In this document: piece by piece, positions 1 through 64,000 of the stretch | How positions within the stretch are numbered: position 1 is the first letter of the stretch | Layout: each line of letters starts with the position of its first letter | Source of the DNA: a virus | Lineage: Duplodnaviria; Caudoviricetes | DNA: 64,000 bases | Direction: 5' to 3' (one strand) | IMG/VR virus record: IMGVR_UViG_3300025679_000005 | The notes under the pieces: model-generated | The model's database searches: none | Told to the model about the DNA's origin: nothing | Seen by the model: the letters and a program-made list of their open reading frames with translations, nothing else | Made by a program: the position numbers and the translations under genes

Positions 1-6576: not shown

Positions 6577-6812
6577 TTGGCGAACCTCGCTATGTTGAGC
6601 CAGCGCCGGAACATGGCTGCGGTCACCTTGTCGGTGAACCCGTTGTCGCACCACTTGCAGGCGAGCTGGCGGTAGCCTCCAGTGGGGTACTCTACGAGGC
6701 GGCTTCCGTGGCCGTCACAAGCTTGGCAGGGCATAAGGGTGTCCCGATCCTCCATTGCCTTGGTGATTCGGAGCAGCCATTTGCTCTTGGATTCTGTCCT
6801 ACGGGTTCCCAC
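6573..6812 (-). CDS. Small protein with a DnaJ-type zinc finger
   Basis: CQACDGHG ... CKWCDNG. Confidence 0.65.
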   Translation of the reverse strand: MGTRRTESKSKWLLRITKAMEDRDTLMPCQACDGHGSRLVEYPTGGYRQLACKWCDNGFTDKVTAAMFRRWLNIARFAK

Positions 6813-6918
6813 ATCTAGGCTTGTTCAAAAAAAGCTGTGCGATCGTCCAAAAATGGTGTATAGGTATGGCTGAGGGACCGCGCCCCAGGGCTTGGGTCCT
6901 TCGTAACAGCTGACCGCA

Positions 6919-7022
6919 CCGTAAAAGGTTTGGGGAGGCTGCGGACTTCGAACCAGGAACGCTAGCGATTTGGGGCTTGTCCAGCCCGCATCAAAGGCAC
7001 CCCTCGACTGTTTTTACGGAGG
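6919..7022 (+). promoter_or_regulatory. Structured 5' leader of the vWA gene; closing stem overlaps the SD
   Basis: CCGTAAAAG (6919-6927) pairs with TTTTTACGG (7011-7019); SD GGAGG at 7018-7022. Confidence 0.4.
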
Positions 7023-7028
7023 ACTCCC

Positions 7029-7604
7029 ATGGAGATCCAAGCGCGTCTAACTCACGATAAGCTCAATCACGCTCAAGACAACAACGTCCAACTCGTAGTC
7101 TCGCTCACAGCTCCTCAGTTGGACTGGGTAGCAAAACGCCCGAATCTCTGCGTAGTCCCAGTTATCGACCTCTCAGGTTCGATGTCAGGTGGGAAGCTCG
7201 AATACGCCAAAGAGAGCATGGGGAAGCTGGTTGACCAGTTGCAGCCAGGTGACATCGTTGGCCTTATTGGATTCGAAGGCCGAATCCACAAGCTGATGGA
7301 ACCCCAGTTGGCGACAGCTGAGGTCAAAACCAAGCTCAAAAACATCATCAGCAAGCTGGGTCCCTTGGGTGGGACTGACCTGAACGGCGGAGTTCTGGAG
7401 GCTTTGCGGATGGTTGAGGGCTTGGACCTTCACCCGAAGTACATCAAGCGTATCATCGTTTTCACCGATGGTGAACCCTCAGCGGGCATTGTAGACAAGC
7501 CTCAAATCCTGAGGCTCCTCAAGGAGAACTTGGGGACCTCTACGGTCAGTGCCTTTGGCTACGGCGGCGGGACTGGTATTCGATTTGCTCTAAGCATCGG
7601 GTGA
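7029..7604 (+). pseudogene. von Willebrand factor A domain protein, apparently C-terminally truncated
   Basis: MIDAS elements VIDLSGSM, GGTD and VFTDG; ends 13 residues after SAFGYG without the last helix/strand of the vWA fold. Confidence 0.6.
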
Positions 7605-7753
7605 CTCGGGACGACTGCGGCATGTGCAATGCCGGCCACTGGGTCAACAACTGGCGGCACATCGCAGGCAGCGTCGTGTTCAAAGTGTCCCCGAGGCTTT
7701 GGCGGTGGTGGGCAAACCTACCCCTATACAAGAGCGCTGGCGCAAGGAACTGA
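7562..7753 (+). pseudogene. Start-less remnant of a small Cys/Trp-rich gene (RRRDWYSICSKH...CGMC...WRWWAN...)
   Basis: Open frame shifted -1 from vWA, with no start codon back to the stop at 7472; its TGA (7751-7753) abuts the ATG of the next gene. Confidence 0.5.
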
Positions 7754-8029
7754 ATGGTCGGCTGGACTCGAAGAAACGCTGAAGATCGGGAACGCCGCCG
7801 CAGGTGGTTAGCCTCCTTGAGTCGCGAGGAGCTGGCCTTGGAGCGTCGTCAACGGGCGGAAGAGAACCGCTTGTTCAAGTACTTCCCTGTCGTGTTGGTT
7901 CCTACGGGCCTGGCAATCTGGCTAATACCCCAGAGTCCAATCTATGGATTGTGGGTTCTCATGGCCTTCTTTACTTCGATTTTTGCTTTTACGATGTGGG
8001 TCATCTCTAAGTACAAGAAGATCAAGTAG
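7754..8029 (+). CDS. Small two-TM membrane protein
   Basis: Basic N-terminus, two hydrophobic stretches, KYKKIK tail. Confidence 0.7.
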   Translation: MVGWTRRNAEDRERRRRWLASLSREELALERRQRAEENRLFKYFPVVLVPTGLAIWLIPQSPIYGLWVLMAFFTSIFAFTMWVISKYKKIK

Positions 8030-8317
8030 ATGCTCGAATCAGTCGGAAAAACCCAGGACGGAAAGACCATCGTCACCGGAGTCTACAAGTTCTATGAGAC
8101 CACAGGGGTTCCTCTGGACTCGATTCTGGGCATCCTCGAAGAACGGGGCATGACCCCCGATTGGATGGCGCTTGTCCTGGAGGCCGTAGAAGCGGGCATG
8201 AAGCCGGATCGGTTCCTCTCAATGCTGGACCCCGCTATTGCCGATTCCTACGGACCAGTCATGAGAGATGAAGTCATTCGCAGACTTCGGCTGCTGACCG
8301 CTCCGAAATCGGTGTAG
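8030..8317 (+). CDS. Small protein resembling a helical segment of alanyl-tRNA synthetase
   Basis: VTGVYKFYETTGVPLDSILGILEERGMTPDW resembles the AlaRS consensus G..AFKLYDTYGFPLDLT..IA.E.GL.VD. Confidence 0.6.
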   Translation: MLESVGKTQDGKTIVTGVYKFYETTGVPLDSILGILEERGMTPDWMALVLEAVEAGMKPDRFLSMLDPAIADSYGPVMRDEVIRRLRLLTAPKSV

Positions 8318-8329
8318 TAACCCCGCCAT

Positions 8330-8899
8330 ATGCAAGAAATCTATATCAGCGTTGATGTCGAGGCGGACGGGCCTATACCAGGACCCCATTCCATGTTGAG
8401 CCTCGGAGCCGTGGCGTTGTTGCCAACGGGCAAAGAAGTAGGGTCATTCGAAGTAAACCTGGAGCTTTTGGAGGGCGCCGTCGGGCACCCAGACACCATG
8501 GCTTGGTGGTCTACCCAGGGAGCAGCTTGGGCTGCTTGCCGCACCAACTTGAAGTCTCCTGTTGTGGGGATGGTCTCCTTTGTGAATTGGGTCAACGAGG
8601 TCTCGGCAAAGAACAGTGCGACCCCCGTGTGCGTTGCCTACCCTGCCGGCTTCGACTTTACCTTCGCTCACTGGTACATCACTAAATTTGTAGGCAAAAG
8701 CCCTTTCAGTTTTGCGTGCCTAGACATGAAGACCTTCGCAATGGCCATTTTGGGGACCCCCTACAGAGGCACTACAAAGCGCACTATGCCTAAGAAGTGG
8801 TTTAAGGACCTGCCTCCGCACGAGCATGTCGCACTGAGTGATGCGCGAGAGCAAGGTCAGCTATTCATAAGGATGCTCCAGCATGCACGACCTACCTGA
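8330..8899 (+). CDS. DEDD 3'-5' exonuclease / exoribonuclease
   Basis: ISVDVEADGP, AGFDF, HVALSDAREQ. Confidence 0.88.
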   Translation: MQEIYISVDVEADGPIPGPHSMLSLGAVALLPTGKEVGSFEVNLELLEGAVGHPDTMAWWSTQGAAWAACRTNLKSPVVGMVSFVNWVNEVSAKNSATPVCVAYPAGFDFTFAHWYITKFVGKSPFSFACLDMKTFAMAILGTPYRGTTKRTMPKKWFKDLPPHEHVALSDAREQGQLFIRMLQHARPT

Positions 8900-9451
8900 G
8901 TTGGGGGGGCTGTACACGATTCACAATCATGTGAACGGGAAGCACTACATAGGTAGTACGTGTAATTTCCGCAAACGTTGGAATTTGCACCGCTGCTTAT
9001 TACGAAATGGGCGCCATCATTCGGCCTACTTGCAAAATGCATGGGACAAGCATGGAGAGGTGGTCTTCACTTTCAATGTCCTGCAAATTTGTGATAGGCC
9101 AACTAGGCTAATGTTGGAGCAGCACTTCTTCGACACCCTGCCTGCTCAATACAACATGAGTCGAAAGGCGACTTCTAGCGAAGGCTGCAAGAGGAGCCCA
9201 GAGACTTCGGAGCGTATGCGTGCCGCTATTTTAGCGAACCCTGTTAGGATGATCCACATACGAGAGTTGGGAAAACAACCGAAGAGTCCAGAGCATAGGC
9301 AGCGAATTTCGGAGGCTCATGAAGGTTTAGTGCCCACAGAACAAACTAGAGCTAAGCTGAGAGCTGCCAGCGCAATCCGTTGGTCTAAGCCTGAAGAGCA
9401 CGCGAAGGCGTCATTAGCAAAGCTAGGCAAACGCTTGCCCCGTAAATCTTA

Positions 9452-9452
<1 letters not shown>
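8883..9452 (+). CDS. GIY-YIG homing endonuclease with NUMOD3-like repeats
   Basis: GGLYTIHNHVNGKHYIGST...KRWNLH...LQNAWDKHG...E...YN; KSPEHRQRISEA. Confidence 0.9.
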
Positions 9453-11468
<2,016 letters not shown>

Positions 11469-11508
11469 CTGGTTGTAATCACTAGTATTCTTAGGCGTAG
11501 GTTTTTAC

Positions 11509-11883
11509 TTGTCAGATCTGGAAGAGGTGGATAGCCGCCTCTTCCAGATCTGGGGTCTTCGCCCTACAGACGTACAGCCTCAGGATCTGCCAGAAGTAGC
11601 TAGGGCTATCGTCGGGCTGTACCGAAAGCAGGCAAAGGTCACGCTGGGCACGTCGAAGGAGATCACATACGTCTTGATTACGGCCCCTGGAGTGAAGGTT
11701 CAGATCTTAGCTAGTGATTGGGCAAAGATTGAGCCATTCATTAAAGACGGGTCCTTGGACCCTCTTGTAGTGCCAACGCCCCAAAATACCAGGGTAGCAC
11801 AAGACCTTACGTTGTTGAGCCCTACTGATCCCTATTACTTACGGGTACTGGGGATCCTTCAGAGCCTGTTTCCAGGCACCTAA
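11509..11883 (+). CDS. Hypothetical protein
   Basis: 124-aa ORF, TTG start, in operon context. Confidence 0.6.
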   Translation: MSDLEEVDSRLFQIWGLRPTDVQPQDLPEVARAIVGLYRKQAKVTLGTSKEITYVLITAPGVKVQILASDWAKIEPFIKDGSLDPLVVPTPQNTRVAQDLTLLSPTDPYYLRVLGILQSLFPGT

Positions 11884-11901
11884 ATAAGAAAGAGCACCCA
11901 A

Positions 11902-12120
11902 ATGAGCATTGATCATTCCGGCACAGCACCAGGCCTAGTCCCTTCGGCAAAAGTACAGGATGCTAAAGTGAACCTGCGTTGCAAGGGTGAGGGCTGCGAT
12001 TCGATGGAAGCCGTCGAGATCAAGATTGAAGGACAGGAACACACCGGGCAACGAGTGTATCGTTGCGTGAAGTGCTCCAGGCCAGCCAGCGTCCAAGTTG
12101 GCGGGCATATCAACATCTGA
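11902..12120 (+). CDS. Small zinc-ribbon protein
   Basis: CKGEGC ... CVKC. Confidence 0.7.
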   Translation: MSIDHSGTAPGLVPSAKVQDAKVNLRCKGEGCDSMEAVEIKIEGQEHTGQRVYRCVKCSRPASVQVGGHINI

Positions 12121-12129
12121 GGATACCCC

Positions 12130-12933
12130 ATGGATTTGGCAACCCTAAAGCGCTTCGAGAGTCATTTACAGACAGCATACCCTAACTTTAGGGTATGCTT
12201 CAAGGATCAGTCCTGGGCTCAAAAGTTGCTAGGGTTCCTCATGATCTTCAATCCGGGGTACATGACCGAATTCATCACGACCATTGGAAGTACGGTCTAT
12301 TTCCCAACGCAGGCTTTTTACGAGGCGTCCCCTGAGGACAGTGTCGTTATCCTTGCTCATGAGTCGGTGCACATATACGATTCGCAACGAACCCTCTGGT
12401 TCAAGTTGTCCTATCTGTTCCCTCAGGTGTTGGCCCTGGTCCCAGCGATACTGTTCATAGCGTTGACTGGCCTACATTCTTGGGTGTTGGCCATCCCATT
12501 AGTTGGGTACGTCATTGCTTGCGGCGCGTACAAGTTATCGAAGCTTGTTTTTGGCCTAGTGCTGGGGGTAAGCCTCATGGTTTTTTTGGCGCTAGGCTGT
12601 TACTACACAGGCTGGAGCATGCTGGTCCTTCTAGGTCTAGTTGTGCTGGCTCCTTGGCCGGCCCCTTGGCGGGTTAAGTGGGAACTTCGAGGCTACGGTA
12701 TGACCTTGGCTGTGATGCAGTGGGTGTGGCATTGTGCTGTGACTAATCGCCCTAATGTAGTGGCCCACTTCGTCGATGCCTCGTACTTTTTCATGAGCTG
12801 GAGTCGAGCAGCTGTGGACAAGAACCTCGAAGCCACTAGGCAGCAAGCCGAGGCTGGCGCCTTGCAGCGAGTAGCCCCCTACTCGACTGTCTACGCTTTT
12901 CTTGAGAGTAATCGGCTCCTTTACGGCCAGTGA
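12130..12933 (+). CDS. Membrane-embedded HExxH (zincin-like) protein
   Basis: ILAHESVH, then about four hydrophobic helices, then WELRGY. Confidence 0.75.
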   Translation: MDLATLKRFESHLQTAYPNFRVCFKDQSWAQKLLGFLMIFNPGYMTEFITTIGSTVYFPTQAFYEASPEDSVVILAHESVHIYDSQRTLWFKLSYLFPQVLALVPAILFIALTGLHSWVLAIPLVGYVIACGAYKLSKLVFGLVLGVSLMVFLALGCYYTGWSMLVLLGLVVLAPWPAPWRVKWELRGYGMTLAVMQWVWHCAVTNRPNVVAHFVDASYFFMSWSRAAVDKNLEATRQQAEAGALQRVAPYSTVYAFLESNRLLYGQ

Positions 12934-12938
12934 TCTAA

Positions 12939-13139
12939 ATGTCCTCAGATCAGAGCACCATGCGTTGCCTGCGGTGTAAAAGCACTCTGGAACGAACAGG
13001 CAAAGAGGTCTACAGGTTTGAATGTACAAGCTGCAAACAGCACTATTTTGCTGTCATGCAACTAGTGCCTGTGGCCGCGCCTGTAGACGCATTGCTTTTG
13101 GAGGCTCCAGTTGTTGAGCGAGGTTCGGGAACAGGCTAG
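12939..13139 (+). CDS. Small zinc-ribbon protein
   Basis: CLRC ... CTSC. Confidence 0.65.
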   Translation: MSSDQSTMRCLRCKSTLERTGKEVYRFECTSCKQHYFAVMQLVPVAAPVDALLLEAPVVERGSGTG

Positions 13140-14088
13140 AGGTGTCGCGTATCTCCGAAAGGTGGTCGCGAACCAGTGCAAAATACCTCTACTATTAGTT
13201 GGGGACGAGGGCGTAGGGAAGCGATTCTCGGTTTTAGAAGCCATCAAAGAGGACTTCTCTGACGGGAACCCCTCTGACAAGCAGTGTTTGCAAGTAGCTA
13301 GAGGGGTCCACCCAGACCTAACGCTTCTTGCTTCCAGTGGCGGCAAGGAGATAGGCATCGAAGAGATGCGCGGTGCCCTGGAGGAGGCTAAAACGTACCC
13401 GACGGTTGCGCGGCGTAGGTACATCGTGATCGACGGTGCCGACCAGCTGACTGAGCCGGCTGCGAATGCAGTCCTCAAAACACTGGAGGAACCCCCTAAG
13501 GTGGTGCGATTTATTCTCCTTGCGAATTCGATCGAAAGGGTGATCCCTACAATAGTCTCTCGATGTGGGGAAGTCCGCTATAATCGGTTGAGTGAAGCAT
13601 TTATCACCAGCACTTTGAGCCAGCTTACGGATGATCCGATGAAGGTGCTCGTATACACGCGCCTGTCAGAGGGCTCTGTTGGACGTGCAGTTCAGTTTCT
13701 AGGATCAAATCGGATCAGCTTCAGAAATCGTGTGCTTGACATCCTCAAGATGGCCTTGACGGGAGACTTGTCTTCTCTGTTCGCTGCAATTGATGATATG
13801 CTCCCAGAGAAGAAGTCTACGGAGCAGAAGGACTCCGAGCTGCTCCTCGCCATTCGTTTTTTAGAACATCTAGTGCTCGACCTTCTGCTCATCCCCCACG
13901 CCCCCGACCGCATCACCAACATGGATCTACGTGAAGAATTGACAGTGCTGTGTGAAAAAATAGGCCATACGCGCTTGTCTGCTTTGCGTAGGGAGATCAG
14001 TGTGGCACAAGATCGTTCATCGCATGCCAAGGTGAGCTTGCACCATCAGGTCAAGAATTGTTTCTCCGTTGCTTTCTCGCAGCGTTGA
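13111..14088 (+). CDS. holB: Clamp loader delta-prime subunit (HolB-like)
   Basis: GDEGVGK, HPDL, IGIEEMR, VIDGADQLTEPAANAVLKTLEEPP, PTIVSRC. Confidence 0.9.
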   Translation: MLSEVREQARGVAYLRKVVANQCKIPLLLVGDEGVGKRFSVLEAIKEDFSDGNPSDKQCLQVARGVHPDLTLLASSGGKEIGIEEMRGALEEAKTYPTVARRRYIVIDGADQLTEPAANAVLKTLEEPPKVVRFILLANSIERVIPTIVSRCGEVRYNRLSEAFITSTLSQLTDDPMKVLVYTRLSEGSVGRAVQFLGSNRISFRNRVLDILKMALTGDLSSLFAAIDDMLPEKKSTEQKDSELLLAIRFLEHLVLDLLLIPHAPDRITNMDLREELTVLCEKIGHTRLSALRREISVAQDRSSHAKVSLHHQVKNCFSVAFSQR

Positions 14089-14095
14089 GTTGAAC

Positions 14096-15061
14096 ATGGC
14101 CAGCAAGATCCCTCCATTCTTCATTTTCTATGGCGACGAAGAAGTGTTGCTTAATCGCGCAGTGTTCGCGCACAAGGCTTCTTTCGGAGACAGGGATGTG
14201 ATCACCCTAAATGGCTCTGAGAAAGAGAACTCCGTGGTGACGCTGTGCGAGACTCGTGCGATGTTTGGGGATGTTGAACGGCATGTTGTGATCCAAGATG
14301 CCAACGACATCAAACTAGAGGGCGCCCTTAAAAAGTATCTGGAAGAACTGAACCCAGAGCATAGCTCATCGATTCTGACGGCCGTCATACACGAGCCGAA
14401 GTTGCCGACGGCCTGGGCGGCTCTAGCCAAAAGTCACGGTTCTGTCTCTAGCTTCTTGAAGCTCAAGCGGTGGGATAAGGTCGGCTTTAGGAAGCGTGTG
14501 ATCGACGAAGCCCATCGTCTATTTCTGAATTTGGACGAGGGCGCTTTGGAGTTCCTGGATAGGCATTTTGGGGACAACCTAGCAGGCATCTATAACGAAT
14601 TGGGGAAACTCAAGTACTTCGTAAGCGACGGCTTCGTCACCAAAGCGCATGTCGTGTCTGTGATATCCCCCGACAGGCACGTCAAGCCGTGGGAGGTCGC
14701 AGATGCGGCTTTGGCTAGAAAGCTCAATGAGGCCCTGCACTGTCTGACTATCATGTATGCGAATGACGAAGGCTCCTCAATACCTGTCGCCAATAGCCTG
14801 TTGTCGAAGGTGGAGCAACTTTTGATCGCACGTCAGATGCTTGATCAGGGGGACGGCCCTAGCATTCTAGCGGTGCGTTTCAATATGACAGAGTGGGCTT
14901 GCCGAAATAACCTGCTTCCCTTGATGAGTCTTTACACGACAGCGAAGCTCAAGAAGCATTACAATCGTCTATGTAAATTAGACTACGAAATACGTAGTTC
15001 GGCAAGGTCCAAGAGAACCTTGGTTGAGCTTGCTGTGATCGCTATCGCAAAGGATCAGTGA
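14096..15061 (+). CDS. holA: Clamp loader delta subunit (HolA-like)
   Basis: IFYGDEEVLL, AMFGDVERHVVIQD, GDNLAGIYNELGKL, LDYEIRS...LVELAV; directly follows holB. Confidence 0.8.
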   Translation: MASKIPPFFIFYGDEEVLLNRAVFAHKASFGDRDVITLNGSEKENSVVTLCETRAMFGDVERHVVIQDANDIKLEGALKKYLEELNPEHSSSILTAVIHEPKLPTAWAALAKSHGSVSSFLKLKRWDKVGFRKRVIDEAHRLFLNLDEGALEFLDRHFGDNLAGIYNELGKLKYFVSDGFVTKAHVVSVISPDRHVKPWEVADAALARKLNEALHCLTIMYANDEGSSIPVANSLLSKVEQLLIARQMLDQGDGPSILAVRFNMTEWACRNNLLPLMSLYTTAKLKKHYNRLCKLDYEIRSSARSKRTLVELAVIAIAKDQ

Positions 15062-16026
15062 GAATGACGCTACTTACGCCACGAGTTACTTACGCTCCTT
15101 TCGAGTACCAACAGGCTTACAAGTACTGGGAATTGCAGCAGCAGAGTCATTGGCTCCACACCGAGGTGTCTATGGCATCGGACATCAACGACTGGAAGAT
15201 GACCCTCTCTGACGGAGAAAAGCACGCAGTTGGGCATATCCTCAAGGGTTTCACTCAGTCCGAGGTGTTCATCCAGGAGTACTGGAGTCAGATGGTGGGC
15301 AAGTGGTTCAAGAAACCTGAGATACAGATGATGGCGGCGACGTTTGCCAGCTTCGAGTCGATTCATGCCGTGTCGTACGCCTATCTGAATCAGTCGCTGG
15401 GCCTGGAGGATTTTGGGGCATTCCTTCACGAGCCGACGGCCAAGGCCAAAATAGACCGTCTGATCTCGACTAAAGGCAAGTCCAAGGAAGAGATAGCCAA
15501 GTCGTTGGCCATTTTCTCAGCCTTCAATGAGGGCGTGAACCTGTTTTCCAGCTTCGCAATCCTATTGAACTTCAGCCGTTTCAACAAGATGAAGGGCTTG
15601 GGTCAGATCATCGCCTTCTCAATCAAGGACGAGAGCTTGCACTCGGACGCCGGCTGCTGGCTGTTCAGGACGCTTGTGTCGGAGTACCCGGGCATCCTCA
15701 CGGACGAACTCAAGGAAGAAATCTACGAGGCTGCCAAGGTCACTGTAGAACTAGAGGACGACTTCATTGAGAAGGCCTTCGAGGAGACCCAGCTAGAGGG
15801 ACTCGATGTGAAGGATATGAAGAACTTCATTAGGTTCCGTACAAACACCAAGCTCAATGATCTGGGTTTGGCCAAGCGTTGGAAGAACCTAGATAAGGAG
15901 GCTCTGGAGCGAATGGCCTGGTTCGATGTTATGTCTGCGGGTGTAGCGCACACGGATTTCTTTGCTCAGCGTACTACTGACTACGCCAAGGGCTCGATGG
16001 ATTTCTCCAAGATTTGGGATAAGTGA
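15058..16026 (+). CDS. nrdB: Class I ribonucleotide reductase beta subunit
   Basis: HWLHTE, FTQSE, FESIHAVSY, NEGVNLFSSF, KDESLH, DFF. Confidence 0.95.
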   Translation: MRMTLLTPRVTYAPFEYQQAYKYWELQQQSHWLHTEVSMASDINDWKMTLSDGEKHAVGHILKGFTQSEVFIQEYWSQMVGKWFKKPEIQMMAATFASFESIHAVSYAYLNQSLGLEDFGAFLHEPTAKAKIDRLISTKGKSKEEIAKSLAIFSAFNEGVNLFSSFAILLNFSRFNKMKGLGQIIAFSIKDESLHSDAGCWLFRTLVSEYPGILTDELKEEIYEAAKVTVELEDDFIEKAFEETQLEGLDVKDMKNFIRFRTNTKLNDLGLAKRWKNLDKEALERMAWFDVMSAGVAHTDFFAQRTTDYAKGSMDFSKIWDK

Positions 16027-17729
16027 TCATGAAACGTACCCTCGAAGAACTCAAGGCTGACGGCGAAGTACCCTCCTGGATGAACGATGAGGGTTTTCGT
16101 ACCCTAAAGGGCGGCTACCTACTTCTTGGGGAGACTCCCAAGGATATGTACCGCCGCGTGGCACGGGCTGCGGCGTCGTACTATCGAGACTCGAAGAAGT
16201 GGGAAGAGAAGTTCTACGAGGTCATGTGGAAGAACTGGTTATGCCCGGCATCTCCTGTGTTGTCGAATCTAGGGTCTACTAGGGGTTTGCCGATATCCTG
16301 CAACTCGATCCATGTCCACGATTCTGTAGACTCGATCTTTTGGAAGAACCACGAACTAGCCATGCTTTCGAAGAATGGTGCTGGCGTGGGTATCTATCTG
16401 GGGGACATCCGAGGTCGAGGGGCTGCCATCAACGGTAACGGCAAATCGGAAGGTGTTATCCCGTGGGCGAAGGTCTTCGACACAACGACCTTGAGTGTGA
16501 ACCAGGGTAGTACTCGACGCGGTGCCTCGGCAGTATACCTGCCCATCGAACACGGTGACATCAACGAGTTCATCAACATTCGACGCCCCGTTGGAGATAT
16601 GAACCGGCGGTGTCTGAACCTTAACCATGGGGTGTGTATTACAGATGCTTGGATGAGGTCGATGCTTGACGGGGATGTCGCCAAGCGGGAACTTTGGGTA
16701 GAAATACTCAAGGCTCGCGTGGAAACGGGCGAGCCTTACATGTTCTTCACCGACAACGTGAACCGTCAGAATCCAGAATGCTACACGGGCAACGGACTCA
16801 GCGTGAAGACATCCAACATCTGTACCGAGGTGTTCCTCCACACAGACCCGGATCACAGCTTCGTATGCTGCCTGTCCTCTTTGAATCTCGTCAAATGGGA
16901 GGAGTGGAAGGACAGCGACGTGGTCAATACTTCGGTTAGGTTCTTGGATGCAGTCCTTGAGGAGTACATCCGCAAGTCCGACGGCGTCAAAGGCCTGGAA
17001 GCTTCCCGAGCAAGCGCTGTTAAAGGCCGTGCACTGGGTATTGGTGTCCTGGGTTGGCACACCCTACTCCAGGAAATGTCCCTCCCCTTTGACGGCTTCG
17101 ACGCTATGGCCCTGAACGCTGAGATATTCCGAACCGTCCGAGCCAAGGCTGAAGAAGAGACCGCGATCTTGGCTGAGGAAATAGGGGAGCCCGAATGGTG
17201 CCTAGGTTACGGGCGTCGTAACACCCACCTCATGGCAGTAGCTCCAACGGTCTCGAACTCCACGATCTCTGGCGGCCACTCGGCCGGAGTCGAGCCTATC
17301 TCTGCCAACATCTACTCCCAGAAGTCGGCCAAAGGTACGTTCATCCGCAAGAACAGCGTTTTGGAGAAGCTCCTCGACACCAAGGGCCGGAATGATTCGG
17401 ACACCTGGAAGGCGATTAATGAAGCTTCTGGCAGTGTACAGCACCTGGACTGCCTGACGGACCAAGAGAAGACAGTCTTCTTGACGGCTCGTGAGATCAA
17501 TCAGCACAGTATTGTCAAGCAAGCGGCCCAACGCCAGAAATGGATCGACCAGGGGCAGTCCATCAACCTGTTCTTTGGCTCTAACTCCGATCCAAAATAC
17601 ATGCATGAGGTGCACATTGCGGCTTGGGAGGGGGGTATGAAGTCCCTGTACTACCTTCGTACCGATGGGGTAATCAAGGGCGATTTGGCTTCCCGTTCCA
17701 AAGAAGAGTGCGTAGCCTGTGAAGGCTGA
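16023..17729 (+). CDS. nrdA: Class I ribonucleotide reductase alpha subunit, compact with no ATP cone
   Basis: PISCN, SNICTE, CCLSSLN, VAPTVSNS, DQGQSIN, SLYYLR, C-terminal CVACEG. Confidence 0.95.
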   Translation: MIMKRTLEELKADGEVPSWMNDEGFRTLKGGYLLLGETPKDMYRRVARAAASYYRDSKKWEEKFYEVMWKNWLCPASPVLSNLGSTRGLPISCNSIHVHDSVDSIFWKNHELAMLSKNGAGVGIYLGDIRGRGAAINGNGKSEGVIPWAKVFDTTTLSVNQGSTRRGASAVYLPIEHGDINEFINIRRPVGDMNRRCLNLNHGVCITDAWMRSMLDGDVAKRELWVEILKARVETGEPYMFFTDNVNRQNPECYTGNGLSVKTSNICTEVFLHTDPDHSFVCCLSSLNLVKWEEWKDSDVVNTSVRFLDAVLEEYIRKSDGVKGLEASRASAVKGRALGIGVLGWHTLLQEMSLPFDGFDAMALNAEIFRTVRAKAEEETAILAEEIGEPEWCLGYGRRNTHLMAVAPTVSNSTISGGHSAGVEPISANIYSQKSAKGTFIRKNSVLEKLLDTKGRNDSDTWKAINEASGSVQHLDCLTDQEKTVFLTAREINQHSIVKQAAQRQKWIDQGQSINLFFGSNSDPKYMHEVHIAAWEGGMKSLYYLRTDGVIKGDLASRSKEECVACEG

Positions 17730-17739
17730 AAGGACAAGC

Positions 17740-18030
17740 ATGCCGTTACCCACAGCTTTAGGCCATCTCATTGAAGGGGTGGTCGAGTACAACACGATGA
17801 CGGATCGTTATCAGATCGTCACCCTGGAGGCCGAGGGGTCGGCCAAGACCGTCGATGTCCAGGACCTTCTAGGGCAGTATGAGGGAAAAGAGGTTAGGTT
17901 CACCCTGGCCTCTTTCGATAACTTGTCTGAATTGGCGAAGCTGGTTGAGAGTGCGGGCGGAGGTTTGGTCTCTGGGATAACCCCCGAGCAATTGCCTACA
18001 GTTCCGTTCAATATCGTCCGTAAATCCTAA
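17740..18030 (+). CDS. Hypothetical protein
   Basis: AGGA SD before ATG 17740; fills the nrdA-ligA gap. Confidence 0.6.
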   Translation: MPLPTALGHLIEGVVEYNTMTDRYQIVTLEAEGSAKTVDVQDLLGQYEGKEVRFTLASFDNLSELAKLVESAGGGLVSGITPEQLPTVPFNIVRKS

Positions 18031-18034
18031 CGAT

Positions 18035-18042
18035 TCGGTGTA
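18035..18042 (+). promoter_or_regulatory. TCGGTGTA motif (candidate phage promoter element)
   Basis: Identical 8-mer at 2337, 8309 and 33070, each shortly upstream of a gene start. Confidence 0.4.
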
Positions 18043-18051
18043 AAGGGAGGG

Positions 18052-19974
18052 ATGGTATCGCTCCCTCCCTCCCTTGCTCATCTGGACACCCTGAGGAAGA
18101 AGGTCGTTCAGGCTCAAATCGACTACACTCAGGGAAATCCTACGGTTTCAGATGAGGTGTACGACGCTTGGCGGGACGAGGCAGTTGAGGCCTGTAAGGC
18201 ACTGGGCCTCACCAACGACCCGATCTATGGGATCGGCGCTCCCGTAGAAGAGTCCTCCGAGTGGCCTAAGGTGCGTCATTCCACGTTGATGGGCTCCTTG
18301 GACAAGGTCCAGATCCCAGACCAGATGAATGATTGGGTCAAGGCCCTATCCCGAAAGACCGCTGAGGCTTACTTGATAACGGAGAAGATGGATGGCATAT
18401 CCATCAATCTTCGATTCGAGAATGGCACCCTAGTTCAAGCCTCCACCCGTGGCAGCGGGGTCATCGGGGAGAGTATCACACCCAACGTCCTTCGGATGAA
18501 AGGCTTGCCCAAAGCTCTAGCCAGAGACCTGAACATCACGCTTCGTGGTGAGATCGTGCTCCTCAAGAGCGACTTCCTAGCGCATTTCCCAGACAAAGCC
18601 AATCCCAGGAACACGGCCGCAGGTGTCTCTAAGCGGTCGGATGGCAAAGGGTGCGAGCACCTCTCGATCATCGTCTACCAGATTCAAGAGGGGTATGACT
18701 CGATCACAGAGTACGAGCAGTTCCTGCATATGGCTTCGTTGGGGTTCACTCTCCCCAACTTCTCGATCGTGTATGATGCGGCTGGCATCAATTCGGAGTG
18801 GGCTCGTTACCAGGCAGGCTTCCGGGACTCCCTGGACTATGAGATCGATGGTCTGGTCATTCGTTTGAATGACCTGGCGTACCAATACTCTCTAGGCGAG
18901 ACGAACGGCTGCCCTCAGGGAGCTGTGGCCTACAAGTTCACCCCCATTGCCAAAGAGACTACGATTAGGGAGATTCTCTGGCAGGTGGGCAGCATTGGTC
19001 GGATCACCCCTGTCGCAGTGTTTGATACCGTGAACCTCATCGGGGCTGCAACATCCAGAGCCAGCCTTTACAATCTGAAATACGTTGAAGATCTGGGAAT
19101 CGACATCGGGGCCAAGGTCCTAGTAGTCCGCGCCAATGACGTGATTCCCAGAGTACACCAGGTGACGGCTTCTACGGGAACGGTCGCGAAACCTCCGGGA
19201 CAGTGCCCTGTATGTTCAGCTGTTACCGCCCAAGATGGGGAGTACATTATCTGCCCTAATGTCTCGGAATGCCCCGCTCAGGTCGTTGGGCGGATCAAGC
19301 AGTGGGTGGCGGAGCTGGGGATCCTCGAATGGGGTGAGTCAGTCATTCAGAAGCTGGTGGATGCCGGCCTGGTGACCCACGTGGCGGACCTCTACAGGCT
19401 CAAACAAGACCAGGTAGCCGCCCTTGACCGGATGGGCGACAAGTCTGCCAAGAACGTTCTGAAGACCCTCTGGGGGGCCGCGGAGATGCCTCTGGAGAAG
19501 CTCCTGGGTGGGCTCAGCATTCCGCTTTGCGCCACTTCTACCATTCGAATTCTTGTGGACGCAGGGATGGACTCTGTGGATAAGATCGCCTCGGCGTCGG
19601 TCGACACCCTCCAGAAGGTCCCGGGGATGGGGCCTAAGCGGGCGGAAGCTTTGGTTGCCTGGCTCAAGGATCACCGTCCCATTGTGGATGACATCTTGTC
19701 TGTGGGTGTGAAGATCACTGCTAGGGCTCAAGGTGGTCTCACGGGTAAGTCTGTGTGTTTTACTGGCAAGTCGACCCGAAAGCGTGCCGAGTTGGAGCAG
19801 CTGGCCGAAGCCGCTGGGGGCACTGTTAAGAACTCCGTAGGCAAAGGTTTGACCTTTCTCGTGCTGGCCGACCCGAATTCGACATCCTCTAAGGCAGAGG
19901 CCGCCCGTAAGAACGGTACGACTTGTGTCTCCGAAGAAGACTTCGTGACCATGTGTGGTACTCCAAATGTCTGA
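18052..19974 (+). CDS. ligA: NAD-dependent DNA ligase
   Basis: EKMDG, RGE, NPRN, DGLVI, AYKF, CPVC...C...C zinc finger, HhH repeats, C-terminal BRCT. Confidence 0.96.
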   Translation: MVSLPPSLAHLDTLRKKVVQAQIDYTQGNPTVSDEVYDAWRDEAVEACKALGLTNDPIYGIGAPVEESSEWPKVRHSTLMGSLDKVQIPDQMNDWVKALSRKTAEAYLITEKMDGISINLRFENGTLVQASTRGSGVIGESITPNVLRMKGLPKALARDLNITLRGEIVLLKSDFLAHFPDKANPRNTAAGVSKRSDGKGCEHLSIIVYQIQEGYDSITEYEQFLHMASLGFTLPNFSIVYDAAGINSEWARYQAGFRDSLDYEIDGLVIRLNDLAYQYSLGETNGCPQGAVAYKFTPIAKETTIREILWQVGSIGRITPVAVFDTVNLIGAATSRASLYNLKYVEDLGIDIGAKVLVVRANDVIPRVHQVTASTGTVAKPPGQCPVCSAVTAQDGEYIICPNVSECPAQVVGRIKQWVAELGILEWGESVIQKLVDAGLVTHVADLYRLKQDQVAALDRMGDKSAKNVLKTLWGAAEMPLEKLLGGLSIPLCATSTIRILVDAGMDSVDKIASASVDTLQKVPGMGPKRAEALVAWLKDHRPIVDDILSVGVKITARAQGGLTGKSVCFTGKSTRKRAELEQLAEAAGGTVKNSVGKGLTFLVLADPNSTSSKAEAARKNGTTCVSEEDFVTMCGTPNV

Positions 19975-22177
19975 TACTTTACGGGGCCGTGTGTACTCGG
20001 TCGTGTTCAGCCAGGACGGGTACTACATCCTGAATTTCGATCCGGACGGCGGTGGTCGACCGGTCAAAGTCAAGGGTAACCTATATGGGCTGCTCCAAAT
20101 AAAGGCAGGCATTGCCATCGAGCTGGTGGGGAAATGGGCCACCAGTAAGAAGTACGGTCAGGAGTTCCTCATCCAGACTTGGCAACCTTGGGGAGACACG
20201 GCCGCGGAGGTCTCCGATTTCCTACAAACGTGTGTGAAGGAGTTCGCAGATTTTAGAGTGGTAGATGCTTTGGTTAAAACCCACGGTGTGTCTACCTACG
20301 AGCAGCTCACCAAACTAGCCGATGTCGTGATCGAGGCTCCGGAAGGGTTCTACCCGGATGTCTCCAAAGAGAGTATGTCTAAGGCAGTCCTGGGTTGGGA
20401 GACTGCCTTATCAACACGAGACCTCTCCGTACTGCTTCGGGAGGGGGGTCTAGGGGCCATGGAGGTCCAGGCGGCCATGGCTCGTTTTGGAGCCGACGCC
20501 CCCAGGATTGTTGCAGAGAACCCGTATCGTTTGATGGAAATATTGGGGTTTTCGTTCGCCAAAATAGACAAGCTGGCGATGAACCTGGGCTGTAAGTTTA
20601 GTGACCACAGGCGCATACAAGGGCTGGTGCTCTGGGCTCTTCAGGAAGCTGCCAAGCAAGGGCACCTCTACCTACGCAGAGGGGAATTGAGCGAGCACAT
20701 TGCGGAGTTGGCCAAGAAGGACAGTCTGGTGTTGTCGCTTGCCGAGCCGGCCAAGGTATACGACGCTGCGGTTGTCGAGCTAGTAGAACACAAGGCGGTG
20801 ATGCTCGATGTGGAGGCAGGCCTGTACCTACCTCAGCTGTTCGAGTTTGAGCGCAAAAGCGCCAAGTACATTGCCACCCTGCTTACAGAGTCCATCCCTC
20901 TTGGGGTAGACTCGTCCGCCTTCATAGAAGCCTATGAGAAGTCCCACCACATTCGCCTCTCTGACGCTCAGAGACAGGCGGTAGAACTGCTGTCCAAACA
21001 CAGGGCTCTGGTGATTACGGGGCTGCCTGGCACGGGAAAAACCACCGTCCTGAGAGCCCTCGTGAGGTTTTTGGAGGAGGCTAAGGTGAGCTTCAAGCTC
21101 ATGGCTCCTACAGGCATTGCGGCTAAGCGTCTGGCGTCGGTGACGGGCCACGAGGCGTCCACGGTGCACAGAGCCCTCAAGTACGACGGCAGCGCCTGGG
21201 GGTGCCACGAGAACAACTACTTCATGACAGACGCGGTCATCACCGACGAAGCCAGTATGATGGATCAGGAGCTGCTCTACCGGCTTCTGAGTGCTTTGCG
21301 TTCGGACACCAGGGTCGTTCTGGTGGGGGATGACGCTCAGCTACCCTCGGTAGGCCCGGGAAACGTTCTTCGAGAACTCATCGACTGCAAGTCGGTCCCC
21401 CATGTCAAGCTAACTGAGATCTTTCGCCAGGACTCTCAGGGGGAGATCGTCACCAATTCTCACAGGATAAACTCTGGGAAGATGCCTGAGCTGGCTGACC
21501 CTAAAAAGGAATCGGAATTCAAGTTCGTCAGGCTCAGTGATGAGGCTAGGATCGCAAGTTTGATCGTGGAGATGGCTGTCAAGCTCAAGTCACGGGACGC
21601 CAACTTTCAAGTGCTATCACCCAAGTACGATGGCATCGTGGGGGTAGACAACCTCAATGAGATGCTTCGTGACGCCCTGAATCCCTCTGGTCCTAAAGAG
21701 TGGTCTAACGGTAAACAGAGGTTCAGAGAGGGCGACCGTCTCATGGTCATCCAAAATGACTACAAGCTCAAGGTCTACAACGGAGACGTGGGCAAGTTGC
21801 GTTACGTGAACAAGGACACCTTAATTGTGAAGATCCATGGGTTGGGGTCGCAGTTGGAAGAGGACATCAGCTTCCCTGAAGGGGTAGCGGGCTCTAAGTT
21901 GAGACTGGCTTACGCCATCACAGTCCATAAGAGCCAGGGCTCTGAGTTCGATACCATCATCCTCCCAATCGTTCGGACTCAGGGCCGCATGCTGCAACGC
22001 AACCTTCTGTATACGGCGGTCACTAGGGCTAAGAAGCGCGTCTGGCTAATTGGCGAAGAGACGGCTATTCAGAAGGCGATTGAGAACAACAAGGTAGTAC
22101 GTAGGAACACGGTCTTGTCAAAGGCCATCGCAGGCAATCTGGTAGCTGTGGGCGTACCTGTCGGAGACAAATCATGA
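19967..22177 (+). CDS. recD2: RecD2-like SF1B helicase
   Basis: ENPYRLM, GLPGTGKTT, MAPTGIAAKRL, DEASM, GDDAQLPSVGPG, AYAITVHKSQGSEF, LLYTAVTRAK. Confidence 0.93.
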   Translation: MSDTLRGRVYSVVFSQDGYYILNFDPDGGGRPVKVKGNLYGLLQIKAGIAIELVGKWATSKKYGQEFLIQTWQPWGDTAAEVSDFLQTCVKEFADFRVVDALVKTHGVSTYEQLTKLADVVIEAPEGFYPDVSKESMSKAVLGWETALSTRDLSVLLREGGLGAMEVQAAMARFGADAPRIVAENPYRLMEILGFSFAKIDKLAMNLGCKFSDHRRIQGLVLWALQEAAKQGHLYLRRGELSEHIAELAKKDSLVLSLAEPAKVYDAAVVELVEHKAVMLDVEAGLYLPQLFEFERKSAKYIATLLTESIPLGVDSSAFIEAYEKSHHIRLSDAQRQAVELLSKHRALVITGLPGTGKTTVLRALVRFLEEAKVSFKLMAPTGIAAKRLASVTGHEASTVHRALKYDGSAWGCHENNYFMTDAVITDEASMMDQELLYRLLSALRSDTRVVLVGDDAQLPSVGPGNVLRELIDCKSVPHVKLTEIFRQDSQGEIVTNSHRINSGKMPELADPKKESEFKFVRLSDEARIASLIVEMAVKLKSRDANFQVLSPKYDGIVGVDNLNEMLRDALNPSGPKEWSNGKQRFREGDRLMVIQNDYKLKVYNGDVGKLRYVNKDTLIVKIHGLGSQLEEDISFPEGVAGSKLRLAYAITVHKSQGSEFDTIILPIVRTQGRMLQRNLLYTAVTRAKKRVWLIGEETAIQKAIENNKVVRRNTVLSKAIAGNLVAVGVPVGDKS

Positions 22178-22944
22178 AGCAAGAACGCATCGAAGCCATC
22201 TATGATCAATTAGGGGACCTGGTAGTCGAACTATCCAGGGATCCCGTATCGATGGGTCCTGCTTACTTGCAAGACCTGATTGCAAGGACCCGCGGCTACC
22301 TCAATATAGCCAGCAATATGGTGCATGAGGTGCACCGCCAGAAGTCGTCTATTGAGACCGAGCTGGATGCCAAAGAAGCGGCGTTCCTGATCAGCTCGGA
22401 TGGCTTATTGGCTGACGATGCAAGGGTGACTCGTCTCCCTAATATTGAGGATCGAAAGGCCATGATCAACCTGATTCTAAGGGAAGAACGGGCTGAAATA
22501 CTGAAGCTAAAGAACCAGGTAAAAGAGCTTGGATTCGTGGACAAAGCCATCCGACACCGCCATAAGGAGTTGGACAATACAATGAGCGCCATTCGCATGC
22601 AGAAGGCCCTCATTGACTCTGAACTGAGAACAGGCGCCTTTTATGGGGATGAAACGGAAACCTCCCGTAAGTCATCCTACAGAGCCCCTTCAAAGGGCCC
22701 TGTGACGGCCGATAGCTTCTCTATCGACGACTCGGAGCTTCTACAGCTTCTGGAAGGCTCTGCGGAGCCTATAGGCCTGCTAGGCGCGGGCGAAATTATT
22801 GAGGAGGATGAGGACCCACAATCAGTAGTGGTGGCCCCTGCTGAAGAGCCCAAGGCAATGACAGCTGCGGAGTCTGAGGACAGCATGGCAGTCGAAAAAT
22901 TCTTGGAAGGCGACGATTATTCAGCAGTGTTTGACAATCTTTGA
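22174..22944 (+). CDS. Coiled-coil protein with an acidic tail; possible recombination mediator
   Basis: Helical heptads then a D/E-rich tail; lies between the helicase and the SSB-like gene. A UvsY-like role is inference only. Confidence 0.5.
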   Translation: MKQERIEAIYDQLGDLVVELSRDPVSMGPAYLQDLIARTRGYLNIASNMVHEVHRQKSSIETELDAKEAAFLISSDGLLADDARVTRLPNIEDRKAMINLILREERAEILKLKNQVKELGFVDKAIRHRHKELDNTMSAIRMQKALIDSELRTGAFYGDETETSRKSSYRAPSKGPVTADSFSIDDSELLQLLEGSAEPIGLLGAGEIIEEDEDPQSVVVAPAEEPKAMTAAESEDSMAVEKFLEGDDYSAVFDNL

Positions 22945-22960
22945 TTGCACACGGTGTAGT
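22931..22960 (+). promoter_or_regulatory. sigma70-like promoter TTGACA-N18-TGTAGT upstream of the SSB-like gene
   Basis: Perfect -35 at 22931-22936; the -10 region contains the CGGTGTA motif. Confidence 0.45.
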
Positions 22961-23050
22961 AGCCAATAACGAGTTCACACCCCTACCCAACAACCTAATT
23001 TGTAGGTGGTGAGGACCCTTTTCAATCAGCAGTAGGAGCAAGAAACCATC

Positions 23051-23902
23051 ATGGAAATAGATCTCGATACGAACTACGATGACGATGTAGGTCTTGGTGC
23101 AGAAGACAAGAAGCACGCCCGTTCGAACCAACTAGAGTGGTTCAAAGGGGAGAAAGGCCGCACCTACCGTGTGTCCCTCGTGTACTTCAATCCGCTCGAA
23201 GCCTCTGTCGTCAGGGCTGTCCGGAAGAAGAACCCCCAGGCCACGAAGGAAGAAATACTTGCCGCCGTAAACGGTGTCTTCGCCAAGAAGGCTGAAGCAC
23301 TGGGTAAGTCCGCCGACCAACTAACCGGCGGGGACAAGCTGGACCTCAACAACGTCCGCTTCAAGAAAATAGAGGCGCACTACAAGGAGGGCGTCGGTTA
23401 TGTCGTTTCCCGATTGGGTAAGGACGGACCCGAGGCCGACTCGGTTTGGAAGACGTTGGGCGATATGAAGACCTACTTCACAACTTGCCTCATCGTTTAC
23501 CCGACCACTCGCGAAGGCGAGCCGATCAAAGACCAGCTTCCTACCAACTGGACCGTCACCCCGTGGCGCTTCAGCAACAAGATATTTCGCCGCTTGCATG
23601 AAGTGGCGGAGTCGCTTCGTTCGAACGACTTGAACATCTGCATGCAGGATCTCAGCCTGAAGTGCACCAATACGGAGTTCCAGAACTTCGACATTGATGG
23701 TGCAGGCAAGGCTCTGTGGCGGATCAACGACAAGTTCCAAACAAGGGTGCTGGAGAAGGCTCTCCCGATCTACGAGAAGTTGGTGCCATTCCGTGAAATG
23801 AGCACCGCCGACTTGAAGATCAAGCTCGGAATTTCCGACGGTGGCGGTGTCGATACCACCATGGACGGCGGAGACTTCGGCAACTTGATGGACCAGGTCT
23901 GA
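23051..23902 (+). CDS. Probable phage single-stranded DNA-binding protein
   Basis: Aromatic-rich beta pattern (WFKGEKGRTYRV, WTVTPWRFS, NTEFQNFDI), acidic C-terminal tail, position before ruvC-recA. Confidence 0.65.
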   Translation: MEIDLDTNYDDDVGLGAEDKKHARSNQLEWFKGEKGRTYRVSLVYFNPLEASVVRAVRKKNPQATKEEILAAVNGVFAKKAEALGKSADQLTGGDKLDLNNVRFKKIEAHYKEGVGYVVSRLGKDGPEADSVWKTLGDMKTYFTTCLIVYPTTREGEPIKDQLPTNWTVTPWRFSNKIFRRLHEVAESLRSNDLNICMQDLSLKCTNTEFQNFDIDGAGKALWRINDKFQTRVLEKALPIYEKLVPFREMSTADLKIKLGISDGGGVDTTMDGGDFGNLMDQV

Positions 23903-23929
23903 TCTGGAGTGGGGCTCCGGCCCCACGTC

Positions 23930-24649
23930 ATGATCGTCCTAGGACTTGATCCGTCTTTGACCGGATTCGGCTGGGCAGTTCACAACTCCAATGTTGTGGG
24001 CCCCAGCCGAGTCTTGGCCAAGGGACAGTTCATCACAGATGCAAACGCCCTGTTCATTGAGCGTTATGCTGCAATTCGTGACGCGCTGATAACCCTGATA
24101 GGGCAGTACCCTATTGAGGCTGTGGGCGTAGAATCCCCTCCTTACGGAGAGAGCTTCAGTGAAGGCCTGTATGGCCTGTTCCTGTACGTGAATGAAGCCC
24201 TCCACCTTTGTCGGAAAGACGTTGTCTACTTCGATCCGACAACCCTGAAAATGCTGGCCAAGATGGACCCTAACGTCCGTCGAGGAACGATGGACAAGGG
24301 TGACATGGTGGAAGCGGCGAAGTCTGATACTCAGATCAAGAAGTGGCACCACAATGAAGCTGACGCCTACCTCATTGCCAGAAGCGCAGCCCGCTTTTGG
24401 AAGAGGGAGTCGCAGCTGATTACAGATGAAGACCTAACACCTTCGGAGCTGCGCTCTTTCGCTAGAGTGCACACCTACCAAAAGGGGGCGAAGGCAGGTC
24501 GAACGGTCAAGGCAGGGCTGATATTCCGAGAGGACGACAGGTTCTTCCGGTACTCCAAGATACCCCCCATTCCAGAAGAAGAGGAACTAGTAAAATGGCT
24601 CAGCGCAAGAAACCACCAGAAGGCTCTGAAGATCAAGGTTCTCAAGTGA
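23930..24649 (+). CDS. ruvC: RuvC-like Holliday junction resolvase
   Basis: VLGLDPSLTGFGWAV, VGVESP, HNEADAYLIA. Confidence 0.88.
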   Translation: MIVLGLDPSLTGFGWAVHNSNVVGPSRVLAKGQFITDANALFIERYAAIRDALITLIGQYPIEAVGVESPPYGESFSEGLYGLFLYVNEALHLCRKDVVYFDPTTLKMLAKMDPNVRRGTMDKGDMVEAAKSDTQIKKWHHNEADAYLIARSAARFWKRESQLITDEDLTPSELRSFARVHTYQKGAKAGRTVKAGLIFREDDRFFRYSKIPPIPEEEELVKWLSARNHQKALKIKVLK

Positions 24650-25950
24650 GTGCTCAGGCACCTGCCCCCAAAGCTCCCCCAAAGGCAGCTGCCAAGACTC
24701 CGGCCGCCAAGGCTGCTGACGAAGATGCTGCCAAGCGTGTGGCGATGGCCCGAGCAGCCATCCTCAGAAGCACCGGCAAGAAGATCGTGGGCGAGGACAA
24801 GAGTGCTCTCCCCTACGTATCCACCGGCAGCTTCCTCTTAGATCACCTCATCGGTGGCACCATGGCAGAGGACGGCAAGGCTTCGATTTGTCCAGGTTAC
24901 CCCCGTCGCTGCTACACGGAAATATATGGCGCTGAAGCGTCGGGCAAAACCACAGCTGCCCTCGAAGCTGTCGCCGATATCCAGAAGCAACCTGGCGGCA
25001 TCGCCATGTACCTCGACTTCGAGAAGGCTCTGAATCAGAAGTATGCTCGTTCGATTGGGGTAGTATTCGACCCGAACAAGTTGATGCTGTTCCAGCCGGA
25101 TACGATGGAAGAGGGCTTCAAGATGTTGTGGGCTGGCCTGAAGATGGGTGTTGATCTCATCGTCATTGACTCGGTGGCGGCCATGGTTCCGAAAGAGGAA
25201 CTAGAGAAGGGTTTTGACGACCCGCAACGCATCGGTGCTCAGGCCCGTGTCCTCAGCATAATCCTGCCCAAGCTGGCCACATGGTTCAACAATCCGACGA
25301 TCTCTACGAACCCTAAGGGGACGGCGCTGATCTTCATCAATCAGATTCGTGCGCTGATCAGTACTACATCCAGAAATCCAGACGCAGACAACACTCCTGG
25401 CGGCAAGGCTCTGAAGTACTATGCCCACCTTCGTGTCAAGTTCACCAGGCTTCGAGGGGAGAAAGTCGAGCGCAAAAACAAGTTCACTGGTAAGGTCCAA
25501 AAGTACGACTTTGGGCAACATACCCAAGCCAAGATCATCAAGTCTAGGCTTGATGGCTCGAACGGACACACCACGGACCTGTTCATCCGGTACGGCCACG
25601 GCATCGACAACTACTACAGTCTGATCGAATCGGGGGTGGCCACCCACATCATCAAGAAATCAGGGTCAACCCTCTCATACGGTGGTCATGACGAACGTAG
25701 CCGGGACAAGTTCCGCAGCTACTTAGTCAACAATCCAGCGATCTTCGAGGAACTGAAGATCAAGGTGGTTAGAGCTGTCAAGGATGACGCCCCGATTGAA
25801 GAGCTGGACGAGGACGACGAGTTGGTAGAATCGATGGATGAGGCTTTTGAAGCTTTGACTACAGAAGAATCCTCCTCAGAAGAGGTCATCGAGACCGAGG
25901 ACTTCGTGGCCGAAGACCAGGCAGCTCAGGACGATACGGCAGCAGAATGA
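24595..25950 (+). CDS. recA: RecA recombinase with N- and C-terminal extensions
   Basis: GAEASGKTT, DFEKAL, LIVIDSVAAMVP, FINQIR, TPGGKALKYYA. Confidence 0.96.
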   Translation: MAQRKKPPEGSEDQGSQVSAQAPAPKAPPKAAAKTPAAKAADEDAAKRVAMARAAILRSTGKKIVGEDKSALPYVSTGSFLLDHLIGGTMAEDGKASICPGYPRRCYTEIYGAEASGKTTAALEAVADIQKQPGGIAMYLDFEKALNQKYARSIGVVFDPNKLMLFQPDTMEEGFKMLWAGLKMGVDLIVIDSVAAMVPKEELEKGFDDPQRIGAQARVLSIILPKLATWFNNPTISTNPKGTALIFINQIRALISTTSRNPDADNTPGGKALKYYAHLRVKFTRLRGEKVERKNKFTGKVQKYDFGQHTQAKIIKSRLDGSNGHTTDLFIRYGHGIDNYYSLIESGVATHIIKKSGSTLSYGGHDERSRDKFRSYLVNNPAIFEELKIKVVRAVKDDAPIEELDEDDELVESMDEAFEALTTEESSSEEVIETEDFVAEDQAAQDDTAAE

Positions 25951-27188
25951 TCGAAATCGAAGTCAGCGACTTCCAGTCGATCAGGCATACCGATGTGACT
26001 ATCGACAAGTTCTCGGTCATCGTGGGCCGCTCGAACATTGGAAAAAGTGCGCTCGTGAGGGCTGTTCAGTTTGCCCTCACGGGGGCTGTCGGCACTGACT
26101 TCGTACGTCACGGAGCGGCCTGTGACAGGGCCGCTCGTGGCACCAAGAAATGCAAGTGTTTCTCCAGGGTCCGGGTCAAGACCTCGGCCATTGAGTTTAC
26201 TTGGGAGAAGGGCGACAACGTCAATCGCTATACGGTTATTCAAGAGGGCGTGTCTCAGGTGTATGAGGGACTGGATCGGGGCACCCCTCCGTTTCTAGCC
26301 GATACCTTCCAACCCATCAAAGTGGGGGACAGTAAGGAACTGGCTCAAATACCAGATCAATTCGAGCCCATTTTCCTCCTGAACAAGTCTGGGACGGTGG
26401 TGGCTGATGTTCTTAGTGATGTGGCTCAGCTAGATGAGATCAATGTGGCCATGGCTATGGCCGTCAAGGATCGTAAGGACTGCGGGGCCACTAGGAAGGT
26501 GAGAACGCAGGATATCGTCGATTTGAACAAGTCCCTGGAGAAGTACCTGGGCTCGGATACGGCCGTGGCAGCCGCCGCCGCCCTGCAAGTGCGTTTGGAA
26601 GGCGCCAAGCACAAGCAGACCCAAGCAGACTTGCTGGATCGCTTCGTCGCTTCAGCCAAGGCTCTGACCCTATCTTTGACGACGCTGAACAAGGCAACAG
26701 CCCCGGCCTTGCCAGACCTAGAGCCCTTGAAAGAGACCTCGGGCAGTCTCACCCAAATAGGCGCCTTCTGTTCTAAGGTGTCCGACCTAGCCCCACAGGT
26801 ACAGAGCTTGTCGGGGGTTACGTCTGTGACGTTGCCTGAGGACCCCAACCTACAGGTTGGCCCTCAGAAGCTCTCCAAGATGGGGGTGTGGCTCAACCGC
26901 CTTCAGAGCCTAAAAGCGTCCCTGGACGGTTGGGAAACCCTAGAGAAGGTACCTGAGGTTGAGGATCAGGCTCCAGTGAAAGCCAAGTATCTGAAGCTGG
27001 TCGGGCTGAACATCCTGGTGTCCAAAGTGGTAGCCATCGAGGCCAGCTACAGTACGGCCAAGAAGGACCTCGAAGCTGTCATCAAGCTTGAGGCGGAGAT
27101 CCTCAAGGAACTGAACGACCTGGGGATGTGCCCAGCATGTTCCCAGTCAATTGACGCCGAGCACGCTCTGCACCTGGAGGCCTCGTGA
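25947..27188 (+). CDS. SbcC/Rad50-like ATPase, N-terminal half (Walker A to zinc hook)
   Basis: IEVSDFQSI...GRSNIGKS; Q-loop-like QIPDQ; ends at CPACSQ with no Walker B. Confidence 0.85.
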   Translation: MIEIEVSDFQSIRHTDVTIDKFSVIVGRSNIGKSALVRAVQFALTGAVGTDFVRHGAACDRAARGTKKCKCFSRVRVKTSAIEFTWEKGDNVNRYTVIQEGVSQVYEGLDRGTPPFLADTFQPIKVGDSKELAQIPDQFEPIFLLNKSGTVVADVLSDVAQLDEINVAMAMAVKDRKDCGATRKVRTQDIVDLNKSLEKYLGSDTAVAAAAALQVRLEGAKHKQTQADLLDRFVASAKALTLSLTTLNKATAPALPDLEPLKETSGSLTQIGAFCSKVSDLAPQVQSLSGVTSVTLPEDPNLQVGPQKLSKMGVWLNRLQSLKASLDGWETLEKVPEVEDQAPVKAKYLKLVGLNILVSKVVAIEASYSTAKKDLEAVIKLEAEILKELNDLGMCPACSQSIDAEHALHLEAS

Positions 27189-28150
27189 AATTTATCTTCC
27201 GGACGGACGTGCATGCCGCAGACAAGGGCCCCTCCTCGTGGAAGGGCGACTACCCAGCGGAGATTCGGAGCAATCTCGTTCAAATAGGCGAGATTGCTAG
27301 GAAGCACGGGGCGACGGCTGTCTTGGATGGGGGCGACTTCTTCCACGTCAAGGATGCCGTGAAGAACTCCCATGCTTTGGTCAAGGACATCATGTCCCTG
27401 CACAACGAGTATTACCCGTGCCCTGTTTACTGTGTGGAGGGCAACCACGACATTGTGGGCAACAATCTCACGACCCTGTCCAAACAGCCCCTAGGAGTCT
27501 TGATCGAGTCCGGAGTGTTCCGAGAGCTTCGTGAGGAGGTTTTTACGGACGGGCTTGATCAAGTTAGAATCGTAGGCTTCCCGTACAGCTCGGAGCGCAC
27601 TCTCAGGGAGATTCAAGAGGCGAGGAAGCAACCAGGGGACACCTGCCTGATAGCAGTCGTTCACGCACTGGCTGGGGAGAACCCGCCGGCCAATGTGGAG
27701 GACTTCTTCGGAGAGCCTGTCTTCCGGTACGACACCATGATCGTTGAGGGTGGCCCAGATGTCCTGTTGTTTGGGCATTGGCATCGAGATCAGGGGATCG
27801 TTCAGCTGGAGGGGCGATTCTTCGTCAATCAAGGCGCCGTGTCCCGAGGGGCGCTGGTACGGGAGAACTTAGAGCGTACACCCAAGGTAGCCCTCATTGA
27901 GGTAGCCGATGGCGTGATCACCGTCAAGGCCATGCCACTTACTGTGCTCCCGGCCGAAGAGGTCTTCGATGTCGAGCGCAAAGAGCGCCTGGAGAAAGAA
28001 GCCCTGGCTATTGATCAGTTCGTTGCACAGATGGAGGCGGATTCCGAGGAGGACACTCCCAAGGACATCGACACTAGCCTGTCTGTGCTGAATTTCGCTC
28101 CTGAGGTTCGAAAGCGGGCTCAGGTTTATCTAGAGAGAGCCCGGTCATGA
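27185..28150 (+). CDS. sbcD: SbcD/Mre11-like metallophosphoesterase nuclease
   Basis: DVH, GGDFFH, GNHD, VVH, GHWH. Confidence 0.88.
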   Translation: MKFIFRTDVHAADKGPSSWKGDYPAEIRSNLVQIGEIARKHGATAVLDGGDFFHVKDAVKNSHALVKDIMSLHNEYYPCPVYCVEGNHDIVGNNLTTLSKQPLGVLIESGVFRELREEVFTDGLDQVRIVGFPYSSERTLREIQEARKQPGDTCLIAVVHALAGENPPANVEDFFGEPVFRYDTMIVEGGPDVLLFGHWHRDQGIVQLEGRFFVNQGAVSRGALVRENLERTPKVALIEVADGVITVKAMPLTVLPAEEVFDVERKERLEKEALAIDQFVAQMEADSEEDTPKDIDTSLSVLNFAPEVRKRAQVYLERARS

Positions 28151-29094
28151 AAAGCGACAACTTCTACATCTCCTACTCCGGCTACAAGAAGTACGAGACC
28201 TGCAATTACGCCTATTGGAACAGCTACGTTGCTGAGACGAAGGTGGTGGGCCCGGACGACCGCCTAGGTTCTATCTACGGCTCAGTGGTAGGGCAGCTGT
28301 TTGAGCAGTTCTACATGGATCAGCTCTGGCGTAAAGACAACGCACAGGCAATTCTGGTCTCTAGGATTGAAGGCCAAGTGGACACGGCCATCAAAAAAGA
28401 GACAACCCCCTCAAGGTACGGCAAGGGTGGTGTATTGCTGTGGAAGGGTGATGGTGAAGGCCAGAGCCCGTACGGCATGTACGAGAGCAAAGAAGAGCTG
28501 GTAGCGGACATTAGAGATACGATCCCTAGAGGGTTTCGTATTATCCGGCATCATCGTTTGCTGGGGCCTAGGGCAGAGGCGGAGACCAAGCTCGACTTCA
28601 GGGCTCCCAACGGGGATATCTGGGGCGGCCGATCAGACTTTATCATCCAACGTGCCAAACCCCACGAAGACCTAGTCATCATTGACGGCAAGGGCTCGAA
28701 GCATCGAGATAAGTACGTGGATCCTACCCAGCTTCAGTGGTATTCCATGCTATATAAGCTGAACTTTGGCTCGGCGCCAGATCGGTTGGCTTTCTTGTTT
28801 TGGCGCTACGAGCCGACGGAGAGCATGGATTGGGTGGACACCTCTGACAATGAAATACAGAGCCTATTCATTCAGGTCCGGGACACGATTGAGGAGATCA
28901 AGGACCGCAAGAAGCGGGCTTTGCCTGTGATGCCGTTCGCCAAAGCTAGGGAGGTTTTTCCCGTGAAAGCCAACAAGGAAAACTGCCGATTCTGCCCATA
29001 CGCCACCGAGGAAATATGTCCGAAGGGCGCTAAGATCCAGCAGGAGATCAAGTCGCAACAAGAGGCCACACGAGCCAAGAGCAAAAAACCATGA
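28147..29094 (+). CDS. PD-(D/E)XK nuclease with a four-Cys (Fe-S staple-like) arrangement
   Basis: YETC near the N-terminus; GRSD...IIDGK...QLQWY; CRFCPYATEEIC. Confidence 0.82.
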   Translation: MKSDNFYISYSGYKKYETCNYAYWNSYVAETKVVGPDDRLGSIYGSVVGQLFEQFYMDQLWRKDNAQAILVSRIEGQVDTAIKKETTPSRYGKGGVLLWKGDGEGQSPYGMYESKEELVADIRDTIPRGFRIIRHHRLLGPRAEAETKLDFRAPNGDIWGGRSDFIIQRAKPHEDLVIIDGKGSKHRDKYVDPTQLQWYSMLYKLNFGSAPDRLAFLFWRYEPTESMDWVDTSDNEIQSLFIQVRDTIEEIKDRKKRALPVMPFAKAREVFPVKANKENCRFCPYATEEICPKGAKIQQEIKSQQEATRAKSKKP

Positions 29095-29363
29095 ACTCAC
29101 TAGATCAAATACGAGAAAAGGTCGAAGAACTAAGCAAGCGGTACAAGGTCGCTGCCAACAAGAAGTCCACTCTGAGTGGGCTTCTTCAAGCCAAGAAGGA
29201 AGAACTCGCGACTCTGAAGAAGGAAATAGAGGACGCAGGGTACGACCCGAAGCGCCTTAAGGAAGAGCGCGACCGCCTCCAACAAGAGATGGTCGCGATG
29301 ATAGAGGATTTCGACAAGAGACTAGGCGAAGTCGAGACTGCTTTGGCAGCCTTCGGTAATTGA
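29091..29363 (+). CDS. Small coiled-coil protein
   Basis: 90 aa with a continuous heptad pattern. Confidence 0.7.
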   Translation: MNSLDQIREKVEELSKRYKVAANKKSTLSGLLQAKKEELATLKKEIEDAGYDPKRLKEERDRLQQEMVAMIEDFDKRLGEVETALAAFGN

Positions 29364-29381
29364 GAAGAGAGAAGATACCAG

Positions 29382-30632
29382 ATGAAAATTCGTACCACAG
29401 TCGAGAATCTGAACCAAGCGTTCGAAATAGCGGGCATCGTCACGCCGAAGTTGAAGAACAACTCGGACGCAGCTTTTCTGATCGCCAACCATGGGGGCAA
29501 GCTGTATGTACACTCCCACGACGGGATTCGTGCAACTCGAACTGAGCTTAAGTTCGACTCCTTAGAGGGCGAAGGTGCCTTCGCGTTCCCCAACGACAAA
29601 GTCGGCTCTCTCAAGTACGTGGACGGTTGGATTGAACTGGAATCCGGTCATGACGATAAGCGCCATTGGGTCAAGTACACTACAGAAGGTGGCGCCAAGG
29701 TAGACATCGCCTCCTACGACCCAGACGCCTACGCCACCCTCGTGCGAAATCTTAGCGAGACCACTGAGGAGCGCCTGTACCTCACGGCCATTCTTCGGGA
29801 CGCCTTCAAGACGGTCTTCGGGTTCACCCCAAGGGGCACCGACAAGGATAAGGCTCCGGACTTTTACAGCACCTTACAGATCTTCGACGCCAGTAAGCCC
29901 GAGTGGTTAAGCGGCGACGGTGTGATGCTGGGGGCTGACGGTACCCGGGCAGCCTTTTTCTCATGTGAGGCTTTGAAGGGCAAAGGCCTTGGGGTGCATA
30001 CTGATCACCTCTCGTACCTTACAGATTTCTTGGCCAAATGCGGCCCAACGGTCAAGGTGAAGTTCGGGGAAGCCATGAACTTCCTGATTGAGCTTATCCC
30101 TGAAGAGGATGGTACCTTCACCGAGGGGGCCGTCATTGGTTGGGTGAGCCATGTCACGACACACGCTAAGTACAAGTACTACGCCACTAGTGAGGACCAC
30201 GCTGTTCTGATGGTGCCCAGGGACATGATGGTGAAGTCTCTGAGCCATATCAGATCCCTGCTCTCTGGGAATCAGCCTAAGATTCGTTTGATTTTGAAGG
30301 ACGGCTTCTTGAACTTCAAGTCAAATGACGGAGGCAACAGCCTGACAAGCGCTCCTGTAGGGGTGGACCTTCTCGCCTTGGATGATAAGTCTCCGTCGGT
30401 GGCAGGATTTGAGTGCAATGCCGACGCAGACCGGCTGGTGGACCTGTTCTCTTCTGCGAAAGGGCATGAAGTCGAGTTCCGCATTGCTCTAGTAGCTGAG
30501 AGCAAGCATCACAAATCAGGGGCCTTCTTTCGGACCTTCGATCGTTTCCGCTTGAATACTGAGGGTGCCGTAGTCATCTCTCCTGAGGACTCCTACGAAT
30601 GCCTAGTGACTCGATTCACGCCTTCGGTGTGA
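29382..30632 (+). CDS. dnaN: DNA polymerase III beta-clamp-like protein
   Basis: MKIRTTVENL...LYVHSHDG...GEGAFAF...ASYDPDAY; three-domain alpha/beta periodicity; genome also has holA, holB and dnaX. Confidence 0.7.
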   Translation: MKIRTTVENLNQAFEIAGIVTPKLKNNSDAAFLIANHGGKLYVHSHDGIRATRTELKFDSLEGEGAFAFPNDKVGSLKYVDGWIELESGHDDKRHWVKYTTEGGAKVDIASYDPDAYATLVRNLSETTEERLYLTAILRDAFKTVFGFTPRGTDKDKAPDFYSTLQIFDASKPEWLSGDGVMLGADGTRAAFFSCEALKGKGLGVHTDHLSYLTDFLAKCGPTVKVKFGEAMNFLIELIPEEDGTFTEGAVIGWVSHVTTHAKYKYYATSEDHAVLMVPRDMMVKSLSHIRSLLSGNQPKIRLILKDGFLNFKSNDGGNSLTSAPVGVDLLALDDKSPSVAGFECNADADRLVDLFSSAKGHEVEFRIALVAESKHHKSGAFFRTFDRFRLNTEGAVVISPEDSYECLVTRFTPSV

Positions 30633-31276
30633 GGGTCAAGAACGCGGAAGCTGCGGCTACTCGGCTGGTTACCTTGAAAGGCAGGGTAACCGCCGAGCTT
30701 GCAGCTAAAGAAGCGGAGGTGACTCACCTTGACCAAGAGATCGAAATCCTGGGCAAGGTGGTAGAGCTTTTTCGCGTTCTGCTGGATCAGCTCGTCGAGA
30801 AGCAGGTGCGATCCGTCGAAAAGGTCGCAACCGAGGGCCTTCAGACGATTTTTACAGACCAGATTCTCAGCTTGGAGTCCGAGGTGGCCCCCAAGCATAA
30901 CAAGATCTCCGTGGATTTCTTCGTCCGTAGGGGTCTCAAGGGCAGCCCACGGTCACATCGGGGGAAGCCCCTGGAAGCTTTCGGCGGCGGGCCTGCCACG
31001 GTCATATCCTTGATTCTGAGGGTATTGGCGGTAAAGCGTTTGAACCTTTGGCCGGTACTAGTCTTGGACGAGTCTCTGGGCGCCGTGTCTGATGAGTATG
31101 TCGACCATACTAGTCAGTTCCTACGGGGTATTGCTGAAAAGCTGGGTTTCGACCTGCTTTTGGTCACCCACAAGCCCGCCTTCAAGGAATACGCACATAA
31201 TGTGTACCGTTGCTCCGAAGCCTTCGAGGAAGACGGTGTAACATCCTTCCTGGTAGTGAAGAAGGTACCCTCTTGA
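30629..31276 (+). CDS. SbcC/Rad50-like ATPase, C-terminal half
   Basis: Coiled coil, degenerate signature AFGGG, Walker B LVLDESL, H-loop LVTH; GTGA-coupled start. Confidence 0.85.
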   Translation: MRVKNAEAAATRLVTLKGRVTAELAAKEAEVTHLDQEIEILGKVVELFRVLLDQLVEKQVRSVEKVATEGLQTIFTDQILSLESEVAPKHNKISVDFFVRRGLKGSPRSHRGKPLEAFGGGPATVISLILRVLAVKRLNLWPVLVLDESLGAVSDEYVDHTSQFLRGIAEKLGFDLLLVTHKPAFKEYAHNVYRCSEAFEEDGVTSFLVVKKVPS

Positions 31277-31815
31277 AAGATCCCACGGAAATACTTGCCC
31301 GAGCAAAGGGCCTGTTGTGTGCGGAGCTGGACCGTCGAGTGCAGAACGCCTCCAAGCGCCTGCCGCATATGTGTGCGAACAATTACCGGCAGCCTCTGGA
31401 TGGGCGCAAGACGGTTGAGGGGGTTGCCAACTCCAACTACAACCGGGTGTCCTTGCCTCTAGCGAGCACCATCGGTTTATGTATGCTGGGGTCAGAGGAT
31501 CCAGAGCAGTGGCAGGGGACGATTTGTGAAGACCCGATTGATGCTCAGAAGTGCCCTTACTTCTCATCAACCATGACTAAAGATCAGGTCTTTAACGAAT
31601 TCCTGGAGCAGACCTCTAACCCGGAGTGGTTAGAGGAGAACATGCCTGGAGTTTCCGAACTGTTGTGGGCAGCAGGACACTCCAAGTCTGTGGCACTGCC
31701 TTTCTGGAAACGTGTTATGATGCTGTTTACTAGGATCAAGGTTGAGCCTATTGTTAGAGTGCCCGATCTGACACCCCTCCTGACGGCTCCGAAGCATGAA
31801 GATCTCCGTTCTTGA
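31273..31815 (+). CDS. Cys-containing hypothetical protein
   Basis: TTG start overlapping the upstream TGA; six Cys residues. Confidence 0.6.
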   Translation: MKDPTEILARAKGLLCAELDRRVQNASKRLPHMCANNYRQPLDGRKTVEGVANSNYNRVSLPLASTIGLCMLGSEDPEQWQGTICEDPIDAQKCPYFSSTMTKDQVFNEFLEQTSNPEWLEENMPGVSELLWAAGHSKSVALPFWKRVMMLFTRIKVEPIVRVPDLTPLLTAPKHEDLRS

Positions 31816-32419
31816 ACGCATGCTCACTGCGGAGCGTATGCGCCAGAAGGCCTCTTTCGCCCCACCGGTAGCAAATCGGCGAGCAGCGACTCATGACGAG
31901 GGGCCTTGGGTCGTAACGAACACCAAAGGTGATGTGGTCTTGACCAGACTGCAGCACGACCCTAAGTTCGAAGAGGACTTTGTCTTGCAGGGTTTTTTTG
32001 ATTGCCCTATTGATGAGGAGAGCCCGTTAGTCAGCAGGCTCTACGAGACTCTGTGGTCCTCGTCCAAGAAGCACGGGTGGGGTAACCGCTGCGAGGACTT
32101 GAAGGATTCGGCCGCCAAGATGGCTTCCTTGGGGTATGCCCCCAAGTGGCTACTGATATCACACTCTGAGGTATCGGAGGTTTGTGGTGGGGAACTCACT
32201 CCGGAAGATGTCGAGAAGCTGACTTTGATCAAGGGATACGTGGCGGAGGTGGACTCGGTCAAGGTGTTGGTCACTGACGCTTTACCTGAGGGTGCCGCTA
32301 TCTTAGGGGCCATGCCAAGTTTAGTGGGCCATTATATGCGTTCCTACGACTTCCTATCCATCTTGTTGGCTGGGGTTAACCGTACCATCGTATTGGTGGG
32401 CCATGACACGGTGGATTGA
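31796..32419 (+). CDS. Hypothetical protein, possibly capsid (HK97-fold) derived
   Basis: C-terminal KGYVAEVDSVKVLVTDALPEGAAILGAMPSLVG resembles capsid A-domain patterns. Confidence 0.5.
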   Translation: MKISVLERMLTAERMRQKASFAPPVANRRAATHDEGPWVVTNTKGDVVLTRLQHDPKFEEDFVLQGFFDCPIDEESPLVSRLYETLWSSSKKHGWGNRCEDLKDSAAKMASLGYAPKWLLISHSEVSEVCGGELTPEDVEKLTLIKGYVAEVDSVKVLVTDALPEGAAILGAMPSLVGHYMRSYDFLSILLAGVNRTIVLVGHDTVD

Positions 32420-33104
32420 CACCTTAGTCGACTTCTCAGTGTCAAACTTGACAGAGCGTGTGTACGGGGAACTCTGGTCACGCGGGGTCTCGGACTCTCA
32501 AATAGTCGAGTACCGAATAGGGTACCTGAACAAGCGTCTCCCACAGTTGGAGGGTGCCGAGGAATTCCTGGAGTGGTGCTGGCAGGGGAAGCGCCTTGAC
32601 GACATGTTCGTATTCCCAATGACCAATGCTTTGGGTCAGGTCAAGGGGGTACAGTTTCGTCACGTTGAGCGTAAATCTAAGGGGTACATAGACTATTTGA
32701 CGGATCACGACGAGCCTGTGTTATTCGGGCTGGCCCAGGCAATGCCTCACGTATGGCGCACCCAAGCCATCTGGCTAGTAGAGGGGGGATTCGACATGTT
32801 TCCTGTCCAGAGGGTGTTCCCGAACGTAATCCCTACGATGACGGCTTCAGTGTCCACGGCGTTGATGCGCTTTTTGAAGCGCAATGTTCGTGATGTTTGG
32901 CTAGGGTATGATACAGATTCAGCGGGCTACAAGGGCGCTCGGGATGTGGCCGCGCAAGCCACCACCGACTTCCAAGTGCATATCCCGAAGCTACCTAGGC
33001 TGAAGTTCTTTGATGGCCGCCAAACTAAGGACCCAGCGGACCTGTGGGAAGTCCTGGGGGACGACCGATTCGGTGTATACTTACGAAACCAAGTAGGCGT
33101 TTAG
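32403..33104 (+). CDS. dnaG: DnaG-like primase catalytic core only
   Basis: SRGVS...IGY, FPM, LFGL, WLVEGGFD, GYDTDSAG, KDPAD; no N-terminal zinc domain. Confidence 0.85.
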   Translation: MTRWIDTLVDFSVSNLTERVYGELWSRGVSDSQIVEYRIGYLNKRLPQLEGAEEFLEWCWQGKRLDDMFVFPMTNALGQVKGVQFRHVERKSKGYIDYLTDHDEPVLFGLAQAMPHVWRTQAIWLVEGGFDMFPVQRVFPNVIPTMTASVSTALMRFLKRNVRDVWLGYDTDSAGYKGARDVAAQATTDFQVHIPKLPRLKFFDGRQTKDPADLWEVLGDDRFGVYLRNQVGV

Positions 33105-33123
33105 CCTAAACGGAGAGAACCAA

Positions 33124-33618
33124 ATGTCCAAAATATATAGCGAAGCTGAAGACGTTGCGCAGATTGCCTCAGGTCTGATCCCGAACTTCCACCCTGAACT
33201 AGCGGAGGCCCGCATAAGTTACGTGTACGTGGACAAGGCCTCGAACAAAGGGGGCCGCGCCCTCTATGGCAAAGTGAAGAAGTTCAGTGGCTACTTTGAG
33301 TGGGCCCTGGAGCGAGACTTCGTAGTCGAGGTGGCCGCGGACTTGTGGCAGGAACTGTCTGACCCTCAGAAGACGGCCCTGGTGGACCACCTTCTGGAGC
33401 ATGTCACAGGCGAGGAAGACGAGAAGACCGGCGTCATGAACTGGCTAACTCGGGAACCCGATGTCCAGGAGTTCTCGTCTATCCTGAATCGTCACGGCGC
33501 TTGGCACCAGGCTTTGGCAGGCTTTGCTTCGATTGCTCAGAAGCTCGATCTGAGTAGCCTTGTCGAGACTGAGGAAGAAAACCTCGCTGAGGGTCTTCTA
33601 GAAACAACCGAGAGCTGA
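33124..33618 (+). CDS. Phage metallopeptidase-like protein with degenerate motif
   Basis: ALVDHLLEH ... EPDVQEFSSILNRHG, compared with the family-type HEL.H / HD.EEF...V.R.G. Confidence 0.7.
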   Translation: MSKIYSEAEDVAQIASGLIPNFHPELAEARISYVYVDKASNKGGRALYGKVKKFSGYFEWALERDFVVEVAADLWQELSDPQKTALVDHLLEHVTGEEDEKTGVMNWLTREPDVQEFSSILNRHGAWHQALAGFASIAQKLDLSSLVETEEENLAEGLLETTES

Positions 33619-33619
33619 C

Positions 33620-35011
33620 GTGTGGGACATCAAGTATCGCCCAGTACGTTTCAGTGACGTACTGGGGCAGGAGAGTACCGCCCAGATTCTCAAGTTACGA
33701 CTGACTAAGGGGACTGCCTTTGACACGTCGTACATCTTCAGCGGTGGTCACGGTCAAGGTAAGACGACTTTGGCACGTATTCTGGCTAGATCCATGCTTT
33801 GCACGGATCTTCAGTCAGACGGCGAGCCCTGCAATGTCTGTGATATGTGCAAGGAAGTCCTCGCAGACGCCAACCCAGCCTTCACTGAAACTGACGCGGC
33901 CTCTAACGGCACCATCGACCATATACGGAAGATCGTTAGCGACCTTCCGTTCGCGATCAAGGGGGCTGACAAGCGCATATACCTCTTCGATGAGATGCAT
34001 CGCATGGGTCCTGCTTCCCAGGATGTCTTGCTTAAGCCCATAGAGGACAAGAAGCTGGTCGGTATTTTTTGCACAACAGAGGCTGTGAAGATTCGAGGGA
34101 CTATCCGTTCCAGGTGTGAAGAGTACAAGATCCGCAACATCACTAGGGAGGACATCCTTGGTAGGATGCGGTTGATCCTGACCCAAGAACAGATCGAATT
34201 TGAAGAGGACGCGGTCCTCACTGTTATTGACCATTCCCATGGGCATGTCCGGGATGTGGTCAATAAGCTGGAGATGATCGCCCAATTGGGGCCTATTCGA
34301 CTTGAAGCAGTAAGAGAATACTTGAGTTTGTCTGTGGTTTCGATGTACTATGAGATCTTACTCTCATTAGGAAATCCGGCAGTCGCTGTCAAACTAGCTG
34401 AAACTGCCTGTGATCAAGTAGGTCCTGACGCAGTCTACGAAGGTTTGGCAGAAGCAGCCATGACATCCTACCGGATGGCCAACCGTATGTATGTGGACTA
34501 CACCTATGTGGACAGGATCTTGGCTGATAAGGTGCAAGCTCAATACAAGGACGCCTTGTTGCAGCTAACTGAGCACTTTGTGGCCGCACCCCCTAAGGCA
34601 GGGCGGATCCGCCTCCTGTGTGACATTCTGGCTTGCTCGACTGGTGTTCCCTCCAAGGCAGTGGTTACCAAAGTACAGGTCCAGGTGGCGGCTCCCATTA
34701 TCTTGGACAGCCCACCAGTGCCCGTCCTAAACCCCCCTCAGCTGGCAGTAGCAGTGCTGGCTGACCTCATAAAACCCCCCTCCATACCTTCTACTGAGCG
34801 CACCTCAAAGGTAGGCAACTTGGGTTCTGACGATGCTTGCGCACTCACATCGTTGGATGAAAAAGCGATACGCCAGGACATGCCTAGGGGCACCTCGGAA
34901 AGTGTGAGGCCCTCAAAGGATGTCCCCAAAGGTAAAGCGGACCTGCTGACGCACGACGAGTGGAGTCGTGCTATCTATCAGAGGATGGATATTTTTGGTA
35001 TGGGGGTCTAA
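33620..35011 (+). CDS. dnaX: Clamp loader gamma/tau subunit
   Basis: KYRPVRFSDVLGQ, GGHGQGKTTLARI, C...EPCNVC..C, YLFDEMH, TIRSRC, GHVRD. Confidence 0.93.
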   Translation: MWDIKYRPVRFSDVLGQESTAQILKLRLTKGTAFDTSYIFSGGHGQGKTTLARILARSMLCTDLQSDGEPCNVCDMCKEVLADANPAFTETDAASNGTIDHIRKIVSDLPFAIKGADKRIYLFDEMHRMGPASQDVLLKPIEDKKLVGIFCTTEAVKIRGTIRSRCEEYKIRNITREDILGRMRLILTQEQIEFEEDAVLTVIDHSHGHVRDVVNKLEMIAQLGPIRLEAVREYLSLSVVSMYYEILLSLGNPAVAVKLAETACDQVGPDAVYEGLAEAAMTSYRMANRMYVDYTYVDRILADKVQAQYKDALLQLTEHFVAAPPKAGRIRLLCDILACSTGVPSKAVVTKVQVQVAAPIILDSPPVPVLNPPQLAVAVLADLIKPPSIPSTERTSKVGNLGSDDACALTSLDEKAIRQDMPRGTSESVRPSKDVPKGKADLLTHDEWSRAIYQRMDIFGMGV

Positions 35012-36813
35012 TGGGCGAGTCTTGGGTAGTACTGGAACTCAGTTCGCGAAGCGATCAGGAGGATCCTGATGTGGTTAAAGCGGCAATCGTCCGTTCATTG
35101 AAACGAGCCGAGGTGTTCATACCTGCGGCAGTGACACAGATAGGTGAGGATCGCTCTGTGCACGTTTTGATGGAAGGGTATGCCTTCGTGCGCCTTGACC
35201 GCGCTCCCCAGGACTACTTTAGGCTGGAGAATACCAAGTACGTCCAAGCTGTACTGGCTTTACCTGGGGCTAATGGACGCCACCGCAAGCTCTCAACCGT
35301 AGACGACTCCGCCATTGCGAAGATGAGGGAGCAAATACGATTGCTGGTGGACCAGGGGATCAGCGTGGGGGATACCGTACGTATCACCTCTGGGCCATAC
35401 CGTAACATGCAGGCGGAAGTGGTGGAGGAGATACCCGAGGAAGGGAAAGTGCAGGTTTACATCAAATTGCGCTCCAAGCAGAGCCTGGTGGCATTGCCCA
35501 GGTCTTTCCTAGTGGTGGTCGAACGCGCACCTCTGTCGACAGTCAGTGGGCGCATCAACGTTTTGCGGGATTGGGCCTTAGCCGCACACCCTATAATCAA
35601 GTGGACCGCCGACTGGGCCTCTTTGGAGAAAGCGTATAAGCAGTATGCCAGGGTAGAGACACTACGTCGGCAGATGGCGCTCCTTATCGAGACGCGCATT
35701 TTCGATATCACCTATCCCAAGGAACTGGCTGATTTATCGAACAGGTGTCAGGTGGTGGGTGCCCTCCAACGGTGGGAGACTCAAATACGTCTCCTGGAGA
35801 GTTACATCGGATTCTATCAGGGAATTCCCAGCGGGGAAGACTTGGCTACGGCCCACGGCAAGGTAGCGGAGTTGCTCTGGATTGACGAAGTCCTTGGAAA
35901 GATACGCTCGCTCTGGGAGGATGTTGAGAGCATATCCAGGGCTTTAGCTCACAGGCAGGAAAAAGAGATGGTCGAAAACGTGATTGTAGATGGGCACAAT
36001 CTAGCCTGTCGTTGTGCCTATGCCCCTGGGATCTCCAATTTGATGGACAGTCAAGGGCGCCCAACAGGGGTGATTATCGGCTTCCTGCGTAGCCTGGGCT
36101 CTTTGAAGAAGCGCTACCCCGACGCAGTCCTCTACGTCACCTGGGACGGTTCCTCGAAGCGGCGCCGGGCTAGATTTTCTGAGTACAAGGCCCAACGCAA
36201 CTCGATTCCTCCGGATATCAGGGTCTTGAAGGAACTACTCCCTTTGGTTGGAGTTCGTCAAGCTTGGAATCCTGACGAAGAGGCGGACGATGTCATTGCT
36301 ACTTTGACGCGCCGTGACTTGGCCAAGCAACGAAATGTGATGTTCTCGACCGATAAAGATTTACTGCAATTGGTCAATGACGAGACTTCACTTCTGATCC
36401 CGCCGGTCGGGTCGCGCAACGAGATCCTGTTTGACCCGACTACTGTTCTCGAAGCAGTGGGGGTAGCACCCTCTAAAATGGTGCAATTAAGAGCTTTCTA
36501 CGGGGACACCTCGGACAATATCCCTGGCGTCCCTAGGGTACCTAAGAAGGTCCTCCGTTCGTTAGTCCAAGCACACGGCTCTGTAGAAGCAGTCTACAGG
36601 TCAGGACTCACAGGGTTGACCAAGGGTCAATATGAGAGGTTGCGCAGTGCCGAACCTCAAGTCAAAATAAATGTGGAGCTGATGTCTCTGGTGGACGTGG
36701 TTGTCGAAGTCACCATGCCAGACACGGATCCTAATGCCGCTGCCTCAATCCTAACGGAATATGAGATACAGCCGGGTAGTTTGCTAGAGACGTTTTTTAG
36801 GAGGTCCCTGTAA
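35011..36813 (+). CDS. Fusion of NusG-like NGN+KOW, a helical linker and a 5'-3' exonuclease (FEN/PolI-like)
   Basis: LMEGYAFVR; ISVGDTVRITSGPY; VIVDGHNL, VTWDG, EADDVIATL, STDKDLLQL, GDTSDNIPGV. Possible internal ATG at 35968. Confidence 0.88.
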   Translation: MGESWVVLELSSRSDQEDPDVVKAAIVRSLKRAEVFIPAAVTQIGEDRSVHVLMEGYAFVRLDRAPQDYFRLENTKYVQAVLALPGANGRHRKLSTVDDSAIAKMREQIRLLVDQGISVGDTVRITSGPYRNMQAEVVEEIPEEGKVQVYIKLRSKQSLVALPRSFLVVVERAPLSTVSGRINVLRDWALAAHPIIKWTADWASLEKAYKQYARVETLRRQMALLIETRIFDITYPKELADLSNRCQVVGALQRWETQIRLLESYIGFYQGIPSGEDLATAHGKVAELLWIDEVLGKIRSLWEDVESISRALAHRQEKEMVENVIVDGHNLACRCAYAPGISNLMDSQGRPTGVIIGFLRSLGSLKKRYPDAVLYVTWDGSSKRRRARFSEYKAQRNSIPPDIRVLKELLPLVGVRQAWNPDEEADDVIATLTRRDLAKQRNVMFSTDKDLLQLVNDETSLLIPPVGSRNEILFDPTTVLEAVGVAPSKMVQLRAFYGDTSDNIPGVPRVPKKVLRSLVQAHGSVEAVYRSGLTGLTKGQYERLRSAEPQVKINVELMSLVDVVVEVTMPDTDPNAAASILTEYEIQPGSLLETFFRRSL

Positions 36814-37470
36814 ATGAGCAACGGCTATGTTATCCCCATTGATCCCGCAGAACTAGCCAACCGTTTCTCATACGAGGACCCCCTCTTTGACGATGAGGAT
36901 GAGGAAATAGACGAGGACCTCGTGACCAACGTCAGTGCCGACAGCTTGTCGGACTACTTTTCTGACGGGGACTACGAGAGTCGCATTGCCCCACTCCTGG
37001 ATCGAATACCCGAGCGCGAAGCTGACCTCATCTATCTGTACTTCATCGAGAAGAAGCGTCAGGCGGACATCGCCACCATCTTCGGTGTGACCCAGGCCGC
37101 CATCTCCTACCGCCTGGACCGAGGTATCAAGCGTCTCAAGTTCCTCCTATCGATTCCCCAGCTGACCAAAGAAGAGCTGGAGGCCGACCTTCCATCTGTT
37201 TTCCCCCAGAAAATAGATGTCGACATCCTGATTGGTATGTGGGCCACCACCTGCCAATCAGAGGTCGCCTCCAATTTAGGGTTGACCCAGGGACGAGTCC
37301 GCCACCGCTTCTTCAAGGCCGTCAAGACTCTGGAAGAGGCGGCCCTGAAGGATGAGAGGTATGTACCCTATCAGAAGATCTTTTCCACAATAGCGGAAAA
37401 AAGATTCAACATCCTGAGAGAGGTACGTCTCCCCCAATGGCAAGACCGCGGAGGAGATGAGTGTACTTGA
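36814..37470 (+). CDS. Sigma-factor-like protein with two region-4 HTH domains
   Basis: IPEREADLIYLYFIEKKRQADIATIFGVTQAAISYRLDRG and TCQSEVASNLGLTQGRVRHRFFKA; no region 2. Confidence 0.8.
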   Translation: MSNGYVIPIDPAELANRFSYEDPLFDDEDEEIDEDLVTNVSADSLSDYFSDGDYESRIAPLLDRIPEREADLIYLYFIEKKRQADIATIFGVTQAAISYRLDRGIKRLKFLLSIPQLTKEELEADLPSVFPQKIDVDILIGMWATTCQSEVASNLGLTQGRVRHRFFKAVKTLEEAALKDERYVPYQKIFSTIAEKRFNILREVRLPQWQDRGGDECT

Positions 37471-37517
37471 GCACTTATGAACTCGCAAATATATTCAGAA
37501 CAATGTTTTGAAAACAG

Positions 37518-37545
37518 TTGCTACATGGGTGTGATGTGCTAAGAT
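37518..37545 (+). promoter_or_regulatory. sigma70-like promoter with extended -10 (TTGCTA-N16-TAAGAT, TG at -15/-14)
   Basis: TGcTAAGAT at 37537-37545; the predicted start site falls at the ATG 37551. Confidence 0.5.
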
Positions 37546-37550
37546 CACCT

Positions 37551-38660
37551 ATGTATTTTAAGCACAACCTTAGTCAGACCCCTGAATACAAGTGCTGGCA
37601 GCAGATCAAGTCTCGTTGCTTGAATCAAGACCATCGGGCGTACCCCAACTATGGCGGCCGAGGGATCATGATTTGTCCGGAATGGCTGAACGACTTTGAG
37701 TCATTCTATGCTTACGTGGGGCCGCGCCCGACTCCAAAGCATTCTCTAGACAGGTTCCCAAACAACGATGGGGACTACGAGCCTGGAAACGTACGTTGGG
37801 CAACCTGGGACGAACAGGTGGTCAATAGAAGGCCACACGGAGAGGGCAACACCTTGCCTCCTAGGCCCAGGTCTGAAAAAGTCACCAACTTCAAGCATGG
37901 CCTGATAGGTCGCCCGGAATATAAAAATTGGTCTGCGATGAAGGATCGCTGCCTCAATGAGAGTAGCTCGAACTACCCACATTGGGGTGGTAAAGGAGTC
38001 AAGGTGCATCCGGAATGGATCCACGACTTCGTAGCTTTCTTTCAATACATGGGGCCTAAGCCTACGCCCCAGCATTCATTAGACAGGTTCCCGAACAAGG
38101 GCGGGAACTACGAGCCAGGCAACGTTAGGTGGGCCACGAAGCGTGAGCAGAACCTGAATAGGCATGCATTTGTTACAGGCCCAGCCCACGGTAACCATGG
38201 TCACGGGGGCGTAGGCACTCCCGAGTACAAGGCTTGGACAAGCATCAAGACTCGCTGCTTCAACCCAAATCACGATGGCTACGCTGCATACGGGGCGTTG
38301 GGCATTACCATGTGTCAACGGTGGAAAGATGACTTTCCGGCTTTTATCCAGGACTTGGGACCCAGGCCTTCAGAGGGTCACGTGGTAGGACGTACCGACC
38401 TCGCTGCTTCCTATTCTTGTGGTAAGTGCGAGGAGTGCCTTGCGAAACAGTGGCTGTCCAATTGCCAGTGGACTTTGAGGAGCCTAGCTCAGAACCGCAA
38501 CCGTCGCTCAAACAAGCTGACCTTTGAGAAGGCGGAGTTGATCCGGCAACGATTGTCGGACGGGTGCACCTACAAGGCCGTAGCCGAAGAGTTTGGGATT
38601 GGGGTTTCGCTGGTCGGGAAGATCAAGTGCGGGGATATCTGGGCCCGCCCCACCCCGTAA
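37551..38660 (+). CDS. Homing-type nuclease with three tandem HNH-like units and a C-terminal HTH
   Basis: Three copies of TPEY..W..(I/M)K.RC.N...Y..YG..G......W..DF..F....GP.P....; first two retain SLDRFPN..G.YEPGNVRWAT. Confidence 0.85.
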   Translation: MYFKHNLSQTPEYKCWQQIKSRCLNQDHRAYPNYGGRGIMICPEWLNDFESFYAYVGPRPTPKHSLDRFPNNDGDYEPGNVRWATWDEQVVNRRPHGEGNTLPPRPRSEKVTNFKHGLIGRPEYKNWSAMKDRCLNESSSNYPHWGGKGVKVHPEWIHDFVAFFQYMGPKPTPQHSLDRFPNKGGNYEPGNVRWATKREQNLNRHAFVTGPAHGNHGHGGVGTPEYKAWTSIKTRCFNPNHDGYAAYGALGITMCQRWKDDFPAFIQDLGPRPSEGHVVGRTDLAASYSCGKCEECLAKQWLSNCQWTLRSLAQNRNRRSNKLTFEKAELIRQRLSDGCTYKAVAEEFGIGVSLVGKIKCGDIWARPTP

Positions 38661-38670
38661 AATAGGCCCT

Positions 38671-38681
38671 TTTCTACTTAT
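38671..38681 (+). promoter_or_regulatory. TTTCTACTTAT, candidate late promoter at the start of the structural block
   Basis: AT-rich island containing TACTTAT about 30 nt before the first structural gene. Confidence 0.4.
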
Positions 38682-38711
38682 GGCCCGGCGTTAACGGAGG
38701 AGTCTACCCCC

Positions 38712-39620
38712 TTGACGCTTTCCCCCGCCCGTATCCAAACTCAAGATGTTCAGTTCAGTGTCCTGGTAAGTGCCAGGACTTGGCGTTGGACAACGCGCAT
38801 GGACGTGTCGGGACCATCCCCCACATTCCAAATCGTTGATATCGTTACGCCTTTTGGATTCTTGAGGGATTCCATTCCTCTTCCAGGGGATGTCGTCCAG
38901 TCGATGGCTACATCGATCCAGACCATGATGACGAACTTCAAGCCCACTATGCTGTTGGGCCCGCCTTCGTCCCTTGTGTTCAGTGTTGATGAAGGTCGCG
39001 GAATGTCCCCTTCACAGGCAGGTCTGCTGACGAATATCGGAGTTTTCGGGTCATTGCTCGACGGTTCCTTGGCTTCTTCGGCAGATTACGTAGAGGTTTT
39101 GCCAGCTGTTATTGGGGGGTTGGCCAGTAACCAGTACGGTAGCTTCAATGTGATCGTGGATTCTACGGATTTGTTGGCGGTCAGCAGCCCTTACAGTGCA
39201 TCCATAACGGTGCAGGACCTGACCGCTACGACACCATCCTTGACATTTCCAATCACCATCAACGTCCGGCCGAAGGCTGTCATTTCCACGAATGTGGCCA
39301 TGGTTGTTTTCAATGTGGACTATCCGTTGGGCGGGGAGTACCCCCCGATAGACAGCTTACCTTTTTTGGTCACCAACACGGGGCTGACTAACTCGGTGCT
39401 GGAGTATCAAATCGTTCGTTTGGTGGGCTTGTCCCAGAACTGGCTCACGGGGTTCCTTCCCAGCAGCGGCTCTTTGAATGCGGGGGGTAGCGCAACGATC
39501 AACGTTAGTATCGCCCCTATCACGGGTCTGTACCCTGGGACTTACGAGGAGACCCTTCGAATCAGTGGGTACAGTTCTAACGCTTACACGGATGTTCTCA
39601 TCAGACTCGTGATTACGTGA
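38712..39620 (+). CDS. Virion protein with two Ig-like (BACON-type) domains
   Basis: Beta-rich repeats ...TNIG..GSLL... and ...VTNTG..NSVL.Y...WL...PSSGSL..GGS..I.V.....GL.PGTY...L.ISG. Confidence 0.65.
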   Translation: MTLSPARIQTQDVQFSVLVSARTWRWTTRMDVSGPSPTFQIVDIVTPFGFLRDSIPLPGDVVQSMATSIQTMMTNFKPTMLLGPPSSLVFSVDEGRGMSPSQAGLLTNIGVFGSLLDGSLASSADYVEVLPAVIGGLASNQYGSFNVIVDSTDLLAVSSPYSASITVQDLTATTPSLTFPITINVRPKAVISTNVAMVVFNVDYPLGGEYPPIDSLPFLVTNTGLTNSVLEYQIVRLVGLSQNWLTGFLPSSGSLNAGGSATINVSIAPITGLYPGTYEETLRISGYSSNAYTDVLIRLVIT

Positions 39621-39630
39621 GGTATTTTTG

Positions 39631-39915
39631 ATGGCCAACTTCAAGCTAGACCAGATCCAAAGCACTTCCTCGGGCATGGACGCCTTTTTCGAGTCGGAAC
39701 CGGCGATCGTGACTCCCTTGGGTCAGAAGACCGCCGCAGTCGCTAAGCCTCATCGCATTCGTGTGGCCTCACTGGGCCAGCTCAACGAGTTCACTAGGGT
39801 GGCCTCGGACCAACTGATCCACAAGTCGACCAATGACCTCTGGTCTATCCGCAAGGAAGGCGAAGAGTTCTACATCGAGCGCCAGTTCGACAACAGTTCC
39901 CCAGTAAAGGGCTGA
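39631..39915 (+). CDS. Small virion-module protein
   Basis: GAGG SD; RVAS repeated; LIHKSTNDLWSI. Confidence 0.7.
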   Translation: MANFKLDQIQSTSSGMDAFFESEPAIVTPLGQKTAAVAKPHRIRVASLGQLNEFTRVASDQLIHKSTNDLWSIRKEGEEFYIERQFDNSSPVKG

Positions 39916-39918
39916 ACC

Positions 39919-41268
39919 TTGAGCAACCGAGACCTTATCAAGCGCGTAATGGCGAAGACCGCTACTGTTCAAAAGACAGCAGCGTTTCCGCCATTCGCTG
40001 AGAACGGCCCGCCCCAACCGCCTGAAGAGGATGGGGGTGGTGGCAACAGTCCTGTTGGCGGCAAGAGGAACATTCCGAAGGATCATCCTTACGATCCCAA
40101 GGCTTTGAAGCCGATGGCCACAGCCCTCTGGGCAGCCAGTGTCAGTTTGGGCCACGCCCTGACGGCTTATCGTCACCTCAGCCGCTTGAAATCCGCTACC
40201 ATCAGCCCTGATGGTATGTTGGGTGGGCGTGGCTACGTCATGGGAGTGCCCGACGTACGCAAGAAGCTCTACGCAGCCTGCGAGGCCTTGAGTGCTATCA
40301 CCGACACCCTCCACGACGAGATCACGGCTCCTCATTGGCGCCCAAAGTTGGCGCTGTTGGACGAGACTGATGCCGAGGAGATCGAACAGTACCTAGAGAA
40401 GTCTCAAGGGATCCTCGACGATCCGGAGGCGGAGGTCGAAGAAGAAGAGGAAGAGATTGAGGGCGGCAAGGACAAGCCGGAGAAAGAGCCGGAAGAGGCT
40501 TCGAGCATGCCAGACGGTGGTAGCGGCAACGAAACCAGCCAGGCTGTCCCGATGATGCGCCCGAAAGAGGCCTCCTTCAACCCCTACGATCGCACCGCCA
40601 ATTCCTCGGTTTCCCCAGGAGCTTTGGGTGGGCCCAGGGTTGAGCACCTAGACCGTGAAGACCAGCCGGACCCGGAAATGGCCTATGATGGTTGGGGGTA
40701 TCCCTCAATGATCGAACACCAGGAATCTGAGAATGGTGAGGGTAACCTTAGTGATCGCGGAGCTGGTTCGGGTATGCCAGGGGCAGTGACCGACACGACT
40801 CCGACGGAGGCCTATGACTTTGGTCTGGGCTACGGAGCTAACGGCCAAGGTGCCGGTGGTTACGGGAACCCTTCAGGTGAGGGTAACGGCACGAAAGGTG
40901 TGTTCGGACCGACCAGCGGCCTTCCAGGCGGTGGCTCAGGGTCGTCCGGGGACACCACCCCAGAGTTCAATGCCGAGGTCAGTGATCGTCATTCAATGGA
41001 TTCACTGCCCAACGATGATCAGCCTCCGGTTGCCCGTTCTGACTATTATCAGGGAGATAAGGGCAACATGGTGAATGATTCGGGCCCGATGGCTCAATCG
41101 GAGATGCCCGCTGAGCCGACCCCAGGTGGCGAGATGTCTCCCAGTATGATGAATACAGACTACACGTACACTGACATGGAAACACCGTACGTACGCTACG
41201 ACTATACGACCCCCAACTATCGGCCGGATCCCCTCCACAATTGGCCCGAAAAACAGCAGACAGGATGA
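39919..41268 (+). CDS. Probable internal head protein: helical N-terminus and a G/P/D-rich disordered tail
   Basis: 449-aa ORF in the structural block; KTA, KEAS and RTA motifs. Confidence 0.7.
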   Translation: MSNRDLIKRVMAKTATVQKTAAFPPFAENGPPQPPEEDGGGGNSPVGGKRNIPKDHPYDPKALKPMATALWAASVSLGHALTAYRHLSRLKSATISPDGMLGGRGYVMGVPDVRKKLYAACEALSAITDTLHDEITAPHWRPKLALLDETDAEEIEQYLEKSQGILDDPEAEVEEEEEEIEGGKDKPEKEPEEASSMPDGGSGNETSQAVPMMRPKEASFNPYDRTANSSVSPGALGGPRVEHLDREDQPDPEMAYDGWGYPSMIEHQESENGEGNLSDRGAGSGMPGAVTDTTPTEAYDFGLGYGANGQGAGGYGNPSGEGNGTKGVFGPTSGLPGGGSGSSGDTTPEFNAEVSDRHSMDSLPNDDQPPVARSDYYQGDKGNMVNDSGPMAQSEMPAEPTPGGEMSPSMMNTDYTYTDMETPYVRYDYTTPNYRPDPLHNWPEKQQTG

Positions 41269-41271
41269 ACG

Positions 41272-43260
41272 ATGGCTGATCTTGGTGACCTAACAGACTT
41301 CATCAAAGAAGGTAGCTCTGGCGTTTCCGACCTCGATTGGTTGGATGTCGACGAGGCGGAGTACCGCAAGAACGACACTCTCCCCAAGCAGAACCTGGAC
41401 ATTGCTCCAGATCTCATTGCCTTGTGGAGCCACCAGGACCAATCGCCTTCATCTCTAGTACCCAACAAGGGCGAACCCAAGACGATGGGCGATCTCTCGT
41501 CTATCCATGGGCATCTCCGAGCGGTGCCTGAAGACCTGATGCGTACAGCCCGTCTGGCTATCATGCAGTCGACTGATCCCAAGAAGATCAGCCACGCATT
41601 GTCTTCTAGGTACGATGCCAACATCCTCGCAACTGCCAAGACAGCCCTTGCTACAGTATTCGCTGAACGGGGCCTCCTTGGTAAGTTGTACATCAGTGCT
41701 TCGGACTTCCCGGACTGCAATAAGGGTGGCAAGATTGCCTCCGAGTTCGTTCGTCGCTTTGCCTTGGATGCTCCTTTCGTTGTCGCAAAGGTTGCGTGCA
41801 GCGATTGCGTTCATCGTCAAATCACGGCCAACGGCAGCAGCCATTGCGGGGTTTTCCACAAGGAACTACAAGTGGAAGTGCCCTACTCCAATGAACTAGC
41901 GTCTACGGTAGAGAGGCAACAGGCTTCCAGGGGCAAGGCTGTCCTCGCTTCTACGGGAACTACTCCGAAGGAACGTATTCGCCAAGCCTTCTTGGGCCAG
42001 GCTTCTACGGGAACTCAGGGCTTCACGGGTATTCCACAGGCCCCTCAAGCAGCTATTGCTCAAGGCGATACAAGCCAGCAACTGATTGCGGTTGCCAGCC
42101 TCACGAAGAAGCGTGATGCCGAAGGCCAGCAGAAGCTTGCAGCTGCTAAAGCACGCCCGATCATCGCTCTCCTCACTAAGGAGATGCTCAAGGGGCATGG
42201 CGAGCCCGAACTGGTTCACGCACTTCGTCTAGCCTTCGACTTGACTTTGCTCGAAGAGACCAAGGCTGAATGGGTGCCCCTCTTCAAGGAGGCTGGCCTG
42301 TTCGGTGCGGTTTATTCGAACCAGACAGCCTTTGATGACTGCCGTGAAGGAGCAGACTTCATCAACAAGCATGGATCGAAGATCCGGGCCATTGTTGCAG
42401 GCGAGAAGTGCGGCTCTTGCATCTTCAACAAGGTTGGCCGCTGTATGATGTATGGGCGTCAGCTAGTGGCATCTGCGGACGCAGTCCTCAATACGCAGAC
42501 CGTGTCTGCGGTATTGGATGAGCATCGGATCGCTGGCAAACTTCCCCACGATGCTGCCAAGTACTCATGGGGGGACACCCCCATGGAGGCTCTCAAGGCC
42601 ATCCACAAGGCTGCTTCTGCACCTTTGGCGTCCTCTGGCCCCAGCGTCCGCAGCTCAATCGAGAAGGCTTTCTACGGGCAGACTCGTGCGGCAAATACCA
42701 GTGACCTGACCAAGCGTGAGATCCTGAAGACTGCTTCGAGGTACATGAACGAAGGTCTATACGGAGATGACCTTCTCAATGTGCTGAAGAGCCGCTTCGA
42801 TGTCCGGGATCTCACTGCCACGGCCGGAGATCTCAAGGTCGTGTTGGCGGAACAAGGCCTACAGGGTATCAAGTTCATCGACCCAACGGTTTACGACGAT
42901 TACGGCAAGGGTTGTCACACGGCCGCTAGCGCCCATCGTTCACGGGCCGCTGTCCAATATCTCAAAGTCGGTGACAAGTGCGGTTCTTGCGTTCATCAGA
43001 CCCGGGTCGGGTTCTGTTCCGTCATCAACAAGCAGTTGGTCGTGGAGCCCCCTTACATCGACAAGCTGGCTGAACAGCGTGCGATCTTGGCGTCGGGGAA
43101 CTCGACGGTGGTTTCCTACGAGAGCCTCATGAACAACGGTCTGAGTATGATGCAGGAGTATCAGCTCCAGCACGACACAGAGGGTTCCATCGACCTTCAG
43201 CCAGAGTTCAAGGTGGGCTCAGACACCATCGAATTCGGGACTCAGAAAGTCAAGCTGTGA
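41272..43260 (+). CDS. Virion-module protein with three Cys4 repeats
   Basis: Three units E.GL.G..(Y/F).....(F/Y).D...G ... CxxC ... C. Confidence 0.75.
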   Translation: MADLGDLTDFIKEGSSGVSDLDWLDVDEAEYRKNDTLPKQNLDIAPDLIALWSHQDQSPSSLVPNKGEPKTMGDLSSIHGHLRAVPEDLMRTARLAIMQSTDPKKISHALSSRYDANILATAKTALATVFAERGLLGKLYISASDFPDCNKGGKIASEFVRRFALDAPFVVAKVACSDCVHRQITANGSSHCGVFHKELQVEVPYSNELASTVERQQASRGKAVLASTGTTPKERIRQAFLGQASTGTQGFTGIPQAPQAAIAQGDTSQQLIAVASLTKKRDAEGQQKLAAAKARPIIALLTKEMLKGHGEPELVHALRLAFDLTLLEETKAEWVPLFKEAGLFGAVYSNQTAFDDCREGADFINKHGSKIRAIVAGEKCGSCIFNKVGRCMMYGRQLVASADAVLNTQTVSAVLDEHRIAGKLPHDAAKYSWGDTPMEALKAIHKAASAPLASSGPSVRSSIEKAFYGQTRAANTSDLTKREILKTASRYMNEGLYGDDLLNVLKSRFDVRDLTATAGDLKVVLAEQGLQGIKFIDPTVYDDYGKGCHTAASAHRSRAAVQYLKVGDKCGSCVHQTRVGFCSVINKQLVVEPPYIDKLAEQRAILASGNSTVVSYESLMNNGLSMMQEYQLQHDTEGSIDLQPEFKVGSDTIEFGTQKVKL

Positions 43261-43649
43261 AAGATAGTCCCGCACGTCGTGTGGTCGCCCGCTTCAAGCA
43301 GGCAGACCAGCAACCCGGGGCTCGTCAAAAGGCGTGGAAGAACACCACACCCATAAACAAGCCCAAGGGGATCGGCCGAGAAGTGACCAAGGACTACGCC
43401 GTGTCCAAGGATGAGGGCGGTGAAGTAGTTGAGGCCGATCGTAGAGATCTCCGACCAGAGGATGTCTTCAACGTCACTCCTGACCAAACAGGGGTTCTGA
43501 ACCTGGCCCAATCGGGCAAGGATCTGTCCAAGGCAATTGAGAAGCAAGTACCTAAAGACAAGGGCTACGATGTAGTCCGCAATCTGTCGCAGTACCTTAT
43601 TCGCACCGAGGGGAACGGAGCGGAGGGGACGGCGGAAGGCAAGAAATGA
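43257..43649 (+). CDS. Small virion-module protein
   Basis: GTGA-coupled start; RRVVARFKQA. Confidence 0.65.
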   Translation: MKDSPARRVVARFKQADQQPGARQKAWKNTTPINKPKGIGREVTKDYAVSKDEGGEVVEADRRDLRPEDVFNVTPDQTGVLNLAQSGKDLSKAIEKQVPKDKGYDVVRNLSQYLIRTEGNGAEGTAEGKK

Positions 43650-44254
43650 ACATGACAGACACGAAGGATGATTACTTGGAAAATCTGGAAAGCATGGCTA
43701 ACGAGTCGACCAAGATCGGCCCAATGGCGATGGTAGTCCCAGTACATGCAGCTACTGGCCCCATCAAGCGTGGCGTCGGCCGCCCCAAGAAGATCAATCC
43801 CCAGCCTACTGTGAATGAATTGGCGTACCACGCTGAGATGCAGAGGCTTAAGGCGGAGTACACGAACGACATCGACACTGTTAATAAGGCAGTGCGGGGG
43901 CGTGTTGACTCCTTGGAGACCCTACAAAGGATCAAGGAAGAGATCGCAACGGAAGCCGCGTCACTGTACTGTGACCGCGTAGAAGCTGCGAAGTACGGTA
44001 AAGATACGACTCAAATATCGAGTCGTAGGATCGGAGCCCTCAAGGAAGTGGCTTCGATCGAGCTTGAGATGAGGCGGTTGGGCACCAACTTCATCGATCT
44101 CAAGAGTGAACGTTTTCAGAAGGTCTTCGCTTTCCTTCTCGATTCAATTCGAAATGCGGCAACGGCGACATTCTCTTCTGAGCAAGTGGATATGCTTTTC
44201 AACCGCCTAGAGACCGAATTAGAGGGCTGGGAAGAAAAAGCCCAGAATCTCTGA
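43646..44254 (+). CDS. Possible terminase small subunit
   Basis: Directly upstream of the large terminase; AT-hook-like GRPKK; helical. The call rests on position. Confidence 0.45.
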   Translation: MNMTDTKDDYLENLESMANESTKIGPMAMVVPVHAATGPIKRGVGRPKKINPQPTVNELAYHAEMQRLKAEYTNDIDTVNKAVRGRVDSLETLQRIKEEIATEAASLYCDRVEAAKYGKDTTQISSRRIGALKEVASIELEMRRLGTNFIDLKSERFQKVFAFLLDSIRNAATATFSSEQVDMLFNRLETELEGWEEKAQNL

Positions 44255-44262
44255 GGTAGCTA

Positions 44263-47200
44263 GTGGCTGAGAAGAAACGAGAGGGGCTGGTCAATCTAGT
44301 CCGGAACGCCAACCAGAAGGTCAAAGCCACTCAAGCTGTGGCCACCAATTCAGGTGCGGGTGGTGGCGGCCTAGGTGGCGGCCCCAAGATCTTCAGTGTG
44401 CTCGAATACATCGAGCAGCCTTGGGGTTTGGCAATGAACCTATACCCTGCCCAGCGCTTCCTGGTGAAGCTCTATTACAATCTGGAGCTGGACACCAAGA
44501 TCCCTGACGATCCTAACAAGCGTATCCAAGTCACGGACATGCTCAAGACCAAGATCCTGTACGAGCTGTCTGAGAGGGATTACCTGACATACCTCTTCAA
44601 TGAGGGCCGGTGCAATATCGGGGAGCAGGATCACGACCGACGTGAATTGGTGCTTTCCATCGGTAGAAGAGGGGGTAAATGCGTCTGTGGGGATACCCTC
44701 GTATTGACGAATGACGGCATTCGTCAAATAGCTGATTTAGGGACGGCCCTTGAGGACGGCTTTTCGCCCTTGGAATTAGGAATAGTCCAAGAAGCAGGCA
44801 AGAGGTCCACTTCCGCTGCATTCTACAACGGGGGAGTTAAACCGACTTTCTCAGTCAAAACAGACTCTGGGTACAGCCTCAAAGGGACGGGCCCCCATCG
44901 AGTTAAAGTGCTGACTAAGACAGGTAAAGTCGAATGGGTCTACCTGGATCAACTACAGGTAGGCGACTTCGTAGCGATCAACCGCTCGACTGACCTATGG
45001 GCGGCCAAATTGATGGATTTACGCCCGTTTCACAATGAAACGGGTCGTAAGGACGTTAGACTACCGGAGCTGTTAGACGAGCGTTTAGGCAACTTCATCG
45101 GTTACTTGGTTGGTGACGGCACTTGGGGAGACGACCACGCCGTATCTGTGACAGTGGAGCACCCAGAGACGTGGGCTTACTTGAAGGAAGCCTTTCAGAC
45201 ATTGTTGGGGGAACCCAGAGTCCAGATGGACGAAAGAACTGTAAACACCGGGCGCCTAGAGTTCTGTAGCGTCAGGGCCCGAAGGTTTTTTGACGATATT
45301 GGCTGGAAGCAGGATTGTGCGAGAGATCAGAAGATGATCCCTTGGTCTATTCTTCAGTCGCCGAAGTCCGTCGTATGCGCCTTCTTGAGAGGTTTATTTG
45401 AGACAGATGGGTGTGCCGAGAGTGGTGGTCGAAGCATCACTTTCTCATCAGCTAGCTTTCGGTTGGCCCATGAGGTTCAGATTGTGCTGCTGAATCTAGG
45501 TATCGTCTCGAACGTAGCCCGTAAGTGGAACTCAAAGACAAAAAAACACTATGCTAATTTGAGGGTCAAAGGCACGAGGTCTAGACGCCTGTTCGCTCAA
45601 TTGATAGGTTTCGATTCAGATAAGAAGCGCCTGCCAATGCTGGCCTCTTTGGAACTTGCTCAAGAGGGTAAGTCTGACACAGAGAGCATTCCACATCAGT
45701 ACTCGGCAATTCGAGATTGGCTGGAGTCAATACCCAAGGCGGGGCCTGGAGCTGGGCACAGGCGCTCTAGGCTAAGGGATGTCTTAGCCAACACCTGTAA
45801 GCCTAGTTCAGGTGAAGATCTGACCTACCCACGGCTGGCCAAGGCAATCAGTGTGGCTAAGGAAATGGGGGCAGGGGAACAGGAAACAGCCCACTTCGAA
45901 GAGTTGGCCAGATTGGACTACTTCTACGATGCCGTGACCTCAGTAGAACAAGGGGAAGACCAGGTTTATGATTTGACCGTACCTGATGGGGAGGCATTCG
46001 TTGCGAATGGTATGACCAATCACAACACAACTCTGTCGGGAATCTTCGCTTCCTACGAGGTGTACCGACTTCTTAATCTGTACAATCCCCAGGAATACTA
46101 TGGCCTGCCTAACGGCAACCGTATCCAGATCATCTCGGTAGCTACGGACAAGGACCAGGCAGGACTGCTCTTCAACGAAGTGGCCTCCCATATCGTGAAG
46201 TGCGAGTACTTCAAGCCGCATACAGCGTCCAATACCCAGACGTTTTTGAACTTCCGCACGCCTTACGACATCGAGAAGTTTGGTACTGATGTCCGCAACG
46301 GGGATGGCAAATACCAGTCCTTGAACGGTAAGGCCACCATCCGCGTCACCTTCAAGGGTGCAAACGGCAAGGGGCTCCGTGGTGCAGGTAACGTCGTTAT
46401 CATCCTCGACGAGGTTGCCCACTTTCTTGACAAGGGTGGGGGCTCTGCCGAGGAAGTGTACGGTGCCGTAGTGCCCTCATCGGCTGCCTTCTCCAAGAAG
46501 GATCAGAAGACTAAGCGTGCTTTGATTGATCCGATTACGGGCATAGAAGCCCCTGTGGAGAGCAGGGTCATTCTCATCTCATCTCCCTTGGGCAAGTCCG
46601 GCTTGTTTTACGACAAGTTCGATCTGGCTATGCGTGGCGGTCCCGGAGCACACAACATCCTTGCTATCCAGGCCCCTACCTGGGAGATCAATCCGACGGT
46701 CCCCTCCTCCTACTACAAGGAGAAGTACCACGCGAATCCGATCACCTTCGTGACTGAGCACGGCGCTCAGTTCAGCGATCAGGTACGTGGTTGGATTGAG
46801 CGTGAGTCGGATCTACAGGCCTGCATCAACCCAATACTACAGCCCAAACTAGCTGGGACCCCCAGGTCACCCCATCAAATGGGAATCGACGTAGGCCTTG
46901 TAAACGACGGTACAGCCATCGCCATTACACACGTTGAGGGGGACAAGATCGTCCTCGACTACCATGAAATATGGTATGCTGGAGAGAATTGGCGTGAGGC
47001 TAACCCGCATCTGGACTTCAGTGTGGCGACAGACTACGCCAAGAGCCTGGGGAATGTCCAGCGCATCGACTTTGATGCCATCGGGGAATGGATCTTGGCT
47101 CTGTGTAAGAGATTCCACATCACCGCCGGCATCTTCGACCGTTGGAATGGCATCCCCTTGGAGCAGTTCCTGCACAAGCACGGTCTGAAGCAATTCACCT

Positions 47201-47625
47201 CGGATTTCTATACTAGAGACAACACTAGTAAGATGTACCAGACGGTGAAGGAATTCATGTATGACGAGAAGTTGGAGTTGTACGACTTCCCGATTCCTGA
47301 GCGTGCCAAGGATGGCAGCAAGCATTCGCCATTGATCGCTGAGCTTTTGACCCTGCAAGCTGAGCAAATAAGCAAGAACATTGTGACCGTTCAGGCCCCC
47401 AACAAAGTTGGAGCCCACGACGACTTGAGCGATGCCTTGATTCGATCCATCTGGCTGAGTTCGGAAGTCATGATGAATCGAAAGCACACGGCCCACGGTC
47501 AGGCTTACCGCCCAGCGGTGGCTTCGGCCATGACCCCTCAAAGGTACCAGATGTCCCGCATGCTCAAGCATGGTGGTGGCGGAGATCGCAGTCTAAGCGG
47601 CCGTCGCCCAATTAGGCAGAGGTAA
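44263..47625 (+). CDS. Terminase large subunit with intein (about 671 aa after splicing)
   Basis: Reconstituted Walker A GRRGGK|TT; Walker B IILDEVAHF; ISSP; nuclease motifs GIDVG and HDDLSDAL. Confidence 0.93.
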   Translation: MAEKKREGLVNLVRNANQKVKATQAVATNSGAGGGGLGGGPKIFSVLEYIEQPWGLAMNLYPAQRFLVKLYYNLELDTKIPDDPNKRIQVTDMLKTKILYELSERDYLTYLFNEGRCNIGEQDHDRRELVLSIGRRGGKCVCGDTLVLTNDGIRQIADLGTALEDGFSPLELGIVQEAGKRSTSAAFYNGGVKPTFSVKTDSGYSLKGTGPHRVKVLTKTGKVEWVYLDQLQVGDFVAINRSTDLWAAKLMDLRPFHNETGRKDVRLPELLDERLGNFIGYLVGDGTWGDDHAVSVTVEHPETWAYLKEAFQTLLGEPRVQMDERTVNTGRLEFCSVRARRFFDDIGWKQDCARDQKMIPWSILQSPKSVVCAFLRGLFETDGCAESGGRSITFSSASFRLAHEVQIVLLNLGIVSNVARKWNSKTKKHYANLRVKGTRSRRLFAQLIGFDSDKKRLPMLASLELAQEGKSDTESIPHQYSAIRDWLESIPKAGPGAGHRRSRLRDVLANTCKPSSGEDLTYPRLAKAISVAKEMGAGEQETAHFEELARLDYFYDAVTSVEQGEDQVYDLTVPDGEAFVANGMTNHNTTLSGIFASYEVYRLLNLYNPQEYYGLPNGNRIQIISVATDKDQAGLLFNEVASHIVKCEYFKPHTASNTQTFLNFRTPYDIEKFGTDVRNGDGKYQSLNGKATIRVTFKGANGKGLRGAGNVVIILDEVAHFLDKGGGSAEEVYGAVVPSSAAFSKKDQKTKRALIDPITGIEAPVESRVILISSPLGKSGLFYDKFDLAMRGGPGAHNILAIQAPTWEINPTVPSSYYKEKYHANPITFVTEHGAQFSDQVRGWIERESDLQACINPILQPKLAGTPRSPHQMGIDVGLVNDGTAIAITHVEGDKIVLDYHEIWYAGENWREANPHLDFSVATDYAKSLGNVQRIDFDAIGEWILALCKRFHITAGIFDRWNGIPLEQFLHKHGLKQFTSDFYTRDNTSKMYQTVKEFMYDEKLELYDFPIPERAKDGSKHSPLIAELLTLQAEQISKNIVTVQAPNKVGAHDDLSDALIRSIWLSSEVMMNRKHTAHGQAYRPAVASAMTPQRYQMSRMLKHGGGGDRSLSGRRPIRQR
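44680..46026 (+). mobile_element. Intein (449 aa) with LAGLIDADG endonuclease, inside the terminase Walker A
   Basis: CVCGDTLV ... FVANGMTNHN|T; FIGYLVGDG and FLRGLFETDG. Confidence 0.95.
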
Positions 47626-47629
47626 CCCC

Positions 47630-47884
47630 ATGGATGACCCCCGTCCCCTACCACTTGAATTTGCGAATCGAGTAATCCGGCAGTTCCTGGATCACTTGTT
47701 GGGTACGGATCTGATCGCCAAACCGAAGGACCTATTGAAACTTAGGGTTCTTTTTCGGCATCTAGGGGGAAATTGGGAACAGCTCCAGTTGGGGGACATC
47801 AAGCAGCTCCTTCTGTTGGAGAAGCTATTATCGAAGTGGGGTCAGAGCAAAGACCGCGAACGTGAACCGAAGGACGGTGGATGA
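47630..47884 (+). CDS. Hypothetical protein
   Basis: 84-aa ORF with GAGG SD, coupled to the next gene. Confidence 0.65.
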   Translation: MDDPRPLPLEFANRVIRQFLDHLLGTDLIAKPKDLLKLRVLFRHLGGNWEQLQLGDIKQLLLLEKLLSKWGQSKDREREPKDGG

Positions 47885-48405
47885 TGCCTCCTGAGCAATT
47901 TCGAACGAGGGACTGCGTTATCCTTGTGAAAGGAGACGCCTATCCGGTGACGGTTGCTCCAGCTATGGCTTCTGGTGGCTGGAAAGGTGGCCAAGGAGTC
48001 CAATGGGTCGCCTCATCCAAAGACGAGTTTCTGGTCACCTACTCCGACGGCCTCTATGCGGGATTCCTTCTTTGGGGATCAGATGAGTCTTCGGATCAGT
48101 TCACGGCGATGACTAGGAACCAGCCGGCGTATCAATTTACGACGATTGGCGCTGGCGGCTGGGTCATCATGACGACGGCCTACGAGCAATACACCTGGCA
48201 GTCCCGTCAATCTGGTCCGCTGGTGCCGATCGTGTATACTGCCAGTGATCGCCTGGTGTTCTCTCTTCGAGGATACTGGTCGAACCAGGACGAATGGTCT
48301 TTGTCGGGCGACCTCCGCGCTCCTAACAACTACTTCATAGGTTTCGTGATCCAACCCCCGACACCTGCCCCTGGTGGGTATATGGCGATTCAAGTGAGCA
48401 TTTAA
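47881..48405 (+). CDS. Capsid decoration-like paralog 1
   Basis: FRTRD..KGD...GW.GGQ.V.W...YSDGLY.GF; C-terminal half aligns with the gene at 63274. Confidence 0.7.
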   Translation: MMPPEQFRTRDCVILVKGDAYPVTVAPAMASGGWKGGQGVQWVASSKDEFLVTYSDGLYAGFLLWGSDESSDQFTAMTRNQPAYQFTTIGAGGWVIMTTAYEQYTWQSRQSGPLVPIVYTASDRLVFSLRGYWSNQDEWSLSGDLRAPNNYFIGFVIQPPTPAPGGYMAIQVSI

Positions 48406-48408
48406 AAG

Positions 48409-49098
48409 ATGGCCACGAAGACTTGTATCCTATGTGAGGTAGCCCCCAGTCGAGAGGGTAACTCTTGGTGTGCTGAGTGCGCCAAAGCTTACGGCAGGGC
48501 TTATATGAAGGAGCGAAGGACGGGGGCCCCTTTCGTGGAAGCCGAGCGTGTTTACGCAAAGCTCCGTAGGCAAAATAATCTTGACAAGATGCGGGCCATT
48601 GACAGGGATCGTACCCAGACGCAGCAAATTTGGCTTAATCAGTTGAAATCAGCCCCTTGCTTGGATTGCTTAGGGCTATTCCCGCCATGTTGTATGGACT
48701 TTGATCATGTGCGTGGCCCTAAGGCCAAAGGCATAGGTGAGATGCTCACTTACAGTAAGGAAATAATCCTTGCAGAGATTGCCAAGTGCGATCTTGTCTG
48801 TGCCTGCTGTCACAGGGTTCGGACACATCCTCAAAGACACGCGACCAAGAACCCGTCTAGAGCTAGATACTATGCAAAGGTGGATGCTCTTAAGGACGTC
48901 CCTTGTTTGGATTGCGGGGGATGCTTCCAGCCAGTGGCCATGGACTTCGATCATATTCGAGGGGAGAAGATCGCCACCGTGGCTCAAATGCGTTCAATGC
49001 CTTGGGCCAGAGCCCTCCTAGAGATTGCAAAATGTGAGCTTGTCTGCGCCAATTGCCATCGAATAAGAACTCAACAACGCATGCCGAGGGCAGCATGA
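48409..49098 (+). CDS. Homing-type nuclease with two tandem HNH units
   Basis: Two copies of PCLDC...MDFDH.RG.K...EIAKC.LVCA.CHR.RT. Confidence 0.85.
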   Translation: MATKTCILCEVAPSREGNSWCAECAKAYGRAYMKERRTGAPFVEAERVYAKLRRQNNLDKMRAIDRDRTQTQQIWLNQLKSAPCLDCLGLFPPCCMDFDHVRGPKAKGIGEMLTYSKEIILAEIAKCDLVCACCHRVRTHPQRHATKNPSRARYYAKVDALKDVPCLDCGGCFQPVAMDFDHIRGEKIATVAQMRSMPWARALLEIAKCELVCANCHRIRTQQRMPRAA

Positions 49099-49616
49099 CC
49101 GAGATCTTCCGCACTCGGGATGTAGTTGTGCTATTTAAGGGCGACTCGTACACCGTCGAGATCTCCTCGCAGATGCAGCAGGCTGGTTGGGCTGGGGGGC
49201 AGGCGGTGATGTGGGCGGACTCCCCCAAAGATGAATTCAGGGTTACCTACTCTGACGGTCTCTACGGAGGGTTCTTTCTCTGGGGTTCGAATGAATCGTC
49301 CGACCAGTACGTGTCCTTCTTCGAGAACCAGCTGGAGTACGGCTTCGGAGTGCTTTGCCTGGGTGGGTGGTTGATCTCCACCACAACCTACGAGAGATAC
49401 ACCTATGCGTCTCGTACTGGCCCGGGGCCTTTAGTTCCGTTGGTATATACAGAAGGAGTGCGACTTCTATTCTCTCTTCGAGGCTATTTCACCATAGAGG
49501 ATGAGTTTTCTTTATCCGGGGATCCCCGGGCTCCTAACGGCTTTTATATAGGCTCGATCACACAGAGTCCGAAGGCAGCCAACGATTTTTACCTGGGGAT
49601 TCAAACGGCCATATGA
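49095..49616 (+). CDS. Capsid decoration-like paralog 2
   Basis: MTEIFRTRDVVVLFKGD...; ATGA-coupled; colinear with paralog 1. Confidence 0.7.
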   Translation: MTEIFRTRDVVVLFKGDSYTVEISSQMQQAGWAGGQAVMWADSPKDEFRVTYSDGLYGGFFLWGSNESSDQYVSFFENQLEYGFGVLCLGGWLISTTTYERYTYASRTGPGPLVPLVYTEGVRLLFSLRGYFTIEDEFSLSGDPRAPNGFYIGSITQSPKAANDFYLGIQTAI

Positions 49617-50137
49617 CTGAAATAGCTCGCTTCCGCGATGTGGTGGTCTTTTTCAAGGGCGACACAACGACTGTCACTATTTCGAGTAATATGGTGGCCG
49701 GCGGTTGGGCTGGCGGCCAAGGTGTGCAGTGGGTGGGGACTGTCGCAGATGATCGTGTGGTGACGTATTCCAGCGGGCTCTACGGAGGATTTTTGCTGGA
49801 GGGGTCGGAAGAGGTGGGCGCCAAGTTCACGGCTATGACCGATCAGCAGACTACCTACCGCTATGCGGTCATGATGTTCGGTGGTGCCTTGATTTCGACA
49901 TCTACCTACGAGAAGTACACCTATGCATCACGCATTGCCGGTGGGCCTCTTGTGCTGTTGACCTACAATCCTAGTGATCCTTTATACTTCTCGCTAAGAG
50001 GCTTGTTTACGAATGAAGACGAGTTGTCTCAGCAGGTACCGTCAAACCCCCTAGCTCCAGCGTTTTTCGTGGGTTTCGTGGCTCAAATCCCGAAGGCACT
50101 GAACAACTATTGGCTGGGGATTCAGACGAGCATGTGA
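49613..50137 (+). CDS. Capsid decoration-like paralog 3
   Basis: MTEIARFRDVVVFFKGD...; colinear with paralogs 1 and 2. Confidence 0.7.
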   Translation: MTEIARFRDVVVFFKGDTTTVTISSNMVAGGWAGGQGVQWVGTVADDRVVTYSSGLYGGFLLEGSEEVGAKFTAMTDQQTTYRYAVMMFGGALISTSTYEKYTYASRIAGGPLVLLTYNPSDPLYFSLRGLFTNEDELSQQVPSNPLAPAFFVGFVAQIPKALNNYWLGIQTSM

Positions 50138-50152
50138 TAGGCTGAACCCCGA

Positions 50153-50599
50153 ATGCCCCAACTAGACCCTAAAGCCATTCTCGCGGCGTTGACTGCTCAG
50201 CAGCCCGCCAATGAGAAGGACATCGATGAGCTGGTACTGCGAGTTCAAGAGGCTCGCAAATCAGCCGATGAGGCTATTTCCAAGCTGTTCGAGGTATCGA
50301 GCGAATTACGTGAAAAGGTTCGCAGGGCCCCTACAGCAGGCGCCCACAGCCATATGATTTTTGCCAATGCCTACATTCGCCTAGCCGCTGCCTTTGCACA
50401 AGGCCTCAAGCGGCTGGTCTCCACTGATCGTCTTCTTGTTCGAGCCAAATCCGAACAAGAAGAGGCGGCTAGGGATGAGGCCCAGCAGAAGGCTCAGGAC
50501 GACGTGCGTAGGGCAAAAAAGCAGGCGGCCAAGCTAGTGCAGAGGACTGCCAGCGCTTTTGATGAACTGTATGGAGAGGTAATTTCAGATGCCAAGTGA
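50153..50599 (+). CDS. Helical hypothetical protein
   Basis: 148-aa Ala/Gln/Lys-rich ORF overlapping the portal start. Confidence 0.65.
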   Translation: MPQLDPKAILAALTAQQPANEKDIDELVLRVQEARKSADEAISKLFEVSSELREKVRRAPTAGAHSHMIFANAYIRLAAAFAQGLKRLVSTDRLLVRAKSEQEEAARDEAQQKAQDDVRRAKKQAAKLVQRTASAFDELYGEVISDAK

Positions 50600-53500
50600 T
50601 CGCTACACGAACTATGCGAGTCCTGGGCAGTACTTGGTGAGGACTTCCGTCCGCCCTCAAGCGACGCCCTATGTGGCTAATAGCTACACGAACCAACTAA
50701 CCTACAAGGAGAGGTTGGCCAGGCAACAAATACGCACGGCGTCTATTGGCGGCACTGGAGCGGGAGGCGGCGGCTTTAGCGGCGGCGGGGGAATGGGTGG
50801 AGGCACCATCCAGAGTTCCCAGGGCAATTTCTTCAGTCCTCAACTTTCGACGGACTTTCTTGAACTACCCCAGAGCATTCGTGAGCGGAGAGAGATCTAC
50901 CGCCACTTCTACGAGACGGACGAACTAGTCGGGCAGGCCATAGACCTGCACACGGAACTACCCCTTTCTAAGGTGCGCCTGGCGGCACCAAAGCCCAGGA
51001 CTTGTCCCCCCGGATTCGAGAGTGCGGACTCCTATGGGAAGTACATCCTCAGTCGATTTGAGCGGATGTGCAAGAAGATCAAGCTGTTCCAGCGGCTCAT
51101 TACCATGGTCCATCATTACTGGTTGGACGGTATGGCGGTTATTTTCGCTGAAGACGGCCAGATAGATGTCCCGGAAGAAGTAGGCTACGAGCGACGCACA
51201 GTCAAGACAGCCCTTTTGACAGAGGATGGGGACGCTGTCGAGCGCGAGGAAACCCAGCTCTTTGAGAGGGCCGACCGCGAAGAGCAGGAGTTCAAGTACT
51301 ACCAGAAGAACTACAAGGGCTGGACCAAGCTCACGGTATTGCCCATCGACAAGGTGCAGATCACCTCTTTCGATTACACGGACAAGTCCATCCTAGAGCT
51401 GATCCCTTCAGACAAGGATAAGGCCCTCCTGGAACGGGCTAGCATGGGCGACCCTGTAGCTCAGAGAATGGTCGAAGAAATACCCGAAGAAATACGAGAG
51501 CACATAGCCAACGGGAAGCTCATCCCGTTGGGCACGGACCCGGATGAGGGTTCTTTCGCCCATATTCTCACGGGCAGCAAGAGTGCCGACTCCTCCCTAG
51601 GACAGTCGATCTTGAATCGCTGTCATATTGCAGGCACTCCAGTTTTGGCGAAACGTGACGGTCAAGTACTCCAGATCCCCATCGAGGAATTGAACCCCGA
51701 CACCGACAAGGTGCTTAGCCATGCCGGGGTTTGGCGGGACTTTGAGATAGGGGTCCGCAGCGTTTCAGAGGAGATCTCCCTCCTACATGTCGCCAAGATG
51801 GGGGAACCTATTGGGTCGACTTCGGACCACCGCTACCCTGTACTTCGTGGGGATGAAACGGTCGAGTTAGATGCGAAGGACATCGAGCCCGGAGACTATC
51901 TTCAGGTTGCTCAGATCCCCCTCAATGAGGCGATGAATCCGCGTGTCGACCTTTCCTATATCTTTGACGGAGTCTGTGAAGACTACAAGGCTAGGAAATC
52001 CGGGCAAGAGGTTGTCCAGACCCTTACTGTGACGGATCGGACCGACACGACCTTCGTGGTCCAGTATTCGAAGCCCGAAACGGGTTTCAGGATGCAGAAG
52101 CATTTAGACGGATTGGCCTTGGCGGCAGAATGGTTGCGAGGCGTTACAGAGCCTACGACCATCAGAGCCCTGGTGTTTTGCGAACGCTTCGGATTCAACC
52201 ACAATCATCTCAACCGAACTCTTGAGAAACTAGGAGCTTTGGGCGCCAGCTATGAGGTGGTCGGCCGCTCTCACGCCAAGACTAGTGCTTTTGACATCCA
52301 ATTCAGTCCATCAACGATGGCGGACCCTTCGAAGGAGGCTACACGGACCAAGAGCTTCCCCCGTTGGCTGGCCCTCGACGGCGACCTGGGGTACTTCCTG
52401 GGGTATTGGCTGGGGGACGGCCATATCTCGAAGCAGGATGGGTTGGATTACGGCGCTCTAGGTTTCACCTATGGCCCCAATGAGCCAGCTTCGGTCGTCT
52501 CGATCGAACAACGGATCAAGCCGATGCTTGATCGTCTTAAGGTCACGTGGTCAGAAAGCCCTATGGGGGCAGGGATTCACATGGACGGCTATCAGGATGC
52601 TGTCATACGCTGGATGGCCCAGAATTTTGGCCACACTTGCGAAGACAAGTGCCTGCCACCGTGGATCTTCAGTGCCCCCAAAGACTTCCTGAAAGGCCTG
52701 CTACGCGGCTTCTGTGACTCCGATGGGGACGTGACGACCAAGAAGGATGGCAGCGTCTCGGTACGCTTCAGCGGCACCAACAAGGTGCTCATGGACCAGA
52801 CCTTCCTGCTCTGCACCTCGTTGGGTATCCCCGTATCAAGGTGCACCACCAAACGACGTTGGGTCAAGCAAGCAGATGGCAGTATGAGCTTTGCCAAGGA
52901 GCTGTACGCCGTTCACTTCACACATGGACCTTCCGTGAAGTCCTTCTTCGAGTCGGGCTTCCTAGCTAAGCGCAAGGAACACGATTCGTGGAAAGATGGC
53001 CGCTCGGGGTCTCGGCACAAGTTCGTAGGGGACAAGCTTTACTACAGGGTCTCGAAGGTGGGGTCAGCTCAGCACACGGGACCTGTCTTTAGTCTCAACG
53101 TACATGTTGATCATTCACTTTACGTTTCGCTCGTAAGTACGCGGAATTGCTTAAGAACTTTGTATTATCGCGAAAAACTACGTCAAGCGCAGACATCCAT
53201 TGCCTCAAGAGCGATGACCCCCAAGCGTATTGTCTGGGCGGAGGGTCTAAGCGAAGTAGATGTCGACCAACTACGTGAGCAGGTGGACCTTTCGCTGGTC
53301 GACCCCGACTACTCGATTGTAGCCAACTACGAAATACATTGGGAAGAGATGGGGTCCAAGGATCGCCTCCTCGACCTTAGTGGTGAGTACGAGCAGACAG
53401 AACGGCGCCTCCTCGTGGGCATGGGCGTGACGGAGTCCCTCATGAGTGGTGAGTCTCTGTATTCAGGGGATCGCCTTAAACTAGAGGTCATCAACAACCG

Positions 53501-53942
53501 GTACCTGCATCTTCGTGAGATCCTTCAGGAGTACGTGGAAGACTCCCTGTTCGCTCCAGTAGCTCGCCGCATGGGGTTCGTAGAACAGGACGAATGGGGT
53601 CAGGAAGTTGTTCTGTACCCACGTTTGAGCTTCACACGATTGCCATTGCGGGACAGCCAAGACACCTTCGACGCATTGTACAATCTGTACCAGAAGGGGT
53701 CTATTTCGATCGATCTCATCCTGGAGATGCTCAACATCGATCCATCTGATACCAAGTCCAAGATCGAACGTGACATGTTCACGGTCAATGACGCCATTTT
53801 CAATGAAATTCTACGGTCCCTGTACAATGAAGTGGGCCGGATGTTGGCAGACAAGACAGACATCCTTGATCGCGTGTCTGAGTACATGAACCTGAAGATG
53901 AAGCCCCAGGAGGGCGGCGGACAGGAAGAGTCCAGGTTCTGA
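50589..53942 (+). CDS. Portal protein with intein (about 608 aa after splicing)
   Basis: Position between terminase and protease; portal-like helices (AIDLHTELP, YLHLREILQEYVEDSLFAPVA..MGF). Confidence 0.8.
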   Translation: MPSDRYTNYASPGQYLVRTSVRPQATPYVANSYTNQLTYKERLARQQIRTASIGGTGAGGGGFSGGGGMGGGTIQSSQGNFFSPQLSTDFLELPQSIRERREIYRHFYETDELVGQAIDLHTELPLSKVRLAAPKPRTCPPGFESADSYGKYILSRFERMCKKIKLFQRLITMVHHYWLDGMAVIFAEDGQIDVPEEVGYERRTVKTALLTEDGDAVEREETQLFERADREEQEFKYYQKNYKGWTKLTVLPIDKVQITSFDYTDKSILELIPSDKDKALLERASMGDPVAQRMVEEIPEEIREHIANGKLIPLGTDPDEGSFAHILTGSKSADSSLGQSILNRCHIAGTPVLAKRDGQVLQIPIEELNPDTDKVLSHAGVWRDFEIGVRSVSEEISLLHVAKMGEPIGSTSDHRYPVLRGDETVELDAKDIEPGDYLQVAQIPLNEAMNPRVDLSYIFDGVCEDYKARKSGQEVVQTLTVTDRTDTTFVVQYSKPETGFRMQKHLDGLALAAEWLRGVTEPTTIRALVFCERFGFNHNHLNRTLEKLGALGASYEVVGRSHAKTSAFDIQFSPSTMADPSKEATRTKSFPRWLALDGDLGYFLGYWLGDGHISKQDGLDYGALGFTYGPNEPASVVSIEQRIKPMLDRLKVTWSESPMGAGIHMDGYQDAVIRWMAQNFGHTCEDKCLPPWIFSAPKDFLKGLLRGFCDSDGDVTTKKDGSVSVRFSGTNKVLMDQTFLLCTSLGIPVSRCTTKRRWVKQADGSMSFAKELYAVHFTHGPSVKSFFESGFLAKRKEHDSWKDGRSGSRHKFVGDKLYYRVSKVGSAQHTGPVFSLNVHVDHSLYVSLVSTRNCLRTLYYREKLRQAQTSIASRAMTPKRIVWAEGLSEVDVDQLREQVDLSLVDPDYSIVANYEIHWEEMGSKDRLLDLSGEYEQTERRLLVGMGVTESLMSGESLYSGDRLKLEVINNRYLHLREILQEYVEDSLFAPVARRMGFVEQDEWGQEVVLYPRLSFTRLPLRDSQDTFDALYNLYQKGSISIDLILEMLNIDPSDTKSKIERDMFTVNDAIFNEILRSLYNEVGRMLADKTDILDRVSEYMNLKMKPQEGGGQEESRF
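51621..53147 (+). mobile_element. Intein (509 aa) with LAGLIDADG endonuclease and a non-canonical Arg-Asn end
   Basis: CHIAGTPV; block B TSDHRY; FLGYWLGDG and LLRGFCDSDG; ...GPVFSLNV..DHSLYV...TRN|C. Confidence 0.9.
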
Positions 53943-53977
53943 GACTGACGGTCCTTTTATGGATTCCGTAAGGGTGC

Positions 53978-56854
53978 ATGGACCGTTGGGCGACCAAGAA
54001 CACTGTGGAGAGGCAGGACGACGAGGCTAGCCGTCTCGTTCGACCGTCTCCCAAGTATAAACCACCGAGGCGCGACCTTCGTCGGGAAAATGTGAGTCCG
54101 GAATCCGACTCCGATAGCGAGAGGGATCCCGACGAAAGCCGCAATTTCAAGGATATTGGGGGTTCGGTTCAACGGATAGCTCAGAGGTTCGCCAGGGACA
54201 CTGAGAGGATCCCTGCCAAAAGTAAGGAGACAGGGGAAACGGTCAACATTTCCCCTGATACCCTCAAAGAGCAGCCAGATAAGTACGAGGCCCTTGATTC
54301 TGACGAGGCCGAAAGTGCTCCAAAAGAGCCCAAGGTAGACGCTCCAGCCGAACCGAAAGCTGAAGGGGAGACCCCCAAGAAGCCTGAGAACAAGGAGCAG
54401 CACTACCAACAAGCGGGTGATGCTCTCCGAGCTTTGGCTAAGGACGACCCTCAGCTCAAGGCCACACTGAAGAAGTTCACGACCCCTGGGGAGTTCTTCC
54501 ACGGAATGGTGGAGCAGAACCCCGACTTCGAGGCATCCAAGCTCTTCAAGAACATCCAGCTTCCCGAGGGTATCAAGACCATCTCGGACATGAAGCGGGC
54601 TCTTGAAACTAAGCCCAGTGCCCCTAAGGCGAAGGGGAAGAAGACTCCTGAGAAACCCGCCGAGGCTGAGAAGCCCAAAGGCAAAGCTCCTGAGCCCTTG
54701 GCCGACGCTGAGGAATCGAAGCGCAAACCCTCCAAGGAGAAGGTAGAGCTTCCAGAGAAGCCCGCTCCAGTCGAAGGCGAGCCCACGCCTCCAGAGGAAG
54801 CCCTCAAAGACACGGAGAAGACCGAGGAGAAGCCGGTGGATGCCGCCCCCTCAGGAGCCCCTGAACCTGACGAAGCCCCCGCCAAGGGCAAAGAGAAGGG
54901 CAAGAAAGACCAAAAGGAGCCCTCCCCCAAGCCACCTTCCGAATCCCAGAAGCATGGGATAGCGGATCCGGTGCGTAATCCGGCCAGCCAGGCGGAGAGG
55001 CAAGAGGCTTTGAGTTTGCTACTGAACACATTCGAGCCGGAGATGGCGGCGAACTTTGCAAGCCTTCATCCTGCGGATGTGAAGACCCTTGTGAGGGATT
55101 ACAACACTGCGAAGTTAGGGGTGAAGATTGCCAAACCCTCGGACTTCGCAGAGAAGGTGTCTCACTTCTTTCAGACGGATCCAGCCAAGGTAAAGCCTCC
55201 GGCAATGGGTACCTCTAAAACAGGCCAGAAAGTCCCATTCGAGTCGCTATCTCCTGAAGAACAGTCGACGGCAATGCGTGAGCACCAGATGCGGACTGTG
55301 GCTTTGAGCATGGCTGCTCAAGAAGCCCTGTCCAAGAAGCTCTCCAATCGAGGGATGCTGTCGGGTAAGCCTAGAATCCCTGAGAAACTTACATCGACTT
55401 TGGCAAAGGCGATGCTGACGAATACACCTCCCGAGAAGGCTGACGAGATCGCAACGAAGGTCTATGACAGCACCCTGGCTAGTGGGGATCCTCCACCGAA
55501 AATAGGGGACAATGCGGTCAGGAACTTCCTGGAGCAGGTCAAGGGGAACCCTGTAGCATCGAAGATGGCGAAGGCGTACTTGCAGGCCAACGACTATCAA
55601 TTGGCCAAGGACGAGTTCCTCAACAAGCCTAGCTCAGCGATCTCGGAACGAGACTCACCAGCAGGTATTGTTGATGGTCTGAAGAAGGTCGGCAAGTACT
55701 TCCAGAAGCGGAACGCACTCTATGGGGACGACCATGAGGTCAACCCCTCACAGACGCTGTTTCGTACCAAGGTGATGGATCGCCTACGGTCCTTGGAGCC
55801 AGAGAAGGCGGCCAAGGTCCAGACCCTTTTGGGTCGTGTGGACCATGAGGAGTATTCAGACCTACACAAGAAGTGGAAGACGAAGCACGGAGATTGGGAG
55901 AAGCGGAAGGCAGCTCACGAGAAAGCAGCTCACGCCTACTTGGACAGCCCCGAAGGCAAGAAGCCTCTAGGCAAATTTGCCGAAGAAGAGCCGAAAGAAC
56001 CCACTAAGCCGGTAACGTCTTCCCCGGACGAGAAACCTGAAGACTCTGCGAGTATTTGGGATGATGCTTTCGAGCAGGCTCCCAAGACTGCTAGTGTTTT
56101 TACTTATTCTAGAACACCTGTGATGGGATCTACCAACAAAACAGGTGTCTATCACGGTGTCGATCCGTATGCCTATGGGCCACCGGACTACCCAGGATGG
56201 ATGCAGCCGCATCAAAGGGATCTAGGGGACAGCGACTACAGGACGATTTTGGCTGAAGCCAAAGAGTTCCTGGGGTCTTCTCTATTGGATGTTGCCCAGG
56301 GCGGCATGAATCCCGATGCAAAATTCAGGGCGGCATTGGACCTGGCGATCTATTCAAGTCGCTACAACGGTGCAATCAATGCCACCGAATACTCCAAGCT
56401 TTTGGCGAAGTTGGCCGGCGAGCCTGAGCCTGCAATTGGCCAAACCCTCATGACTGTTACCGCAGGTGAGAAGTCGTCCTCGGATAGCACTTCTTCTTTT
56501 ACTCCCACACCAAGTGACCCCACTGGAGAAGTGACCACCATGAAAGCATCACGTGAAGTTCGCAAGTTCGCAGCCCTGGTTGCCAAGGTCGACGCCAAGA
56601 CCGCATTCGAGATGACCGAATTCGCGGACCGTCTGGCCGAAGACGAAAAGAAGATGCCGCCATGGCTCAAGGACAAGTTCGAAGGCAAGGGCGACGACAA
56701 AGACGACAAGAAGGAAGACAAGGGTCAGCAGCAAAAAGAAGCTTCTGACAAGTACGCTTCGCTCAAGTCGACCGTCATCAAAGCAGCCAACGCCGATCCG
56801 GCCGCTCGCGCTGCCTATCTACCCCTTCTCCAGGCCATCAAGGCGCTGGGCTGA
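53978..56854 (+). CDS. Large low-complexity head/scaffold-associated protein, possibly with nested starts at 56123 and 56540
   Basis: K/E/P-rich middle; KTAS and KEAS motifs; MPPWLKDKF. Confidence 0.7.
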   Translation: MDRWATKNTVERQDDEASRLVRPSPKYKPPRRDLRRENVSPESDSDSERDPDESRNFKDIGGSVQRIAQRFARDTERIPAKSKETGETVNISPDTLKEQPDKYEALDSDEAESAPKEPKVDAPAEPKAEGETPKKPENKEQHYQQAGDALRALAKDDPQLKATLKKFTTPGEFFHGMVEQNPDFEASKLFKNIQLPEGIKTISDMKRALETKPSAPKAKGKKTPEKPAEAEKPKGKAPEPLADAEESKRKPSKEKVELPEKPAPVEGEPTPPEEALKDTEKTEEKPVDAAPSGAPEPDEAPAKGKEKGKKDQKEPSPKPPSESQKHGIADPVRNPASQAERQEALSLLLNTFEPEMAANFASLHPADVKTLVRDYNTAKLGVKIAKPSDFAEKVSHFFQTDPAKVKPPAMGTSKTGQKVPFESLSPEEQSTAMREHQMRTVALSMAAQEALSKKLSNRGMLSGKPRIPEKLTSTLAKAMLTNTPPEKADEIATKVYDSTLASGDPPPKIGDNAVRNFLEQVKGNPVASKMAKAYLQANDYQLAKDEFLNKPSSAISERDSPAGIVDGLKKVGKYFQKRNALYGDDHEVNPSQTLFRTKVMDRLRSLEPEKAAKVQTLLGRVDHEEYSDLHKKWKTKHGDWEKRKAAHEKAAHAYLDSPEGKKPLGKFAEEEPKEPTKPVTSSPDEKPEDSASIWDDAFEQAPKTASVFTYSRTPVMGSTNKTGVYHGVDPYAYGPPDYPGWMQPHQRDLGDSDYRTILAEAKEFLGSSLLDVAQGGMNPDAKFRAALDLAIYSSRYNGAINATEYSKLLAKLAGEPEPAIGQTLMTVTAGEKSSSDSTSSFTPTPSDPTGEVTTMKASREVRKFAALVAKVDAKTAFEMTEFADRLAEDEKKMPPWLKDKFEGKGDDKDDKKEDKGQQQKEASDKYASLKSTVIKAANADPAARAAYLPLLQAIKALG

Positions 56855-56887
56855 AACTTACCAGGAAAGACACGAGAGGAACCTATC

Positions 56888-57283
56888 ATGCCGAACAAAC
56901 TTTCCGCTGAACAGTCGAAGAAGGCGAGCACCGTGCTCAGCCACCTCGATCGCATTGCCTCTGACATTCAAGCGAACTTCGCCTCCATGGGCTTGTCGTT
57001 CGACAACGCCAAGACCCTCGTCAACCACCTGGACAAGGTTGCTGATGAAGCCGAAGCTCACTTCTACGGCCCAGAGTCGATGACTCGCCGTCAGATCGAA
57101 GTCCTCAAGACGGCCAAGGTCATCCAGAAGGAATCGGATGAGCCGTACATGGCGACCTTCGAGAACCCGATGGCGCCGATTCAAACCGACGCTGACGAAC
57201 CGTACATGTCCGCCTACAAAGATGACCAGTCATCTGCGGTGAACAGCGGCAAGTCGACAACGGGCCGTCCCCTAGCCCCTTGA
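56888..57283 (+). CDS. Small virion-module protein
   Basis: GAGGA SD; internal repeat (S/A)DEPYM. Confidence 0.7.
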   Translation: MPNKLSAEQSKKASTVLSHLDRIASDIQANFASMGLSFDNAKTLVNHLDKVADEAEAHFYGPESMTRRQIEVLKTAKVIQKESDEPYMATFENPMAPIQTDADEPYMSAYKDDQSSAVNSGKSTTGRPLAP

Positions 57284-57295
57284 ACCTGACTCTCT

Positions 57296-57964
57296 ATGCC
57301 GACAGCTAGTACCGCTGAAGCTGAGTCTGCCCGTCGAGCAAAGATCTCTGCGGCTCTTAAGGGCGTACCTAAAGGGCCCAGACTTCCTTGTAGTGCGGAA
57401 ACTCGGGAAAAGCAATCGAAGGTATCGAGCCTTCGATGGGCCTCTATGTCTCAAGAAGATAGAGAAGCCGTAGGTACTGCAATCAGCAATAGCCTGACAG
57501 ATTCCTCTAAGGTCGAAGACCTTGATAAAAAGCTCTGCAAGGAATGCCAGCACCCTCTTTTGAGGGCGGACTTCGTTAGCGATGTCCGAAATCGAGATGG
57601 GCTGTCTGCAATCTGTAAAGAGTGCAATAATCAACGGACAAAAGAGTGGGCACTGGCTCACCCTGAGTCCGTCAGAGGGTACAAGCGTAGTCGGTACAAC
57701 ATTGACTTTGAAGCCTTGTGGGAAGCTCAAAAAGGCCTGTGTGCTCTCTGCACTAAGCCCATGCTTCTAACGGGGCAAAAAGCAGAATCAGTTGTTGTGG
57801 ATCATGACCACAATTGTTGCCCAGCAGGTAAGGCAGCTTCCTGTGGGAAGTGTGTTCGCGGACTCCTTCACAATTTCTGTAATCGGTTCCTGGGGTACTT
57901 GGAAAAGAACCCCGAGCTGGCACAGGCAGCAGAGGCCTACTTGGCAAAAAAGCGGGCAAAATGA
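57296..57964 (+). CDS. Endonuclease VII-type homing nuclease with an N-terminal NUMOD-like region
   Basis: CKEC...DGLSAICKEC; LWEAQKGLCALC...VVDHDHNC...VRGLLHNFCNRFLG. Confidence 0.85.
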   Translation: MPTASTAEAESARRAKISAALKGVPKGPRLPCSAETREKQSKVSSLRWASMSQEDREAVGTAISNSLTDSSKVEDLDKKLCKECQHPLLRADFVSDVRNRDGLSAICKECNNQRTKEWALAHPESVRGYKRSRYNIDFEALWEAQKGLCALCTKPMLLTGQKAESVVVDHDHNCCPAGKAASCGKCVRGLLHNFCNRFLGYLEKNPELAQAAEAYLAKKRAK

Positions 57965-58671
57965 TTGATTACTGGAAATTAACTCGCGACTTTGCGCCTG
58001 GGGACTATGTACAGAAGTACATCTCCAGTCGGAGCGTCAGTCTGTCACCCTATGTGGGCCGCGTCACCGCGGTCCTACATGGGATCGGCTTTCTTGATGT
58101 CCAGTGGCCATTTGACAATGAGCGAGTCTCTCCCGAAGAGGTCGTGAAGGTCAACAAGGAATTCGCTTCCTATCTGCCACCAAGCTTGAACTTCTCGTAT
58201 TATCCTGGCTTAGAGCAGCTCAGGGAGGCGTCCACAAGCATGTGGCGCTCAACTGAGCTGCCTCCTGGGTTCCACAAGGAACTAGCGAAGCTGTTCCACA
58301 AGGGCGCTCACGAGGTTCAGGCCTATGACGAGCTGTGGCACCGATTCGCTTCGTTCTCGGACGACTCTGCTCTCAAGGATGAAGTAGACAAGTTCTATCG
58401 TTTCGCTTCGAACTCGATTGATCTCTTTCTCCAGGAGTTCATTCGTAAGTCTGCCACCTACTGGGCTGCTCAGAATCGCACCCATCGAGCCACCAAGTCT
58501 GAGGTCTCCAATCGCTGCCCCAATTGCCCCAAGTGTGGGACGGCAATGCGAAAGGCCACCTACAAGATGGCCGAAGGTCAACGTGAGCGTCTATTCGCTT
58601 GCCCTAAGGATCTGTACCTGATCAAGCAGACTGACATCCTAGGTCCTGGGGGAGAACCTGTATCATGGTGA
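57961..58671 (+). CDS. Hypothetical protein with a C-terminal zinc ribbon
   Basis: SH3-like start (GDYVQK...GRVTAV); CPKCG...LFACPKD. Confidence 0.7.
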   Translation: MIDYWKLTRDFAPGDYVQKYISSRSVSLSPYVGRVTAVLHGIGFLDVQWPFDNERVSPEEVVKVNKEFASYLPPSLNFSYYPGLEQLREASTSMWRSTELPPGFHKELAKLFHKGAHEVQAYDELWHRFASFSDDSALKDEVDKFYRFASNSIDLFLQEFIRKSATYWAAQNRTHRATKSEVSNRCPNCPKCGTAMRKATYKMAEGQRERLFACPKDLYLIKQTDILGPGGEPVSW

Positions 58672-59024
58672 CTTCAAGCGTCCCTCCGACTGTGAAGGGC
58701 TTCCTCACCATTCTGGTGGGTCGTTTGACCCAGTACGACAAGAAGCTGCAAGCTAAGCAGCCCAACATCTATCGTCTGGGGTTGTTGTTTGCGGCTAAAG
58801 AGAAGGTCGAAGCCAGGGTCCGTCGCTACCTCCAGGACTCCACTCCTGGGGCCCTCAATGCTTTGAAGGAAGCTCTCACCAAAGAGTTCCTTGTGAATGA
58901 CATGCCACCAGTCAAAGCCGTCATGAAGATGATTGATGAGTACTTGGCGAACGGAAAAGCCCCGAAGTACTCCTCTGTTGACCGCGTGATCGATCGCTTT
59001 TTTGGCGTCAAACCGTTGATCTGA
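58665..59024 (+). CDS. Hypothetical protein
   Basis: 119-aa ORF coupled to its neighbours. Confidence 0.65.
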   Translation: MVTSSVPPTVKGFLTILVGRLTQYDKKLQAKQPNIYRLGLLFAAKEKVEARVRRYLQDSTPGALNALKEALTKEFLVNDMPPVKAVMKMIDEYLANGKAPKYSSVDRVIDRFFGVKPLI

Positions 59025-59028
59025 ACCC

Positions 59029-61866
59029 ATGGCATTTTCAAAGTACGCGAACGCAGCAGTTGTTCAGCCCGTCGTTACGATGGCGGCATGGGATGACCTG
59101 CGTGCGAAGGCTTTGGCCATTGGCGGGGTGTTCGACAAGAAGGCCAATGCAGAGGTAGTTCAGAAGTACGACCCCAAAGAGTACATGCTGAGCCACTGCA
59201 CGATCATTGCCTCGGTGGACACTGAGAACGGTCCGGGTTCGCTAGGCCGTACGTTTGACAACGGCTTTCAAATAGATCGCCGCTTCAAAGATTACTACAT
59301 CACCCCTAACACCGCGAAGTACGTCAACAATAACTGCTTTGTGCCTGGTACCCTAATTTTGATGGGTGATGGTACAGAGCGTTCTATTGAAGATGTGGTC
59401 GTGGGGGATACTGTAGTAACGCATACAGGCAAAATTCGTAAGGTTCTTGAGACCTTCAAACACCCATTCAGAGGTTATCTGAGGGACATCAAGCGCCTTG
59501 GAGATAATCGTAAGTTATCTCTCACACCGGAACATCCTGTGTGGGCGATGACCTCGGCTATAACTTGTGCCTGTGGTTGTGGCACCCCTTTAGATCGTAA
59601 AGGGCGCAAAGCCGCTGTGCATCGATTCCAGGACTACGTTCAAGGGCACGGGGCAAAACCTCGTAAGAACCCTAAGCCAGACTATACTTGGATTTCGGCA
59701 GCTTTGTTGGAGAAGGGGGATTTCCTTTCTAGCCCTAGGTTGCAGGGTGTCTCTGACACTGCTGTGACCCCAGGTAAGGCCAGGCTGTTGGGTTATTATC
59801 TAGCTGAGGGGTTCTACCACAAACAGAAATCTGTTAGAGTTAGCGTCAAGTACAAGCAAGCTATTGAGGGCCCTGATTCAATTCCTGTCGGGGTCAATTT
59901 CGCATTATGCCTAGATGAAACAGACACTTTGGTTGCTGAAATCCAGCGATTACTCAAAGAAGAGTTCAATGTAGGCTCCTCTGTCAGTAGGGTCTCTGAA
60001 AATGGTGTCTGTGTCTACAGCCAACAGTCTATGGAATTGGTGCAGTTCATCAAAGAGCACGCGACGGAGTACGCTAAGAAAAAGCGACTACATGCTTCTG
60101 TTCTTACTTGGCCCCTGCATCTCCAACGTGAAGTGGCTCAAGCTTGGATTGAGGGCGATGGCTGCGTAGAGTCCACAGCGGGTGGGTGGATCTCTGTAAC
60201 CTCTGCTTCCTCAGATCTTATCTCGCAGATGCATCTAATCTTCGGTAGGTTGGGGGTCTTTGCGACAAGAGGCGAACGGCGAGCCCAAGGTCGGAAGCGT
60301 AGTCGTGTAGCCAACGGGTCTTATGTTGTTGTCGCGGACCCTACCAAAGAGTGTGTGTCTTACACCTTGCAAGTAGGATCTGTTCACGCGGAAGCTCTCC
60401 TGGGAGGTTCTTTCCTAGAGGGTCTGTACAGGAGATCCGTTCAAAATAGGCGCAAGCACACTCTAGGATTTAGGGTGTCTCCTGAACGAACGATGTTCCC
60501 CATTCGTTCAGTTGAAAAGCGCTATTACGATGGGTCTGTCTACAATTTTGAGACCGATGAGGATCACTCCTACGTAGCAAATGGGGTCGCCGTTCACAAT
60601 AGTGATTCGTGGGAGCGCAAGCTTCTCCTTGGTACGTTCCGTACGTTCATTGGCGGCCAGAACTACGTCGAGCATCTTCAAATACCAGAGCTTTCAAAGG
60701 GTCGTATCATCGACGCCGCAGCCCGGGACCTTGGGGACACTGTCTACGTAGATATCCTAGTAGCCACTGAGTTGAAGCACAGGCCATTAATTGCGGCGAT
60801 TCAATCCAAGGAGCTGCAAACTCTGAGCATGGGGTGTTCTGTGCAGCATACGACCTGCACACAATGTGGGAACGTAGCCGAGGATGAGACTCAGCTCTGT
60901 GCTCATATCAAATACTCCAAGGGCAACTCTTTCATGGATTCCTTGGGTAAAGTCAGGAAAGCTGTTGAGCTTTGTGGGCACCACTCTGATTTGCGATCAG
61001 TCAAGTTCATTGAGGCTTCATGGGTCGCCAATCCCGCTTTCACAGGGGCAGTCCTTCGCAACATCCTCACTCCTGAGGAAGCTGCAATGGCAGGTCATCG
61101 GATGCAGTTCGCGTTCTCGATGCCAACTCAAGTGCCGGATGCTTCGCAATTCGGTAAAGCGGCACGCATTGATAATACACGTCGTGAGCAAATTGCACGC
61201 TCAGGATATGTCAATCATGGTGCCAGAGTCGTTAACCATGTGAACAATCCTGCTATCTTCCCAAGGATTGCAGTGTCGGACCCTTCACAGGGTGGACCCT
61301 CAGAAGAGCAATTTGAGGGTGCTGATGCAGCGACCCCTAAGAAGGAAGAGGGTCAACCCATTGATAAGGCGGTCGACAACCTCGCGGATCTGATCAAAGA
61401 GAAGGCTCTTGAGAAGGTCCGGGGAGAGATGAACAAAAAAGATCTCCCCCCTCGTGCTGATTTGGATGAAAATCAGAACAACACTTTGCTCCGTGAAGCA
61501 GTGTCGAAGAGTGCCTCGTGGAGACGTTTGGCAGAGGTTGTTATCGCCTCTACGCCCGACTCCGAGGCAGCTCGTAAAGTCTTGATCGGTCTGATGCTGT
61601 TCAAGAATGGCGGCTGGAAAGCTGTCAAAAAGGCTTCGTACTCAGGAATAGAAGTACTTGCAATCTCTCGCTTTCTGGACAAGATCCAGGGGGTCAAGAT
61701 TGCTGGTGAGCACCGTATCTACCGCACCGTTTTGGCTGTTGGTGGGATGTCTGCTTACGGAGATGTAGATAGCTACCTAGCGGCTTGTCGTCGGGTAGTT
61801 GGACGTGAACTAACCACGTCAGAGGTCGATACCCTTGTTGCAAAAGGGAAGTTATTCGACCTCTGA
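59029..61866 (+). CDS. Prohead protease (HK97/herpes-type fold) with intein (about 523 aa after splicing)
   Basis: NNN|SDSW...TF.G..NYVEH...GRIIDA; LSMGC; IEASWVANPAF; Cys-rich insert CTQCG...C.H. Confidence 0.8.
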   Translation: MAFSKYANAAVVQPVVTMAAWDDLRAKALAIGGVFDKKANAEVVQKYDPKEYMLSHCTIIASVDTENGPGSLGRTFDNGFQIDRRFKDYYITPNTAKYVNNNCFVPGTLILMGDGTERSIEDVVVGDTVVTHTGKIRKVLETFKHPFRGYLRDIKRLGDNRKLSLTPEHPVWAMTSAITCACGCGTPLDRKGRKAAVHRFQDYVQGHGAKPRKNPKPDYTWISAALLEKGDFLSSPRLQGVSDTAVTPGKARLLGYYLAEGFYHKQKSVRVSVKYKQAIEGPDSIPVGVNFALCLDETDTLVAEIQRLLKEEFNVGSSVSRVSENGVCVYSQQSMELVQFIKEHATEYAKKKRLHASVLTWPLHLQREVAQAWIEGDGCVESTAGGWISVTSASSDLISQMHLIFGRLGVFATRGERRAQGRKRSRVANGSYVVVADPTKECVSYTLQVGSVHAEALLGGSFLEGLYRRSVQNRRKHTLGFRVSPERTMFPIRSVEKRYYDGSVYNFETDEDHSYVANGVAVHNSDSWERKLLLGTFRTFIGGQNYVEHLQIPELSKGRIIDAAARDLGDTVYVDILVATELKHRPLIAAIQSKELQTLSMGCSVQHTTCTQCGNVAEDETQLCAHIKYSKGNSFMDSLGKVRKAVELCGHHSDLRSVKFIEASWVANPAFTGAVLRNILTPEEAAMAGHRMQFAFSMPTQVPDASQFGKAARIDNTRREQIARSGYVNHGARVVNHVNNPAIFPRIAVSDPSQGGPSEEQFEGADAATPKKEEGQPIDKAVDNLADLIKEKALEKVRGEMNKKDLPPRADLDENQNNTLLREAVSKSASWRRLAEVVIASTPDSEAARKVLIGLMLFKNGGWKAVKKASYSGIEVLAISRFLDKIQGVKIAGEHRIYRTVLAVGGMSAYGDVDSYLAACRRVVGRELTTSEVDTLVAKGKLFDL
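59335..60600 (+). mobile_element. Intein (422 aa) with LAGLIDADG-like endonuclease
   Basis: CFVPGTLI; TPEHPV; LLGYYLAEG and AWIEGDG; SVYNFETDEDHSYVANGVAVHN|S. Confidence 0.95.
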
Positions 61867-61921
61867 GAATCGTAAATCTCTTTATACCCCACTACAAGGC
61901 ATAGGAAAGGGTGATCCCGTC

Positions 61922-63193
61922 ATGCGCGAACGCACCACCTGGAATCGTGAGAAGCTTGCAGAGATTGTCAAAGCCGCCAACAACAAGGTTGCTGAAGACC
62001 CTCGTGCAATGAATCAAGACCACTTGAGCCAACAACCAGCAGCCGACAAGTACGAGATCGGTGGCCCTTCGGATTTTGCCGAAGATGTCGCCCCCTCGAA
62101 TTGGAAGGCTGAGTACTCCGGTGGCGAAGTCAAGCGCAACGAGATCGGCATGCCCGAGATGCGTGGCGAAACTTTCACCCACTCTGAGAAGACTGCCGCG
62201 GAGCAGCAAGAGCAGGACGACGAGACCCTCGAAAAGAAGGCCGCCCTCTGCATCAAGCTCGCTACGAAGTGCCTCCCCAAGAAGGCCTCGGAATCGATGA
62301 TCGAAGATCAGGCACTTGCATTCATGCACATGCCCGACGCCGCCCTCATCGAGACTTCAATCCGCCTCGCAGCGGACGAGGACGAGAAAGAGGAAGAGCA
62401 GCAGCAGAAGCAGGCTCAACAGGATCAGCAGCAAGCTCAGGCTCAGCAGCAACAAGCTGACGAAGAGAAGAAGCAAGCTGGTCAGATCCCCGAGAACTTC
62501 AAGAAGAAGGACGACGAGGAAAAGGGCCAGCAGGACAAGGAAGCTGGTCAGATCCCCGAGAACTTCAAGAAGAAGGACGAGGACGACAAGGGCGAGCAGC
62601 AGCAGAAGCAAGCTCAAGGCCAGCAGCAACAGGACGAAGCCAAGGAAGAGCAGCAGAAGCAAGCTTTCGTGGCCTTCAAGAAAGCCTGTGATGCAATGGC
62701 TCAGGGTATGGGCGTGCCGCAAGACCAGGTCATGGCCTTGTTCCAGCAAGCTCTCTCGGGTCAGCAACAGCAGCAGATGCCGCAAGCTCCCGCTCAACAG
62801 CAGCAGATGGGCGACGACCAACTCTTGGATCAAATGCTCCAGGACGAAGGTCAGCAGCCTGTCATGGCCGGTCTCGACGACATCCAACTGGAAGGTACTT
62901 CCATGGATACCGGTGAGATTCGCTTGGGCTCGGAAGACGAGGTGCTCGCCACCCTGTTCGCCAGCCACGAAGAAGTTCGCAACGCCAATCATGCCAACGC
63001 AATCACCTCGGGCATCCCGATGGTGGCTTCGCAGGGCACGACCCGTACAGCTTCGACCCGTACTATCGGTACTCGCCCGTCAGCTGGCGTGTCCACAATC
63101 GGCAGCGGCAGCAACGCCTCTTCTGGTGGTGACATCGACAAGCTTTCGAGCCTCTGGGCTTCGGCTCCCGATGTGAAGGGTGTCTTCGGCTGA
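61922..63193 (+). CDS. Scaffold-like protein (Q/E/K/D-rich) upstream of the decoration and capsid genes
   Basis: AGGAAAGGG SD before ATG 61922; low-complexity acidic middle; located between protease and capsid. Confidence 0.7.
   Translation: MRERTTWNREKLAEIVKAANNKVAEDPRAMNQDHLSQQPAADKYEIGGPSDFAEDVAPSNWKAEYSGGEVKRNEIGMPEMRGETFTHSEKTAAEQQEQDDETLEKKAALCIKLATKCLPKKASESMIEDQALAFMHMPDAALIETSIRLAADEDEKEEEQQQKQAQQDQQQAQAQQQQADEEKKQAGQIPENFKKKDDEEKGQQDKEAGQIPENFKKKDEDDKGEQQQKQAQGQQQQDEAKEEQQKQAFVAFKKACDAMAQGMGVPQDQVMALFQQALSGQQQQQMPQAPAQQQQMGDDQLLDQMLQDEGQQPVMAGLDDIQLEGTSMDTGEIRLGSEDEVLATLFASHEEVRNANHANAITSGIPMVASQGTTRTASTRTIGTRPSAGVSTIGSGSNASSGGDIDKLSSLWASAPDVKGVFG
62475..62580 (+). repeat. Exact 40-nt direct repeat (62475-62514 and 62541-62580) encoding AGQIPENFKKKD
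   Basis: AAGCTGGTCAGATCCCCGAGAACTTCAAGAAGAAGGACGA twice, with a 66-nt in-frame period. Confidence 0.95.
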
Positions 63194-63273
63194 TTCAGCC
63201 TGAGACTCCGTACCTTTAAATCCAAATGTGAATCTGTCTACCCAGCAACAGCCCATTTTAGGAGAACATAACA

Positions 63274-64000: not shown

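Follow-up and report, generated by a model that had tools for sequence, protein, structure and literature searches.

Stand-alone domains derived from aminoacyl-tRNA synthetases include the AlaX editing proteins, YbaK/ProX and Trbp111/CsaA, and a shortened viral alanyl-tRNA synthetase (AlaRS), the mini-AlaRS of Tupanvirus, is reported to keep its active site. To our knowledge, no known stand-alone synthetase domain derives from the module with which AlaRS reads the identity of its tRNA. In the E. coli enzyme, D400 hydrogen-bonds the 2-amino group of G3, U70 is held through its 2'-OH by the D400 and Y399 carbonyls together with the G403 NH, and the D400A substitution almost abolishes charging; the E. 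coli contacts were modelled by homology on an archaeal structure (PMC6055181). Huge phages carry translation kits (PMC7162821), and phage KTSC-domain proteins have been proposed to support phage translation (PMC7824862).

The window analyzed here, a stretch of 64,000 nucleotides from a huge phage, contains a gene for a 95-aa protein (Table 1) whose nearest relative is the Asp400/Asp450 part of the AlaRS tRNA-recognition domain (E. coli 3HXU, A. aeolicus 1RIQ, human 5KNN, A. fulgidus with tRNA 3WQY; PF01411 positions ~375–424). The likeness covers a module of 44–56 residues, including the aligned Y-D-T-x-G-x-P turn. Unlike AlaRS, the family of this protein lacks the catalytic, editing and C-Ala domains as well as the N303 helix, and the Asp is mostly replaced by Glu; it has an extra hairpin strand at the N terminus and, at the C terminus, two helices that are unrelated to AlaRS, and in this analysis it was found in phage-like contexts only. 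The use of a single synthetase module on its own is a feature in common with the stand-alone synthetase domains and KTSC proteins, whereas the fold differs and no hydrolytic site is evident in the family. Both the family and the Tupanvirus mini-AlaRS are viral shortened AlaRS derivatives, but the family has no active site. The 95-aa protein belongs with the stand-alone synthetase domains; its homology is solid, the support from gene context partial and the function putative. Our best reading, which we hold tentatively, is that it may assist phage tRNA protection and repair by binding acceptor stems without catalysis. If true, it would represent a natural stand-alone AlaRS identity-reading module, which bears on the minimum size of a G3:U70 reader, and an unrecognized component in the phage–host conflict over tRNA.

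Table 1. Features of the window discussed in the text.
Feature	Position	Strand	Basis or remark
Phage tmRNA	3423..3817	+	G3:U70; candidate ligand in this phage
Truncated vWA gene, 191 aa	7029..7604	+	tblastx; gene order in relatives; at deletion junction
AlaRS-derived family gene, 95 aa	8030..8317	+	ATG start; homologues; purifying selection; AlphaFold2 pLDDT 96.6
Module of residues 13–56, strand-helix-helix-strand-helix	8066..8197	+	homologous to AlaRS ~390–430
YETTGVP turn, counterpart of YDTYGFP in E. coli (Y399, D400, G403)	8093..8113	+	profile alignment; PMC6055181
Two family-specific helices, residues 59–90	8204..8299	+	not AlaRS-derived
Rv2179c-like DEDD 3'-5' exonuclease	8330..8899	+	E=5e-6; neighbour in this lineage only

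The AlaRS-derived module and the C-terminal helices

The start codon of the 95-aa gene directly abuts the TAG of the preceding gene. Comparison with a 72%-identical relative gave pN 0.19 and a saturated pS of 0.88, which indicates purifying selection. The earlier note had proposed that this ORF contains an AlaRS-like motif, and the sequence it quotes is indeed there. For the single protein the likeness is weak: the match to PF01411 (E=0.024, 13.6 bits versus a cut-off of 30.3) is confined to positions 377–416 of the 552 in the model, and the TIGR00344 score is 12 versus a cut-off of 457. At the family level the proposal is upheld. PF01411 was matched at E<0.1 by 71 of 150 homologues (best 2e-7), and the best six matches of the family profile in the PDB were all AlaRS (E 0.016–0.065). 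HHalign aligned the family with 73 bacterial AlaRS segments over 56 columns with a probability of 94.85 and a score of 48.5, whereas the maximum score among 60 column-shuffled control profiles was 26.8.

In the AlphaFold2 model a hairpin leads into three helices and a short strand, and two further helices complete the chain. When the model of residues 1–58 was submitted to Foldseek, the first 14 rows were all AlaRS chains, with an rmsd mostly of 1.3–1.6 Å over 44–46 residues, probabilities of 0.63–0.98, TM-scores by query of 0.59–0.68 and E values of 0.06–2.1. The whole-protein model gave no clear match against the PDB with either Foldseek or VIA, and AlaRS surfaced with the N-terminal half only. 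The VIA row for 3wqy 438–483 was weak (Z 2.6, rmsd 3.2, 44 residues aligned), and the AlaRS rows 3–5 from the Atlas had an rmsd of 2.6–3.1. Matches of the protein to PPR and SinI were rejected as chance helical similarity. With subdomain boundaries taken from PMC6055181 and the residue range of 3WQY, the A. fulgidus equivalent of residues 13–56 is 438–483, the portion of the tRNA-recognition domain in which Asp450 lies. Sequence, profile and fold thus agree with the earlier placement of the similarity in the tRNA-recognition part of AlaRS, and it maps to the residues that contact G3:U70 in the minor groove. Residues 13–56 are homologous to the AlaRS identity-reading module.

The remainder of the protein has a different origin. 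The helices of residues 59–90 are conserved in the family (R61 66%, D72 90%, G75 83%), and HHalign of the C-terminal half against AlaRS gave a probability of 1.1 with a score inside the shuffled range. The same result disposes of a circular permutation, suggested by weak HMMER sub-hits, in which the C-terminal half would correspond to the AlaRS helix that precedes the module. Because residues 59–90 are unrelated to AlaRS, the protein is a novel domain built around a core borrowed from that enzyme and not a broken fragment. The description of the gene product as an AlaRS-like helical fragment is therefore correct for the AlaRS-like part and needs to be revised for the whole, which is a compact domain. 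Prediction of a homodimer returned a score of 0.02, which gives no verdict either way.

A phage family without a catalytic core

A profile search retrieved 840 clusters at 50% identity (E<=0.001), and the retrieved proteins are constant in length, with a median of 101 aa. PHROG 22967, of unknown function, was matched by 47 of 150 members, and the ESM Atlas neighbours are 88–100% viral. Cultured carriers are the Aeromonas Straboviridae CC2 and 65, Klebsiella phage FBKp24, Serratia phage Moabite, Xanthomonas phage XaC1, Dickeya phage JA11, Erwinia phage PhiEaH1 and SNUABM_54; their genomes all exceed 200 kb, and the phages are unrelated. GTDB genomes yielded no member by one subfamily pattern, which is a narrow test. 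No study of the family was found in the literature outside subscription journals.

A search for longer fused forms returned none, which is weak evidence by the tool's own grading. Three members (P0031:275–401, P0036:185–305 and P0112:118–248) are fused to a common C-terminal domain of ~125 aa, for which nothing significant was found in Pfam, NCBIfam or the PDB; its likeness is to proteins with the label 'ADP-ribosylation/crystallin J1', and it may be ADP-ribosyltransferase-like. One subfamily (P0005–P0008, P0014–P0016) has a conserved C-terminal extension of ~70 aa without a Pfam match. In two unrelated phages the gene is frameshifted near codons 33–48 (L026:10001–10240 and L040:9341–9650), by decay or by assembly error, and a 77-aa form without the last helix occurs in another relative (L024). 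Together with a deletion next door in the present genome, these two frameshifted copies and the shortened one might suggest that the gene is the decaying remnant of a captured alaS. This explanation is refuted by family-wide conservation, that is, by the 840 clusters of constant length, the purifying selection and the conserved non-AlaRS half.

The 95-aa protein is not an AlaRS and cannot be an enzyme. As the earlier note had stated for the ORF, it has no catalytic domain, and none was found in the searchable record of this phage, which spans 155 kb and has an estimated completeness of 32%; the protein is also known from a contig of 465,854 bp. Nor was one found in 21 carrier records, 13 of them complete genomes, in which PF01411 finds only the small gene. 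These results bear on the idea that the protein is the small subunit of a split AlaRS and completes a separate catalytic core. The piece is indeed a subdomain-sized unit, but no such core was found with PF01411 in the 21 records, with the phage's own genome of ~465 kb covered over 155 kb, and the C-terminal helices of the model appear to make the fold self-contained. A split AlaRS is thus largely refuted, and we give it very little weight.

Members of the family have nevertheless been named as enzymes. Moabite YP_009849329 is labelled 'alanyl-tRNA synthetase', and XaC1_496 and the Totoro protein are labelled 'alanine-tRNA ligase'. The annotators of Moabite cite InterPro IPR018162 and HHpred at 88–89%, so the resemblance to AlaRS had already been noticed in annotation. 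The 'alanine-tRNA ligase' labels are wrong, because no AlaRS catalytic core was found in the 13 complete carriers. The labels imply an enzyme; at the position of D400 the checked proteins of Moabite and XaC1 carry Ala or Thr. Such names on jumbo-phage genes of 90–130 aa can inflate counts of phage-encoded synthetases.

RNA genes and gene neighbourhoods

The earlier note had placed the gene near a tmRNA/tRNA cluster. In this phage the tmRNA ends 4.2 kb upstream of the gene, and an array of 41 tRNAs lies ~4.6–34 kb upstream. A CUA-anticodon tRNA (G000:C1:131463–131556) lies on the strand opposite to the main array. G3:U70 occurs here in the tmRNA and in tRNA-Ala(CGC). The protein could in principle be a dedicated partner of the phage tmRNA, in line with the G3:U70 tmRNA at 4.2 kb and with the presence of a tmRNA in all five complete metagenomic carriers. 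In those complete genomes, however, the tmRNA is 13–142 kb away from the family gene, and none of the eight cultured carriers has a tmRNA, which makes a dedicated partnership improbable. Three of the cultured carriers have no tRNA genes at all. Co-occurrence with ssrA, which the earlier note had offered as a check, consequently fails as a rule for the family.

The family gene lies within 2 kb of a tRNA in five of ten complete tRNA-bearing genomes, in which 2–20% of positions lie within 3 kb of one. The combined P value is 0.012 by position and 0.028 with a partial small-ORF control in five genomes. This enrichment is modest and suggestive only, because two of the ten genomes belong to related Aeromonas phages. 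tRNA arrays generally attract small genes.

RNA-related neighbours were found in 10 of 19 context groups, which were grouped by eye; nine groups have none. Depending on the group, these neighbours are RtcB, Ro60 with PARG upstream, RRF upstream, a major vault protein or tRNA arrays, within which the family gene can lie. An RNA ligase-like gene lies 10 bp upstream of the family gene in one group, a peptide deformylase 6 bp upstream in another, and in one group the family gene precedes RtcB by 1.3 kb. RtcB occurs in only one of the eight cultured carriers. A recurrent huge-phage cassette (L018:3020–11000, L042, L048, L051) comprises a NUDIX/nucleoside deoxyribosyltransferase-like gene, Ro60 (TROVE-vWA), microbial PARG, the family gene, a small vWA gene and a cytidylyltransferase-like gene. 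The major vault protein homologue (L040:11916–14576) has 887 aa and matches the MVP shoulder with E=5e-29. In Xanthomonas phage XaC1 the family gene is immediately followed by a gene (L012:7327–7707) with weak similarity to DarT-like ADP-ribosyltransferases (E=0.002).

Among the closest relatives the genes are arranged as vWA, RtcB, the family gene, in some cases SpoU, DEDD and GroEL. Comparison by tblastx with the close relative L002 (2159–6496) shows that ~4.3 kb, with RtcB and four smaller genes, have been lost from the window at a deletion junction near position 7565, and RtcB is absent from the 155-kb record of this phage. The gene layout around the truncated vWA gene (window 7029–7753) is the same in the Logan assembly L001. 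The DEDD gene, whose match to the Rv2179c-like model (26.8 bits) is just below the cut-off of 27, starts 12 bp downstream of the family gene; the adjacency to an exoribonuclease reported earlier is thus real in this phage, and it is limited to the phage's own lineage. The locus is flanked at window positions 4059–6247 and 8883–9452 by two HNH genes, a NUMOD3-bearing gene and a GIY-YIG endonuclease gene, the last of which overlaps the DEDD stop codon and is missing from L002. A scan for promoters and terminators gave signal at chance level.

The contact turn and its possible ligands

In the profile alignment, Y22, E23 and G26 correspond to E. coli Y399, D400 and G403; a residue count on the E. 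coli sequence confirmed that D400 is the Asp of YDTYG. Among 150 homologues with a mean column identity of 35%, G26 is the sole invariant column, and T24 (92%) and P28 (95%) are also highly conserved. The Tyr at the Y399 position is kept in the 95-aa protein and in 55% of the family, and the Asp at the D400 position is replaced by Glu. Position 23 is acidic in 122 of the 150 homologues (81%; 96 Glu and 26 Asp), and YDTYG is unaltered in four members. Ala or Thr occupies position 23 in the clade of FBKp24, PhiEaH1, XaC1, JA11 and SNUABM_54 (support 99/95), which includes three tRNA-less genomes and represents a single event. Moabite also has Ala at this position; its placement in the tree, which is poorly resolved, failed. 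The conserved T, G and P of the turn could be conserved for folding alone. The AlaRS helix with N303, which serves the major groove of the tRNA, is absent, and HHalign against E. coli 249–460 aligns from about residue 385 only.

We suggest, from the observed homology and the modelled fold, that the minor-groove-reading module of AlaRS was excised and capped by two new helices, so that it would fold alone. The turn at the helix end (Y/E-T-x-G-x-P) would still dock in the acceptor-stem minor groove, and acid-bearing members would prefer G3:U70 RNAs, namely tRNA-Ala and tmRNA. The new C-terminal helices would stabilize the module and may add contacts. As the gene context suggests, the protein would shield acceptor ends, or hold damaged tRNA or tRNA-like RNA for repair and turnover by RtcB, RNA ligase, Ro60 or the DEDD nuclease. 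In this way it would form an accessory part of the translation-rescue equipment of jumbo phages, in keeping with the translation kits of huge phages (PMC7162821; PMC7824862). Since some carriers have no tRNA genes, the host can supply the ligand. Affinity may be low for the domain alone, because it is slightly acidic (the median net charge of the family is −2) and has neither N303 nor any of the other tRNA contacts of AlaRS. A further and rather doubtful reading is that the protein is a minimal autonomous G3:U70 reader, which would select alanine-identity RNAs (tRNA-Ala, tmRNA and tRNA mimics) and protect them or route them to repair, or would gate host alanylation and trans-translation.

The same data can be viewed from the side of the fold. 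The AlaRS module may have been exapted as a stable scaffold only, with a new surface (W45, E51, R61, D72) that binds a host or phage protein in a role that has nothing to do with tRNA. The net acidic charge, the replacement of the acidic residue in one clade, and the occurrence of the gene in genomes devoid of tRNAs and among arrays of small genes of unknown function are consistent with this explanation, as are the conserved residues that AlaRS does not share (W45 96%, D72 90%, G56 92%). However, position 23 is acidic in 81% of highly divergent members, and RNA-repair and translation neighbours of several kinds recur, which argue against a mere scaffold and lead us to consider it possible, on the unlikely side.

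It is also conceivable that the protein is a mimic or competitor that blocks the G3:U70 site, so that the host AlaRS charges less tRNA-Ala or tmRNA and trans-translation is damped, or that it decoys a host defence sensor or toxin that recognizes AlaRS. An AlaRS surface kept without catalysis would suit such a role, and the spread over jumbo phages that are unrelated, some of them without tRNA genes, implies that the target belongs to the host. We know of no defence system that senses AlaRS, and the published literature searched describes none. Moreover, many carriers encode G3:U70 RNAs or tRNA-Ala genes of their own that need AlaRS. On these grounds we regard mimicry as quite unlikely; an accurate decoy should have retained the Asp, whereas 64% of the members have Glu.

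What the first reader, a model, noticed from the sequence alone, without database searches (positions are those of the whole stretch)
35011..36813. NusG-like transcription factor fused to a flap/5'-3' exonuclease
Seen: one frame carries NGN, KOW, a ~150-aa linker of ~38-aa helical repeats (YPKELADL, IPSGEDL; similar in style to the SbcC N-arm repeats) and a complete FEN domain. An in-frame ATG at 35968 with AGGA upstream could also give a free exonuclease. Known: NusG paralogs bind the RNAP clamp; FEN removes RNA primers. I know of no characterised fusion. Inference: it couples transcription to replication or R-loop processing, for example replication-dependent late transcription, and it directly precedes the sigma-4 protein.
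Basis: partly seen in the sequence, partly recalled or inferred. Interest (0 to 1): 0.68.

Follow-up and report, generated by a model that had tools for sequence, protein, structure and literature searches.

The report
Huge-phage NusG-like factor fused to flap nuclease
An uncultured huge phage joins a copy of NusG, the factor that rides on RNA polymerase, to its only DNA flap nuclease in one 600-residue protein, and a conserved internal start codon suggests that a free nuclease is made as well; this points to an untested link between phage transcription and DNA replication that I found in no paper.

Summary
ORF 35011-36813 (600 aa) encodes NGN and KOW domains (a NusG/RfaH/Spt5 fold), a ~150-aa four-helix linker and a PolI-type 5'-3' flap nuclease with all nine acidic residues invariant. 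The linker helices are not sequence repeats.

More than 130 metagenomic relatives (38-90% identity) keep the fusion, on phage contigs up to 512 kb. It always lies between a DnaX-like clamp loader and a protein with two sigma region-4 domains.

- **Internal start.** The ATG at 35968 is conserved as a start-capable codon in 33 of 33 distinct fused junctions. It is the real start of the nuclease gene in lineages where the gene is split.
- **Three architectures.** They are fused; NusG-like and nuclease as adjacent genes; and a third clade with a stand-alone NusG-like gene next to sigma-4 and no detectable nuclease. The conserved core is therefore clamp loader, NusG-like, sigma-4.
- **No phage polymerase.** Complete relatives lack canonical RNA polymerase subunits, so the host enzyme is the likely target.

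The mechanism is inferred, not shown. This scan reported the same fusion earlier on at least eight other genomes. No paper found describes it.

The parts
35011..36813 (+). Whole gene: NusG-like, helical linker and flap nuclease, 600 aa
   Evidence: Open frame. More than 120 full-length homologues. 47 fused loci in IMG/VR.
35011..35349 (+). NGN domain (residues 1-113)
   Evidence: phmmer against 2lq8 NusG, E 3e-5. VIA against RfaH NGN in a transcription complex (8pen_P): Z 9.9, rmsd 3.3 over 97 aa. The GYxFV strand is invariant. pLDDT is above 90.
35350..35523 (+). KOW domain (residues 114-171)
   Evidence: Pfam KOW 23.6 bits, above the 22.3 cut-off. VIA against T. maritima NusG KOW (2xhc): Z 11.2, rmsd 1.3 over 56 aa. 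This is the most conserved part, mean column identity 0.66.
35524..35967 (+). Helical linker (residues 172-319): four long helices, then a flexible hinge at 313-318
   Evidence: AlphaFold helices 176-196, 202-232, 236-270 and 275-321. Least conserved part, column identity 0.27, length 145-172 aa. No internal sequence repeat. Absent from the L053-57 and LR745208 clades.
35957..35970 (+). Candidate internal translation start: AGGA (35957-35960), 7-nt spacer, ATG (35968-35970) = Met320
   Evidence: Sequence. A start-capable codon lies 5-9 codons before VDG in 33 of 33 distinct fused junctions: 27 ATG and 6 GTG, against a null of 9% and 28%. The same codon starts the nuclease gene in split forms L050, L049 and L047.
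35968..36813 (+). PolI-type 5'-3' exonuclease / flap endonuclease domain (residues 320-600)
   Evidence: Pfam PF02739 and PF01367, both above cut-off. phmmer against the M. smegmatis Pol1 and Taq 5'-nuclease domains, E 1e-27. Foldseek against FenA 6c33, TM 0.77. D327, D379, E424, D426, D427, D448, D450, D499 and D502 are invariant.
36814..37470 (+). Neighbour: protein with two sigma-70 region-4 domains and no region 2
   Evidence: Pfam Sigma70_r4, 1e-14, two stretches. It lies directly downstream in every locus of all three clades.
33620..35011 (+). Neighbour: DnaX-like clamp loader, whose stop overlaps the start of the fusion gene
   Evidence: Pfam DNA_pol3_delta2 1e-22 and phrog_5846 9e-51. 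It lies upstream in all loci.
29382..30632 (+). DnaN-type beta sliding clamp, same gene block
   Evidence: Profile of 16 homologues against PDB: 1vpk DnaN 2e-8 and 8dt6 beta clamp 6e-6 over positions 1-311.

Best explanation
**Shown.** The gene encodes a two-module protein. The N-terminal NGN-KOW module belongs to the NusG/Spt5 superfamily but to none of its named subfamilies. A helical linker follows, and then a catalytically complete PolI-type flap nuclease, which is the only such nuclease in complete relatives. The gene sits in a strictly conserved block: primase, metallopeptidase, clamp loader, this gene, double sigma-4. That block lies at the border between the replication genes and the packaging and structural genes.

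**Inferred.**
1. The NGN domain docks on the clamp helices of the host RNA polymerase, as every studied NusG relative does. These phages have no canonical polymerase of their own.
2. It acts together with the neighbouring double sigma-4 protein as this phage group's own transcription module.
3. In the window's clade the full-length protein tethers the flap nuclease to transcribing polymerase. There it could trim RNA or DNA flaps and RNA-DNA hybrids where transcription and replication meet on a ~450-kb, largely one-strand genome.
4. A conserved internal start at Met320 also yields a free 281-aa nuclease for ordinary Okazaki-fragment processing.
For: - **Domain identity:**
- **Conservation of the fusion:** more than 120 full-length homologues; 134 fused proteins in all; 47 fused IMG/VR loci on contigs up to 512 kb.
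- **Single copy:** both the nuclease and the NusG-like module occur once in four 94-100%-complete relatives.
- **No phage polymerase:** no beta' or beta subunit in those genomes, with controls positive.
- **Fixed neighbours:** clamp loader upstream and sigma-4 downstream in all three clades.
- **Internal start:** conserved in 33 of 33 junctions. GTG appears whenever ATG is lost, although GTG makes up only 27% of Val codons. The same codon is the nuclease start in split lineages.
- **Flexible hinge:** low-confidence residues 313-318 just before Met320.
- **Split form is inherited:** the L047+L049 pair has 95/97 support, so it is not an assembly error.
- **Gene orientation:** nearly all genes of the window lie on one strand.
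Against: - No experiment and no complex prediction shows binding to RNA polymerase. The NGN match to curated NusG models is below cut-off.
- The covalent link is dispensable in some lineages.
- A third clade keeps NusG-like and sigma-4 with no detectable nuclease. The NusG-like function therefore does not need the nuclease.
- Gene order is conserved over 13 genes, so adjacency alone is weak evidence of coupling.
- Shine-Dalgarno-like motifs before Met320 are no commoner than the local amino-acid composition predicts: 11 observed, 8.8 expected, p 0.19.
- Divergent phiKZ-type polymerases could escape the Pfam searches.
Confidence: 0.45

Rival explanations
1. Fusion of convenience. The NusG-like factor (an antiterminator or late-transcription factor working with sigma-4) and the flap nuclease (a replication enzyme) act independently. 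Neighbouring genes merged when a stop codon was lost. The internal start keeps a free nuclease available, and the full-length form adds nothing mechanistic.
For: - Split and fused forms coexist within one clade.
- A third clade has NusG-like and sigma-4 without any nuclease.
- The internal start is conserved.
- The linker is the least conserved part.
- Synteny of the whole block is rigid anyway.
Against: - The fusion has persisted through divergence down to ~38% identity in more than 130 proteins.
- The ~150-aa linker is always helical and is kept on the NusG piece in split forms, so it is more than a spacer.
- Its first and last helices carry conserved residues, such as W188 and the ELxWxDxVLxRI stretch.
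Confidence: 0.3
2. T4-like, replication-coupled late transcription built from different parts. The nuclease domain docks on nicks, flaps or the phage beta clamp on replicated DNA. The NGN domain occupies the beta' clamp-helix site (the site used by sigma region 2 and T4 gp55). The double sigma-4 protein occupies the beta flap (the site used by T4 gp33). RNA polymerase is thereby recruited to replicating DNA to switch on the late genes that begin just downstream.
For: - The gene lies at the border between replication genes and terminase or structural genes.
- A phage beta clamp and clamp loader lie in the same block.
- In T4 the FEN-type rnh gene is directly followed by dsbA and by gene 33, both late-transcription factors.
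- Two of four complete relatives show no sigma region-2 gene.
Against: - No clamp-binding motif was identified. The conserved C-terminal NPxxILExFFG lies inside the nuclease fold.
- NGN domains are known as elongation factors, not initiation factors.
- The third clade manages without the nuclease.
- No late-promoter motif was sought or found.
Confidence: 0.17
3. RNA 'torpedo' or terminator. The polymerase-tethered 5'-3' nuclease degrades nascent RNA from its 5' end, either to terminate transcription or to shut off host transcripts.
For: The architecture places a 5'-3' exonuclease on an elongation factor.
Against: - PolI-type 5' nucleases are structure-specific DNA or RNA-DNA flap enzymes, not processive single-strand RNases (established knowledge of the family).
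- This is the phage's only flap nuclease, so it is needed for replication.
- Nothing tested here supports RNA degradation.
Confidence: 0.05

Closest known systems
Specialised NusG paralogues (RfaH, LoaP, UpxY) and housekeeping NusG/Spt5
   Same: It has the two-domain NGN + KOW fold, and the conserved GYxFV strand of the polymerase-binding face. It is encoded in a mobile or horizontally acquired context, like the paralogues, and sits inside the long operon it may serve.
   Different: Scores fall far below every curated subfamily cut-off: nusG 31 against 135.7, UpxY 20 against 100, RfaH 20 against 144.5, LoaP 18 against 125. It carries a 150-aa helical extension and a nuclease. A review of NusG diversity mentions no nuclease fusion (PMC7819879). 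No recruitment element is known.
PolI-type 5'-3' exonucleases / bacterial flap endonucleases (Pol I N-terminal domain, M. smegmatis FenA, E. coli ExoIX/Xni, T5 D15)
   Same: The sequence, fold and all metal-binding carboxylates match. In complete relatives it is the only member of this family.
   Different: It is fused at its N-terminus to a transcription factor, not to a DNA polymerase, and it is not stand-alone.
Phage T4 late-transcription machinery (gp45 clamp, gp33, gp55) with the neighbouring rnh gene
   Same: In T4, transcription factors that bind the beta' clamp helices and the beta flap are tied to the replication clamp. The T4 FEN-type rnh gene lies directly beside dsbA and gene 33. 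Here the nuclease lies between a NusG-like gene and a sigma-4 gene, close to the clamp and clamp loader.
   Different: There is no sequence relationship to gp33 or gp55. The clamp here is DnaN-type. No clamp-binding motif was found. The T4 proteins are separate, not fused.
phrog_6386 'transcription antiterminator' (phage NusG-like proteins)
   Same: Residues 52-154 match at 2e-8. Stand-alone 160-190-aa relatives exist at E 1e-12 to 1e-21, including the LR745208 clade.
   Different: Those are stand-alone proteins and, as far as the searched papers show, uncharacterised.

Membership tests
NusG/Spt5 superfamily | NGN domain fold | tested here: met
   Foldseek top hits are all NusG/RfaH/Spt5 with probability 1.0. 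VIA against RfaH NGN gives Z 9.9 and against NusG NGN Z 8.2. phmmer against 2lq8 gives E 3e-5 over residues 6-163.
NusG/Spt5 superfamily | KOW domain following the NGN domain | tested here: met
   Pfam KOW scores 23.6 bits, above the 22.3 cut-off. VIA against the 2xhc KOW gives Z 11.2, rmsd 1.3.
NusG/Spt5 superfamily | Pfam NusG (PF02357) gathering score | tested here: not met
   20.1 bits against a cut-off of 22.2. The miss is narrow, and the fold evidence compensates.
NusG/Spt5 superfamily | Binding to the RNA polymerase clamp helices | not testable with these tools
   No complex prediction or assay was available. Only the conserved GYxFV strand could be checked.
Housekeeping NusG (TIGR00922) | Equivalog cut-off | tested here: not met
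   31.3 bits against 135.7.
RfaH / LoaP / UpxY paralogues | Curated model cut-offs | tested here: not met
   RfaH 20.4 against 144.5; LoaP 18.1 against 125; UpxY 20.4 against 100.
PolI-type 5'-3' exonuclease / flap endonuclease | N-terminal resolvase-like domain and C-terminal H3TH domain | tested here: met
   PF02739 scores 102.7 bits (cut-off 34.3) and PF01367 scores 51.9 bits (cut-off 40). Foldseek against FenA gives TM 0.77.
PolI-type 5'-3' exonuclease / flap endonuclease | Full set of metal-binding carboxylates | tested here: met
   D327, D379, E424, D426, D427, D448, D450, D499 and D502 are invariant in 42 sequences. They align with the VDG, EADD, DKD and GDxSDN motifs of Taq and M. smegmatis Pol I.
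PolI-type 5'-3' exonuclease / flap endonuclease | Flap or 5'-exonuclease activity | not testable with these tools
   This needs an enzyme assay.
T4-type clamp-coupled late transcription | Clamp-binding motif on the transcription factor | tested here: inconclusive
   The phage has a DnaN-type clamp. The only conserved C-terminal motif lies inside the nuclease fold. No QL[SD]LF-like motif was identified.
T4-type clamp-coupled late transcription | Homology to gp33 or gp55 | not tested
   Only the gene order in T4 was checked.

The most novel reading that the evidence does not exclude
The NGN domain and the neighbouring double sigma-4 protein together replace a sigma factor on host RNA polymerase. 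NGN takes the sigma-2/gp55 site on the beta' clamp helices, and sigma-4 takes the beta flap. The fused flap nuclease anchors this complex to nicks, flaps or the phage beta clamp on replicating DNA. Late transcription would then be licensed by replication: a T4-like logic invented independently from a universal elongation factor and a replication nuclease.
Probability: 0.12. Interest if true: 0.88.

Novelty: new variant of a known kind. Interest (0 to 1): 0.64.

Why it matters
NusG/Spt5 is the only transcription factor conserved in all life, and its known partners are the ribosome, Rho and RNA-processing factors. A natural and widespread fusion to a DNA-replication nuclease would add DNA replication or repair to that list.

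The family offers a ready-made experimental handle on replication-transcription encounters and on late-gene control in huge phages, whose regulation is almost unknown. Its three natural states (fused, adjacent genes, no nuclease) and the conserved internal start make clear, cheap predictions for proteomics and biochemistry.

Tried and rejected
1. **Linker repeats.** Pairwise local alignments of the four helices give z from -0.7 to 1.7 against shuffles, so there is no sequence repeat. Similarity to the SbcC-like arm is z 2.0.
2. **C-terminal NPxxILExFFG as a clamp-binding or PIP-like motif.** It is conserved (LxxFF in 74 of 119). It forms a confident helix (588-596) inside the PolI-type nuclease fold and is not at the extreme C-terminus, so I did not accept it.
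3. **Shine-Dalgarno selection before Met320.** The motif is enriched against other internal ATGs (38% against 7%, Fisher p 2e-5). It is not enriched against synonymous resampling of the same residues (11 against 8.8, p 0.19). There is therefore no nucleotide-level proof.
4. **First reading of Met320.** From the MAFFT alignment I first took Met320 as unconserved. That was an alignment artefact, corrected by anchoring on the VDG motif.
5. **Promoter and terminator scan, 29-42 kb.** Counts did not exceed shuffles.
6. **Cultured phages (INPHARED).** No full-length relative appeared, only nuclease halves and one uncultured 485-kb record.
7. **ESM Atlas search with the linker.** No usable hit. The VIA wide search list was filled by the KOW domain, so the linker fold remains untested.
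8. **Profile search for stand-alone NusG-like loci.** The alignment was too divergent for the tool.
10. **T7-type RNA polymerase search.** No hits, but the control was silent too, so this is uninformative.
11. **Literature.** Seven searches combining NusG with phage, flap endonuclease, exonuclease, jumbo, huge or megaphage found no description of the fusion.
Full report
**What is there.** The window belongs to a 155-kb IMG/VR virus record judged about 32% complete, so the phage is expected to exceed 400 kb. ORF 35011-36813 on the + strand encodes 600 residues. Its ATG overlaps the stop of the upstream clamp-loader gene (TAATG). Its stop is followed at once by the start of a sigma region-4 gene at 36814. 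The N-termini of relatives support ATG 35011 and not the upstream GTG at 34960.

**Domains.**
- Pfam finds a complete PolI-type 5'-3' exonuclease: PF02739 at 324-483 (2e-29) and PF01367 at 485-571 (1e-13).
- Pfam also finds a KOW motif just above cut-off and an NGN match just below it.
- The N-terminal half alone aligns with T. maritima NusG over both domains (2lq8, residues 6-163, E 3e-5).
- Against 1.8 billion representative proteins, the N-terminal half hits first ~65 fusions of ~600 aa, then stand-alone 160-190-aa NusG-like proteins at 1e-12 to 1e-21.
- An AlphaFold model of residues 1-322, built on 35 sequences (pLDDT 87), retrieves only NusG, RfaH and Spt5 structures at the top of a Foldseek search.
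- VIA-align gives Z 11.2 (rmsd 1.3 over 56 aa) for the KOW domain against T. maritima NusG. It gives Z 9.9 for the NGN domain against RfaH bound to a transcription complex.
- NCBIfam places the protein in no curated subfamily: nusG 31 bits against a cut-off of 135.7, with RfaH, LoaP and UpxY weaker still.
- The nuclease half aligns with the 5'-nuclease domains of M. smegmatis and Taq Pol I at about 1e-27. Its model superposes on M. smegmatis FenA (TM 0.77).
- All nine acidic residues of the two metal sites are invariant in 42 aligned sequences.

**Linker.** Residues 172-319 form four long helices, followed by a low-confidence hinge at 313-318. This is the least conserved part, with column identity 0.27 against 0.51-0.66 for the domains. 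They share no detectable sequence similarity.

**Conservation and context.**
- More than 120 full-length homologues (47-90% identity, 591-639 aa) exist in public metagenomes, some on contigs of 300-475 kb.
- IMG/VR holds 56 loci, on contigs up to 512 kb, several with terminal repeats.
- A 13-gene order is conserved in all of them: beta clamp, Rad50-like ATPase piece, two unknowns, primase, metallopeptidase, clamp loader, this gene, double sigma-4, an occasional HNH endonuclease, then three unknowns. The large terminase follows further on.
- In four 94-100%-complete relatives, both the nuclease and the NusG-like module are single-copy.
- Those relatives have no canonical RNA polymerase beta' or beta subunit, with positive controls.
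- Only two of the four show a sigma region-2 gene.

**Three architectures.**
1. *Fused:* 47 of the 56 IMG/VR loci, plus one cut by a contig end, besides the window itself.
2. *Split within the same clade:* L047, L049 and L050 carry an NGN-KOW-linker ORF and a nuclease ORF in another frame, overlapping by a few codons. In a maximum-likelihood tree of the nuclease domains, L047 and L049 are sisters (95/97) and L050 lies elsewhere. The split is therefore inherited and arose more than once. L047 has an A7 run at the junction, so slippage or a base-calling error cannot be excluded for that one locus.
3. *Adjacent genes:* a deep sister clade (L053-L057, 27-30% identity) has a ~170-aa NusG-like gene without any linker. 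A separate nuclease gene follows directly, with an ATGA overlap or an 8-nt gap.

A further clade, found through the one INPHARED hit (LR745208.1, 485 kb) and five IMG/VR relatives, has the order primase, metallopeptidase, clamp loader, stand-alone NusG-like (207 aa), sigma-4. It has no nuclease between them and none detectable anywhere in the records, one of which is 92% complete. The invariant core is thus clamp loader, NusG-like, sigma-4. The nuclease is an addition, or was lost in that clade; the direction was not rooted.

**Internal start.**
- Met320 (ATG 35968) has AGGA 7 nt upstream.
- Anchoring on the invariant VDG motif, all 33 distinct fused junctions with DNA available carry an in-frame start-capable codon 5-9 codons upstream. 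There are 27 ATG and 6 GTG, against 9% (ATG) and 28% (any start codon) for random five-codon windows of the same genes.
- Where Met is replaced, a GTG valine codon is present, although GTG is only 27% of valine codons.
- The same codon is the actual start of the nuclease gene in the split forms L050 (ATG), L049 (GTG) and L047 (ATG, one codon further upstream).
- Among 134 fused proteins, position -6 is Met in 51 and Val in 47, and position -7 is Met in 15.
- Shine-Dalgarno-like motifs precede this codon in 38% of junctions, against 7% for other internal ATGs and 63% for true starts. Synonymous resampling shows that the local Gly/Glu/Lys/Arg-rich sequence explains this.
- I conclude that a second, free nuclease product is likely but unproven.

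**Mechanism.** The domain identities, the conservation and the context are shown. The following steps are inferred.
- The NGN domain binds the host RNA polymerase. This is the universal property of the family, and the phage has no canonical polymerase.
- It works with the double sigma-4 neighbour.
- The full-length form places the phage's only flap nuclease on transcription complexes, while the short form serves lagging-strand maturation.

One alternative direction is that the nuclease or the clamp recruits the polymerase to replicating DNA for late transcription, as in T4. That reading draws some support from position and from the T4 gene order rnh-dsbA-33. No clamp-binding motif was found, however. 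A fusion without mechanistic meaning remains a serious rival, because split and nuclease-free lineages exist.

**Novelty.** None of seven literature searches found the fusion. A review of NusG diversity mentions neither nuclease fusions nor phage-encoded members (PMC7819879). JGI's automatic names ('5'-3' exonuclease/transcription antitermination factor NusG') show that pipelines see both halves.

This scan has already reported the same fusion on at least eight other genomes. My tests agree with those notes on the single-copy nuclease, the sigma-4 neighbour and the fused-or-adjacent pattern. They add the conserved internal start, the inherited split lineage, the nuclease-free third clade, the DnaN-type clamp and the T4 gene-order parallel.

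Noticed in passing
window 37518-38660: An HNH endonuclease gene with three tandem copies of a ~110-aa unit (phrog_3377, 2e-89, three stretches). It sits between sigma-4 and the next conserved gene in only some relatives (L006, L012, L041-43; remnants in L014, L030, L052), so it looks like a mobile insertion.
   Followed up: partly
window 44263-47625: The large terminase subunit is interrupted by an intein with a LAGLIDADG endonuclease (Pfam Intein_splicing and LAGLIDADG_3).
   Followed up: no
L059 3164-5050 (LR745208.1): The clamp loader of the nuclease-free clade is 628 aa. It carries an insertion right after the Walker-B-like LFDEC motif that ends in HN, which looks like an intein.
   Followed up: no
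window 29382-30632: A 416-aa protein with no Pfam or PHROG hit is a DnaN-type beta clamp by profile search against PDB (1vpk 2e-8). It lies between the Mre11/nuclease genes and a Rad50-like ATPase piece (30599-31276).
   Followed up: partly
L047 about 3630-3660: The junction of the split form contains an A7 run. Losing one A would restore the fused frame. This could be a base-calling error, transcriptional slippage or a genuine split.
   Followed up: no
L054-L057, C-termini of the separate nuclease genes: The separate nucleases of this clade end in a shared short tail, [ED][SD]WLxD[IL]-like (for example ESWLSDIID, ESWLLDLD, DDWLLNI; L053 ends differently). It recalls the lineage-specific C-terminal tags noted elsewhere in this scan for huge phages. 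The window's own protein has no such tail.
   Followed up: no
proteins P0183, P0202, P0216, P0220, P0232, P0237, P0254, P0260: Other proteins carry the same NusG-like module at their C-terminus, behind 50-320 residues of unknown N-terminal sequence. The module is therefore fused to other partners elsewhere.
   Followed up: no
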